From NCBI GenBank assembly GCA_051294905.1, contig CM119380.1, positions 23,064,001 to 23,128,000 on the forward strand: a DNA stretch of 64,000 nt, given 5' to 3'. This stretch comes from Botryllus schlosseri (taxonomy: Eukaryota). The position numbers were made by a program, and so were the translations under genes. Shown one piece after another: positions 1 to 64,000 of the stretch. The stretch's first letter is position 1; every line of letters starts with the position of its first letter. Below the pieces are notes generated by a model, which ran no database searches, was not told the origin of the DNA, and worked only from the letters and a program-made list of their open reading frames with translations.

Positions 1-166
1 GGCTACTTCTGACGTAATAATGAGCAATGGCATTTAAAAATCAGACGTTTGTGTTATCATGAACCTGGTAAATACATCTTCCTTGTTCAGTTGTTCACGA
101 ATGTTCAGTTTATGTCATAGTCCTTGTACAAATCAAAAGTAATCGTTCTTTCACAAAGAAATCGAT

Positions 167-305
167 TAGATATGGGAAGTAGTCGATTACGATTACGATT
201 ACATCGGAATTTTTTCGAATGTAATCGATTGCGATTACGATTACTTGAAAATGCTGTAATCGTCGTAATCGATTACGATTACTAATCGCGATTACCCCAT
301 GTCTG
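167..305. mobile_element. Short palindromic MITE-like element with (GATTAC)n/(GTAATC)n interior
   Basis: TAGATATGGG..CCCCATGTCTG degenerate inverted ends; tandem GATTAC/GTAATC units; no TSD found. Confidence 0.55.
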
Positions 306-357
306 ATTGTGACACGTCAAATGTCCCTGCAAAATTATAACGCGACAGCTTCTACGA

Positions 358-1489
358 TAGGGTTGCCATACGTCCGGAATTTCCCGGACATGTCCGGAAT
401 TTCACTGGAAAAATTGCGTCCGGGAGGAAATTCTAAAAAATGCCTAAATGTCCGGAATTTTGAAGGCTTGAAGAAAGCTGAAAAGTTTTTCGTAAATCAA
501 CTTACACAATATTCTTTTCAAGCAGATTTATGCTATTAGAAATTTTTCTGCGCGGTGCGCGCGAGTTAATGCAACGCATCTTGATATGAGTATGGGAACC
601 AGGCACCGCCCTCGCAAAAAATGCAATCAAACATAAATATAAATCACCATCATTTACTGAAATAAGTCTAATTGTAATCGCAATTATAAGCTCACGGCAT
701 ATTCCTAGAGTTTGTTAAGGCCGATTGGATGCTTCAGTCACAGACAGTGGTTCCAAATCTTGGGGTCGGTACTCGGTTGCCTCCATCTGCGGATCGTGGA
801 GATGTTGGACGTAATCAGCTTCCAAAATAGGAAGTGAGTAAGTTTGGGCAAGCTGATTTTATTTAGTAATCAGCTAATCAAGTTTTCGCTGGGCCACGGA
901 ACATTTCAAGTTGGAAATGAGGTCGCGACCATAAAAGGTTGGAAATCATCAGATATGCAACCTGCTGGTGAATTTTATAGTAGCCTAATATATGGAAGAT
1001 TCAACATTATTGACAGAATTCATTCATAAAATTTAACAACCAGATGATATAGTATACGTGCCCAAGACGTTACATCGATTACCCAATGGTAGGCCCAAGA
1101 TCGGTGCTTTTTTGGAGGGAGGAAGGGGGCTGGAAAAATGTTGTTTCGGACCTGGTTAAAGAACACAACTAGATAGCCGCACCGACCTAACAGTATAGCA
1201 GGGCTGTCAAACTCAATCCCGACTGGCCAGACACGGTCCGCCAGACGATTTCATCCGACCCGTGAGGAAATCCATTGCAGACCATTGCAAGTAGCAATCA
1301 CAAGAGCTCACATTACATATGACATAATTCATGACCTATGTTTCACTCTATTCTTGTATACTGTCGATGGGCAATGCTTTGCTAGTGTGACGTCATATTG
1401 ACCGACAATGTGTAATACCTCATTTGTAAATGCGCTAGTGGGCGCTATAGAGTGTCCGGAATTTGCTTCACAAAAATATGGTAACCCTA
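358..1489. mobile_element. Non-autonomous hAT-type element
   Basis: TIRs TAGGGTTGCCATA / TATGGTAACCCTA; subterminal GTCCGGAATTT repeats; perfect 8-bp TSD TTCTACGA (350-357 and 1490-1497). Confidence 0.85.
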
Positions 1490-1798
1490 TTCTACGATGT
1501 CCAGATGCATTTGTACTCTCTCTCGCGTGGTGCCTACAACTAAATATACATCAACTATGCCAAGTACAGCAACAATTTTATTCAAATATTTTTAATTGTG
1601 ATTTTTTCCGAGCCAGGCGTGAATTCACAATAGTAAATCACATTTTCAAGATGCGTGTGGAGTGTTAGTCTGCAAGGTACCGTTAAATAAGGCCTACTCG
1701 GAAAGACATTGATTTCCCCTATTATTTGTGCTGCGGCCCGCGGCGCTATCAAAAAGTAGGAAATTGGCCCGCGAGCACATTTGAGTTTGAGACCTCTG
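1199..1798. mobile_element. hAT-Charlie-like terminal fragments
   Basis: CAGGGCTGTCAAACTC at 1199 and GGCCCGCG..GAGTTTGAGACCTCTG ending at 1798; similar end CAGGGGTTGTCAACC at 4298. No shared TSD, so probably separate fragments. Confidence 0.45.
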
Positions 1799-1930
1799 GC
1801 CTAGGCCAAGGTGGGTGTCTGATTCCATCGACTACTCCAAGTCGCTTCGACAACTTCCTATCTTTTCATTGTATCGCATTTTTGAGGTGTATTGAACTGA
1901 TAAAAATTGCTAATAAACCAACGATGATGA
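1798..1930 (+). repeat. Dispersed repeat, inverted copy at ~34960-35081
   Basis: cctaggccaaggtgggtgtctgattcc..cgacaacttcctatcttttcattgtatcgca aligns by eye with the reverse complement of 34960-35081. Confidence 0.7.
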
Positions 1931-2675
1931 TTTTGACATCCTGGCTACGCAACTGTTATTGATAATGACCTGACCGGTATCACAATACACACATTGATGG
2001 CACTCGATCGCGAAACAGAGAAAAGTGTTGTCGGACAGGAATGAGAAACTGAAATCGAGTATATGTGGATCATATTCGTATTGCGTTTGTTCTACTATAT
2101 GAAATGTTGTTGAACAAAAATTTCTATCAAGCAGTCCACCGATATGATGTGGTCACCTCTGCAATATCGTTTTCAAGATCACTTTGTGCTTTCTGTGCGA
2201 TCTCCGCGTTGTCGAGATCCGGATATGTATGACATGCGCTGAAATGATAGGAGATGATCAATGTTGCACATGGTCAATAATATCATTCAACTGTGACGTG
2301 ACCTCAGATAGTGAAATACGCATGCGGTCCTTTCCATTAAACCGTCATCAAGAATTGTAAACATGTTAGCGAAATATTCAGATACGGGGCATTACCTTCG
2401 GTATGGGGAGTAATGGGATAATTAGATTTTTTAATAACACTTAACATTTTGGTTTTCATAACAGCCGTTAAAACATGAAGAAACAATTACCCGGTGAAGA
2501 CGATTCCGCTTGAGTTCAGTTTCCCAGCAACAGCTGTAACAAAAACCTAAAAGAAATATGACTCATGAGATTGGAGACGCACAATCAAAAATGATTCCAA
2601 ATCGTAATGGGCATCATTATCTTGCTGTAACTACTTTCATGGATCAAAACGAAATAGACTTATTCCTGCATGCCG

Positions 2676-5600
2676 TCAACATCTGACTGTACTACAAGCA
2701 AACGTATTTCTATCCCGTTCTCTAACCCCGTAAAGATCATAACAGTCGCTTGTCGAACGGAGACACAGGCCCCGCATGAAGGCGTCGAAACGCGGCATGG
2801 GTTTGGTACAGTAATGTATGTGAACTGGAATGAAAAGAATAATGAGAATTTGGGATAATTCTGGGATTAAGATGATCACTGACCCCATTTATTCAACCAC
2901 TTAAGAGTAGGCCTGCTATACCTGATAGGCTGATACACACCCGGAGAGACAGACCTATCTGATGCATGCGCGACCCCAAATATATTCGGCTAGCAACTTG
3001 TAGAAAAGTCTCAAAGAGGAATTTGTACCCACATGCATGAAACAGTACGAATACATCATAAATCTATACACTCACCTATAAATATCATGATCAAAACCGC
3101 GAGCGCAAATAGCACTGTAGAAATGATGAAAACATAACTGATCGCTCTGTTAATTATGTTCATGTCGTGGGAAACGTCCAGAAATTTCTTAGGAAACCTT
3201 TCAAATGTCTCACGGATTTCGTCATTGATATCATTCTGGTTGGTCACCATCACGAGTACAATATCGTGAGCTGTATATCTATAGAATAATCAAGAATTAA
3301 TGTATAAAAGGAACACAACTTAGTGTGGAATACACTCGAATCATATGCACTACAATCATTTGACAGTCCTGTCATGCATTGTTTTTGAGCTTAACAACAA
3401 TCTCGTTATTCGAACCAAGCTACCTGCAAATTACTGCCAATACTGCTAGTGTACTTAATCACTTGGTCTCGGTGTAACATAACTTAGCGACTAACTGAAA
3501 CGAGCCGCCAACTTCGGACTAGATTTGATCGATCCAGGCATGCAGCCTATTATATGACGCGCGAATACCTAAATACCAGCTCTCTGCGCTTGCTCGTTCG
3601 TTCGAGGAATAGGCTGCTTACTAATTCCAACATGATTTTTGAAACAGCAAACCTACATAGGCTCCTGGGTGGATAATCGTATAAGCAGTTGATTTGCTTG
3701 GTGCGGCTTGTCAATACTATACCCTTTTACCACTGATCGAACCATTATGTATGAACAATTGAACATCTGTCGTTTAAATTTCATGATAATTGACACGCCT
3801 TCAACAGGAAGACGATCTTGATAACCGCAAAGGCGGTACAGATAATACAATCCGTGCTATTTGGTATTATATCAATATATGATGGTCAGATCTGATGGAA
3901 CGATGGGATACCCAATTACAGAAAACTTAGAAACTCTGTTTCAACTATGGTAGCAATCGACATAGTCGGTGACTCTATTGCTTCCATCCCCTCAAGAAAA
4001 ACAATATACCACGCGGTACACACGACACAGTGCGATTTACTGAATACAGAAGGATGCTGAAACTCAGAGATACGGTCACTGTCATCTAGCATCAACCTGG
4101 GCTTAGTACCCGATGTAGAAGTGTTCCATCTTGATCTCTGCAGCTGTCATTCCTTGCCGTTAAATAGCACTGCATGTGGCGTGACGCTATTGTGGAAATG
4201 ATTTTAAACTCACAAATTCTCATCCGTGCAGCCAATCCACGATGATGTACAGGTACACTGCTGTGTACTACTGTACTGTACACTGTACGGTGTAGTGCAG
4301 GGGTTGTCAACCTTCTTTTGGCCGTGGCCCATTGTCGAGTTTGAAAATATTCTGTGGCCCGCCTCTTATCATAGTCAAGTTCAATGTGTGGTAATCGCCG
4401 CCACCGATATGCCTATTTCTGTCAAATATGCTAGCTGTACAATATACAACATAGTTGCGCCTATCGAAGTTGCGACGTCAGAGCAATAAATCCAATGATG
4501 CAATCAAATCATGTTGCTCTAACATGTGGGACATTTTTAGACCGACTCAAAACATTATTGTGCTGCGCTAATCATCAATCGATTACGATTCATTGCGGTG
4601 GTGCCCTATACTTCCACATGAAATTGAATATAGATAATAAACCGGAATTGTGGCTATTTCTATGTTACAATAATACGACCTACTGAAGTACCATTAATCT
4701 ACATCAAATGCACTTGAGTTCGAGTTTATTGCACAACCTTACAACGGCATATACGACGTATATGGCACTGCCAGAATACTTGGTTACGTCAGCATTAACT
4801 TCCACTTATTATATAATTGAAATCATTTTCGTTGCTGCTGGCCGTAGCTTGTCATGGCAGGGGCACAATAGCCGCCGTTCCCCCTCCCATTTGTGACTTG
4901 TACATTGTGACTCCATATGTGCCACTATACATCTCAACAGAGTCGGATGAAAGGCTTTGCATTCTCCATTCATGGTGAAAGCAGAAGCAATTAAAACGTG
5001 GTCTATCTCCGAACGAATTTGGTCAAAATCAGGATATGATTTGCGGTATCAAAGGCTAAGTTATTGAACAAGTGAGACGGCAGCTCACTCAAGTCAAGTT
5101 CCGATTCTTTTCCCCGTGTAGAGGGATCGTTGCGCCGTACAAACTAACTCTTTGCTGTCACCTACTGCGTTATAAATTATAAGATGACGGAGGAGCTTCT
5201 GAATACAGTCGCACACACACTAGTCACCCGCGCGTTGATTTCTCCAGATTCTATTCATTCCCACAGTCGGGATAAAGCAATTTCCGCTTATGCGTCATTG
5301 AAAAACTGCGAATACCTGCAATAAGACTCTTGCGCTTATAGTCGCATGCCCGCGTCCATTTCCGATGAAAACTGCGGTGGCGATCATCTCGCAGGGTCAT
5401 GTTCTATCAATTTTATATGCAAGAGTCATTTCTAACTAACGGGGAAGGAAGCAGTGTGGGTGATATCGGTAGCGGTTAAGACCTCGGAATAGGAGTCATC
5501 AAACGACAGAGGACGTTGATGGTATTCGTGTAGTCGTGGTGCTAAGGTCAGTTGAACGCGCGGTGCAAGATTGCATGGCGGTTCTTGAATATGTCGTGAA

Positions 5601-5882
5601 CTCGGGCCCAAATTTCTTAGAACGTTACGATTGTTCGTGTAATTCTCATTTTGTAGCTATAATGATTTCCTTGAAAGAGCTGTACTGTCGACGACAGCGC
5701 AAAAAAGAATACGACTGTAGGCCTACGACGAGAATGGTTGCATATTAGTAGGAATATTTCTTCAAAGACATTCTGGGGTTTCGTTGGCAGTGCAATGGCA
5801 ATTCATTCGTTGCTTTCGTTGGACGTACCGTATCCATCATCAACGCTGTGTGCCATGAATCATCTAATGCCTGACGCGACAT
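2676..5882 (-). CDS. Uncharacterised single-pass membrane protein, ~243 aa, 5-exon model
   Basis: Exons 5882-5829, 5656-5441, 3766-3657, 3278-3076 and 2824-2676 join in frame with GT-AG sites (732 nt). TM-like segment AISYVFIISTVLFALAVLIMIFIV; Cys-rich tail ending ..ACSTVRC*. The last three exons are best supported; extra exons at 4.0-5.3 kb and a further upstream start cannot be excluded. No family recognised. Confidence 0.5.
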
Positions 5883-7679
5883 TACTCATCTCTTTGTGAT
5901 AGCGTGCGCAGTCGACTGTTAGAAAATCAGTGAAAATTATATCCACTAAATTTACATGCCGGTCTATATGCTTCGACAAATCTAATATATAGTCGTCGTT
6001 CGTATATTTAACATTTTCCTGTGTCTGCATTGGCTCGTGAAACAGGAAATTCTCCATGCGCCTTACATAGCACTACCGAGTAAAACCGTTTCAACGAACA
6101 AATCGATGGGTTGGCGATATTGGAGCAAAAGCTTACACGATTGCTTTATCGCGTGGCACGGGATAGATTCGGGACAAATAAACACACAACAACTCGACAT
6201 TAGTGTCGGATAATGGTTATTTCAACGTACATAATTTGCTATTGTTCGATATCGTTACATCTAATAATTTTCATAAGTGCACATGTTTTAACGAATAAGT
6301 AAGTATACTCAGCGCATTTTCCAGTGCTAAACAACATAATCAAACTGCAAGTAAAAATCAGGGAGTAATAATTTCAAAATTCTACTCAAATACTAGCATT
6401 CCTGCTTGTTACTTTAAGTCGAATTGATTCACCCAGGTATTGGGTAAAGGGTAGGCCTACTTTGTAAATTATAAAAGGACGTTTCCTCGTACTTCAATTT
6501 CTGATTTTTCTTGACCTTTAATATTCACGTTATGTAGGGGTATTCTGCAAGGAAAAACGAAGTGTTACTAGACGTAGAAATGGGATATTGCAAAAGCCAC
6601 GCCAAAAGTGTGCAGTACTGTTAAAGAACTCCATGACAAGGGCTCATTGCAAGTAACACTAAAAGTGTTCAGTATACTGTAAAAGTGCTCCATGGCGTAC
6701 TACTATAGGTATGGCAAATCTACAACGCAGACAGACAGACAGATATATCCATTCAAAAAAACTTGGCACTGATACTTGAAAGCACAACAATGTAATCTTT
6801 GTAATGGCACCTTGACCCCGAGTCTTTCGGATAATTTGCGATCTAATCCGTCGCCGATGCAAAAAGCTCAGCTGAGCGACGGTTTACATATAGGCCTACG
6901 GGTGCTGTTGCATTTTAGTCACACGTATGTTGACTGAAAGTCCTTCGAGAATGGCTATTCAGCATGCTACCACATCGAACTCGCATACCGCTGTATGGAT
7001 GTAGGCCGTCATGACTCACACCAAGCTGAATAGTTGCGTAGGAGCATTGCGCTGGCTTCCGGCTCCTAAAAGAGCGTGCTGCCATATGAGATATTCCATC
7101 CTGTACTACACAAAGTATAAACTTCAGCTTGCTTATCACTGCTAATAGTAGGTTAAATGCATTACGTGACACCGAGATAGAAATAGAAATGTCGCCAATA
7201 TTCCCAATGTGCAGGTAAAATTGAAGGCAGCTTGAGTTATTATGCACAAGACATGGCATTTATAAGCAATATTGAACTGGGCTTTGAGGACTGCCAGATA
7301 AATTAGTTTAGCAGCCGAGGATAGCATTTGCGAATTTGCTACATATATTTGGTATATCTTGAAAGTTATTAGACGGTAAGATGTCATGTAAGTTGAACTG
7401 TTAGCGCATATAGGCGTATATCATACATAGTAAATTGTAAACTTATTGCCAGATAAGCAATATGGGTTATATCGGGCATGAATACCTACCCAACAAGAGA
7501 AATGATGTTACGCTACTTCTACCGAATGCGGGAAAATTGATGATTCGGATTAGAATGGCAGGACACAGTTACGTCCACCAATTTGCTAAGTACAATAGAT
7601 GTTCCTGCGGGTACACGAAGAGTAATAATTAGGCTAACTGCAACAATCTAGGCTAAATATGTTGTATTTCACAGTAAAA

Positions 7680-7820
7680 CTGCTCTCGCTTGTTACGTCA
7701 CCAGCTTTCCGCCGGATTGAAGATGGTTTCGTGCTGATCAATAAAGTTTAGCATCATATTCGAGTGGGCAGCATTTGTCGTTAAAATCAACGCGGAAGTT
7801 GCTGATAGCTTGGGCTCATA
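7680..7820. promoter_or_regulatory. Candidate divergent promoter region between the minus-strand gene and FAK
   Basis: Lies between two divergently oriented genes; CRE-like TTACGTCA (~7693) and ETS-like CGGAAG (~7792). Position and motifs only. Confidence 0.2.
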
Positions 7821-8305
7821 CTGTATATATTATACAACTCAAGACAGTTCTTGAGGCTGCTGGGTTATGAATTGAATAGAAAACGATCAGTCAGTCGCCT
7901 GTAACAATCAGTGTATTTTTTAGCCTGCTATCTCGCCCTAACGCGTAGACTTAGATCGAAAGGATACGCAGCAAACAATTGCTGGGCAGTAAAATATCAT
8001 CTAATCCGGCTGTTTTTTTTATTATTTCACATTGGAAATATTCTTTTAGGACTTGTGATTTGATGCTGAATATGGTGATCAATTAATCCTGTCTTTTATC
8101 AAAATAAGCAAGTTACAAATTCCATGCTTTCTTGCTACCGACCAGAAATCAATAGTCAAAGCCTAATAAATGTACTCTATTATTTCAATATTCAGTCGGA
8201 AAAATAGCAACCGATATTCGGCGATCGTGTATCCTACGCAGGAATGATAATAACAACATAGTTTTGGGCACATACAAATATTTTATGGATGTCCCACTGT
8301 AAAGT

Positions 8306-8723
8306 ATGCTGAAGTTTTCCGATACTCCGAGTAAAAAGAAAAAAGATCGCCAAAATGAAGTGAGAATGAGGAATGATCGTCCGCGGAATCTAGATCAAAA
8401 GGAAAACAGACCCCACTCATTAATTCTTGACAGTTACGATCAAGGAGGTAGAAAGCAAAGACCGACAAGTTTTGCGGAGAAAAGCCCCACGAAAATCGAA
8501 TTTCAGCGCGATAATGCGGGGCAAGCATTATCATCGTATTCTACTCGGCATGATGACGATGAATCGGTGCGATCCCGAGCGGTGACGGATGTTACAGCGT
8601 ATCTTGGTGGTGCACTAAGAACAAATAAAGAGGAATCCAGGGAAATCGGAACCGTACGGCCGGGCTCGGGATATCATGTCAGCACATTGTCGGAAGAGTA
8701 TTCAACAGCTTTCATACATGGGG
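8306..8723 (+). CDS. PTK2: FAK N-terminal extension, putative first coding exon (MLKFSDTPSKKKK...)
   Basis: Open frame from ATG 8306 with an in-frame TAA just upstream; donor GGG|GTAAGG, phase 1, matches the next exon. Confidence 0.6.
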
Positions 8724-11700
8724 GTAAGGAAGGACGTATGTAATAACGTCGATGACACTTTGTCATATGTTGGAATACTGACGGCTTATTGTGTTTTGTT
8801 AGTGTGGCCGAATTCGTGAGCACAATGACCATGAAGACTCCTCATAATCACATTCCATGTAGGTTAAGGTTACCATATTTTGGAATCGGGAAAGGAGGAC
8901 ACTTTCTCAAAATTTTCGAACTTAGAATACTAGAGGAAAATCTTGAAAAAAGTAAATTTTTTCCGCTTCGTGGTCGGTTGACTAAAGAAAAAAAAGGTCA
9001 ACTTTCTCGCTCAGCTCCCAAAATACAGTTTTTCTTTCACATTATCAGTTCATAGCAATTTACTGCGTTTTACAGCAATTTACGCTGTAAATTGCTATGA
9101 TCAGTTGGTTGACTAAAAAAAAGGTCTACTTTTCGGCTCAGCTTCCGAAATAGTTCAATTGTATAAATCACGGTCTATCGAATTATAGCTAACTAACCTA
9201 CGGAGGTTGATTATCTATAATCTAATCTACACCATTTGATTATAAATGGTTCCGGGCTGTCGATGTTCAGGGTAGGTCAAAGGTTGTGTCTTCGCCCTGT
9301 TCTAGTTGAGTGACTCACTGATGACGCGAATTAGGCCAAGGAATGCCGGAAATTTTTGCAAATACTACAGCAGTCGTGCCGAAACCCATGCAATTAGAAA
9401 TTGGCCAACTGTGGGTGAAGACAGGCCGGTGCTAGTTTACTAGGTCGATTCCTGCGAGTAATTTGTATCGCCGTAAGACTATGAGGGAGTGATCATGGAT
9501 ACTGCAGTCAGTGTTGAATCTGAAATCTGTAGGGTCAGATCATGTCAAGTGATCCAGAAAAATTTCAATTTATGCCCCCACCATCTCAGATTATCATGGA
9601 AATTGGTATGCTTAGAAAACTTTTCTTTCTGAATTCAGAAAAACAAATTTTATGAAAATCGGTCAAGTAATACTGAAGATGTGGCCGTTCAAAAATTGCT
9701 GTTTTTGTGATCGCTCAAGCGGAAAAAATGTCAGAAATTTACACATGTAATTGAAATCTGCTATATTTTGGTCAAATTAGGGTTGTTGAGAGTGACACTT
9801 TCACACTTGTTCATTTACATCCTACTTGATACTTTGCCCCCTTCTTTGACACCTGGGGTTGCATTGTCTGACCTTTAACCCCGCGAATCTGTTAATGTCT
9901 TCAAAAATCACTCATGTGTGACGCCATTTTTAATTGCAAATATCTTTTGGCTAAGACGTGGTGTCATCAAGTATAAGGTGTCATTGGAAAGCTCTTGGCA
10001 AGGACTTTCAAAATCAAAAATAACATTCCTCGCTAAAGAACCATTACACACCGTAAGAGTGCAATGAAACTAACCTGCAAATAGCATGTTTTAATGAAAA
10101 ATTCTCACATTGCGTACTTATAGAACAAACCGATTTTCAAATATTGAAGGAATTTTTGCTGCACAGTTTGTGGTGAATACACAAAATACTTCATAAACAT
10201 ATAAGAATTCCAAATTAACACAATGATGAGATACAATATTTTTTGTGTCTACACAATAGATTTGAGTGACAATCAGCACTAAGCATGACAATAAACATCA
10301 ATGTCCTGTGGGTTTTGTAGTTTTTATATTGTGCAGCGATGATTACTTTTCACACATCAGATACATTTATCTTTTATGATATTTTTCCCAACCTCGATCC
10401 ACTTTCACTTTTGATTCTTTTGACAGTTCATACTGTCCCCGACTATTGACTAAAGAAGGAACGTCTACTGTGCACAAAATGTGCTGGAATGGTGTCCAAC
10501 AACAGTCTTTATTTTGTGGCCAGTGAAAAAACAGAGATGGACCTTTACGGTGCATGAAGTTAACCAAAGCATCGTTGTTTAGCTTATCCAACTCTATGAC
10601 CATGCCAATGTACCACTTTTTGTCATAAACCGCGCATACAAATTGGTTTTGAATAATTTCACTTTGAAGGATGTGTTCTTGGTTTTCAGAGTCTTCATTC
10701 AATTCAACTTCCAACGCATAGTGCTCATCTTGGCTGACACGTTTTGCTCCTAGCTTTGTTGATGACAATGGCCTAAAATGATGAAAGGCTCGAGTACCTT
10801 TGACTGTGGCTGCGAGCTGAAATCGAGTTTCCAGAAAATATTTTGTAGCATCCAATTCGTCTTTGAGCAAATTTATAAATTTTATTTTTTGAAGATTTGG
10901 CACGCAATAAGACATCATTCCTTCCACATTCAAAATCTGATCATTCAGTGGGCGTCTCAGACTTTCCATTGCTGTAGCTCTTTTGACAGTGCCACCAACT
11001 CCATCACATGGCGATTTACCATGGCTGGTGGCAAAAAAGGACCAAGCGGCGTCCACTTTAAAGTCATCATTGTGCTTGCACAAATTGTAAAAAGATTTTC
11101 TGTTTTTGTACTGCGCAGCACAACCATCGCTAAAATATTCAATATTGTCCAAATCGGGAATTGTTGCTTTGAGAACTTGAATTGTTTTACGCTGAATCAA
11201 ATAAACCATGACTGCATCATGCAACAACTCTTCGGATAGAAAACAGAGACTAAAATGCAAAATTTCATTGCTTGCAGACTTGTAGTAGCAAACTACTGGG
11301 TGCACAGTGCAACTTCGGTGGGTCCAATGATACCCCTGAGCTTCATCCTGAATGTGGAAAGAGTAATTTTCTGCAAAATCCATTAATACAAGAGCTGTTT
11401 GATGATCCATATCTTGTTTACGATTTTTCAAATATAAAGACTGTGAATGCGAAATGTGATGATGTGGTGCTAAATTCGCAAGCCTTTTCAATAATAATTG
11501 AATAAACTCAGTTACTGATAAGGTTTGAGTTATAAGATCAGTTCGGTCAACTGACACCCACTGTTTGAAAGAAATTGGTTCATCCACATCTTCAAATTTT
11601 GAGTTGAGTAATTCCTGAACTGGTTCAAATCCGGGACAGTTCGAACAACGCTGCAGCATGCAGTCTCTGTTTTCAATATTGCAGACTGACAATTGAAGCA

Positions 11701-14700
11701 AATCTTTATAAGTTTCTTCAATGTGGGCAGCATGCAACATAAGAACAACGTTTTGATGTATGGTGCAGACACATACTGCATGTGTTCCAGATGATCCTGC
11801 ACTAACACACCATTTTGGCCTCAATTCACAAAATTTAGTGAATCCAATCTTCACATGCGGGTTTTGCTGTTTAAACAAGGTATACAATTCTTTCAGAGTA
11901 CACAAAAGTAGACGTTTTTGTTTATACACCTTCTTTTTAATGCTAACTCGGTCTTTCATCCCTGGCATCAACCTGCTGTGTTCGTTGTTTTCAAAAAACT
12001 TCACAACTGTTTCAATTGTTTCATCTGAAAGCATCTTCCCTTTTCGTGGTGGTGGTAAAGAAAAAACTCCATTTTCTTTTCGTTGCTCTTTCGCATGTCT
12101 CACTAACCTTTCACTTACTCCAAAAATTTCCGAGATTTTCTTTCTTGGCCAATTTTCTGGAGCCATTGTTAAGACTTGAATTTTTTGAGCTCTTGTTGAA
12201 TTAGGGCTACTGATTTTTTCTTTCATTTCTGATATGATATTTTCAAAAGCAGCTTCATTTTCATATTCCTCTTTTCCCGTCTCTACTAATTCTTGAATCT
12301 CATCAACATGTAAAACCGTGGCAAGCTTTGTTCTAACATTGAGATTCAATTCTTCTAATTTTCTTTTGCCGTATCTGATTTTCCGATTACCAGAAAGAGC
12401 ATGCAGCTTTAGTGGAGATTCACCAACAGCATGAAGACTCTTATTTAGAGATGATAGTGAGGAATCTGCTTCAAACTGTGATTGTATTTCTTCCAACTCA
12501 CTTCCACTAGTACTCAATGATGTATCAGGATTGCCTTCAAGCTTTTTTTCCATTTTATATCTGCAATTGTTGCACAGTTTCCTGCCCGGAATTATATTCA
12601 AGCTACTGTCGTGGTGCTTAATTCGTTTAAACCAGTTCAAAGAAATGATGCCTAGTTGTTTTTTGATAGGTCTTGTGTGGCCTTCAAATACATCACAGCA
12701 GGATTTATATGATGCAGAATAAGTGTCAAGAAATTTATACTTGTGAAACGTGCAAATTGTACCAGTAGTCAGAAGATCAGCACCGGTACTAGTATTGATG
12801 TTGCATTCTGCTCCAACCCGGATTTTCAGAAGCTCTCGTTCTTCATCATTTAGATCATCCAGTGACACTAATTTTTGCTTTTGATATCGGTAGGCCTTTA
12901 TGTGACAAACAGCTTCCAAAACAGAGCCTATACTACAAGTATCCATACTACAAACATAAGTCTTAATCCAATACCGTGCAGCCTGTAAAAGTAAAATTGT
13001 AATAACATTTCAAAATACAAATATTTTTTCAACACTTTTTTACAACAAATTTTTCTAATATAATGATTCTTTAGCGAGGAAAGTTATTGTTGATTTTGAA
13101 AGTCCTTGTCAAGAGCTTTCCAATGACAATTAACACTTGATGACATCACCTCTCAGCCAAAAGATATTTGCAATTAAATATGACGTCACACATGAGTGAT
13201 TTTTGAAGACATTAACAGATTCACGGGGTTAAAGGTCAGACTATGCAACCCCAGGTGTCAAAGAAGGGGGCAAAGTATCAAGTAGGATGTAAATGACCAA
13301 GTGTGGAAGTTTCACCCTCAACAACCTCAATTTGACCAAAATATAGCAAATTTCAATTACATGTGTAAATTTCGGACATTTTTTCCGCTTGAGCGATCAC
13401 AAAAACTGCAATTTTTGAATGGCCACATCTTCGGTTGTGCTCGACCGATTTTCACAAAATTTGTTTTTCTGAAATCAGAAAACAAAGCTCTGTAATCATG
13501 CCAATTTTCATGTCGGCTCGAGATGGTGGGGGATATGGCTTGGATCACTTGACATGATCTGACCCTGTATTGTTTATATTTTCAGAAGCTTATCGCATTC
13601 CATTGTTGGTACTTGAAAATTGGTTGTTATCCATTAAAGAAGATAGAGGTAAGCGAGCAAGCGCGAACAATGTTGATGGCGATATCGACTTCGCCAGTCA
13701 ACACATGTCATTTGATATTCATTGTCTGTGTATTTTGTCTGCCTTCTCTTGTTCTTTTTCACTCTCGGTGTGCATTTTGCAAGCCTCATATTTAACATTT
13801 TCATCTTCATTATCATAAAAAGGTGGGTGTTTGATCGATTGACTCTTCCAAATACTTCTGTCTCCTATCTTTTCCCTGTATTCCAGTTTTATGTTGTTTT
13901 GAATTTACGATTATTATATCAAAATGTACTATTCTTAGGATTAAATCATTGAAAGAATACAATAATAAATTTATGTAGCATACTGAACCCTTGGAGAGAA
14001 TGCCACTTCAGTTTCAGGGCATTAAAAAAACATCAGGTTGTAAAACTATATGATGCTGAAGCCGAAACTGTTAATATATATTTCTGAAATCCAGTGTCCT
14101 ATCAACACGGAGTCGATTTAAAGTTGGTCAAACTGATTGGTTATTGAATGCTTTCCGTAGTGGTAAAGATTAAAGAAACTAACCTGTCTATATATATATA
14201 TATATAAAAAAAACTTTTAGTTCTGCATAGGCCAGGGTTATAACCTGGATCACAATTTTGTTGTGACTCGACTTGACTCTTGAATATATGGATAATGACT
14301 TAAATGGATTCAAGTCGTACGTCGATAGTGATCTCTGTTGACTCATATATTTTCACATATTATCTCGCACTGATTTAGCTATGTGACAGTCCCTCATTGT
14401 TGCATGGATGGCACTTGAAAAGAGCTTCTACGGTACGGAGGCACTACATGACATCAGTCTAGTGCAAGTTTGTGCATTCATGGCCATTGTACACTGTGTA
14501 TAACTCCCGCACAGTATGGCACACGTCTCAATTGAAATTGGTATCACTATAGTAACTACCATAATGTAGTTTGTTTAAATTCTTTAACTAATTTATAATG
14601 AACAATCAGCTTGTTTTCTAGGCCATTGCCCCATGGCCTTTTAGGTAGGCCATGATTCGCCGTAATCTGTAGTGGAGGGTGTTCAAATCCCCACTCTCAA

Positions 14701-17700
14701 ATACTGAAGAGGAAGGTCGGAGCGTGTATATGACTGCCGTTCAGCCTTCGGCGTTACTGGTTCAAATGCTATTACGTTTTCATGTTGATAATTCGTTGAC
14801 AACGCACAATCCATCGCATGAAATTGAATTGGATCGTAAATGAAATCTACGCCTTGCCAAGGGTCGATCTCAAGTACATCTGCACCATGTTGATAATCAT
14901 TTTTATTCTTCGTAGGTAGCGGAAAGCGCGTAAAAGTTCTTCATCTTCCTTCACAAGACCTCCCCCCTGAACTTGACGAAGAGACTTACATTGAAAGCAC
15001 CGAAGGTGAGCCATAGCATATTTTGCTGTAATTTTGATTTATCCCACACTGGACAATTGGTGCACACTTGATGTAATGCATTAGTTATCAGTTCGGGCAA
15101 GTTTTTGCGACTTTTGCAACTTTTTTTACAGCTTCCGACAGCTTCCTAGATACTCATAGTTTATGTACTATGATGTTTGAAGCTGTCTGGAGGGATTTTA
15201 TAGTGCAACTTGTTGCAACTTTTCTCTATTTTTCATACCAATTTTTACTGTAACTTTTATCAAATATTGCGTCAAAATGTAACGAAGTTGATTAAAAACA
15301 TGCTATAAACTATTTCTAGTATGGTTCTATTCTCTTTGATTTGTATAACAAAGAGCTATATGATGGGTTAGCTTCATGCCACTGTGTTATCCATGACACA
15401 ATGGCTTGCAAGCAAGAAGTTCAACTACCCTTGCCAAGCACGAACGTGTCCAATTAATATGTAAATAGATCGCGTTTATAAATTCTGTCGTGTAAATTTG
15501 AGATGGTTTCCCATTTCACGAACGCCCTGGCGAGACCGCCGAAAATTACATTCTCACTGGGTCACCTTATATAGGCTTATAGATTTTGTTAAGGTAGCCA
15601 AGAGTGAGTTTTTCTGCAACGCCTTGGTTAAGTTTGCAGACCTAGAGGACTTGAGGTGTGTTATATGACTTGTTTTGGGTGGAGGGGGTTATCGCTATGC
15701 TGTTTCGCTTTTTTTGGGGAATTATTCCCACCCCAAGCAATGTTCTTGCTGTGTACCGGGAAACGCCAGAATGTCCGTGAAATAACAAAGTAACAAATTT
15801 GACAGCTCTGCAGGAACTAGGTTATATACAATGGAACCTTTTGAGTATCTCATACCCTACTAATTCAACAAAAATTATAAATGCAAATTTTTACTGCAAC
15901 TTTTGTCAAAATTAAGTGCAACTTTCTTGTGATTTTAGTGCAACAAAAACTTGCCCTAGTTATCAGGCATGGTTTATTGGTATGTAAATTCTAGGAAATG
16001 TCTTCCTACAATCCCTGAATCACTTAAAATTCTGGTATTGATATTTTTTTACATACCCTACTTTTAAATATTGCCTTCTCAGGGCACATAGGCTGCGTAC
16101 CATGATAAAATGATGACCAATTCAACTGTGTCCATTTAATACAATACTTCTGGTTGATGATACTGCTACTGGCGGATACTAACCCTCATGCAGGAGTTGT
16201 ATTCTGTGTTGTGAAAGGCTTGAGATTCTGTCAATCTAACCGCTGGAACTGACAATGTTTATACCAGAAAAATCTTGCTGAGTGAAAAAGTTTCATCTTT
16301 TAAGATTTACTTCTCCATTCCAATTGTTCTGGTTCTAATTTGTTGCCTGCTGGAAGGAGTGTTTAATCTCCTTTTTGGCGTCATAGCAAATAGGCTAAGA
16401 AATTTTAAGCACACAAATATGAAAAAAATCAGCCTGTCAGTTATCGCTTTCTCAATTTTCGTGGTTGTGTCTGAGTGTTCGATGTTAGAAGTGAATTTCC
16501 ACATTGCAATTGAAGTACGGTATTTGATTTGGGTTTATTGTTTTGGTTGCAGTGATCGGGGTGTACAGTTCCTATTATTCCAGTAGGCCCTTGACCAGGT
16601 TTCAACGGCTTGTCAGGGTTCAATATTTATCTAAATTCTCTACACAGTGATGGGCATAAAATGTGTGTAGCGTATAAATATTGTGTGTAATATATATTCT
16701 AGACCGACTACCATAAAAACTACACATTACAACCTACATACTGTTGCCTGCAAATTTACTAGACCTTTTGTTAGCTATTGCGTAGTAAGGCCCCGCCAGC
16801 ATATTTGCTGTTATTAGTCGAGCTTGAATCCTGACATAACTTTCAGACTTGACCTTGTCTGTAAGTTGAAGTGACCTTCTTGGTTTAGAGCTGGATATTA
16901 TTGTGTATGGACTAATTACATTGTGAGTCTGAGATTAGCCTTTAAGATGAATATGTAATTATGCATGCATGTAACCATGGAACTTCCGAAGCCATATGGT
17001 ACATTGGAAAAATACATAGCCCTTGCATATGTCTTTTCCGGCCTATGTCAATAAGTAATAGTTAGCCAGTTGTGCTGTACACCGGAAAATACATAGCATG
17101 TAAATATGGCTTTTTCATGTCAATAGCTAACAGTTTGCCAGTTTCACTTTGCAAGAAAAAAAAACAAGGGGGATTTTGGAACTGAGAAATACAGCATAGT
17201 GTGACAATGTCAAGCACCGGTTAATATTCAGCACGTATCTGTTACCACGAACTTTACGTCGCTATCTGCAATACATCTGAACCTGCAGTAATAGTTGTTG
17301 AGCACCCTCATTGTTTTGGAAGTACTTAGCTGAAATTACAAGCCTCTTGATCCAGTAATTTTCGGTTGGAAGGGACCAGATTTTGGTACTCAAAGGGATT
17401 ATAAGCTTGAAACTATTGTAAGTCGTGACTCATTTCAATGAATAGTCTTGACTATAGCTTTCCATTTCCATTACTGATAGGCCTACAGTATTTGCCAGAG
17501 CTGAGGCTTTCATATCTGTTTAACCGCCAATCTTTTGAAATTCTGAAGTAAGTTCTTGCCTTTACATATCTTCCCTCTTCTCATCTTTGGTTGCAGAATG
17601 ACTGTTTACAATGCAGCAGCGAATTTGTAATCGAACGAAAACCTGCACATAGTAGTTATCAAGCTATGATAATTGTCCATTCATTTCAACCTTCTTAGAG

Positions 17701-20700
17701 TATACAACCCCACTTCTTTTTGCTATAACGAGTGTATTTCACGTTGAGATTTTGGCTCATGATCTGTATTTGCTTATGTAGATACAAATGCTGTAGTGAA
17801 GTTGAGATAATTTAGTGTGTTCTTGGTAAAGTCTGTGTATTTCTACTTGTAGCGTTAATGAATTTGTCCTGTCTGACAAAGTTTTAATATTTGAAATATA
17901 TATACATGTGTCAAGTTTCATTAAGATGTACCAGCGGCAGGAAGCTATCCATTTTGTAATATTGCAATTGGTTAATAATCCTCATCCAGAACGCTCTGTA
18001 ATGAATGCAATTTTAAGTTACGAGCCGACTCTGTGTTAGCTGACTACAGCATCATTGCAGTAGGCCTATTGAAATAAGTGGCGTTATCAAAATTGTTTCT
18101 TTGCCAACTGAAATGAAATGAGTAAATTGTGGCTCGATTTAACCATTCCTTTTGCTTAGGCTAATGCATAGGCCCATTGTGGTTTTAGTAGACTTCACCA
18201 ATTACTGACAGATAAGCTGCACTTTTCTCATTTCATCTTCATTCATCTTCTTGTACCTTACAGGCTATGCATTTTCAGTTGAAGTAGGCCTATGTCTATA
18301 AAATGTAGCTTCATTCACGACAAACATGAAACTTTTTTAGTATTATTCCTCGAATTATGCTTGCATTATATTTATGAGAGAGAGATGATATTCTTTTTCG
18401 CCTGCACCATCGAGATGCTTTGACGACGGAGTTGCGATACGGCCGCATGAGGTCATCTAGTCTGCGCCCCCGTTTTTTTTTTCTCCTCCATGCTATCCGT
18501 GATTGCTGAGCGCCTAGCAGGATAGCTGCGGATACCAATTTTCGAGTCTTTGGTATGACCCGGCCGGGGATCGGACCCACGACCTACCGCTCGAGAAGCC
18601 GGACGCTTAACCATTACACTATCTCGCTCTGTGCATGTGAGATATGACTGACAAGTATTGCGTCTTGGCCCTCTTAATTTACAAATTTACAATTTACATA
18701 AGTTTGAACACACTGTCTGTTTACACTGTACTGTACAATGTTCAGTACACACAGGATTGAATAGAAATATACAGTGTGGATGCTATGGAATTTCATTGAT
18801 TGGATAATGTTTCAGTACTCACCCAATGCAACTAGATACTTGTTTACAGTAGATTATTTTTATGGATTGAATGAGTCCTCTTGCTCATGCCAATTTTTAA
18901 TGGTATGGTTTGCCAGGTACAGGTCATAAAGGTGAAAGGTCATAGATAAATGTAATCGTAATCGCTACTTGAAAGAGGAACATGTGACACATGGTTTCTC
19001 GCATCGTGTAAAAGCAATGTCTATTGTCTACGGGTTTGGTTTGGATACAGGATATATAAAAATTTGTTATTTCAGATGTAAGAAGACAAGCCCTAACCCC
19101 AAATTGCCAAAAACCTTACATCTGAAATTTCACAGGATTTTGACATAAGCATAAACTACTGCTTATGTTTGTAAATGGTAATTTCATGACATAGCCTAAT
19201 GTCCATATCTTATTATTAGTGGACTGTGAGTGTATAATGCATTGTATATCTAAAGGTGGTAACGCGATGTAATTTGCATAGAGATCAAAAACGGCATACC
19301 CTGGAATTTTGTTTAAATGAATGTTTGTTCTACTATGTCATGACTAGTCTGAGAAATCGGAACTTATGATTGTATTTGTAAATGCCTTGAAATAGATATG
19401 ATGCATCATGATATTGATTAATATTTTTGTGTGAATGGGAGTGCTCATCGCTTGATTCATGTCACATATTCGTAAGGATGGCTGGCTGTCTGCGTTGTCG
19501 TATATCTAGCCATTCATCAAGTACAATAAATGTATTCTTGCAAGGAATATTTTGATTAAAGCAATCACGTTTTTACCATGAGCCAGCTATATAGTAATGC
19601 CTATTGAAACGAGATCATTCAAATATTCAATGGTGCGCCTTATCCTGTTATGAGTATTCATTCTGAATCAATGTTGTGCATCTTTGTGAGTCAGTGAACT
19701 GCGTCAATATGCTTAGTTCATAATTTTATTCTTACTGCATGATTTATGGTGCTCTCATCCATCTGGCGATATTCTAATGAGATGCTATCACTATGAGTCA
19801 GCATATAAGTGAATTGCACTGTCACAAATGGTTGTATTTTGTACTGCACAGGACACTGGCTACAATGGGCCACTACCTACTCTGATTACAATTCCACAGT
19901 ATTATTGCTATTAACTCGTTTATCGTGTATAGTTGACAGCTTTACACATATTCGGACTTAGCCACAAACAAGGTTCATGCTAAGGAAAATGAGGTTTTCA
20001 GCAATTGATACCCACGCTCGGCATTGTATGTTTACATATTGTGGCATCACCATTGCTGTGTTGTCAGAACTAGAAATGATTACTATCAGCATAAAGTTCT
20101 CAAAGTAAAACCAATAAACCATGCTATATGTTCTAGTATTTTTTGTATTTGCCGTTTTGAACCCGTAATTAGTAGCCTACCGTTTGGAACCATGTTTATA
20201 CCGTCCTCTTGTCATGCATGCTTTCTTTTCAATCCATGACGGAATTTGAATGACTTGATTGCAACAGCATTACAGTTTTTGGTTCTCATATAGTATGCTG
20301 GTAAGAATACAGTACAGTACAATACAGTACAGAACTTCAATATATATACAATTGAATAGTATATTCATCTTGACATGAACCCGAACCTTTTCGGCTGACA
20401 CTCGTTAACGGTAATCGTCAGCAACTAGTAGAGAATTCGAAAGTTATTTGTATATCATGAATCGTGTCACAAAATATGACAAAACATGATACAACTATGC
20501 TACACGCTATATGAATCCTAAAATTACCCATACATACTTGATACACTCAAGTGTTTCAATTATGATCAAGTAGAAAGTTTCAATTCAAGTTCGTGTCAAA
20601 TGCCAGATAGACTACTATGGATTGATGGTCAGTATATCGACATTGTGAAAAAAATTCTGGAACTGCATGTCTTTATTGAAAAAGTCTGAATGAACTTATC

Positions 20701-23700
20701 CGCGTCGGCAAAGTGGAGAGGTATCTTGGAATTGGACTGCTGTCAGAAGTTTTTGGCTTGTGGATGCCTGGGACACATTGTCTCCAACAGTTTTCCATGC
20801 CACTTAGTATGTTGCGCTTTCAGTTTCCGTTTCGTTCGTGTCTTTGACAAGATAGCGTAATGGTGAAGCGTCCGGCTTCTTGATCGGTAGGTTGTGGGTT
20901 CGATCTCCGGCCGGGTCAGACCGAAAACCTGATTAGTAAGACTGGTATCCATGACTTCCCTGCCTGGCGCTCATGCATTACTGGGATAGCTTGGAGGGGT
21001 GATGCAAGACTTAAAAAGCCGGAAAAGGCTATATCTACACCTTCCTTGTCCAGCTGCAAATGCACATCATGAACTTATGGCATGCATATGCACAGATCGT
21101 GTGTGTGTATATGCCGCAAAAACATCAAGGACAAAAATAAGCAATGTCCTTTCTTCTTTCTGGTTCCCTGCACATTATATGTCCACTTGTCCATTGTCCA
21201 GCATAGGCATTCCTAGTGTGATGAACCGGTGTTGGAAGAAAATATATCGCCTTCCTTTTGTTTGTAGTAGCTAGACTGTAGTTGGAACACATTGCCTCCA
21301 TACGTAGTGCTTACCCGAGTAAAATTTCCCAGCGTTCCATTAAATTGCACGCGTGCCCTATTGATGACTACCCCCTCGCGTTATATGCCAAAAATGTCCA
21401 TACGCAATGAACGAACTGTTGTCAATTTTTAGATTTTCTTCACCCCGACACCAAGGTAGCAAGACGGAGAGAGTCTTCCCCTGCTTCGGCTCTCGTGTGA
21501 GTGTCTCGATGCGCGTTTTCAATCCTGTCGTCACATGTGACGCGACACTCGCGTCTGCATGCGCAGTTATGTGATTGCATGTCCACGATAGTCGATGATT
21601 AGATTTGCATGTTTGATTGAAATAATAACTGTGGTTTAATTGCCGTTTGAGTGGATCTTATTATTGATTGTTCCAATCAAGAGTGGTCCAGATTATTTAT
21701 CATTAACGTAGCATCGTCGTAATCTTTAACGTTCTCGTGTAAGCCGGGCGAGTACCAACGAGTCGATGTCGAATTGAGTATTAATTATTCAAGTATCAGT
21801 CACCATGACGTAAGAATGTGGACGATGGGTAAAGTTCAAATAAGCACCACCTAACCACAAAGAAAGTACTGCTAGTTTCACATAATCAAGTATTTTTATT
21901 ACCATACCGATCTGTTGCGCTTTGTGACAATGCTGTGGGTTGATTGGTTCACAGAAATGCACTGACTGAAGTTTCAAGACTTCCTCGTTGGGGAATGAAG
22001 CAATATAACTCTAGTTGATAAAGTATATGTTAGCGGAAAGGAGTGTATATTTTATTACTCGAAAAAATCTGCAGTACTTGATTCGGATTCGTGCGCTGGA
22101 ATCATTGTGCCAAACACTACTTATGAGTAGTCGATACGCTTGCGTGCCATTTTACGATTGAATTTCTTTCACTAACCACTAACAGCGCCCGCGAAAAGTC
22201 TTCCGATCAAGCGGAGCAAACCGACAAGAAGAAAAAACATCTTCGCCCCCGGTCTCCGCGCAATAAAACCCACATCGGGATCAGTTACGACCCGCAAAAC
22301 CCGTCGAGAACCGACAACGCCGCCGGTTCAGTCGACACAAAGCGGCTCCCGGCTCCGCAGGCCACCTCAAAAAAGGTCGGCGGCGGCAGTGGCTCCTCGT
22401 CCGGTACCCAGTCCATCTTCAGCTTTGTGAAGAAATTCTCGAAAAGCTCACACGCGGCGCCGCAGGCCGACGCGAAAACCGGCCCGTCTCTGGACGGCAG
22501 CTTGGGTCGGGGCGTGGTAGCGCAGAAGCGGAGGGAGTACGAGGACTCGTTGAAACGCGATCAGGTCAAGTCGGTCGTCGCGAACCCGACTTTGGCCGAG
22601 TTGGTGGAGAAGGAGGGTTCCGAGAAGGGAAACCGGAAACTGCAAGGCCTGGTGGACAGGTCCAAAACTATTTTCGAGAAAGGGTAAGATTGTAGGTTGA
22701 CCACCCCTTCGCGCGGTTGATATTTCTGTAATCCCTTCTCCTGGGTCGCAGCGGTAATGGACTGTCGCATAGCTTTACCGTCACCTGGCATCTACACGAG
22801 TCAGAATTTTACCGATAACTTCATGCCTACACCTCGAAATCCAGATTGAAAACATTCATAATTCATGTCTGGCAAAAATCATTTAAAATCTAAATCCATG
22901 CTGGTGTCTGGTTGGTGTCTGGTCGGCTAGAAGTTGAGTACAAACCGCGAAGCTCGATTCAAGATCAAAGGTGGTCAGTCACAAAGTGTTTCTACTTTTT
23001 TGGAGTACTCAAGTAGGTTTTGCCGAGCGGTTGGGATTTTAGACTGCTTCTACTTCACTGCTTTCAGTTTTTCAGGCAAAACCAGGCCTAGAATATCTAC
23101 TGTCCTACTCACTTTGTAATTGCTACTTGGGGTACAAATTTGCGATGTTACCTCTATTTCTGCTTGGACGATGTCTACTCTGACTACCTTTCGTTCTGGA
23201 AACCACTGGCTGCTGGACCACCTCTGTCCAAGATCCTATGCCAAAAGCATTTTGAGTAACGCCGAGCAGTTTATTACTTTGGCCTCGGTGGTGATGATTC
23301 GAACTTGCGTGCCGGCACGGTTGTGGTGCGTCACATAATGGGACTCTCGGGCGTTCGGTGGCGATTTCACGGGGTGCATGTTCGATTAACATTTGTGAGG
23401 ATTCCTTCACGACGGATTGAGCGGTGACTTCAATTATCTGCATGCTCACACTGTTTATTAACCGTTCCAGTTGTGATTAACTGTAGTTATGGGTGATGGA
23501 CTGTTTTTCGATTATTTGTTAATCTCTATCACATGATTTCTCAAATTATATAATTTCATATCTTGTTCGTCGCACTGGTAGGAAGTATGCCACAGTGGTT
23601 GATTTCAAGGACGTTAGTCGACATGCCTGAGCTCTATTAGTTAGTGATTATATACTCGATCTAAACAGCTATTTTGGAATGCCAAAGGATGAAATGTGTA

Positions 23701-26700
23701 TTTACATGGTGTGGCTGTATTGCTTAGCAAATATAGTCTTGACGTGGGGGTGGCCACTGGTTGATGAGAAAATTCAAGGACATAGTGGATGTGTGTGAAA
23801 CTAGCTATGAAAATAACTCTTAGCAGTGTACCATAGCAAAGTTAAAGTAATCACACAGATTATCCAAATAAATTACAATATATTACCATACTTCGGACTT
23901 ATTCCATTTTATGGTACCCTCTGATATTCTACCTAGCACACTGGTTTCCATTTTGATTGCTCTACTAAATTCAACCAGCTTGTTAGTATTCGTTTTACTA
24001 CTGGCATCAGTTATTAAGGTAAATATGTATTTTGGTGCATATCTAAAAGTGAAACTGATGAATGTTGCGGCAGATAAGTGCAGTAAATTATAACTGAGAT
24101 AGGCTGCGGCATGCATACAACTACAATTGATCCAACTCTGACCCGCTGTGTGTTGAATATTTTAACGCCTCGTTCAAAGTGTCAAGTGATTTATGATAAC
24201 TCCTTTGATTGAATAATGAGATGAGCGGTACAGTTTGGAGCACTCTTGGTAGACTGCAAATTCGATCTTATTTCTTTGAATCCCTTCTGTGCAAAGCAGC
24301 GTCGTTAAGCCTTTGTGAGTTTTGGAGTTGTGCCGGATGTATGACTTGATCTTGTCAACTCATTTCTTGCTTCTTTGTGGGCACAGACGACAAATCCAGC
24401 AAGTGCAAAGGTCGCCTGTGCCAGACAGAAAATCAGGCGAAAGCGGAATTAAAAGGTCCAAATCGGAGAAGCCCAAATATCAGAAACAAGGTAAGTGATG
24501 CGATGTCATGCCGCAAACGATTTATCGCTTTGTAACTTTTTTACGACCTCGCTCGAATTCCAACGCTCCTTTTTTATAACCAACTAACGGTTTTATAGAT
24601 GCCCATGTTTAGTAGTGCATGGTAAATGCTGCTTGATATCCAAGAGGCTGTCTCTGAGTAAGTGAGCGTTGCTACTTGGGTAAAAGTAGGAGTGCTGTAA
24701 ATTTGTGCTCAATTACAAACGGAAATAGAAATTTCAAATACGTCAAAACTACTTGAAGGAAAGGAACGGTCAGGAAAGCGGTTTAGTGGTAAAAGTACGG
24801 AAGTTTAGAAAAAGCAGGTTTGGTCGAGGTTTTTTTTCGCCAGTTTATCACTGTAGGCTACTCCTGAAATAGCAAGATGCATCTTTGACTATCGAAGCTG
24901 CAAATAGGTTCAATCTTTGAAATGGCAATTACATTGATGAATATTCCGCAAAGTTATTTTGACGATTTAACACACAAAAGTTCTCCCAAAACCGAATAGG
25001 AATAGGACGCTGGACAACGAAGGTGCAGAAATAGCCTTGTAAGGCTTTCTAAGTCTTGCACCACCCCTCTATGGTATCCCGGTAGTGCTGAGCGCCAAGT
25101 GGGGTAGTGATGCACACCACTGTACCAGTGGTAATAATCAGGTCTTTGGTCTGGCGTGGGATCGAACCCACAACCTACCGATTAAGAAGCCGGAAACTCT
25201 ACAATTACGCTATCTATGTTTCAAAATCGAAAGTGTTTAAAGTCAGCAGCTTTGCTTAAAGACAGGAAGTAGTAAACACTCCAGTAACGCAAGTAGCCAG
25301 AATCTACTTGAGGTTGAAGTGTGTTGTTTCTGACTGCCTCCGTCGATTTTTGGATGACTGTTCCGTAAATGTTATCGTATCGTAGGAACGCTTGTTCTGC
25401 ACTCCAGTATCTTGTAATACCGCTTTTCCCAGGCGATCGGACGCAACTGCGGATCCCTCCGAGCAAGTCGCAAAACTTCGAACCGGCGCCCGTAGACGAA
25501 CGCGATCATCTTTATGCGAAAGTCAACAAGCGACGCACGTCTTCCGAACAATCGACCTCGCCCGGCCCATTTCAAGCTGCCTTCTCTCCGATATCAGACG
25601 TAAGATTTTTCGATTATGACGATCCCGAGTAACTGACTGATTGAATTCAATGTATTCGAGTGTTCGTAGTGTGCAGTAGTACTACTGTTCGTGACTTGCA
25701 GTGTTGTTTCATATCGCTGTTAGTGCTGGGTAAAATTGAGTGCATGAGTGATTAGAATCTGAATCGAATATCACTCATTATGACGTCATATGGGCTTGAT
25801 GATTGGGTAATGGGTAATTGGGAATAATTTATGATCATGTGCAACTGGCGTTTACTTTGTTCTCGCCTAAAATGTACAATACACAAGTCTACAATGTTCC
25901 CGCCTTCGAGTCTGTCTTTGTCTGAAACAACGCAAGTAACTACCTCAAACCAACTGTCACCTCCTCACCCAGCAATGTTCAATTTTCCTATGTGGATTCA
26001 GCACTGTTATTTACACCCGTGGATGTAAGGCAGTGGACATGTAGTGTCATCGGTATCCTGGTTATTGACTGGTGCCGTCGCTTAACTATCATCGATTGAT
26101 ATCAGACTAAGATCGGGAATCAAGACAAGCTATTTCACAGCTTACTCTGTGACGTTACTTAGATTTTGAACACTTTTTTGTGATTGTGTTTCTACTTTTC
26201 TACGGGATACTTTTGCGTTCAGGAGGATGACCCTTACTCCTTGCCAGAGGATCATCGTATAAAAATTCGATCTGAAAGTTCTCCAGCTACAGTCAGCAAC
26301 AGTCCAGGTGCAATGTTTAATGGATTCAAGCCATCAAACGACGCTAATTTTTTTGATTTTTTTTGTGACTCTTCTTCACTATCAGATGTCTTGATCAGTA
26401 GAATTTTATGCCGACAGAAGAGCCTACCTGAGTCGACAGCTTCAAATAGCTGTACCGATTTTGCAAATCAGTTCATATCAAATCAATCTTACCAATATGG
26501 TACCTTCCGAAGTTCAGGATCGCTGTGTAGATTCAAGCTGCTTCAGAATTGTCACTTAGCACGAAAGTTCTGTCGGCTTGTGTTTGCCACGCGATATTAT
26601 TTATTCCATTCAATGAGGACCTGCATGATCAGCTATGATTGTTTTATCGCACAACGCATCAAACAATGAAGTGTTTTACTATTAATGTGTGCGCCCACTG

Positions 26701-29700
26701 TACAGTGCACACCCTTGTTATCACAATGTTGGCAAAGTCACGTTGAGAGACATCGCTTGATAGTTGTTACGCTTGATAGTATGAATTCAGACGATTTTGG
26801 AATCACCACCACTTACCGATGAACTATAGGACCCAAGCAGTCTGCTAGCCATGCATGCGATCTGCCCGGTAGCCTACTCGTTTTTCTTAGTGCTTAACAT
26901 AAATGTGGATCCTAAAACGTCAACTAATCCCCTTTCGTTGCAGAGGTATTCAGTAACAGAGGTGCTAGCGCAGAAGAAGAATACGACCCGTATACTTACT
27001 ACAAACCTGTTGATTCTGTTCCCGGAACGTAAGTCTTGCTGCAAGCTTCTGTACTATTATTGAAATAAAAACTTGTATTGCATGAAAACAACCTGAAGTC
27101 GGATTGCAAGTTGGTGGCATTCGAGTAATTGTTTGATTGGGGATTGGTCAAATCTCTGAAATAGGAATTTGGGGAGTTTTCAGTGACCTCAATTAATAGA
27201 TGTTGACGTAAATGTCGTTACCTTCTTGAACACAATATTGGATTTGGACTCTGGCCTTTTATAGGACAAGGCTAAATCTGATGTTTAAATAATGTTTACA
27301 TTTGCATTATGCTTGAAATGAAATAAATTTGGGGATTCAGGACTCTACCTATTTCTAGATATTGATACTGGTCAACATTTGTCATGTCTCTAGATCTTAG
27401 AGTTTTTCTTTTCCGCTCAGAGATATATTTGCCGTATCTAAAATACCACGTCAATAGTTGCAACGGTACTTTATTTGGTCCCAATCTTTAGATTCGTTTG
27501 CCCGATGCATCTGCGAACCTGAAAACATCTCGATATGCATTGTGTTGATGTTATGTCTATGACAGGGATAGGACTCTCGACGCTGTCGACAAATTCTTGT
27601 CTGGTCTGGAAGACGACGACAATCCAGAAAGCCAACAGAAGATAAATGACCTTCATGCACAGTTTATATCGAGTTACCACAACGTGAGATCATCGTTTTG
27701 CGTTCGCTTAAATTACTCGCTTTGCTTGTGTGGAAGGTGGCAGTTTGTGATGCGTGTACTGTGCAATTTAAGGCTCTGTAGTGTGCCGTGTGAAGATGTT
27801 TCAAATGCTGTGTCCGTAGCGGAGATGAGCATGGCTTTAGATTTGACTACACCTGATTTGGTGATTTTGACCGTCTTGGCGGTAATTATAGATTTGCAAA
27901 GGTATTCAAGCTGGGTTTGCATTCGGACATAGAATATTTATCTATTATTTTGGTGTGAACCGACTGAAGTTCTGGATATGAATTTCATTATGAATCTGTT
28001 TTCAATACATCACAACCGGTCCATGGCGCACTTTGTTTCTAAAAGTTTCAACCCTCATATTCTGGACTTGGCTGTGCCCCTGGCTGTACGTGAGTCGGAT
28101 TTTGCGCATTTGCGGCCTTGGTGTGATCTGTAAAATTATGTATTGTGGTCAAGGTATGTGGCGCGATATACATGGATTATATATAGATAGGATGCAACCT
28201 GATGGTATTTAGCCACTGTACACAATTGGTCGCACAGTTGAGGCCTATTCTTTAGTTACGTTGAATGATCACGGATTCGTTACTGGCTGTTGTTTGTAGT
28301 TTATTCTTTCTCGTCTTTTAGACTTTGAAGGAATCCGAACAAGCACTCGAGAAAGCGCAAAGAAAGCCCCAAAGAACACAGTCTATTCTACAGAAAATAA
28401 AGGTATCTTTCACTGAAATTTTTCACAGGCTTTCAGCAGTTCCATCAAACAGCTTGCTGTAAGGAGACAACACAGCATGACTGCATTGTCATGTACACGA
28501 CAGTGATTTGAGTCACTTCCTGTGTTCTCACGCTGAGGTCGCATAGACGTGTTGATTCTTTGAGCATCGTTTGCAGGCTCTCGGCCAGCTGACCGGCGAT
28601 GCGCTAGGCTTGGTTGCACTGCAAATTTCCTGTCTTAGAGCTATTGTTAAACGAGTTCCAGTCATGGTAACCAGTGTGTCGATCGGTACTGTGCTGCGTG
28701 CAAACGTGCCATGAGTTTTTTCAGATAGTCATGCCCTGCGCGCCGGCGCACTGCACGCGGGCTGCTAAAAATTTCACTGGCATAAGGGGTTGCATGAAAA
28801 AAACTCGCACACCGGATTTGACCCAATTCCAACCAGTAGCAATAGCTGCGGTCGACCATTTGGCTAGAGAATTTTGTGTCAGGGAATTGAAATTCAATTG
28901 AAAATCAATGAAGATTTCCTGAGTGAAGCCCAAATAAAAATAACGACAAAGTTATGCCGAGTATGGACAAAATATGCACTCGCTTAAGAAATATGGAAAA
29001 ATCTGAGAAATAACAACACCGTAGTTTTATCAGGCGTCATCACTCTTCGAATGAAGGACAATTCTGAGAAATAAGGAAATCACGGGAACCCTGCGAATAA
29101 AGTCATTAACACTGTAATGAAGTCATGATAGGTGGTACTCGGATACTCGACTCTGGTTGAAGCTCAATACGTGACTCGTAATCTGATTGCTAAGGCGATT
29201 TTTTTTACCTAAAATCAGAAAACTTTGACCTAAAAAATAAAAATTGTGACATTTTTTGATCTTCAAAAATTTAATTTTGTTAAAATTTTGCCCTTGTGCA
29301 TGAAAATTAGGGTTTTTTTCACATAATGGTAGAATTGTACTAGTTATCTTCATTTTTGGTTGGAACAATGGAACTGTCTGTCCTTCAGAAGTAGTTTGGC
29401 ATGGAAAAACCTTTTTGACTCAAAAACTGACAAATTTTTAACATTGAAAAATTTATTTTAACAAAATCTGGACCTACGAAGAATTCCAGTAGTTACATCA
29501 CGCATTATTGTAGAAATAACTAAAATTTGTTGTGTAGTACAACGACAGATACTTTCCTCCATTCTTGGTAGAAAGTGTCTGTCCTTACTGAGTAGCTTGC
29601 CAAGATTGGAGAAAGAACGTTCAACAGCAGCAGTCGTTGTGCGTATACTGCTGGTGACACGCCATGTTGCTTCATTATGACAATGTCGTCTACAGTACAC

Positions 29701-32700
29701 TTTTTCATCATGCGCTTTTTGATATAAGAACAAACGCCAACGCCGTCTTGCTTCAGTTAGGGTATTGCGGTACATTGAGCATAACACCATGTCAACCTAA
29801 TTGTTTCAATTGACCGTTTATGATTCACAATGAGCAGACAATCGGCCGTCTGCAACGGTAGGCCAGTAAAGTAGGTTACAAACTGTAAAATGTCAAATGA
29901 AAAGCTCACTGACAGTGCAAACATCTACGATATGAACGAAATGCAGGTTGCTAAAAACTTTTGACTTTGTTAACAATTTTCACCATTACAATTTTGACAA
30001 AATTTAAACTTTTTTGGGCAAGTGTAAAATATCGCCCCACTGATCACCCAGATAACCCGAGTTTGTCCGACCCTAGTCGGGAGTACACTGTTGGCTGTCA
30101 TATTAAACATATATAAATTAAGCTTCAGCCGTCTCTTCACGTCGGTTGTTCGAATTTTTATGCTGGTGACGTCATATTTGGTGATGATACTGTTGATATG
30201 CCAAGTTCTTCAGTTCACAATTGTCTACTAGTTGCTGACGATGACCTCAGGCTAGTGTGAACCGAAAATATTTTGGTTCATTTAAAAATGAATGGAATAT
30301 TCAATTGTAATGTCATGTTCTGTACCTCCAAGAATCTCTTTATGCAAAGGCTGCGTCTTGCTCTACACCTCATTTGAATTTTGTGTTTTTCCTTTGACAT
30401 AACGCCACTGTGTTCTACAGGATTCGACTTTGTCACATCTTCGACCCGACCCAGCTCCCATCCACCCGCCAAAGTCACCGCGCCGCCAGCAGCCAAATCG
30501 TTCGTCGCAGCCAACGGCGAGACACAGCGAATCGCCACAGACACGGCACGGTAACCTGTCCAGGAATCAAAGTACCAAGATCCACAGCAATCACACCAAG
30601 GTTTGTTTCGTCCCGGAATTGATGCGTATGTTTTTGCTCGCGTTGAAACAAAACGCATGTTTTTCCCCGGAAACTCGCTGTTTCGGCTTGTTTCAGAGGT
30701 GGGATATGAGATTCGATGATGGAATAGGTTAGGTCTCTCGAAAATTGATGAAAAATAGTGCTGTTCTTGCAAGGCAGTTGGTATTTATTTCAATGTTCCT
30801 TTCATGAATTATTGCGACGGTAATATTTCAAAGCTGCAAAATGTAACGTAGGACGGAGGTCACTTTTTCTGAGATTGGGCATTTTCAAATATGGTAACCC
30901 CTATAATTTTATGCATTTTCTAATTAGTACTAAAGTGATTTTGTTGTCTCGAGCAGTCCATTTTGAGCTAATTCAATGGCCTTTGAAGTAGCTTTTCCTT
31001 TTTTCAAATTTTATCCATCAGACCGCTCATAATCGGCATTGGCATTGGTGCTAATCAATTGGCATAACTTGGAACTCGCTACAAACTTGCGTTATTTCCT
31101 CCACTCAAGCAGCATCAATAATAATAATAATTTGTCCGGAATTTATATTCTCTAATAAGATTACTCTACACTTGCATAGACCACTGGCCCACTGTTAATC
31201 TTATGAAAAGCTTCTTGGAGGCACAGAACTTTGATATAATCTTGTCTCATATTTATTGCCACTGGATGGTGCTCTGACCATACCTTTACATGGCGTAATT
31301 CAGATGTGTGCTCCTGATCGAGTGCACATCAAAATATGATAACAGAATTGAACTGTGTCATGCTGGCGACCTTCTCGTTATTTGGCGTCAAACGCAGGTA
31401 TGAATGGGCAACTGCTCAAGCATGTTGGAATACATGTGGAACTGATTAGAAATTTCGGAAAAATATTGAGCGGTAAATAAATTTGTCTGAAGCACGTCGA
31501 TCAAGAACAATGTTCCATCCAAAATAAACCAATTGCTCGGTGATTAAACTAGTTGCGTGCCAACCGCTTGTTACCATGGGCCGCGAAAAAGGTCACACAG
31601 CAACCTGTTGGTAGCTCCAAAAGTTTTGGGAGCCATGGAAAAACTCACGACCGCGATCTCGTAAGTCGCCACGTTTGTTGGGATATTGGAGCATTTGGTT
31701 GTATTAAGGTAAGCATCGCCTTACTGGACGCTGGGCGGTGCGAAACCCTAGCGGTACAACCGATACTTCCAATCACTCTCACACCCAGGAAGAGTATGGC
31801 CTTTGGCCTTCATATTCCGACCCCGGGATCTGAGTCCGCTTGACGGGCCAGTATCCCAGGCACAAGTATGGTGGCGGCGGGACAAGCCTCCGCAGACGCC
31901 CCCAGCCAAAGCCTACTTGTGCCAGCCGTTTGCACCTAAAAGTGAAGAGAAACTTGAAGGTAAAAAGAAACGGAAGCAAACCCTGATGGGTGCTTTTGAG
32001 TCCTACGAATCTTAAGTGCCCTATTACGGGCGCTTGTGGCAATAGTGCCTTGGTGTAATGCCAAGTCGCTGTCACAAGCGTGACGGGGGGGGAGGTTTAC
32101 TGCGGTTCCTCCCGGTTACCCCTAAAAAAAAAAAAAAGTTTAGTAATTAGGTATTAATATTCACACTCTACTGCGTCTCTACTCTACTACATCTTCAAAA
32201 CGGAAGCCACTGAACCTGAACTGAAAGATGACACAAGGAAGCTAGCCTCTATCATATATATTCGACATTCGTGTATATTACAATAGCATTATATTATTCA
32301 ATTATATATTGAAGTTCAGTACCTCCTCTGGAGTCTCTTCAAGTATTCTTATTGGTTGCTGTATGTGTATGTGTATGCTATTGATATATACAGGCGACTA
32401 GGCATAAGTCGCACACCTGATAACTTAAAAACTGCTTTATTTGACCAAAATGCTCGGAAACGAAGCAAAAGTTAAATTCGGACAATTCTTGTCTCAATTC
32501 GGACGCAGGCTCGCAATTCCTGTCGTTAGGTTATGGCACAATAGATAGTACTGGGTTCGTTTTAACAGAGGGCGAATGATTATAGTGAAACAGTGACGAT
32601 AAGGAACTAATACAATGCCGTGCTGGCTTCATGGTCGCTATCAATTGGGCGCAATTGCCTGGATCTTGTAGAACAGAATGGTACAGAAAAGTTAAGCAGA

Positions 32701-35700
32701 AAGAATGAAATTGCACAATAAAGAAAAAGATGAAAAAGTGAAGACGATTCCTTGGTTGCTCGATGGTTTGTTGCGTCCGTAGAAGGGATAATAAAAAGTG
32801 CCATTTGAATCCTATTTGCGCGTGTAATACAGTATTTGTTGAATGGTTTGGTATCAAAAATACTGTAGCCTGCAATACCAGTAACCTGAAGGTATAACCA
32901 TAGACCATAGTGTCCTATATGGTGTGGAAACAAGCAAATCTCACGGCTCAGTGAAATTGGTCTCCGTCACACTTTCCATTTGCCTAAAGGCGAGATCGAA
33001 ATTTGATAAAACGGGTATCAATCGGAAGCTACCGCGGTACTGATTGCGAAAATGTAAATTTGATTCTGCTCGTGGTCCTGAAACCCCCCAAAATCAGCCT
33101 CGAATGTTGGGTTGTAATGGAGTTTGGTATTGTGACGCAACCATGCCGTCTGAGCAGCTCAGAAGCAAGTGCGCACGAGAGAGTGTGAATGCTCAATCGG
33201 TTGCGCAACAATGGTCAATACCCTTGCAGTTCCGCTCCTCACCTGCTCCCTAATTCGGTCGAAAGTGAGCGGAACCAAGATATACGAATTAAGCAGAGTG
33301 ACCGTATGCAAGTCTTTTTGTTGTGTGACATGTCAAAAACCTCTCCTCTCCCATCAAGTGTTGTCACACGTCACAGCTCCGAATCCTTTTCGCAGGATTC
33401 GTTGAGAAGAATTCAGAGTGAGAAGTTATCGGCGGAACAAGCCCGTTTGGCTAGAAACGTCAGGACCACGTCGCACGAATCACCGTATGCCGTTATCAAC
33501 AAGGGCATTGACCAGCACCCAGGAAGAAAAGGTAAGACTCGCGCGGCTGGAGTTTGAGAGAAAGCTTTGCGATGTGTTACGTGGCTTGGAACTGGCGTAG
33601 AGATACTAGCTCAGTTGTTGGTTAATTCAGTCGTTTCGATTGTGAACTCTTTGATAAACTTTGGTGAAACACACACCTACACTGGACTGGATCACAAATG
33701 AAGCCCATATCGAGCTGAATTGCCTGGCATCGCTCACTGATTAGCGCGGTTCACATATAATTGTATCGCAAATGATTATAACATGGTGTTCCAAGCAAGG
33801 CCTGTCACATTGAAGAAAAAGGCCCAAAGCGGTAAATTACAATATACTGTTAAGGACATGATTATTTGTCCGAATTGGACTGCTGTTTTTTTGCGTGTCT
33901 CACGTGCACCTTAATTATAAACAATTATCTCCACTCTATGTAGCATTTTCTGGCAGTGAAGGAAATGTATGAATTATAACATCAAAAAAGCAGTACATCT
34001 ATCGTTTATTGCTGCTCATTTTTGGGACAATTCGTGGTTCAGTGGGCGGGCAGGCATCCCCGTAATTTCGAGATTCGGTTATATGTCCGACTATTCTGTC
34101 GCTTTAAATCTGAGAAATTGCATTCAAAACTAGATGTGTTGTGTACCCAACTTGGAGCACATTTTCAGCGTAACATCAATTAGACAGGGGAACTGCTCGA
34201 TACTTAATAGCACCCAAAAGCATGGATGAGGGCCGGCAATCGGTATGCTCCGCTTATGCCTGCACATAACATATATATTATGGGTATGTCGTATTTTCGG
34301 GGCTTAAAAGGGTGGACGTACCAGTGAGGATGTGCCGTCGCCTTTTGCTGAGTACTAGAAAACATCTATTGTATGTGAATAGCGAATTGATGCTGTAAAT
34401 ATCGGGTTGAAGGCGAGGCATTCGGGTGCATTCGGTTCGGCGTTCTTCACTCCTTGATTACCAGTTGAATAATATGGAGACGAAGAATCGATTTTTTTGC
34501 TCGAATGTCCGTCGGGAATGGAACGCACCTCTCGGTTGGGTTGCGAATCATTAGGTTTACGATGGCATTGCAGAATATTTTGACTCGTAACTAGATATGA
34601 GACTGGAAAATAGAATTGGCTATCTCTCTTATCTACTTTGTGGCGGGTGTACAAAACACTCATATAACAGGTCTAGTTGGCCTACGAAATTCTGATGACT
34701 TACTATTTTAGCTGGTAGGTGTGGGGAATGGGCATTCGGCAAAGGCCGCACTAGTTTTCGGGGTCTTACGCGAAAGAGACGCTTCGTACTACGTGTCGGA
34801 CTATTTTGATATCAACTCGAGATAGAGGCGGTCACTAACGAAGTCCTGATACTTTTCCACAGTAAACAAGTATATATATATATTGCTTGATTGCGAAACT
34901 CGGTTAAGCAGTTATGTTTTAAACTACTTCCACTTTAACAGTTCATAGTCATTTCAATTCGATTTATTATTAACAATTTCATTATTTTAATACACCGCAA
35001 GACTGCGACACAGTGAAAAGGTAGGAAGGTGTCGTAACGGCTTGCAGTAGTCTTCGGAATCGGACACCCACCAGGCCTAGGCGATGTAAAAAGGTGGCGT
35101 GCACAATGAATGAAAAGTAAATGATTATATAATAAAAGAATAGGCGACAAAACAGGTGGCGTGTGTCGGAAGGGGAGCGCGTTAGGTCAGGTCGTGGTCC
35201 TGTAAACTTGAGGACGGACTGGTATTGATTCGGTAGCATTTGTTATTATTTCAACAAAGCATTGTTTTCGCTTTGGATTCGGAAAAGTAGAGAGTAGTTT
35301 TGGGGACAAGTTTGCGTCGCCGTCATGAGTGATATTATCATAAAAATTGGGGGCAATTAGCACCAGTATTACGGCAAACTATATAGATAGTGTCATCCGT
35401 CATTTGTTTCGGTCGCTATGATGCGTCTTGCGATTTCGATAGCAGCCGCCTACGTTTGACTGTAAAAGTATGCAATGCCTCTTCCAAATCTACTGATTGA
35501 AGCTACTTATTTGAATACTTTTCACGCCTTGCATTATTGTCTATTTTCACGTGAAGTAGTATTAACATGTCTGGGAAGTCGATACTTCTATTTGTAGTTG
35601 AGTAGAAAGGCGTGGCGTTGGCGTTACTTCTACTGGAGTAGCATTGCTGACCAGTGACCATCTATGGATAATAATAATAATCGGTGATATGATCTTGTAA

Positions 35701-38700
35701 TGCAGCGGGCTGCAGCTGCAATTTTCATATGTTCGATGTTCACTCGCGAGCCAGCGGTACTACAGGTATCCGCCACGCTACGCTGGGATATCAGTTTCAT
35801 CATCAATTACGCTTCTTAGAATTAATAAGCCCGCGACACCCGATAGCCAGCCCGGTATGTAGACTTTAAGGACACGCCGGTATCGAATTTCTCGTCGATG
35901 GCCCGGGTGAGATGTTTGCTTTGGCTGGCTTGAAGCCGTTTTTGCGAGATACCTTTTGTCGCGTGCATTCCGCTGATTCCCCGTCATATGTTAGGTAACA
36001 CTTTGGTGATACTTTCCGCGGACACTTGACGACTGTTGTGTGTCGAGTGGCGTATTGCCGCGGTCTTAGTAGTGAGGGTTTGTTAAACGGCACGCGCGTG
36101 GCGGTATTGTGAAACTTTTTTGGATTCTGCGCGCTTGCAGTCTTGCGGTGTCATTAAAAACAGATGCAATCGATTGTTTAATGGGGGTTTGTTGTGGATT
36201 TGAGATGTCGTCGGTTCGAGGGCGTGATGTACGAACGCTGTATCGCCGCGGAATGCGATTATCCGGCGTAATCCGCTTGCGTACGCGAGTGCTGTTGCGA
36301 CTATTTGGATTTATTTGTCCGTGACTTGGCACGGGAAAGCGCCGTAAAGTTTGATAACTTTCGGGACTCGCGGAGATGGTTGAATCTGAATACGCAAATG
36401 GTGGGGATTGTCCGTTGCTGTTATTTCCAGTATTGAACATGGAGTGTTGGCTGTAGCTGAGGTGTGGCAGCGATTGACGGTTTTGCGTGTTGTGTCTTTT
36501 CGAGTGGGCGTAATTCTGTGCAGAAATTTCATTCGGAGATATCAACTATTGTGATGGTATCTGTGTACAATTTTCCTTTTCCTTATTGTGATGGCATCGG
36601 CGTCATTGACTCTTTGTGATGGCGGATACGGCTTGAATGCGTCCGTAAGCGCTCGTATCCTGCTACTCGATAATTGAATATCTAATCAATGTGCATTACA
36701 ATTACAATCGATAATAATATTGAACTCCAAGTAGGAGGCATGCACAGTGCACACTGTATGAAAGAAGACAACATAAAAGTATAAGCAATGACAATGAAGT
36801 GTATTGTATCTGTAGGCGAAGTCGCAATGTCAGATCGTAGTCCGGTAATGTCTGGTGCTGATTTGATAATTTGGTGATACAGTTGCTGATATCCATTCTC
36901 TACCATTCGCTGTGGATTACCCACAGCGGGCAGCAGCCGAAAATTTTCGGGTTTATTTCAATATGAATGTATTGATCAATTGGCTAGTATTTGTAAACTA
37001 CCTCGTGTGCATGCTCGCCCTTGGCATCTTGAATAAACGATAAGCATCGGAATTATTCGCTATTTCAACACGAAATATTATTAAAACCTCGCGACGCCCA
37101 CATCTACGCCGGCAGTCGAGGCCGTAAAACTGTGTGTCTTGGCGTAATTTGTTTTGATTTCGCGAACAGCCCGGCATACGTCGGGAGATCTGAATAGATG
37201 GCTGCAATCGGACCCTTTTCGCACGTCCGAAAGCGCGCGGCTCTTTGAAACGCCGTCAAGCGAATTACAAGCATACCATTCAATTCGGCTTCTTGACATT
37301 TATGACGGCTGTCGATTTCGACTGGGGCCAGCCATTAAAGCGCAGAGTAGGCTCGCTTTTCAAGTCGCTTTTCCACGCAAGCCATGCGAATCCGAAGACA
37401 ACAAGGCGTGACGCGAAAGTAGTGGCTTGTTCCAGCCTGGGCAATGCGATCACTGTGACTTAAGAATTTCACGCGTACACATTTTTAATTGATTCTGTAC
37501 GTTGTCGGGATGGTGCTATTGTCAGGGCCCGTGATTGTGTACGCGCATAATATGCAAGCCTTACGTGTGCTAGGAATGTTGAATAATTGATTTGTTTTCG
37601 GGAATGTGTACACCGCGAAATGGTAACAGCAGGGAGTAAGCGCATTTCCCGAGGGAAAAATAGTCTGATGTAGATTCAAATAGAGACATTTGCCCTCTTG
37701 TTCGTAGAGTCGCGATGCATCGACCTGTGTGGTGTTGGTTCAGCGCGGGTCAAATGCGGGATTCGGATGCGGGCTGAGACTTGTGCGGGAATCACTAGCA
37801 GGCGTATCTGTGTTTCGTTACTATAATATCTGTATGCAGAGGATATATTCCAACGCGCTTGCGCGGAATGCGCTGCGTTGATAGGACTTCGATGTTTTCA
37901 ATCGCGGTGGCTTCCCGCAGGATTTGAGCAGAGGTCGGGAAATAAGTCACCAGGTTTCGGCTGATGTGCCTAAATCCAGTCTTAGTGAAATTCGACTGTT
38001 TTCCGAGGCAGGATCGTGTCAGTTAGCTGTAGGCAGGACAGTGTGAGAGGTTCGTAAAGTAAGTACACGGGGAACGCCGGTACGGCTAAGTAGACATCCC
38101 AGGACCCAAAATCGTTCATGCCAAGGCCTCGTTTCAGTTTGGGTTTCGGGTCACTGAATGTGTATTTACGAGGAGTTTATCGCCGAAGGTGGTCAAAGTA
38201 TCGAGTATCCATCGCAAGTTTGTACTTGCGTAGAAGTATAAGTGACTTCGCAACTTTTAAGTGGCGTAGTAAGCAGCACTAGCGATTTCCGAGTCAGTAA
38301 AAAGTATGTTTTCCTGGCCTAGTTTTGCCAAATTCATAGTTTATGTAGTGTTCGTGCCGTCATTTGAAAATGGCGACCCCTTATTCATTATCGCCCCCGG
38401 AAGAATATATGAAATAACGCCCTCTCCCCCCCCCCCGCGATGGCTGATTCACGGCCGTCGTATTTGATTATGTCCCCGGTAAACCCGCGTAAAATATCGG
38501 CGGTCGCGTTTGCCGTGCGGGGATTGCCGGACCGGGGAACTTGACACGGCCGTTTCCGGTCGTAAAGCCATCCGCGAGACGCTCGGATTGTTGTTTTGGT
38601 GTGAGTTAACGATGCGTATGTTCCGGCACGCGACACGCAAATTGCCCGTTCGCGAGGATATAGCTACTTCATTTGACTTGGTGACAATGGTGCGCGTAGA

Positions 38701-41700
38701 TCACGAAATGTGATTTCCACGTACGTGGGTTTGGGTGCTGGTATACGACCGATGGAGGTTTCAAGGCTTCCGCCGCGTAGGAAAAAATATATCGAAACTA
38801 GAATTTCTCGTTATTTGTAACTCTTAGTGGACGTGGGCGTGTAATTTCAGTACCCAAAAATGTAGTATGAAATAGGACCTGGGCGGGAATGGAACTGGCA
38901 AATAAGGACTCGATCTGGATTCGAGTATAGGAGTCATTGATCCGGCTATTTGCGAGCCGGTCGAGATCAACGCGCGCGAGGCATATCTGCGCGACACGCT
39001 GTAATCTGCAGATGTTCGCAGACTTCGGATATCCGCAATCTTGGCGCTGTTTGTTGGTAAATAGCTTTAAGCGAATCGCCGATGTCGTTGGAGCGCTGGT
39101 AGGCAAATATGTACGCGTCCGGTATCGCTTGTAACTGCACGGCACTTACATGATGTAGTAGGCGATAATCGAGTGGTGCGATAAGACAGGGCGCTGTTAC
39201 GTTGGGGAAATGTTTAGGTCCGCGTTAATCTCGGATTATCCACCGATGGTAGTTATGCGCGGGTCAGTGCCACCGTTTTGGTGAGATATGGCTCGTGAAA
39301 TTTTGCAGGAGCTGGTCTAGGCCGTGGGATGCGGTATCCTGAATGTTATTGCTGATTTTGCTTATTTAGTGGCAATGTTATGGAAGGCGCATCGCGTATT
39401 TGTTCACCTCTGACTGCGCCGAGCTATATGCGGATATACTTGTGTAGAATTTGTTTCTTTCCGAAACTATAGCGTTTGAATCGTTTCAACGTGCTGTGCC
39501 TTGAAAATGAATCCTCGATGCTGTTTTCATTGCTCGCCTCTGTCTGTATTGGGGATCTGCCAAAGTTTCATGGGCTTCCTCCAAGTGGTATTCACGCATA
39601 CCGTGGTACTTGACCGGATAAACATCTCAAAAACTGTGCTCGTTTCATCACCGTTCTCGTTACCCATAATTCTCCCCATGATGATGTCATCCGCATGCTT
39701 TTAACGCTGGCAATGTAAACCTGTCTGACGTTGACACGTTTTTATACACTTGCAGTTCTTGGCACGCTTCGCATGGAGTTGCCGAAGTTCGTTTTCGGAC
39801 ATTCATTCGTAACTGGCAACAGTCGCGCCAGAGCGCGTAAGCAGCGCATAGGTTACCACCTAGAAATCTGCTGTTAACAGCGGGATTAGCGGTTCGGAAT
39901 CGTAAAGGAAGTATACCGGTAGTCCGGTGCTGTCGGAGCTAATCGTTTCGCGCTCAGCAGAATTATGTTTTGTGTGGAGCGACTCGTATGTCGTGGTAGC
40001 GTAGTTTCAACTGAAGTGGTTATAATAACTCGCAATTACGTCGGGCCGCTGTGGCTTTGATCGCCCCTACACAGGAATATAGGCGGTTCGCAAAACTGCT
40101 AAATTGTGATAATCTGTTGTTTACAAGGACTCGCCACCAATAGGACGTGGTGAATGTAAACTCCGAGAATAATCCCGTATCCAATTAATCTGGATTGGAA
40201 GGCTTACGGGCTTATGGCCATCTGTTGACTTGTTGGTCATTTCGTCCAACTGCTGCCTGCGGTTTCCGAGGAACAATAATTTTGATGTTTATTTATCATA
40301 TAGTTTCGTAGTGATCGTATGCAAAGATGCTGCCAGTGTATTGACAGACATTCGTAGTTGACCTGCTGTCGACTCTTATTTTCACGAATTTTGAGTATCA
40401 AAGTAATATGCATTAAAACATCGCTGCACACGGCTTAAAACGTCTTTGATTACCTCGCGCTTCCGCTGTTCTGATGTCAAAAAGGCGTTGCATATTTGAC
40501 TATGAGTTTGTTCTGAAGTCGGTTGTTTCTTAGGGTGTGCGTCCAGTTGTATTGCGATTGCGATTGGTTCGATTTAACGCGGGATTGCCTTCAACTGTAG
40601 GCGGCATTGCTTCCTGTGTTGCGTTTTCATTGGCGCGCGCCCCCGCATCGCAGCGCCTATTATGGATAAAATTATGAGTTAGGTTTGGAAATCTGCTGAG
40701 GAGATCTAGGGGAGACTTTCGGTGGCTCTGCTGCAATGGGAAGTTTTCAGTTAGCTGGAAGGGATGATGTAATGGCGTGAGCTTGGTCGTTGCAGAACGA
40801 ATGTTATGTTTATCTGTAGCACGCTATGCCGAGGGCTTGTTTCCTCATTACACTGTCGGGACAATAGAACACTTGTAAGATGCATCCGACTTATGAATAG
40901 CAATAATCACGAGTTTAGCACAACCAGGACATGTCGTTTCTGTTTTTGGAGATCAAAATTGAGGAAAGATCATGGATGTCTTTGACTGGAAATGAATGGT
41001 GTGGTTGTGAGGAAATCGATCGAGTTTACATGGCATGGCGTCTTGGCAGCGTAAGCTGTAGTTCACAGACAGAGGTCATCATGGTTCAGTGGCATCAATG
41101 ATCGGCATTCACAGTTAAGTTTTCAAACGCCGCATACGGCAAACGCAACGAAGGTATATTGGGGGACTGAGGCACTGTCATAACTGTATTTAAACCAGTG
41201 ATTACGCGTGAATATATTGACGCTACGTGTCATGCAGTCGGACTAAATGATTACATTTCTAAACCGATGACCTTTATACAACGATGCAGACGATATGTTC
41301 GCTGAAAATGACATGACGTCCTGCATATCTGCATCTGGCGCTCTGTGTTGTGCGTGATTGGATAATGCCTGTTGTCACGTCTTCATTATGCATGAGCTTG
41401 AGCATTGAGCAATTATGTTTAAGCGTAGTATTGGAAGCGCCAAATATTCGAAGGTAATATAATCTTGTGGAAATAGGTCAGCGGTGCTGATGTCGCATGT
41501 CATTGCCCGTCTCTTGGCGACACCGCAAATCCCTTGTCAATTGTTGCATCACAGCCCTCGGACTACTTCTATGTATCTTTTTCGTCAAATAGAAGTAATT
41601 CCATTATCTCATGATATAGACCTGTTTTCGCTACCGCAAAAGTTCACATTCTCTCGGGAGTAAAATAACTTAGTTCTGTCGCATATCTGGGGTGATTCGT

Positions 41701-44700
41701 CGTCGTCAGCAGTACAGCGCGAACGCGTCGTGTTTAATCAATGTTTATCATCCGTAATTCGTGACGAATTTAACGATTCGTCTCGGTATGAACGGATCGT
41801 ATAATTACACTTATTCGTGATTCACATGCAACCTCCTGAATGTCCACGTTTCCGGTGTTCTTGACCCTATGACCTTAAAGCAGCAGGGATGTGTATTATC
41901 GCGTAACAGCGTTGGTTTGCTGTGTTATGAGTGGAGTTATTCGCTTTAACGGATGTCCTATATCTTTGCAACTACTTGCAAGGTCATTAAGCGATGTCGC
42001 GGTATTTGTTTATAAGTTGTTTTGTTCTTGTTTCGGAATAACGCTAGGAGTGATGGAGGAAATGAGTCTTGCGCATAATAGTCTGACGTCACAATGCGAT
42101 TTCGTTGGTCGTCTTTTGCAAGTCGCCAGCTTACCGTGACAGGCGAATTAATTATGTAGTATTCCATTGCCATCGGATTGCGTGCAGACGTGCGATAATT
42201 TTCGCGTTGTATGAGAAATTCGGTAATCCATGTCGCTATCCGTTTGTTGGCAGCTTTTCTAGTTATCGGTCGTTTTGATTATCTGGATATACTTACCGTG
42301 CTCGGCGGCGACAGTGATTTAGTCGAAGGTTTCGGTATATGGGAAGAGTTTTTCATTTGAAAGACGACCCATCTCGCTCTTGTCTGTGCAATTGGTGCCG
42401 AATGAGACCTATGCCTGGGTTGGAGCGGGTCGCTAGTTTGCGGGCGAACCCGGCTTCGGGCCTCAGGCGCTCGTGGAGTACGCGGAAAAGGAAGATACCG
42501 GTCAAAAATTCGAACCGATCAAGATGGGGCGGTGAGTGTCGGCAGTAGACTCTATCCGCTTATCAATTCTTATAATCAGTGAATTATTGTGATTATTCGG
42601 GATCTTTTTATACTTGGCCCGACTGTACTCCGATAGCACTCAATCTTCAAGCTTGGGACTAGTAGCTTCGTAGATTCTAGTTATCAGCGGGATACACCTT
42701 CCTTGATAAATTTTGTTGTGCCGCCAGGCAATTTTGTGGTGTTACGGTAGCAATGCTGACGCCGTGCAATTTTTGAATGGGACTTGTGTAATATCTTAGC
42801 GTTGGTGATGAGTGTGGAATCTGCACTGTGTATTTATATGGCACCGGGAGTCTATGCGTATTGTTGTATACAAATGTGAATATTGAATAGTATACTCGTA
42901 TTGAAATAGACCCAATTATTGGATACACCTCGGCGATACCATTGTTGATTTACAATGATCTTTCCACTTCTATGCTAGTTGCTGCCGAGTGTCAGCCGAA
43001 ATTACTCGGTATTCAATTGTTCCTTTAAGTTCTGTACCTCCAAGATTCTCTTCAGATGAGAGTATGTAATAATCGTCTCTCCTTATTCGTCTTGAATCAT
43101 TATAATAAACGGTCGATTCGGATTCGGGTACTGAAATTATTTTTCTCGGCCCCTAGCTCCTGGCTGGATCATTGTGCTAAATGTTGTGTGCCGGGTTCCG
43201 TGACACGTGTGTGATCGCTACATTAACACACGGAATGCGGCGTACATGCACGCTTTTAGCAAGCATTCTTAGCACGTAACTACTACCTTGCCCGATTTTA
43301 AGTTTGATCTTGATACATCACCTCGTAGCTCGTACCTGCATATTTCGATAGGCACGAGAGTCGGTTCCGTTACTAGGTCGTGTTCGGAATTTAGCGCCGT
43401 CGTTGTAATGATGTTTTCGGTGATAACACGAGCGCGATACATTGTTTATGTTTTGCCGTGTGTCGCCGCGCTGCCATTAGCGAAACATTCTGCTTCGTTG
43501 CTGACCTCAGCCTCAGCTGATATCTTAAAGTATGCACATGTACATCATACAAATACCTATTGGTTGGTTCAAATTTGATTTCGATCCGAGGGATGGCTTG
43601 GCGTTATGCCGATGCTTGGAGCGAAGCCGACATGCGTAGTGGGAAAATGGAATTCTCAAGTGCACGGTAGCGACCGTACGCGCCGATCACCTAGTATTAC
43701 CAGAGATGTGATGTTAAAGTTGAGCATAATCTTCGGATTATATAGGTCTGTCATCCGGTGATTGCAAATATCGTTTTATTTATATTATCGTCGTGATAAA
43801 ATCATTTGTGGTGTCAGCCTCCTTCTGTCCATGAAATAGATATCGGTAGCTTTAGTAGTTTCCCCCAAAATGAACGGTGATAGAAACGTAGTTTGCTCTC
43901 TCTGCCGTTGTAGCACGTCCTCTCGCGCAAAGGACAGTGCGAGTGAAGAAATATCGGCATACAACGGTCGGAACTAATTTTCCGGATTTTCGGTCGCTTA
44001 ATTGGATATAGCGCTTGGTTTCGCAACAATATCAGTGAGCACATGATTGTCCGATGTTCCATTTATTATTATCTCTCTGGTAATTTCTTACAAGTTACAA
44101 CATATATTTATTACTAGCTTGTTGCCACAGGCCACAAGTATTGTTATTATATTTATTTGCTGCTTCTACTTCCCTTTATTATTTCGTAAGTTTTGCATAC
44201 TATCCAATCTTACAATCTATACATTGTTACTCCACCACTATAGTGGTGACTGCTGACGAGTAACAAGACATTTACAGGCCATATCGGACAACCCTCAATT
44301 TGAATATTTCCGCCGATTGCGCATTGCGGTTTATCGCAAATTCAACCACATAATTATCGCCCTAATCGATTCGATGTCGTTTGCTATCTACTCTACAACT
44401 ACCCCCCTGCATCGCATTTTCGACGTTTCGACTACAATCGCGGCTGCCCGTGTCGCGCAAACGAACCGATTGGCTGACGGTCGATTTAAAGAAACGCGCA
44501 GCAAAGGTCGTGTTCCGTCCGAGGGCGGGCTCACGTTTATTCATGGCGGGTATGTTTCCGCGCAGCTTAAGCAAGTGACTAAGACGCTGCCCGAGTCACA
44601 CGCCAAGACGAACGCGCTTAATCGATACTGCACGGGTGACCTCACGAGTGGTATCAAAATAGGAACGTGGGATTGTTTCTGAATGATATTTATCGACAAC

Positions 44701-47700
44701 TGTAATGCTGTACATGGATTATCGCCGGGCTTGGTCGAGGGTTCGACTATTGCTAATAAGCAGCATTGCGGTATACAGATATTGGCAGGCATTGATCACG
44801 TCGTTTCCGGTTGCGCGCAGAAGTCGTTTGGTTTTTGGCAATCGCGGCAATGCGCGATTGGTCGGCGTTGTCGGGAGAATTCCATCTTTCGTTTAAGAAA
44901 GTGTGTAGTAACGGAAAGTGCTGTGACTAAGTTTCCTGCGCGGCCAATTAAATCAGGAAGGCTGAGTTTCAATAATAAGCGAAGACGGACACAAAATTTC
45001 TAGGAACTAGTTCTCCGGGAACATAACTGTGAGCGCGTCATTTTGGATGACCGGAAAGGCATTATTCAGGCGGTCAAGGTTACAGCTTCTTGGGATGTCG
45101 AGAATTTGAGAATCTAAACTTCTATTTGCGGCCATTTTATGAGTGCTAGTTGTGATCCAATGGCTACCATGGGAGCATTTTTTGACAAGACTGAGCTTGA
45201 GGTTGTGAGCTTGGATGCTAACTAGACAGACACGGATTCGTCTCGGGATTAAGATTTGAACGTGGATTATAAGCGGAATCTTCAGATGTCGCGTTAATTT
45301 TGAATAAATTCAAGTCACTACTGCTCGTACTGGATTCCGCCGAAATCCACGCCAATACTCTAGTTTGAAAATATCAATTCCATGCGATTCCATGCGACTT
45401 CCTTGTAGCAATAAAAGTTGGTCGGTTCTTTTAATGCTGTGTATGGATTTTCTGTGGCTTTAAAGTTGTATTTTGAGTCATTGTTGATGAGATTCGCAAA
45501 CTCCAGTTACAATACAAAAATAGTTGCTATGATTCAACTCCGCGTCTTAGTATCGGCTGGACCATATGCGCTATCGTGTATATACCTATCTGGAATACTG
45601 CAGCACTCCGTACCGATTTGAGTTTTTGTACACAGTTGCGCAGATTGCTAGCAATATTTAGTGGTAGGTTAACATGCAACAATTCTTTGCTAGGCAGGTC
45701 AAACGGTTGAGGTATGCTACCGTGATTTGCGGTGTTGATATGAGCATGATTCAAAGCGATAACTCGCATGTAAGGTGGATATCTAATGTGATTCAATTTT
45801 TGTTCGTTATTAATCACTCGCATGGTTCGAATAATGACCACCGTGGTTTCGTGTTGGATTCGATATACACACTCCGATACAGCTATATTCATATGCGTCG
45901 TGCATCTTGATTATGCAGTTTAGGTTTCATTATCATTGTCTGTATCCGTAGTCGGTTTCCGTACGAGATGCATCGAGATACCGTTCTTTAAATAGATTCG
46001 TCGTACGTCGATCGTAGCCCCAATTGTGAGCAGTTTTGATCCTGCTTAACCAATTTGATCTATGAGATATTGTAACTAGGCATAAACCCAACATTTTTCA
46101 TGGGGCAGTGCGCGATAGAGCAAAATTGAGATGGTGAAAATGACACTTATCTTGATGATACCACAATGATCATGATAATTGCCAGTAACGTGAAGCATGG
46201 TCATTTGTGAAGTTAATCTGTAGTATGCCCTTAATGCTGAAAAGAATCGAGACCGGTGATAACTCGACTGTCGTGTAATGCAAAATAATCAAACCATGCT
46301 GCCGCCTTCAGTCCGGTTGTTTTGAAAGAAATTCGTTGATGTAAAAATATTTTAGTCAGCAAATAGTTCATTTTGGTAGCACCGTTGTGAAGCGTGGCGG
46401 AACTGCGCTCCGAATTTCCGCTTCTTCTGTTTGTTATGCCAAGCATTCGCTCGTGGCGAAGTATATAGTCGGGTGTTTCTGACATCAAAGTAAATCACGA
46501 CACTGTGGCTGACGGTAAAGTGGCGCCTTTGTCTCGCCGTGGCCGTATAGTATATTTCCTAAGTATGTCGATATTCTTCGACAAAGACCAGCATTTAGTA
46601 GTTCTTATTGCGCCAGTTCCGAGCCTTTGTTACATGGTTAAAGTTCGAACACTGAACACTGAACAGCTTCCATGCAAGGACTCCCCTTCTTTTTTTTCTG
46701 CTGTTGCGTTTCGTGTTGTGGTTTTATTTTATCACGCTTTATGACATGATAGCGTGCGTTACGTGATTTCCAGCTGCGAATGCCAGTGACACTTTTCGTA
46801 ACCCCATCTGTGTACTACGTAACGGCAGTGCTTTTCTCACGATTGACGTAATTTTTACGGAATTACATTCCTTTCCCGTGACCTTGATGAAAATTGAAAC
46901 CGTCCTCGTAAACTGCTCGCTTTGTGGCGACTGGCTTGTTATTGATGTCACTGCGCGGACGTACGTAGCGTATCGTCTGATGCCTGAAAGGCACGTAACC
47001 GCCGGTCAAGCGTAGCCGACTTTGTTAACCTCAACGTGAAGCCGACTGCTCTCGCCTTAATTGTGTGCCTTGGAGGTGGTGTAAGCGCTGGGAAAAAATT
47101 ATATATCGCCGATCATAGTCGCTGGTAACGCGATCACTTTGTATATACATCGGCTGAACTCGGTTGTCAGCAAATAACGGCGTTCGTTGCGTCATGAATA
47201 AGCGCGGCGTCGAAGGCCTGAGCGATGGGAAAGTTCGTCCGCGTATGCAACTATCTTGCTTTTGGAGTTGCGGCGGGTGCGATAAGTCGTACTTGGAATG
47301 GGAGTATAACATGGCGTTCGGTGAGATATTCATGCTTTTTTTGCTTGGCGCATATTTCGCGTGTTGAACGTGTCGCGTATCTCATCGATTAGCGCGTCTC
47401 GCAGATATCGGTTTGGCTTCTAAATGATGGTTTGTTTATTGTCGGGTGATGTCTATACGGCGGTGGTTGTTGTCTGTGTTTTTTTGCGACTACGTGGATA
47501 TTGAATGTAATGCGAGCAAGTTAGATGGATGGAGATTTAGTGCGATTTAGTTGGTACATTTGCCGTGATTAGTTGGAGATGAGGTATGATTGGAATGATT
47601 AGCGTCGCGATATCCTGTTGAAATGAATTCTCTGCCTCAGAAAACTCTTATATAAGTGTATGCTGCGAAAGGTGAAATCGAAAAATATATACATAATGGA

Positions 47701-50700
47701 ATACACCCAAATATTATCTGCTGACACGCATCAGGGGTGTGGGTCGGGAACAAGAGTCCGCCGAAAATGCCCTGGTTTATTTCACTGTGAATATATTATT
47801 CAGTTGTATATTAAAGTGCTGTATCTGGAAAGGTGAAATAGCTCTTGTAAACTAATAATTCATGGCAAAATTTGGTGGGATTTATTGTGCATGGGAATTG
47901 CGCATGGGTTGATGCTATTGTATGATTGGAATTGGGATTGGGCCATTCCTCGATTTTGTCTAATTTCTAGCTATTTGAATGTTGAGATTGGTCTGAGATG
48001 TTCAACAATCTGTTGCATTGAGACACTGGAGACAGGGTTACCTGATATGTTTGGTAGGATAATCACATTGAGGTGTTCGGTTTATCGTATATCACCTATT
48101 TCGTAAAGATTTAGGCTCTTTGCTGACCTGCACTGCTAAATACTGTGGAGTGTGGATGTAAAATTATGACGTCAGTGTAATTTGTTCATCATAGTTGGTA
48201 TTAAGTTGATGGTTAAAAGTACTTTGTATCAATGAATGCCTCTGGCATTCTCTTTGACTATGATTGATTGATTAGCACAGCATGAAAGTAGCTTGATGTT
48301 GATAAGTTTATTGTTGGTTTAGGCATGCGGCATCCATAAAGGCAACAAGTTGAAGATCGATCATGAATTTGGCATGCAGTTCTTTAGGCTTTAGGGACTT
48401 GTAAATGGTTCATAGCATATAAGTAAACAATCTCCGCATGCATAATATTACTTATCCACGATCAGCTTGCTATATCTCATGAACAGAGAAGTATCCAGTA
48501 ATCTTATACACTTCAAGCACATGGATTTTTTACCGTATAATTTTATAATTTTCATTACTACTAGAAGGTTGATACAATACTAATGAATACTCCGTGCTGC
48601 ATATCTGACGCCATAATGGTTTTGAATTTAACCCAACACGGCCAACACACGTCGCACAATGTAGATGATGAGGACATAATGGTGAAAGGTATTATAGGCT
48701 TATTGAGATGATTTATTTTATCTGGAAATGTTACTACACCATAGGGTTCAAAGATGTAACTATTGTCCCCTGTAAATATCCTAGATGCGGTCTGTGAAAT
48801 ACGAGACGAATTTGACCTGTTGGTGATGTTCGCCAGACTTGGGTGTCGAGTGAATGAGTCCCATTGAAAGTGATGTTTGCTCAAGAATGGTTGACCTAAG
48901 GTACAACAATTCAATTCATCAAAGACTGAATAGATTTTTGTTAATTTGCGTGATCCGTGGTTGAAGCTATTTGGTTACAATTTGAGAAATGGGTGAAGAC
49001 ATCGTTAAATTTCAAGTCAACCAAGCTCATAGAGGGAATTACAGTTACTCATTCAAAAACACACCAATTTGGAAGTCCATCCATTTCAAAGTTATCATTG
49101 ATGCTTTGTAGTTTAATGTTCGCTGTCAGTTGTAGCTGTTCAAATCAAATGATTTTATTATATTAACCGTGAAATTTTGTTGATTCTACCAACGAAATTC
49201 CTGGGTGATATTAGGCATGTCTGACATCCTGTAACGGTTACAGACGACATAAATAATGTAATGAAACATGATAGAATACCCTAGTATGGAAAATTGGAAA
49301 ATACACCCCATAATTTTAGTGACTTTGGATTATGATGCTTGAATATATGAATTTTAGTTGAATTTTATAAGGTCACAGCTCGCAACAATTTTCAGCGTGT
49401 TATCGCCTAGTGTGCCAAAGATAGTTGGCATCGGAACTGAATTTTATTAGCCAACAGCACTCGTACCCTTGTTACAAACAAGGTGTGAAAATGTGAAAAA
49501 TTTTGCAGGATTTGAGGAAGACACAGAAAATTGGATTCCAAGCAGAGAGACAGATCCAGAAAATATGAACCGCAATAAACAACCTTCACTGCCGCCAAGC
49601 AATCGTCATGAGTAAGTGGCTGTTTAGTGTTTACGTTGGATGTTATATTCTATGATGTCATAGACCACCAGCCTGCTCTAATAGCAGAGTCATATCCTCG
49701 AACTTGATGAGAACACATCTTTTTTAAGATGTCCTACTTAATTGGCTTCGATTTCGAATCAGGCCGAAATAATTTTAAGTTTCAACGTTTCTAGTATAAA
49801 TTATTGTGACATCGATATCCTTTATATACTGAACGTGTGATTTTCTCTCGTTTCAGCAATACGCCGAATTTTAGTAATTTTGACAAAAGTCTCATCAAAA
49901 TTCACCAAGCCAACGGATCATTGAGCACTGTCAAGTATGCCGAATCTATAAATATCAAGGTGAGCCGCAAATGTTTCACCAACGTTCCCCAAGGCTATCG
50001 GTGCTGTTCCAAGGATATGCGCCATGGGAAAATTGTATCCACAATCACAATCATGGCTCGATATGAATTTGTGTGATAATAATTTTTAGCTTGATATTTC
50101 TTGAGCCTGAGTGTGCCCAATGTAAGATAATAGTTTGTGCAAATTCAACATGCCCTGGTGACTACCATTGGAAATCCCGGAGAAACAATAAGCTATCTTG
50201 TTTGACTGTAACCTCAAATGACTATTGTTTACATATTTTCATTGATGTTGCAGTTCCTATTTTTAACAACCTTCCCCGCATAACGATTAATTTCATCAGA
50301 CTATCTTCCATACAATGTTAAATCACCATTATCATTTCAAAAATCTGTGAGATTCGATATGGCTTTGTGTCGTATTCTGTGGTGCGCAATTGTGAATAAG
50401 CAAATACTTATCAATAGTGGGATACGCGTTGAATCGTTGAAGTAATGCATAGGTCATAGCCTATAGCGTCATGCTTTACAGTATAAAACATTACTTTCAT
50501 GCAATTTTGGTTTGGTATTTCGTGTGACCTTCCTGTTATGATGTAATGAATAAAAATATAATGCATGTAATTAGTAGCGATTAAATGAGCAGTGATAGTG
50601 TTTGATTGTTAGACTCTTCGGTTAGATTTGTTTAAAGCTATGATGCCACAGAATTGGTTTACTGTATCTTTGTTTCAGAAAAGTTTACTGTTAAGTAGAT

Positions 50701-53700
50701 TATTTCAAATAATTGCTGCTCCATCGAAAGGATTTTGCAAGTAGCAAATACCAGGATTTGAAAGTGTTTATATTTTGCAGGGCATCATTTTGGCTATCGC
50801 AAGCCGCATTCAGCCGAACGGCTTGGCGTTTTTAAACAGTTACGCGCTGCGACTTCTGCACGCGCCATCAGGACAGGTGCATTGGCTGCATCCGAATCTA
50901 ACGATGCAGGAAGTGAAGGAAAGATTCGAAGTGATGTACGATCCCGATGAATGCAGGTGAGCTGCTTTGTGCCGATCCTGAAGGTAGTTGGGCGTGATAA
51001 AACACTTTCATCACAGATTATCTATGTTCATTGTTCATGTATGGCAGTAAAGTGACCCATTTTTTCACATGTAGTTGAGGACATAGGCGCTGAACTCAGG
51101 TATGCTAGGTATGGTGCGCTGCGCATACCTAGGAATTTTTTGGGGTATGCGGCATACCCAGAATTCGGTTTGGTCTGTTACTGACTGGGTGGTGAATTGA
51201 TCGATTTAGAAATAAGCGTTTCGTAGTGCTGCTGAACACGTAAGTAAACCGACAGCAATACGTTCAGGCGCTTAACGAAACTCCGTCCTTCAGTTACAAT
51301 TCAGTTGTACGTATTTCATCAGTGTTGCGCGGGGCCACGGCCAATTAGCCGGAAGCGCGTTTCCAATTTGCGAGAATCGTTTGTGCACAATGTAACGCAA
51401 CGCGATCTCAACGCTGAGATGATTGCGAAATTAGGTCATTGATTACCGCGCGCAACCGTCGCAGGCCTGATTTATCCCGTCTCCGCCAGGTCTAGTTGCG
51501 CTGGCTTGATGAATCGCATCGGCAATAGGCTCGGTGCGCACTATACCATCACTGGCCTGCGCACGATAACATCGTTGGCCTACACAATTGCGTCGGCGTG
51601 ATTCGAAATATATCATTGCCGGCCTAACTATCGCGTCTCCGGCCTAGCATGCTTTGGCTCCTATCTATCGGTTGTGATTAAAGATTGATATCACCAAACT
51701 TACTGACATCGAATGTCCGCAAAAATGTGTGACTTGTGCGTACATGCGTACTTGATTTCCGCTAATACTTGAACATAACCAATAACCATCAGAAGATGCG
51801 AGTCAAGGCTTGAGTTATAAAAGTTGAGAAAGGTTTGAACCACCTGAAATCGATGCGGATTCCATTATAGAACACACTCCATAACAGCTCGGCTATGCGC
51901 CTGAATATTTGATCAAACGCGAGTGGTCAGAAGACGCAACGCGAGGCTACAAGACCGAGAACTTCATACTAAAGATGTTAATTTCTATATGCGCGAAATG
52001 TTGCGATTGTCATCTCCTGCTGTGAAGGAACATGATATCTTATGCGCCGGCCGGAACTATCGCTTCTTCTGTGATTGTGATGTCAGACTGGCTCAGACAT
52101 TGAACAATGAACATGGATGGAATTGATTGAAATACATACTGACCGTGAACAGACAGCGGCGTAATTGATTTTGACTAACGCTAATACTAAAACAGAACGA
52201 TCAGAAAATGTCTTGCAGGCTCTTGATATTGAAACTTCTAACTCCTATGAAATCAAAGTCACTAATGAATAGAGTCCAGAACAGACTTTCTATTTGGGAA
52301 AATAATTCCTGCAACTTTATTAGTAGGGCTGGGCACAATGATTCGAGTACTCGAATCTGAATCGAGTATAAATTTTAATGATTCGAGTCGAGTAGTAAAA
52401 ACGATTTTTTCGAGTACTGAAATTATACGCTCATCGCCATTGAAAGTTAATGTATCAACGAGAATTATAGTTTCGATACTAATTTTCACTGTTAAAGCCT
52501 TGAAACCTTGATTGGCCATATCGTAGCATACGAAATATATAGTACCAAGCTACGAACGTTACTCGAAATAGCACATTTCTGAAGTCATGATCATCCCACA
52601 ACATTGTCACCAAGTGCAATGACATCGGTATGGTCGAAAAAATACCCAAGTATCTTTAATGTGATGGAGAACAGGCATTATATTCTTTGTGGTCGCATAA
52701 AATATACATATTTGAACTTTGATATATTACATTCTGTTATTACGTCATAATGAGTGATACTCGATTACTCGACTCGACTCGAAGCATTTTACGTGATTCA
52801 GAATCGAATCACTCGGGTACTCGATTTTGCCCAGCCCTACTTATTAGTAGGGCTGGGCAAAACCGAGTACCTGAGTGATTCGATTCTGAATCACGTAAAA
52901 CGCTTCGAGTCGAGTCGAGTATTCGAGTATCACTCATTATGACGTCACAACAGAATATAATATGTCGAAGTTGAAAAATGTACCTTTTATCCCACCACAA
53001 ATAATATAATGCCTGTTATCCGTCACATTAAAGATACTTTGGTATATTTTCGACCATACCGATTTCATTGCTCTTGTTGACATTATTGCGGGATGATGAT
53101 GATTTTGAAAATGTGTTATTTACAGTGACGGTCGTAGCTTTGTACTATGTCTCGTAGGCTGCGATACGTCCAATCAAGGTTTCCAGGCTTCCTCAGTGGA
53201 AAATGGTATCAAAACTATAATTCTCGATAGTAAATTAACTTTTAGTTGTGAGGAGCGAATAATTTCAGTACTCGAAAAACTCATGTTTTACTACTCGACT
53301 CGAATCATTACAATTAATACTCGATTCAGATTCGAGTACTCGAATCATTGTGCCCAGCCCTACTTATTAGCCGTCGCCGAAGATGCGTATTTATTTGTTC
53401 TCGAGGCGGAGTGATTGAAATCTCCCGATTGTCGGCGCGTCTGTTGGCGAATATGTTGCGGAGATTGCGAGCTCGCTAATTGACTACACAGTCGCACGCG
53501 TTGGTAATCTTATGGTAGCGTGATGTGTCGAGTATATTACACAAGGATGCTGATCCGATCGATGTATTATCGGCATTGGTGCATGTTCTTAACCATAATA
53601 AACTGATGCCACCTTGGTAAATTTGAAATGGATTCAATCAATTCAGCAAGCGGCCGGCTGGCTAGGCGGCCTGCCTAATCATATCGTAATTTTGTCACCA

Positions 53701-56700
53701 TATTCAAGTGCCAGGTGATATTGAACGCTTGCGAGTCGGCTAATTTGCCAATTCTGGCGCACTATGACGTCATCGCTTTGTGACGTCATCGATCTCGCAT
53801 ACCTAGGGAAAATCAGAGTTCAGCGCCTATGGTTGAGGAATATACACCTTCCTTTGAATATTAGAATTAAGCTTACACTATAGTTTCTTTACTTGGATAG
53901 CAGTTTTGGCACCTCATTGACAAGTCTAGCAATGTTGCTGTGAATGGACTGCAAAAAATATGCTGACTTCATCTCTTTGTAGCATGAATCCTCCTTCGCA
54001 AGGCCACAAGATTCCAATTTGAAGTAGTTGCAAACTTTTAGCTTGGATAATTCAGGGATTTGTGTAATCATGTTTGATTGTGACATCCACCCAAAGATAT
54101 CAGTTCGCTTATCTGCGACGTTACATGCAATCTTTCCTTCTAGATACGAGCTACGAGTTCGTTATCTTCCAAAATCGCTGCAGGAACTGTATGATAAAGA
54201 CCGCACCACCTTCTATTATTATTATAATCAGGTATGTATCGGAGATGTCTTGCGATCAATCTTTTCGCAATCTTTTGATGAGATAAATTGGCATTTTATG
54301 TGAAACCGAAGTGGAAGTGAAATTTCCTGCTAAATAAACGTTGTTGTTAGACATGATGATTGCCTTTTGGTGCCTTGCAGCTGTTTCTGCCATTTTCAAT
54401 TACCTCACTGTTAATTAGCAATCCTGTGACACTACTGATTATAGGTTTCTCAAGTTGGTGATGCCATACCGTATTTGTCAGACAATTTTTGCAAGCTGTT
54501 GAATATTGGGTTTCGAAAATTCCCCTGATGTAGAGTGCACTGTCAGATATTGCCTTGCATGATCGTGCTACATCCTATCCATGCCTGGTGTTTGGAAAAT
54601 AGGAATTCCCGGGCAAAATTTTAATATGTTACTGCTTTAATTGCGAATTATAATTATTTGCTTGTATTTAAAGTCTGTAATTATAATTATACCTTCACTT
54701 TGTTTCATTGCAAGCTCACTGGCCCAATAGAGTTTATTTTGATCATGCTTGGTCAATGGTCATTTAGTATATTTACATGTTACTTTGTGAAGGAAAACTT
54801 AAATCAAATCACCTGATGTATGATATGCAATGTGCGTCAGGATCGGAATAAATTTTTGTACACACTCAGTGCGGATGGTTTTGACGCAGATCATGTCGTG
54901 ATGTCTTTCGATAGGTTCACACCGACTATCTCCATCAAGTGGCCGAACAAGTGGATCACAACATTGCGATACAACTCGGCTGTTTGGAAATTCGGAGATT
55001 CTTCAAGGACTTGCCGCAAACTGCATTTGAAAAGAAATCGAACTTTGAACTCCTGGAGTGAGTGCAAATTGTTTCTGTGTCAGCGAATTTGTTTGGAATG
55101 CGGTGCTACCTGTGCAAAGGAGGTTCAAATCTGCCTTTATGTTGGTTTGCATTATTTTTATCTGATGATGATAGTGTTTATGACCCTTGTCATTGTAGTT
55201 TTTGGCATCGAACTCCGAAAAGAGTGAAATTTTGAAATACAAGAGAAGATATTATACACCATATTATTCATTGATTTTCAATGAATGGCCTTACAAGTGC
55301 ATAGTTGAAGAAGTATAGTAATTCCTCATAAAATATCAACATTGCATCGACTGCTTCGTATTTCGGTTGGGCTTAAGTGAAATGGATCGTTTATTATATA
55401 AAATTCTTGGCACCGCTTCCGCTGCGTTGGTGTACGTGAAATGGCGTGATTCAAAACTATTGCAGCCCTGATGTGATTTGTATAGGCAGCCGTTGCTTGT
55501 GCGTGCGCGTTAAGGATGTGTATTGTTTCGCCGTAATGACTTGGCTGGCATTGTGTATTGTGATGCAAGGAGTCGTGCGTCAATCAACGACGTGTTTTTA
55601 ATCTGCTTGGAAAATGTCTTGCTTTGCATATGTTTTTGTTGTTGTTCCTCACCTCTACTCTGTAAACTGTTTTTCTGCTGCAGCATGGTGCTCTGTAGCT
55701 AGTTCTGATCTGAGTACTTGAGTAGGCTTGTCCTTCTTGCGTTACATACTTGAGTTTTTAGACTACGACCACTTCTAGACAGTTCTTCAGGCAAATCTAC
55801 TCACTTTGTGTACTTAGAATTCTTGAAGGTAGTTTCGGGATTGATCTGGATTGCTTTTATGAGTGAAATTGTTGTGTCAACTGGCAAAATCGTAGCACCT
55901 GTATCACAGTAACTGAATATGTTTTTGGAAATTGCACCTGTTTGTGGTGTCGTTAATCGTTTTAGGTTGGTCTCAGAGACACAACTTACAATTATGGAAT
56001 AAGCCACCAGTAATGTAACTGAGCACTAAAAGTTTGCATGCCCACAACAATTCTACCTTCTGAAACTAATAACTTGTATTATTTTTCATGCATCGATTAT
56101 CTATTTCTTGTTGAAGTAGTTTTTGGCATGTCTTGGAAATGGCGAGTAGCTGACTACTTTGACCACCTCTTCCCAAAAGACTGTAACTGATTTCCTGCAT
56201 CTATTCTTGAAGCATCCTGGCATAAAAATTCTGTGTTTTTTTTAGGAGGGAAGTAGGTCTGAGCAAATTTCTTCCAAAGACCGTTATCGACGCGATTCGC
56301 ACAAAAGACCTCCGACGGCTCATCGCGAAAGAATTCAAATCGATCGCCGCGTTCTCCGAGGAGCATTGCGTCTTCAAATTCTTCGATATTCTTCGCGGCA
56401 TCACGCAGTTCGATCACGAAATCTTCAAATGCGCACTTGGGGTGGGTGGTTGCTTGCTTCGCTTGCCTTGCCGAGACAACCTTGTCTGTACTGTGTCCTG
56501 CTGTGTCTGTATGGATAGCCTAATTTGGCGGCCTGTTCGCTGTCTTGCAGACTGAATGGTCGGTGTCGGTCGATATACTTATTGGACCAGAGAAGGGGAT
56601 TAGCTACTGGACTTCGAAAGGAGCGACCCCAACGTTGCTAGCAGAATTTCATCAAGTATGTATTGAGGTTTTGGCAGTTGTTGAAATTTTTGGCTTATCC

Positions 56701-59700
56701 TTGTCTTGGTGTGTACGGGAGGTATGAACCACTGAATGAGTGCACTAAGGCTATTGGCGGGAAAATGTCACTAGGGCTGGGCCTAGGGCTGGGTGGAATG
56801 GAGTACCTGGATGATTCGATTCCGAGTAGATTTTTAAGCGTCAGGTCCCAGTATTGATGTGATAATGATGACTTGAAAAGTTGAAACAAGTCTCCATTGC
56901 GAAAGTAACGTGAAAATTGAAAGTATATTTTTCTTTGTTACAATATCACTAGTGCGCTACTGGACTCGAATCGTTAGGACTGATACTCAACTGAATAAAC
57001 TCATATTAAGTACTGGAACACAGTGCCCGTCTTTACCGGAGTGTCTTAAAACTTTTTCGAGCCGCTGTTGTTTCACCCTGCTGCGAGTGGTTCCCTGATA
57101 GCTCCGATCCGCGGTAAATGCCGCCTCTTTTCAGGTGAAGGCCATTCAAACCTCCTCGTCCACCGATCCGACGAAAAAGGGAGCCCTTCAGCTTCGAATC
57201 GAGGGCACGAACGAGGTGAGTTGTGCGTGGAACTCGTCGTAGTCACCGTAAATCTTATATATCGTCAGGCGTATACTTGATAAAATTACGTAAGGCATGT
57301 CAGCGGAAAGGAGGATAAACAAATGCTTTTGGACCTGTGGGAGTGACGAAACAACCGCTTAATATCTGATCCGCTGAGAGTTGTTCCTCTTATTCATAAA
57401 ATCTTGCTGGGAAAACTGCTGCCGTTTGTAAGCCAAGGCGGGGTTATATTTTGAGGTTGAAATGTCGGTAAACCAAACTGAACAGTTGAATACTAACGTT
57501 CTTGTCTGGATCAAGCACTGTGGTTGATGACAGGTTTCGGACGTGTGGCACAACTCGTATTTGACATATTTTGTCAGGCTCAACTTTCCTCGACCTTGAT
57601 TTTATTTCTCTCTCCAGCCACTCACCATCACCACGTCTTCGCTGTTTGAGGCCGAAAACATCGCCGACCTCATCGACGGCTACTGCTGCATGGTGTTGAA
57701 CCTGACCAAATCGCTCATCGTTCGAACTGTCATAGTGAGTATATTGGTTTTGTCCTAGAAATTCGGGCTGAGGGATTTGCTACCCAATTGTGAAGTAGCC
57801 AATATCCAATATGCAGTTCAGAGAATCTAACTTCTTTTTCTGATGTTGCTGTTATGTTTCTGATGTTGCTGTTATGTATTTTCCATACCGAACTTCGGCT
57901 GTGGACCCGTTCCCGCACTACCTTCTTACGAACCCAGCGTGCGAAGAGTGCTAATGTAAGAAACGGGTCGTCAACAGAATCGGCTAATATTATAGGTTTT
58001 TTGCATTCGCGAATCTGATTCTAGAAGAATAAACCTCACCGCGCGTTACCATCTTTAAAATATTAGTATAATCTGACATCGTGGATGCTTTGCTCTGTCA
58101 TGCGACAAAACGTCGCAATTACTCCCGTTTTTGATCATTTCAACACAATGGTTTAATTGGGACAAGGGTAGCAAGCTGTACTGCAAATCACGGGCAAAGG
58201 TTGTGAACAAAACATGATACACACGAACAAAAAATTCTCAATCTTCATGAAACCACAAATAAAATGATGTCAGTTACACTACACTGAATATAATTTGATA
58301 TTTTTGTAACCTTTTCTGAACTGCTCTCTCACTTGTCAAAGTAATACCACGCATCGAGTGAGCGAGTAATCGCCAGATACTTCTTTCAGAACAAACGGGA
58401 GTTGCCACCCCCTCCGATGGGAGGAGTGTCCCCCACGGTCGAAGCGAGCCCCGTACGGAGTTTATCGAGAAGGATAAACAAGAACTTGATGTCGTCCGGT
58501 AAGCCAATGTTTTATGTATCTCCGCTCAAAAGTTGCCTCCTTAAAAGATAACCCATTATATAGAACAGATAACCATACGTACGAACGGACGTTGGTCAAA
58601 TAAAAATCTCGAATTCTGGCGCTCTCACGGCGGTATCTTTGTGCGCTCTCACGGCGGTATCTTTGTATGTTCCTCGGACTTTTCGTGACATGAGCTTCAT
58701 TGGTCCGAAATGTTTCATTGCAGAGGTAGTCTTTGAAATACAGTGATGAAGATCGAATAAATGACACCAGAAAGTGCCTAGAGGCGGTATCGGATTGCAA
58801 GTCTCCTGTACGATCCCAGTTGAGATTGGCAGGGGTAATCCGTTTCTGTGTTCGGAAACCTCTCGTTGCATAGATGCTACGGCGTTACCAGAGACTACTT
58901 GTAGCTATATTCTTATGCCGCGGACTTCCGGCTCTTGCGTGTAGGGTTGCTGCAAGTCGTCGATGCCAGGGTATCGAAAGGTGTCGTTGCTGTACCCTTG
59001 GTCATCTTCTCTTACCTCGACCACTCTGGTGTCGAGCTGGTGGGTCAGCGTTTGGTTTCTAAGCCTATGTTTCCTCGCCACGTGGCAAGTGACCATCAAC
59101 GCGGCGGCCACAACGACCGCCACCACGGCGCATCCGGTCGCGACCAGGATAAGCGTGAGGCTGCTGCCGTCCGCGACGTACGTCGCTTCGATGTAAGCCG
59201 CATCGAAACCTGGAAAAATATTTCGACATGAAGCCGGTGTGTGAATAAGGGGTTGGGTTGTGTTAGTAGGTTGGTTCTAAGCAGATTTCGGTTCCATTCT
59301 GATGACAACACGCCTTGTTGCGTCTTGTGGGACATTTACGAAGGAACTTGAGCACATTTACGAAGCAATCTCGGTTATGGAACTACTCTACTACATTCCT
59401 ATTTTTCGATATTGTATATCAAGGATTCTCGATTCCTTCCTGCCTTACACAAACTGCAGAGGTGGTCAATTGGTCATCAACGAATTACTGCTACTTCTTC
59501 GTAGTACTCGAGTAACTTATGCCTGCTTCCGAACCTACTTAAGGGGTTATGATTTTAGACTAATTGTACTCAAGTTTTCATTCTTAGGCAAACTAGGCCT
59601 ACGATACTTCCGATTCACTACTTCAACTTGACTACAAACTCTGACTACCGTGACCCCTCTGACCAAGCGAAGTTTGGCAATTGACCCTCTGTCGAAGTTT

Positions 59701-62700
59701 CTATGAAGCGCAAGCGTTTGAAGAAGACTCGCCTAAAGTGTTGTGCGCACGGCATCTCCACAGCCCCTTGTGTTCGTCTCCGAATGATTTGATGACAAGC
59801 TCCGCGCCGCGGTCTTTGATTTCGTAAACGCTCGGAATCGCCGTGAAGTTGATGGTTTGTAACGGCCGCATTGATTTCGGTGGGTACCATTCTATCGCCG
59901 GCCGTGGACTGCCTGTAGCTTCGCAACGTAACGTCAGCGCCGAGCCGCCGTAGGCCTGCGTATGACGTGACATGCTAGTTACCACTGGAGTTATTCATTA
60001 ACAAGGTACTTCTTCTTTTTCGGAGCATTCAAGTAGGTTTCGCCACCGCAGGTGTTTGAATTAAGACCAATTTCACTTCTATTCAGACAGTGACACTAGG
60101 GCTGGAATACTTACTCGAAAATCGCTGCTTCTGCCTGTGCTTGTGTATAAATTTAAGACGTTACTTATACTTGAATACCCTTGAAGACTGTCTCCGCTTA
60201 CCTCACATTTGTCCGGCCACATGATATGACAAAGTCTGTGTCGTAGGCCTATGCTTTTGGCTTGCGTCGCCTGCTCGTTACCTGTGTCTTATCCGACGAG
60301 TGCGTGATGCTGGGTTTCACGCCTTGAACCACCTCTAGTTTCAATGCGTCCGATCGTAAGTGCAGCGGCATATGAAGCTGCGGATGGCAGGCGTATTCGC
60401 CGCTGTCCGATTTTCGCAGCCCGTCGATACGTAGCGTGCCGTTTGCGTACGCCTGCAACGTTGGATTACGTAACGCGGGAACGGATCGCAAGAACTAGCA
60501 CCTCTGGTACCTTCACGCGGCCTTTGCTGCGTGGGTAAACGTAGCCGACAGTTGGCGTCTTCCACACCAGTAAAGGAAGCGGGTTCCCGGACGCGTTGCA
60601 GTGCAGCAGCGCTGTGCCGCTTTGGACTGTTGACATGACGCTAGATGTCGGCGCCGTGTTGTCGGAAATGAACGAGACCTTTGCAAAGCACGCACCACGC
60701 ACGTTGACACGGCGCATTTCACGCGTAACAAAGATTTCATACCGAGAGTATTTCCGGCTGCACGCAAGTTTCCGTTAGGTTTTGTGGTAGGCATCTGTTT
60801 AGCGAGCGGTCTGATGTAACCGACTTTCCCCGGGGTGACTGTGTCAACCATCTAGCAAATCGAGATAGGGTTATGTCACAGGCAACTTGCAGGTACATGA
60901 CAGGCTGCGCGTTTGTGCGAGCGTGAATCATGACAGGCATTGTGAGTCAGATATGATTGTGCGTATTGTGTGGGTATGTGTAGTTGAGTTTAGCCAGGAA
61001 CAAGCATACATTGTTTAACGTTAGATCCGCTCAACGCGCAGATATGATTGCAAGGATTTGGTGCTTCGCGGATCGCATGCGCGTCGCAAGCATCACGAGC
61101 TCAGTTTAGCGAAGACATAGTTATGATTACTACGTCATATGCAGACGGCAGTATTGTGTGGATATATGTAGTTGAGTTTCGCCTGGATCAAGCTTTTAAT
61201 TAACGCTAGATCCGGTCAACGCTCCTTTATGATAGAAAGGATGTGAAGCTCGCGTATCGCATGCGCAACGCCAGCCTCACGCGTTACGTTTAGCGAAGAT
61301 TCAGTTTTGATTGCTACGTCATCAGCAGACAGTACTAGCTATTAGCTGCCTAGTATTGATCGGGCTTGTTATTTTTAGGGAAAGTTTGACAGGTGCAGAT
61401 GATGTGTTCGGCAGAGAAACGCACCGTTTCAGTTCCAGTGTGTCGCAGTCGCACGTCAGAGGATTCGACCGCAGATTGATCGATTCGAGTCGGCGTAGCG
61501 CGAAGAAACTGCTCCATTCTGCAGACCGTATCTCGTTGTCAGCCAGGTTCAGACGGGTCAGCGTCGTTAGGAAAGGGATATCGCCTGAAACGGTCGGACA
61601 GGAAAGGTTGAGTGGCCGTGAGAGGCCTTCTGTAGTGATGAGACTTTGCTGTGCTTTACTTTGCAATTTCCGCTTCCTAAATATGACAGCAGTATGTACG
61701 TTGTCTGGCTACGCTAAGAACGCAGCGAGGTCAAATCTCACGCCTAGTATATTCCGTGCCATGCGTACTGCCACATAACCGAAATACGCTTGTCACTTAT
61801 TCCCGATATGTATGCTTTTTTGTCTTACTGGGAAGATAGTTCTGTATTCACAAGGGATTCTTTTTGGTACCGAAGGGATTGTGCACCTGTCGATGTGTCG
61901 TGTTGCAATAAATATATGGATATTTTATGTTGATTCATTTGTAGTGACAGAGTAGTTTGAAAGTTGTAGAATTATGGATTTCGAAGACCCCTACGCTACT
62001 ATCGACGACACGATGATAAAAAAGTCCGCGAAGGACTTGCCCAGTTGGATGCCACCGCCTGTCGTTACCGTGGGCGAATATTGTGACAAGCATAAGCCGA
62101 GTGACTTGGACTCTTTGTACGCCAGAGTGTCATCAAGGACAAAGGGTTCCTCGCCGCATGCTCACGCCACCGGGAGTGTTATTGGGAGGGACGGAAAGGA
62201 TGAAATCTCCGCAGGTTTTCTGCGCGGGGCGACTTCGACGGAGTGTATCGCCGACGTATACGCGGTCGTTAACAAAAAAGGTTTCGGCGCTAGGAGTCAG
62301 TCGGACAGCAATGTAATCGAGATAAACGGCGACGTGTACGCTGTGATCGCAAAGTCCAACAGTCCGAAACACAAGCGGCCGTACGCGTCCGCTCAGGACT
62401 TGCTGAGAGACGATGTTTTCGTCAACAACGAGTCGAACTCCTGCGATACACAGACGGAATACCCGGACGATATGAAATGCACGGGTTATCGCACCGAGTC
62501 TGAGAATAGCGATTCTTACGTGACCATGAAAGCACCTGATCACATACTTCGCGATAGGGTTTCCACGCACTCAAACACTTGTAATAACGCACACGCGAGC
62601 CGTGTTATAAACTCTTTGTCTCATTCGTACCCATTGTCTGGCGAGATATTAAAGGATATCGGCGGATTGGATGTCTCGCGAACTGGTGCGCGTAACAACT

Positions 62701-63330
62701 TCGATTCCAGTCGCAGGCGACACGGGGCTTTCGAATCGGAGCTACAAGCACCAGATTGGGAGTCTGTAAATGAACTGCAGGAGATGATATCATCATTGGA
62801 TGATGTTACGAACGTAGTGCGTTGCCGCGATAACAAAGCGCTTTCCGTTGGCCGTGATCCAATCGAGGCCGTGTCCTCTCAAGAGAGTATTATGTCAGTT
62901 GGTGGTAACGGTCGTGGTGGGGAATTGGGATTCGGGAGGCCTAGAAGTCGACATCTTGTCAGCCCGCAGGAGAGCATGCTTAGGAAGGCGAGGCAGAAAG
63001 AGCCGTTACCTACCCCTCCCACGTCAAGCCCGACGCACGAAGGGGGGAGGAGAAACCGTAGGGGCAGCTCTGGGAGGAGAAAAAAGACTACGGTTAGGGA
63101 GTCTCTGCCCCCTCCACCCACGCCACCACCCCCGAATATATCCCCGCCTGTACGCCGAGCTCGGCCCGTGGATAACCGGCTCGTACCGGATTCGAATCGT
63201 ACTCTGCGATCAGAAAAGCGCTACGTTTCCGAGTCACCTTCTTATGATAAATCAAGTACTATTGGATACGGCGTTGAAAGTACTAAATCGGATACCGCTG
63301 TAATAGCGCGAAGCAAAAGCATTCGTAACA
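8306..63330 (+). CDS. PTK2: Focal adhesion kinase (FAK/PYK2 family), 5' partial multi-exon gene: long N-terminal extension + FERM domain + long linker; kinase domain beyond window
   Basis: Exons 49857-58498 translate to DKSLIKIHQANG..GIILAIASRI..LRLLHAPSGQVHWLHPNL..YELRVRYLP..IQLGCLEIRRFFKDL..KKSNFELLE..FKCALG..IGPEKGISY..AENIADLIDGYC, matching the FAK FERM domain as I recall it (VHWLH, YELRIRYLP, LGCLEIRR, FKCALG, AENMADLIDGYC). The 14 upstream exons join in frame with matching GT-AG phases. Exons are listed separately below. Confidence 0.93.
8850..9160. mobile_element. Degenerate hAT-like fragment (TAAGGTTACCATATTTT end; two GGTTGACTAAA(A)nGGTC motifs)
   Basis: End motif resembles the 358-1489 TIR; a matching opposite-type end AAATATGGTAACCC lies at ~30886-30900. 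Confidence 0.4.
9532..13565 (-). mobile_element. Full-length Sola2-type DNA transposon (4,034 bp)
   Basis: Termini GGGTCAGATCATGTCAAGTGATCCA...TGGATCACTTGACATGATCTGACCC; imperfect TIRs of ~500 bp (9532-~10045, ~13063-13565); 4-bp TSD TGTA at 9528-9531 and 13566-13569. GRG termini, long TIRs and a 4-bp TSD fit Sola2 as described by Bao et al. 2009 (from memory). Confidence 0.85.
10367..12946 (-). CDS. Sola-type DD(D/E) transposase, 859 aa, uninterrupted
   Basis: Motifs CVCTIHQN, MDFAENY, YFSDGCAAQYKN and WSFFATSHGKSPCDGVGGTVKR; located between the TIRs. Confidence 0.88.
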   Translation of the reverse strand: MDTCSIGSVLEAVCHIKAYRYQKQKLVSLDDLNDEERELLKIRVGAECNINTSTGADLLTTGTICTFHKYKFLDTYSASYKSCCDVFEGHTRPIKKQLGIISLNWFKRIKHHDSSLNIIPGRKLCNNCRYKMEKKLEGNPDTSLSTSGSELEEIQSQFEADSSLSSLNKSLHAVGESPLKLHALSGNRKIRYGKRKLEELNLNVRTKLATVLHVDEIQELVETGKEEYENEAAFENIISEMKEKISSPNSTRAQKIQVLTMAPENWPRKKISEIFGVSERLVRHAKEQRKENGVFSLPPPRKGKMLSDETIETVVKFFENNEHSRLMPGMKDRVSIKKKVYKQKRLLLCTLKELYTLFKQQNPHVKIGFTKFCELRPKWCVSAGSSGTHAVCVCTIHQNVVLMLHAAHIEETYKDLLQLSVCNIENRDCMLQRCSNCPGFEPVQELLNSKFEDVDEPISFKQWVSVDRTDLITQTLSVTEFIQLLLKRLANLAPHHHISHSQSLYLKNRKQDMDHQTALVLMDFAENYSFHIQDEAQGYHWTHRSCTVHPVVCYYKSASNEILHFSLCFLSEELLHDAVMVYLIQRKTIQVLKATIPDLDNIEYFSDGCAAQYKNRKSFYNLCKHNDDFKVDAAWSFFATSHGKSPCDGVGGTVKRATAMESLRRPLNDQILNVEGMMSYCVPNLQKIKFINLLKDELDATKYFLETRFQLAATVKGTRAFHHFRPLSSTKLGAKRVSQDEHYALEVELNEDSENQEHILQSEIIQNQFVCAVYDKKWYIGMVIELDKLNNDALVNFMHRKGPSLFFHWPQNKDCCWTPFQHILCTVDVPSLVNSRGQYELSKESKVKVDRGWEKYHKR
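14188..14213. repeat. (TA)n microsatellite running into an A-tract
   Basis: tatatatatatatatataaaaaaaa. Confidence 0.85.
14916..15005 (+). CDS. PTK2: FAK N-terminal extension exon (GSGKRVKVLHLPSQDLPPELDEETYIESTE)
   Basis: ttcttcgtag| acceptor, |gtgag donor, phase 1-1. Confidence 0.65.
15092..15956. mobile_element. Non-autonomous TIR element (GGGCAAGTTTTTG ends)
   Basis: GGGCAAGTTTTTG at 15095 and CAAAAACTTGCCC ending at 15956; subterminal GCAACTT repeats; flanked by the 10-bp direct repeat TAGTTATCAG (15082-15091, 15957-15966). Confidence 0.65.
18473..18628 (-). mobile_element. tRNA-derived SINE copy
   Basis: Head AGATAGTGTAATGG..GGTCCGATCCCCGG (A/B-box like), body GGGTCATACCAAAGACT..GGCGCTCAGCA, A-rich tail. 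The body resembles my memory of the Meta-domain SINE. Confidence 0.8.
20848..21050 (+). mobile_element. tRNA-derived SINE copy (same family)
   Basis: AGATAGCGTAATGGTGAAGCGTCCGGCTTC..GGTTCGATCTCCGGCCGGGTCAGACC..GGCGCTCATGCA. Confidence 0.8.
21433..21496 (+). CDS. PTK2: FAK N-terminal extension exon (DFLHPDTKVARRRESSPASALV)
   Basis: tttttag| acceptor, |gtgagt donor; phase 1-2 bridges the flanking exons. Confidence 0.6.
22186..22683 (+). CDS. PTK2: FAK N-terminal extension exon (AREKSSDQ...SIFSFVKKFSK...RSKTIFEKG)
   Basis: 498-nt GC-rich open frame, aacag| acceptor, |gtaag donor, phase 2-2. Confidence 0.75.
24387..24490 (+). CDS. PTK2: FAK N-terminal extension exon (RQIQQVQRSPVPDRK...KYQKQ)
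   Basis: cacag| acceptor, |gtaagt donor, phase 2-1. Confidence 0.7.
25040..25215 (-). mobile_element. tRNA-derived SINE copy (same family)
   Basis: Reverse complement AGATAGCGTAATTG..CCGGCTTC..GGTTCGATCCC..CAAAGACC..GGCGCTCAGCA..GCAAGACTTAGAAAGCC. Confidence 0.78.
25433..25599 (+). CDS. PTK2: FAK N-terminal extension exon (DRTQLRIPP...DHLYAKVNKRR...PISD)
   Basis: ttttcccag| acceptor, |gtaag donor, phase 1-0. Confidence 0.75.
26223..26307 (+). CDS. PTK2: FAK N-terminal extension exon (EDDPYSLPEDHRIK...NSP)
   Basis: gttcag| acceptor, |gtgca donor, phase 0-1. Confidence 0.65.
26944..27028 (+). CDS. PTK2: FAK N-terminal extension exon (EVFSNRGASAEEEYDPYTYYKPVDSVPG)
   Basis: ttgcag| acceptor, |gtaagt donor, phase 1-2. 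Confidence 0.72.
27566..27683 (+). CDS. PTK2: FAK N-terminal extension exon (DRTLDAVDKFLSGLEDDD...SYHN)
   Basis: tgacag| acceptor, |gtgag donor, phase 2-0. Confidence 0.7.
28322..28402 (+). CDS. PTK2: FAK N-terminal extension exon (TLKESEQALEKAQRKPQRTQSILQKIK)
   Basis: cttttag| acceptor, |gtatc donor, phase 0-0. Confidence 0.68.
29130..30075 (-). mobile_element. hAT transposase remnant
   Basis: Minus-strand TTAAVERSFSNLGKLLSKDRHF at ~29575-29645 matches the hAT C-terminal dimerisation motif (SAxxERxFS); TAGGG-type end at 30075; boundaries approximate. Confidence 0.6.
30421..30550 (+). CDS. PTK2: FAK N-terminal extension exon (DSTLSHLRPDPAPIHPPKSPRR...QTRH)
   Basis: ctacag| acceptor, |gtaac donor, phase 0-1. 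Confidence 0.68.
31550..32137 (+). mobile_element. Unclassified structured, poly(A)-tailed retroposon-like element
   Basis: GC-rich island of back-to-back inverted repeats ending in A14 (32124-32137); 5' boundary approximate; no tRNA head and no convincing TSD. Confidence 0.55.
33230..33264 (+). CDS. PTK2: FAK N-terminal extension micro-exon (VPLLTCSLIRSK), tentative
   Basis: ccttgcag| acceptor, |gtgagc donor; the best short exon I found that bridges phase 1 to 0; chosen by phase only. Confidence 0.4.
33396..33531 (+). CDS. PTK2: FAK N-terminal extension exon (DSLRRIQSEK...ESPYAVINK...GRK)
   Basis: ttttcgcag| acceptor, |gtaag donor, phase 0-1. Confidence 0.68.
35900..37700 (-). mobile_element. 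Highly decayed CR1/L2-like LINE reverse transcriptase remnant
   Basis: Collinear degenerate motifs on the - strand across frames: TGPDNS (~37520; KxxGPD), AWKS..P..F.G (~37360; WKxAxVxP), NRQPS (~37310; NYRPIS), TQFYG..RRC (~37140; QxGFR..RSC), PPFAYSD (~36400; LFADD). Eye alignment only. Confidence 0.45.
38800..39150 (-). mobile_element. Possible second decayed LINE RT C-terminal remnant
   Basis: QDC..LQRV..DLDRL..FLGTEI resembles the CR1/L2 pattern DC..LQ.DLD.L..YLGV.I. Confidence 0.25.
47030..47340 (-). mobile_element. Possible third decayed LINE RT remnant
   Basis: PLFADNR..YIQS resembles RLFADD..Y..I.S. Confidence 0.3.
48560..49100 (-). mobile_element. Possible decayed Penelope-like RT remnant
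   Basis: FLSKHHFQWD..HPSLANI..KINHLNKPIIPFTIMSSSS resembles Penelope RT (xxNxFxF, APxxANI, FxxxLNxxxxxIxFTxE); weak. Confidence 0.3.
49509..49611 (+). CDS. PTK2: FAK exon preceding FERM (GFEEDTENWIP...MNRNKQPSLPPSNRH)
   Basis: ttttgcag| acceptor, |gtaagt donor, phase 1-2; links the extension to the FERM exons; internal in-frame ATG at 49565. Confidence 0.75.
49857..49959 (+). CDS. PTK2: FAK FERM exon (NTPNFSNFDKSLIKIHQANGSLSTVKYAESINIK)
   Basis: gtttcag| acceptor, |gtgag donor; start of the FERM F1 lobe. Confidence 0.88.
50781..50956 (+). CDS. PTK2: FAK FERM exon (GIILAIASRI...VHWLHPNL...DPDEC)
   Basis: FAK-type VHWLH motif; canonical splice sites, phase 0-2. Confidence 0.93.
52324..52839 (+). 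mobile_element. hAT-type MITE, copy 1 (516 bp)
   Basis: TIRs TAGGGCTGGGCA / TGCCCAGCCCTA; ACTCG/CGAGT subterminal repeats; flanked by TTTATTAG and CTTATTAG. Confidence 0.88.
52848..53362 (-). mobile_element. hAT-type MITE, copy 2 (515 bp), inverted relative to copy 1
   Basis: Reverse complement of copy 1 over its whole length; flanked by CTTATTAG on both sides. Confidence 0.88.
54144..54231 (+). CDS. PTK2: FAK FERM exon (YELRVRYLPKSLQELYDKDRTTFYYYYNQ)
   Basis: YELRxRYLP motif; canonical splice sites. Confidence 0.95.
54915..55057 (+). CDS. PTK2: FAK FERM exon (VHTDYL...IAIQLGCLEIRRFFKDLP...KKSNFELLE)
   Basis: LGCLEIRR and KKSN motifs; canonical splice sites. Confidence 0.95.
56246..56441 (+). 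CDS. PTK2: FAK FERM exon (REVGLSKFLPK...KFFDIL...FKCALG)
   Basis: FKCALG motif; canonical splice sites. Confidence 0.95.
56551..56655 (+). CDS. PTK2: FAK FERM exon (TEWSVSVDILIGPEKGISYWTSKGATPTLLAEFHQ)
   Basis: IGPExGISY motif; canonical splice sites. Confidence 0.93.
56771..57010. mobile_element. Degenerate fragment of the TAGGGCTGGG MITE family
   Basis: tagggctgggcctagggctggg..gagtacctggatgattcgattccgag resembles the end of copy 2; further traces at ~22050-22130, ~43100 and ~60097. Confidence 0.5.
57135..57215 (+). CDS. PTK2: FAK FERM exon (VKAIQTSSSTDPTKKGALQLRIEGTNE)
   Basis: KGxLQLxI motif; canonical splice sites. Confidence 0.92.
57618..57734 (+). CDS. PTK2: FAK FERM exon (PLTITTSSLFEAENIADLIDGYCCMV...)
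   Basis: AENxADLIDGYC motif; canonical splice sites. Confidence 0.95.
57839..57878. repeat. 20-bp tandem duplication
   Basis: TCTGATGTTGCTGTTATGT(T) x2. Confidence 0.85.
58390..58498 (+). CDS. PTK2: FAK post-FERM Pro-rich linker exon (NKRELPPPPMGG...)
   Basis: Resembles the FAK ERALPSIP linker; tttcag| acceptor, |gtaag donor, phase 0-1. Confidence 0.85.
58619..58666. repeat. 24-bp perfect tandem duplication
   Basis: GCGCTCTCACGGCGGTATCTTTGT x2. Confidence 0.9.
58905..59209 (-). CDS. LRR-Ig gene exon 9 (end of Ig2, TM, cytoplasmic tail)
   Basis: FDAAYIEATYV + hydrophobic helix + RKHR stop-transfer; TAG at 58905-58907. Confidence 0.8.
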
Positions 63331-63900
63331 GTAAGTAATTCGATTTGTTTGTCCCGCGCGTTTGTATATACCTGGTAGAGTTCTGAGTCTGTTGCTGTCT
63401 AGGTACAGTCCGGATAGCTTATCTAGCCTTGTAAATGTTTGTGGCGCGATCGTGGTAATCTTGTTGCCGGATAGATGCAAGCTAAAAATCGTGAAAGGGT
63501 AGTGGTTAGTAACACTTGTGTCTACCAGCTCCGCGCACCTTTCCAGTCGCTGTAGTCCTTTAAACGCGTCTACGTGTATCGCGACAATTAGGTTGTCGTG
63601 TAGGTCCAGCTCTGTCAGCCAATACGTGCTTTGAAAGTCGCCAGCACGCAGCGCGGTGATGTTATTTCTGGTAATTATCACGAATGATGTAACAGCTGCG
63701 CTCTCTCATTCCTATAAGACTGACAGTAAAACTCACCCGTACAACAGAAGTCTCGACATCATACGCGAAGGTAGAGCCCGTGGTACCTGCCCCAATCCCA
63801 TTTTGTGGCACATGGTAGTGGAACCGCATAGTTTGCAAGGACACGCGCCTTCTGCGGCGATATATCCCGTCAAAGCGACAACAATCCACAGTAGCTGCAT
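58905..63900 (-). CDS. LRR and Ig-domain single-pass membrane protein (signal peptide-LRRNT-LRRs-LRRCT-Ig-Ig-TM-short tail), 512 aa, complete
   Basis: Exons 63900-63737, 63667-63539, 63481-63372, 61584-61425, 60851-60743, 60678-60511, 60452-60282, 59955-59733 and 59209-58905 sum to 1539 nt = 513 codons including the stop. Features: MQLLWIVVALTGYIAAEG signal peptide; CPCKLCG..C LRRNT; LTELDLHDNLI and LRRLESINLRSNPLTCDC LRRs; LHCNASGNP..W..DSGEYAC and LRCEATGSP..W..GLWRCRAHNTLG Ig domains; hydrophobic LILVATGCAVVAVVVAAALMV segment. The C-terminal end is less certain because of an alternative donor at 59015. Confidence 0.88.
59733..59955 (-). CDS. LRR-Ig gene exon 8 (Ig2)
   Basis: LTLRCEATGSPRPAIEW..DEHKGLWRCRAHNTL; ends at a GC donor. 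Confidence 0.85.
60282..60452 (-). CDS. LRR-Ig gene exon 7 (Ig1 C-half)
   Basis: NGTLRIDGLRKSDSGEYAC. Confidence 0.88.
60511..60678 (-). CDS. LRR-Ig gene exon 6 (Ig1 N-half)
   Basis: ALLHCNASGNPLPLLVWK. Confidence 0.87.
60743..60851 (-). CDS. LRR-Ig gene exon 5 (LRRCT)
   Basis: Completes KRWL..C..TCVQPEI; phases 2-0 match the neighbouring exons. Confidence 0.78.
60960..61330. repeat. Diverged tandem duplication, ~185-bp unit x2
   Basis: Shared blocks gtattgtgtgg..tgtagttgagttt..tagatccg.tcaacgc..tcgcatgcgc..gtttagcgaaga..ctacgtcat occur twice. Confidence 0.8.
61425..61584 (-). CDS. LRR-Ig gene exon 4 (LRR, start of LRRCT)
   Basis: LTRLNLADNEI..LESINLRSNPLTCDCD. Confidence 0.9.
61987..63330 (+). 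CDS. PTK2: Large 448-codon exon, probably the FAK linker (DPYATIDD...DSLYARV...DVYAVV...DVYAVI...PPPPTPPPP)
   Basis: ORF 61974-63338; donor AACA|GTAAGT at 63331. The phase-1 acceptor gaag| at 61986 gives a 1344-nt phase 1-1 exon. DPYATID resembles the FAK Y397 context DDYAEII. The acceptor position and membership in FAK are inferred. Confidence 0.62.
63372..63481 (-). CDS. LRR-Ig gene exon 3 (LRRs)
   Basis: LHLSGNKITTIAPQTFTRLDKLSGLYLDSNRLRTLP. Confidence 0.9.
63539..63667 (-). CDS. LRR-Ig gene exon 2 (LRRs)
   Basis: NNITALRAGDF..LTELDLHDNLIVAIHVDAFKGLQRLE. Confidence 0.9.
63737..63900 (-). CDS. LRR-Ig gene exon 1 (signal peptide, LRRNT)
   Basis: ATG at 63900; donor GG|GTGAGT, phase 2. Confidence 0.85.
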
Positions 63901-64000
63901 CGCTCAGGAGTATCAGATTTCATTCCAGTAGCCATGCGACATTGCTCAACCTTCCTACGCAGCTGTCATGTAACAAACAAGAGCTAAAACAAATCTGATT

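Follow-up and report, generated by a model that had tools for sequence, protein, structure and literature searches.

The question raised by this locus was whether the sequence at 31550-32137 of the window, a 64,000-nt stretch of Botryllus schlosseri contig CM119380.1, forms a genuine element, and of what kind. The initial annotation had described it as an almost fully base-paired, poly(A)-tailed element of about 590 nt and of unknown class, possibly a ribozyme carrier. In a genome search with the 588-nt sequence, all matches began at about query position 129-197 and ended at the poly(A). The 49 scored matches (83-97% identity) were all found inside 31681-32137. The element is 31685-32137 only, i.e. 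453 bp consisting of 439 nt and A14; the last 453 of the 588 bases were recovered as a repeat and the first 135 nt were not. These first 135 nt gave a single match in the genome search and folded at chance level (z=+1.0, with 169 of 200 shuffles as good). The CCATGG/CCATGG stems and the 5' pseudoknot that had been proposed lie in this single-copy DNA outside the element and were unsupported. The limits are as follows:

31550..31684, no strand: outside the element; single-copy intronic DNA that had been included in the earlier description (RNA depth 0)
31685..32137, + strand: complete copy of a spliced-leader-headed non-autonomous retroposon, delimited by the match boundaries; flanks single copy or unrelated
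32124..32137, + strand: poly(A) tail, A14, read from the sequence

Genomic copies, which the initial annotation had proposed to look for, were found as a dispersed family. With up to 3 mismatches allowed, the genome has 83 occurrences of the 35-nt core of the element (31871-31905), of which 54 are exact, and the control has 0. Every full copy examined was terminated by an A-run, and the DNA upstream differed for each copy. Target site duplications (TSDs) of other copies were 7-17 bp long, with 15, 14, 16 and 15 bp in L005, L022, L012 and L026, and a three-unit array was enclosed by one TSD. The window copy has GTTT alone (31673-31676 and 32138-32141), in agreement with the earlier remark that there was no clear TSD. 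The poly(A) tail and the lack of an RT ORF and of a tRNA head had also been described correctly: ARAGORN found no tRNA, and Rfam gave no match inside the element at E<=1. The family consists of dispersed, TSD-flanked, poly(A)-tailed, non-coding retroposons, and these are the properties of a SINE in the sense of a short dispersed non-autonomous retroposon with TSDs and a 3' A-rich tail. The head of a strict SINE, from tRNA, 5S or 7SL with internal A and B boxes, was not found; a box-B-like GGTGCGAAACC was present and box A was absent. A longer parent was sought with a 700-bp sister element as the query, which gave about 15 short copies without an ORF. No published description of this retroposon family was found in the literature.

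The first 24 nt of the window copy differed by one mismatch from the spliced leader (SL) published for stolidobranch ascidians, and the family form was identical to it. On this basis the host is taken to be a stolidobranch ascidian. Halocynthia roretzi and Polyandrocarpa misakiensis are listed with the family form as their SL (PMC3795323, Table 1 and supplements), and it corresponds to the Botryllus schlosseri SL less its first G (PMC3795323). A 20-mer of the SL had 351 genome occurrences as compared to 0 for the control. The junction that follows reads AAG|GTAAGC in the family, so that an SL exon and then a 5' splice site, the order of an SL RNA gene, are present at 31685-31710. This defining trait, the host spliced leader as the first 24 nt and then a splice donor, had been missed by the initial annotation. 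The two parts are:

31685..31708, + strand: copy of the SL exon, 24 nt, matched to the published SL, with C for T at 31692 in the window copy
31709..31718, + strand: GTAAGCATCG, immediately downstream of the SL exon, matching the 5' splice-donor consensus and holding G|T[AG]AGCATCG

The 5' part of the element is likely to derive from a pol II Sm-class small RNA and to start at its +1 position, judging by the SL identity, the GT donor and RNA 5' ends at the first SL base. No U1- or U2-derived head was recognised, as Rfam gave neither a U1 nor a U2 match, and by eye no Sm-site-like U-rich motif was seen in the head. GTAAGCATCG is the putative start of the SL intron on account of its donor consensus and its role as an insertion target. 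Ordinary trans-splicing of a precursor could also have provided the SL, and GTAAGCATCG would then be the start of the acceptor exon. Two LINE copies join the SL to unrelated sequence without the full motif, as trans-splicing gives (L076 ...TTAAGG|CCGC and L074 ...TTCAG|ATTCG), and the partial-SL loci of flatworms have been read as trans-splicing products (PMC12582326). However, in the SINE and its sister families AAG is followed by G, T in most independent element types. Moreover, the 10 nt after the SL are a consensus donor, a LINE landing motif and a typical TSD in one, a coincidence that is rare by chance and expected of a copied exon/intron boundary. We consider trans-splicing of a precursor unlikely and infer an SL RNA gene as the origin of the head. 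The SL RNA itself was sought via a read-derived motif following GTAAGCATCG, which had no contiguous genomic match; one control of this search was void (mirror-palindrome pattern). The motif, tried as the true SL RNA, turned out to be a sister-family head.

Next, the fold was analysed. The 3' 439 nt folded with z=-5.85 and none of 100 shuffles was as good, and RNAalifold gave 80 pairs, 11 of them compensatory. In a 111-pair model for 39 copies, 94.9% of the cells were paired as compared to 91.0% after shuffling (reached in 0/500) and 37-45% with slid partners, and 17 pairs had compensatory changes. Double-change cells numbered 152, compared to 54 for shuffled (0/500) and 11-22 for slid alignments. 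Relatedness of the copies makes the shuffle test look stronger than it is, an effect for which the slid controls account partly, and covariation among retrocopies mirrors the evolution of master genes. Several pairs showed three Watson-Crick types. As G.U cells (245) outnumbered A.C cells (41), the + strand is the folded strand. The secondary structure is maintained on the + strand by compensatory substitutions, as is found in structured RNA under selection, and the covariation among copies exceeded both the shuffled and the slid controls. The structural parts are:

31685..31773, + strand: head domain with helices 1-5 (87-98% of cells paired); 31763-31773 is the partner of the SL exon, and TACAACC (31755-31761) that of GGTTGTA (31697-31703)
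31709-31724 and 31729-31753, + strand: hairpins of the head
31714-31719 with 31735-31740, + strand: loop pairing, a pseudoknot or an alternative nested stem; pair 31719/31735 changes from C-G to G-C in 12 copies
31788..31818, + strand: hairpin GGAA...GGCC/GGCC...TTCC, helices 6-7, 98% paired; one pair is A-U in 20 copies, G-C in 16 and C-G in 2
31825..31857, + strand: hairpin GGGATCTG.GTCCG / CGGGC.CAG.ATCCC, helix 8, 88% paired; four compensatory pairs, e.g. C-G in 20 copies and A-U in 17
31859..31923, + strand: long stem-loop with a 10-bp outer stem and inner helices, helices 9-11, 97-99% paired, holding the near-invariant 35-nt core; an outer pair is U-A in 25 copies and G-C in 13
31924..31992, + strand: A-rich variable linker without supported structure, aligning poorly between subfamilies
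31993..32016, + strand: 9-bp hairpin, helix 12, four covarying pairs, one of them with three Watson-Crick types (G-C 15, A-U 14, U-A 7); in the window copy it is interrupted by a TT/TT internal mismatch and by one A-G mismatch
32030..32081, + strand: 11-bp stem GCGCTTGTGGC / GCTGTCACAAGCGT around a CTTGG/CCAAG hairpin, helices 13-14, 99% and 88% paired; a pair of the inner hairpin is A-U in 16 copies, G-C in 11 and U-A in 5
32090..32113, + strand: conserved 3' hairpin GGGAGG...CCTCCC before the tail, helices 15-16, 97-100% paired, two covarying pairs; a candidate reverse-transcriptase recognition element

The earlier claim of a structured RNA largely holds for 31685-32137. Held across the 39 members were GGTTGTA/TACAACC, GTAAG/CTTAC, GGGAT/ATCCC with its inner stem, GGCACAAGTA/TACTTGTGCC, GGGAGG/CCTCCC and, as the weakest with 87% paired, CGCTGG/CCTAGCG. 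Three of the proposed stems (GTTTGC/GCAAAC, AAGTGCCC/GGGCGCTT and GTCAC/GTGAC) fell short, with 78% paired and covariation not above the controls. In their place the alignment supports the 11-bp stem 32030-32040/32071-32081 and the 9-bp hairpin.

RNA-seq was used to determine if the family is transcribed. Template-switch-oligo sequence adjoined 31685 in 240-3909 reads per run, and read depth was hundreds to about 1500 over the body as compared to 0 in the flanking intron, in libraries that were unstranded and in runs tied to the genome by species label alone. Reads also crossed the SL/GT boundary. Family RNAs are abundant, and their 5' end is the first SL base. At 90% likeness, the read depth was about 0 over the linker at 31924-31992, because other subfamilies are expressed. 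No expression of the window copy was seen, as all reads had T at 31692 where this copy has C; of the RNA-seq check that had been suggested, the family part was positive and the window copy negative. The window copy is an inert insertion within an intron.

The family members could be seen as functional SL RNA genes of unusual length, or as decoys, with RNAs that donate the leader or compete for it in trans-splicing. The SL exon is intact with a consensus donor, capped-looking RNAs from the SL +1 position are abundant, and the selected structure pairs the SL exon with downstream sequence. SL RNAs, however, are about 50-150 nt long and non-polyadenylated, with an Sm-binding site and an upstream snRNA-type promoter. 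This set of features (small size, no polyadenylation, Sm site, upstream promoter) was not found here: the elements are poly(A)-tailed, TSD-flanked, dispersed and about 450 nt long, no Sm-site-like motif was recognised, and the upstream snRNA-type promoter is missing from the retrocopies. This makes working SL RNA genes or decoys very unlikely.

The landing sites gave information on how the copies are made. Among the unbiased loci, T[AG]AGCATCG adjoined 16/34 of the 3' junctions, and genome-wide there were 93 junctions of A6 with T[AG]AGCATCG as compared to 5 in the control; about half of the insertions sit at unrelated sites. A foldback repeat carries the motif, and so does the head of the element itself, where the insertion point is between 31709 and 31710, and nested insertions and tandem units begin exactly at this point. 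The SINE head was also found to hold insertions of a further element and of a fragment ending in poly(A), with TAAGCATCG repeats flanking. The same site hosts several LINE families with ORF1 (CCHC) and ORF2 (APE+RT), and the 5' ends of these LINEs begin with the SL. They show the Tx1-type features, namely APE and RT in ORF2, CCHC in ORF1, site-specific insertion and poly(A). Because the motif occurs in the head of the element, each new copy brings a landing pad. Tandem arrays and copies starting at position 26 are accounted for by this and by the site shared with LINEs.

Alternatively, the element could have arisen from an autonomous partner LINE by an internal deletion that left the 5' and 3' UTRs, and would then not be a composite SINE. 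A 19-mer of the 3' hairpin had 170 genome occurrences (control 0) as compared to 83 for the core, so the same tail is on other elements, and sister families have modules in common. Nevertheless, the body and the 3' hairpin were absent from all four LINE copies examined; these belong to different families, and the SL alone is common to them and the element. No copy of the element reaches into coding sequence, and its 5' starts cluster at positions 1 and 26, whereas those of 5'-truncated LINEs scatter. We regard an internally deleted LINE as quite improbable.

The start at position 26, which recurs in at least 10 copies, could also be the cleavage site of a self-cleaving ribozyme, and there is a conserved CGAAAC motif with compact helices nearby. 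The idea of a ribozyme carrier was not upheld. Rfam 15 gave no ribozyme family at E<=1 on either strand, also for six further loci of the family. Every start at position 26 is preceded by the poly(A) of another element and coincides with the target motif, and RNA 5' ends showed no pile at position 26. A manual fit of a hammerhead around CGAAAC and the position-26 start was rejected since the core CUGANGA is absent. A carried ribozyme is extremely unlikely. Other identities were tried and rejected as well: a tRNA-like three-way junction with a 7-bp 'acceptor' stem and T-loop-like GGTGCGAAACC (ARAGORN and Rfam negative), a pair of hairpins resembling the SRP Alu domain and pairing through their loops (no SRP match in Rfam), and a telomerase RNA based on AACCCTA (not conserved among subfamilies). 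A RAGATH-25 match was placed at 32893-32955, beyond the element, and scored far under the gathering cut-off.

Taken together, 31685-32137 is most probably an intronic, inert copy of a small SL-headed, SINE-like family that is copied via APE/RT LINEs. The family RNA would be composed of the 24-nt SL exon, the GT donor and next 8 nt, a stem-loop body of about 400 nt, and the terminal hairpin with poly(A), and its head would resemble the start of an unspliced SL RNA. Copying probably takes place by target-primed reverse transcription using LINEs with a nicking preference for G|T[AG]AGCATCG, which resembles the SL donor site. Each copy would then be a new landing pad, giving head-to-tail arrays and position-26 starts. 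Master copies presumably reside where the donor of an SL-type gene lies, with transcription driven by the upstream promoter of that gene, and the body and 3' hairpin may be retained for the LINE machinery or for RNA stability. A stronger version, in which the family is a parasite of trans-splicing with masters at SL-type donor sites, transcription from SL +1 and a selected fold of roughly 400 nt, seems unlikely. In this version the fold, in which the SL exon is paired, would conceal leader and donor from the spliceosome and recruit the LINE machinery, and the abundant RNAs might serve as decoys or as alternative leader donors.

SINE heads are classically derived from tRNA, 5S or 7SL, and the U1/U2 heads of SINEU were the first exception. 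The earlier label of unknown class was overstated, as the family is a SINE-like retroposon with a small-nuclear-RNA-type head and of the same kind as SINEU; the retrocopied ncRNA or LINE-dependent element with a defined fold that had been suggested was essentially right, apart from self-cleavage. SINEU has U1 or U2 snRNA-derived heads and is mobilised by Tx1-Mar LINEs (Kojima 2015, PMC4494074), and promoters in the flank or at the target have been proposed to drive its transcription (PMC4494074). Both are short non-coding retroposons with a head from a pol II Sm-class small nuclear RNA, without a recognisable internal pol III promoter, and with a preferred landing site inside another repeat that is shared with APE-type LINEs. 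Unlike in SINEU, the head here is the start of the spliced-leader RNA, exon and donor, the landing motif lies within the head and leads to stacked copies, and the body is long, strongly structured and covarying. The family RNAs are also abundant, whereas none have been detected for SINEU.

SLACS, CZAR and CRE1/2 of trypanosomatids and NeSL-1 of nematodes insert into SL sequences and are able to use the transcription start of the SL gene. The SL-associated landing is similar here, but those elements are autonomous with a restriction-like endonuclease, whereas this element is a non-autonomous rider in a chordate host and its putative LINE partners have an APE endonuclease. NeSL is also mentioned in PMC4640811. 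Repeats of flatworms that start with a partial leader have been described as reverse-transcribed SL-carrying RNAs (PMC12582326); those loci have the leader alone, whereas the present family has the donor and putative intron start, a structured body and a site preference. An SL exon and donor as the head ties retroposition to trans-splicing in a chordate, and the self-propagating landing pad explains stacked arrays. The family also offers a natural example of selection demonstrably acting on the fold of a long non-coding retroposon RNA. The transcription of the element, its recognition by LINEs and a possible interference of leader-bearing parasite RNAs with trans-splicing are thereby made testable. 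The putative partner LINEs can be likened to Tx1L and Tx1D of Xenopus and to further target-specific LINEs of the Tx1/R1 clade by their APE and RT, CCHC ORF1 and poly(A), and also by insertion at one site in another repeat, which here is the foldback repeat.

The initial annotation had described a folded element at 31550-32137, and this 588-nt stretch as a whole folded with -225.5 kcal/mol (z=-5.1). The folding signal stemmed wholly from its 3' part. For 31685-32123 a z of -5.85 was obtained on the plus strand and -3.49 on the minus strand, while 31550-31684 gave z=+1.0, with equal or better folding in 169 of 200 shuffles. Searching the animal's own genome (495.5 Mb) with the 588-nt query gave 49 scored matches (223 candidates, 83-97% identity), every one limited to query positions ~129-588, and with BLAST the block common to the fetched loci was window 31681-32137. 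Since the 311 nt before this block occur only once in the genome and the sequence after it has no repeat other than an unrelated one, the element was limited to the interval below, leaving the previously described CCATGG stems and 5' pseudoknot outside it.

31685-32137, plus strand: the element, one retroposon copy, 439 nt plus A14

The first 24 nt of the family, ATTGGAGTATTTGGTTGTATTAAG, are identical to the spliced leader (SL) given for Halocynthia roretzi and Polyandrocarpa misakiensis (PMC3795323 Table 1, supplementary files) and equal the Botryllus schlosseri leader without its first G (PMC3795323). Directly after the leader stands GTAAGCATCG, giving AAG/GTAAGC, a consensus 5' splice site. 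From this likeness the family head can be identified as the host's spliced leader, from which the window copy differs by one base, C at 31692. The leader also suggests that the host is a stolidobranch ascidian. This is a small family, with 83 genomic occurrences of a 35-nt core (31871-31905) within 3 mismatches (54 exact, control 0) and 170 of a 19-mer of the 3' hairpin. The leader 20-mer was found 351 times (control 0), well above the core count, because other elements bear the leader too.

All full-length relatives end in an A-run and they carry clear target-site duplications (TSDs) on both flanks.

TSDs at genomic loci fetched for comparison
L005: 15 bp
L012: 16 bp
L026: 15 bp
L022: 14 bp
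L002: 11 bp, enclosing a three-unit array

For the window copy the best candidate duplication is GTTT on either side, in agreement with the initial annotation, which had seen no clear TSD. It also has 8 extra 5' bases resembling a garbled leader piece, and such bases are also present in L010 and L012. Neither an ORF nor a tRNA was found in the element, as had been noted for a reverse transcriptase ORF and a tRNA head, and an Rfam search found no family inside it. Copies had close relatives at 93-99% identity, with a mean pairwise identity of only ~85%; transitions were about as frequent as transversions and CpG decay was absent. This pattern indicates many deep small subfamilies, not one decaying burst.

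A 700-bp sister family was also detected (L025:1945-2641, minus strand, and ~15 relatives, L031-L042). It has the same 34-nt head, and although its body is otherwise different, one module, a hairpin, is common to both families and the 3' hairpins are related. The superfamily is modular. At L057:978-1081 a U6 snRNA (Rfam 93.9 bits) and a diverged SL-headed member of the family were joined head to tail, a template-switch chimera of the type that L1-group reverse transcriptases typically make. Directly upstream of the L019 copy a U6-like 3' part was seen within a palindrome.

The fold was analyzed on an alignment (A1) of 39 distinct copies and diverged relatives. RNAalifold predicted 80 pairs and found compensatory changes in 11. 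A further model had 111 pairs in 16 helices, one helix written as a pseudoknot, and showed compensatory change in 17 pairs.

Support for the 111-pair model; differences among retrocopies come from their master genes, and the shuffle tests are inflated by relatedness
Cells paired: model 94.9%; shuffled partners 91.0% (0/500 reach the model); partners slid 1-3 columns 37-45%
Cells changed on both sides: model 152; shuffled 54 (0/500); slid 1-3 columns 11-22

Several pairs had three Watson-Crick types, for example in the 31993-32016 hairpin (G-C 15, A-U 14, U-A 7), implying repeated independent switches. The slid controls and these multi-type pairs are a stronger argument than the shuffle tests, and the structure is real and selected. 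G.U cells exceeded A.C cells (245 vs 41), so the folded molecule is the poly(A)-bearing plus strand.

Parts of the fold, plus strand
Head module: leader exon paired with 31763-31773; two hairpins; loop contact 31714-31719/31735-31740, covarying
31788-31818: supported hairpin
31825-31857: supported hairpin
31859-31923: long stem-loop containing the near-invariant core
31993-32016: supported 9-bp hairpin
32030-32081: 11-bp stem with inner hairpin
32090-32113: terminal hairpin

The loop contact can be modelled as a pseudoknot or as a nested stem, as drawn by alifold. Three stems proposed earlier (GTTTGC/GCAAAC, AAGTGCCC/GGGCGCTT and GTCAC/GTGAC) were only 78% paired, did not covary beyond controls and were replaced by alternative supported stems.

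RNAs of the family are abundant and start at the leader. Four raw RNA-seq runs (unstranded libraries), matched by species label, were mapped to 31450-32350 at 90% likeness. The flanking intron had a depth of 0 in the four runs, and 31685-31728 was covered by hundreds to thousands of reads. Every read over 31692 had T, whereas the window copy has C, and the reads therefore come from elsewhere. Template-switch-oligo sequence adjoined 31685 in 240-3909 reads per run, placing the RNA 5' end at the first leader base. The reads continued across the exon/GT boundary to 31718 and then split into heads of sister subfamilies. Coverage was 200-1500x over the body (31729-31945) in two runs and 27-170x over the 3' hairpin; in the variable linker it fell to ~0, because the expressed subfamilies are other ones. 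In one run (X19), 2409 reads joined leader+GTAAGCA to a LINE 3' end (L075 7618-7647), the LINE part being the last ~350 nt (L075:7618-7974). This RNA is a 5'-truncated LINE fragment within a leader head, strongly transcribed from the leader start.

When the element itself was used to fetch loci, poly(A) was directly followed by T[AG]AGCATCG at 16 of the 34 3' junctions. Genome-wide A6+T[AG]AGCATCG occurred 93 times (vs 5 in the control), and several other poly(A) elements, LINE families among them, were found at the same site. About 70 of the 93 junctions were of the G form, and all of those sampled ran on into a foldback repeat, which holds most of the sites, reads ...AAATTTGG/TGAGCATCGTTTC... 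in each arm and is the chief landing pad for LINEs and SINE.

L076:2000-2270 and L074:1980-2250: foldback repeat, two inverted arms, each with ...AAATTTGG/TGAGCATCGTTTCTATAGACAGCC...

The foldback repeat may represent two diverged SL-like genes in head-to-head arrangement. The remaining landing sites lie within the element's own head (GG/TAAGCATCG, 31708-31718). Of the 83 element cores, 13 clustered in a region outside the window (G000 C14, ~22.1-24.7 Mb), together with many A6+TAAGCATCG junctions; this region may be rich in leader-type landing pads or SL-type genes.

L074 and L076 each carry a full LINE copy with an ORF1 containing CCHC knuckles and an ORF2 of ~1155 aa with an APE endonuclease and a reverse transcriptase. 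Their TSDs are 10-11 bp of the landing motif and their 5' ends start with the leader. The landing motif is common to the retroposon and APE-type LINEs, and stacking occurs there. Direct examples show the head acting as a landing pad. At L025 the 697-bp sister element sits between head positions 3-34 and 26-452 of a copy with TAAGCATCG repeats on either side, and at L046 an element head has been entered in the same manner by a poly(A)-ended fragment of 125 bp. In tandem arrays the later units all have their start at position 26 or a deletion variant thereof. The shared landing site explains this odd anatomy: the second recurrent 5' end is the target-motif junction and not an RNA cleavage site. 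The RNA had been suggested to be possibly self-cleaving, and no pile of RNA 5' ends was seen at 31710 in the four runs.

The retroposon depends on LINEs and makes TSDs. Its head would have been copied from an SL RNA gene across the exon/intron boundary, the last 9 nt matching the usual TSD. R2 and SLACS borrow transcription from their target genes, and productive master copies of the present family may similarly be located at SL-gene exon/intron boundaries and be driven by the upstream promoter of the SL gene. The conserved core and 3' hairpin would be features needed by the LINE proteins or for RNA stability, and the leader/donor pairing may shield the RNA from consumption in trans-splicing.

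The SL-gene-specific LINEs CRE, SLACS, CZAR and NeSL are autonomous and have a restriction-like endonuclease, whereas the LINEs at the present landing site carry an APE endonuclease; no such SL-gene-specific LINE is known from chordates. NeSL is one published example (PMC4640811), and leader-bearing retroelement loci have been recorded in flatworms (PMC12582326). Full-text searches of the literature found neither the leader-plus-donor string nor an SL-headed SINE. The closest described kind is SINEU, SINEs with U1/U2 heads and no recognisable internal promoter, which have a common landing site with Tx1-Mar LINEs inside a Mariner element (PMC4494074). The present element likewise uses a landing site inside another repeat together with LINEs, but its head is the spliced leader plus donor instead of U1/U2.

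The repeat in the downstream flank (window 32267-32347, 60-80 bp, 40 scored copies and 249 candidates genome-wide) probably represents one end of a miniature transposon, and 32287-32348 was covered by a few dozen RNA reads. A weak RAGATH-25 match at 32893-32955 (23.8 bits vs a gathering score of 49) is almost certainly due to chance.
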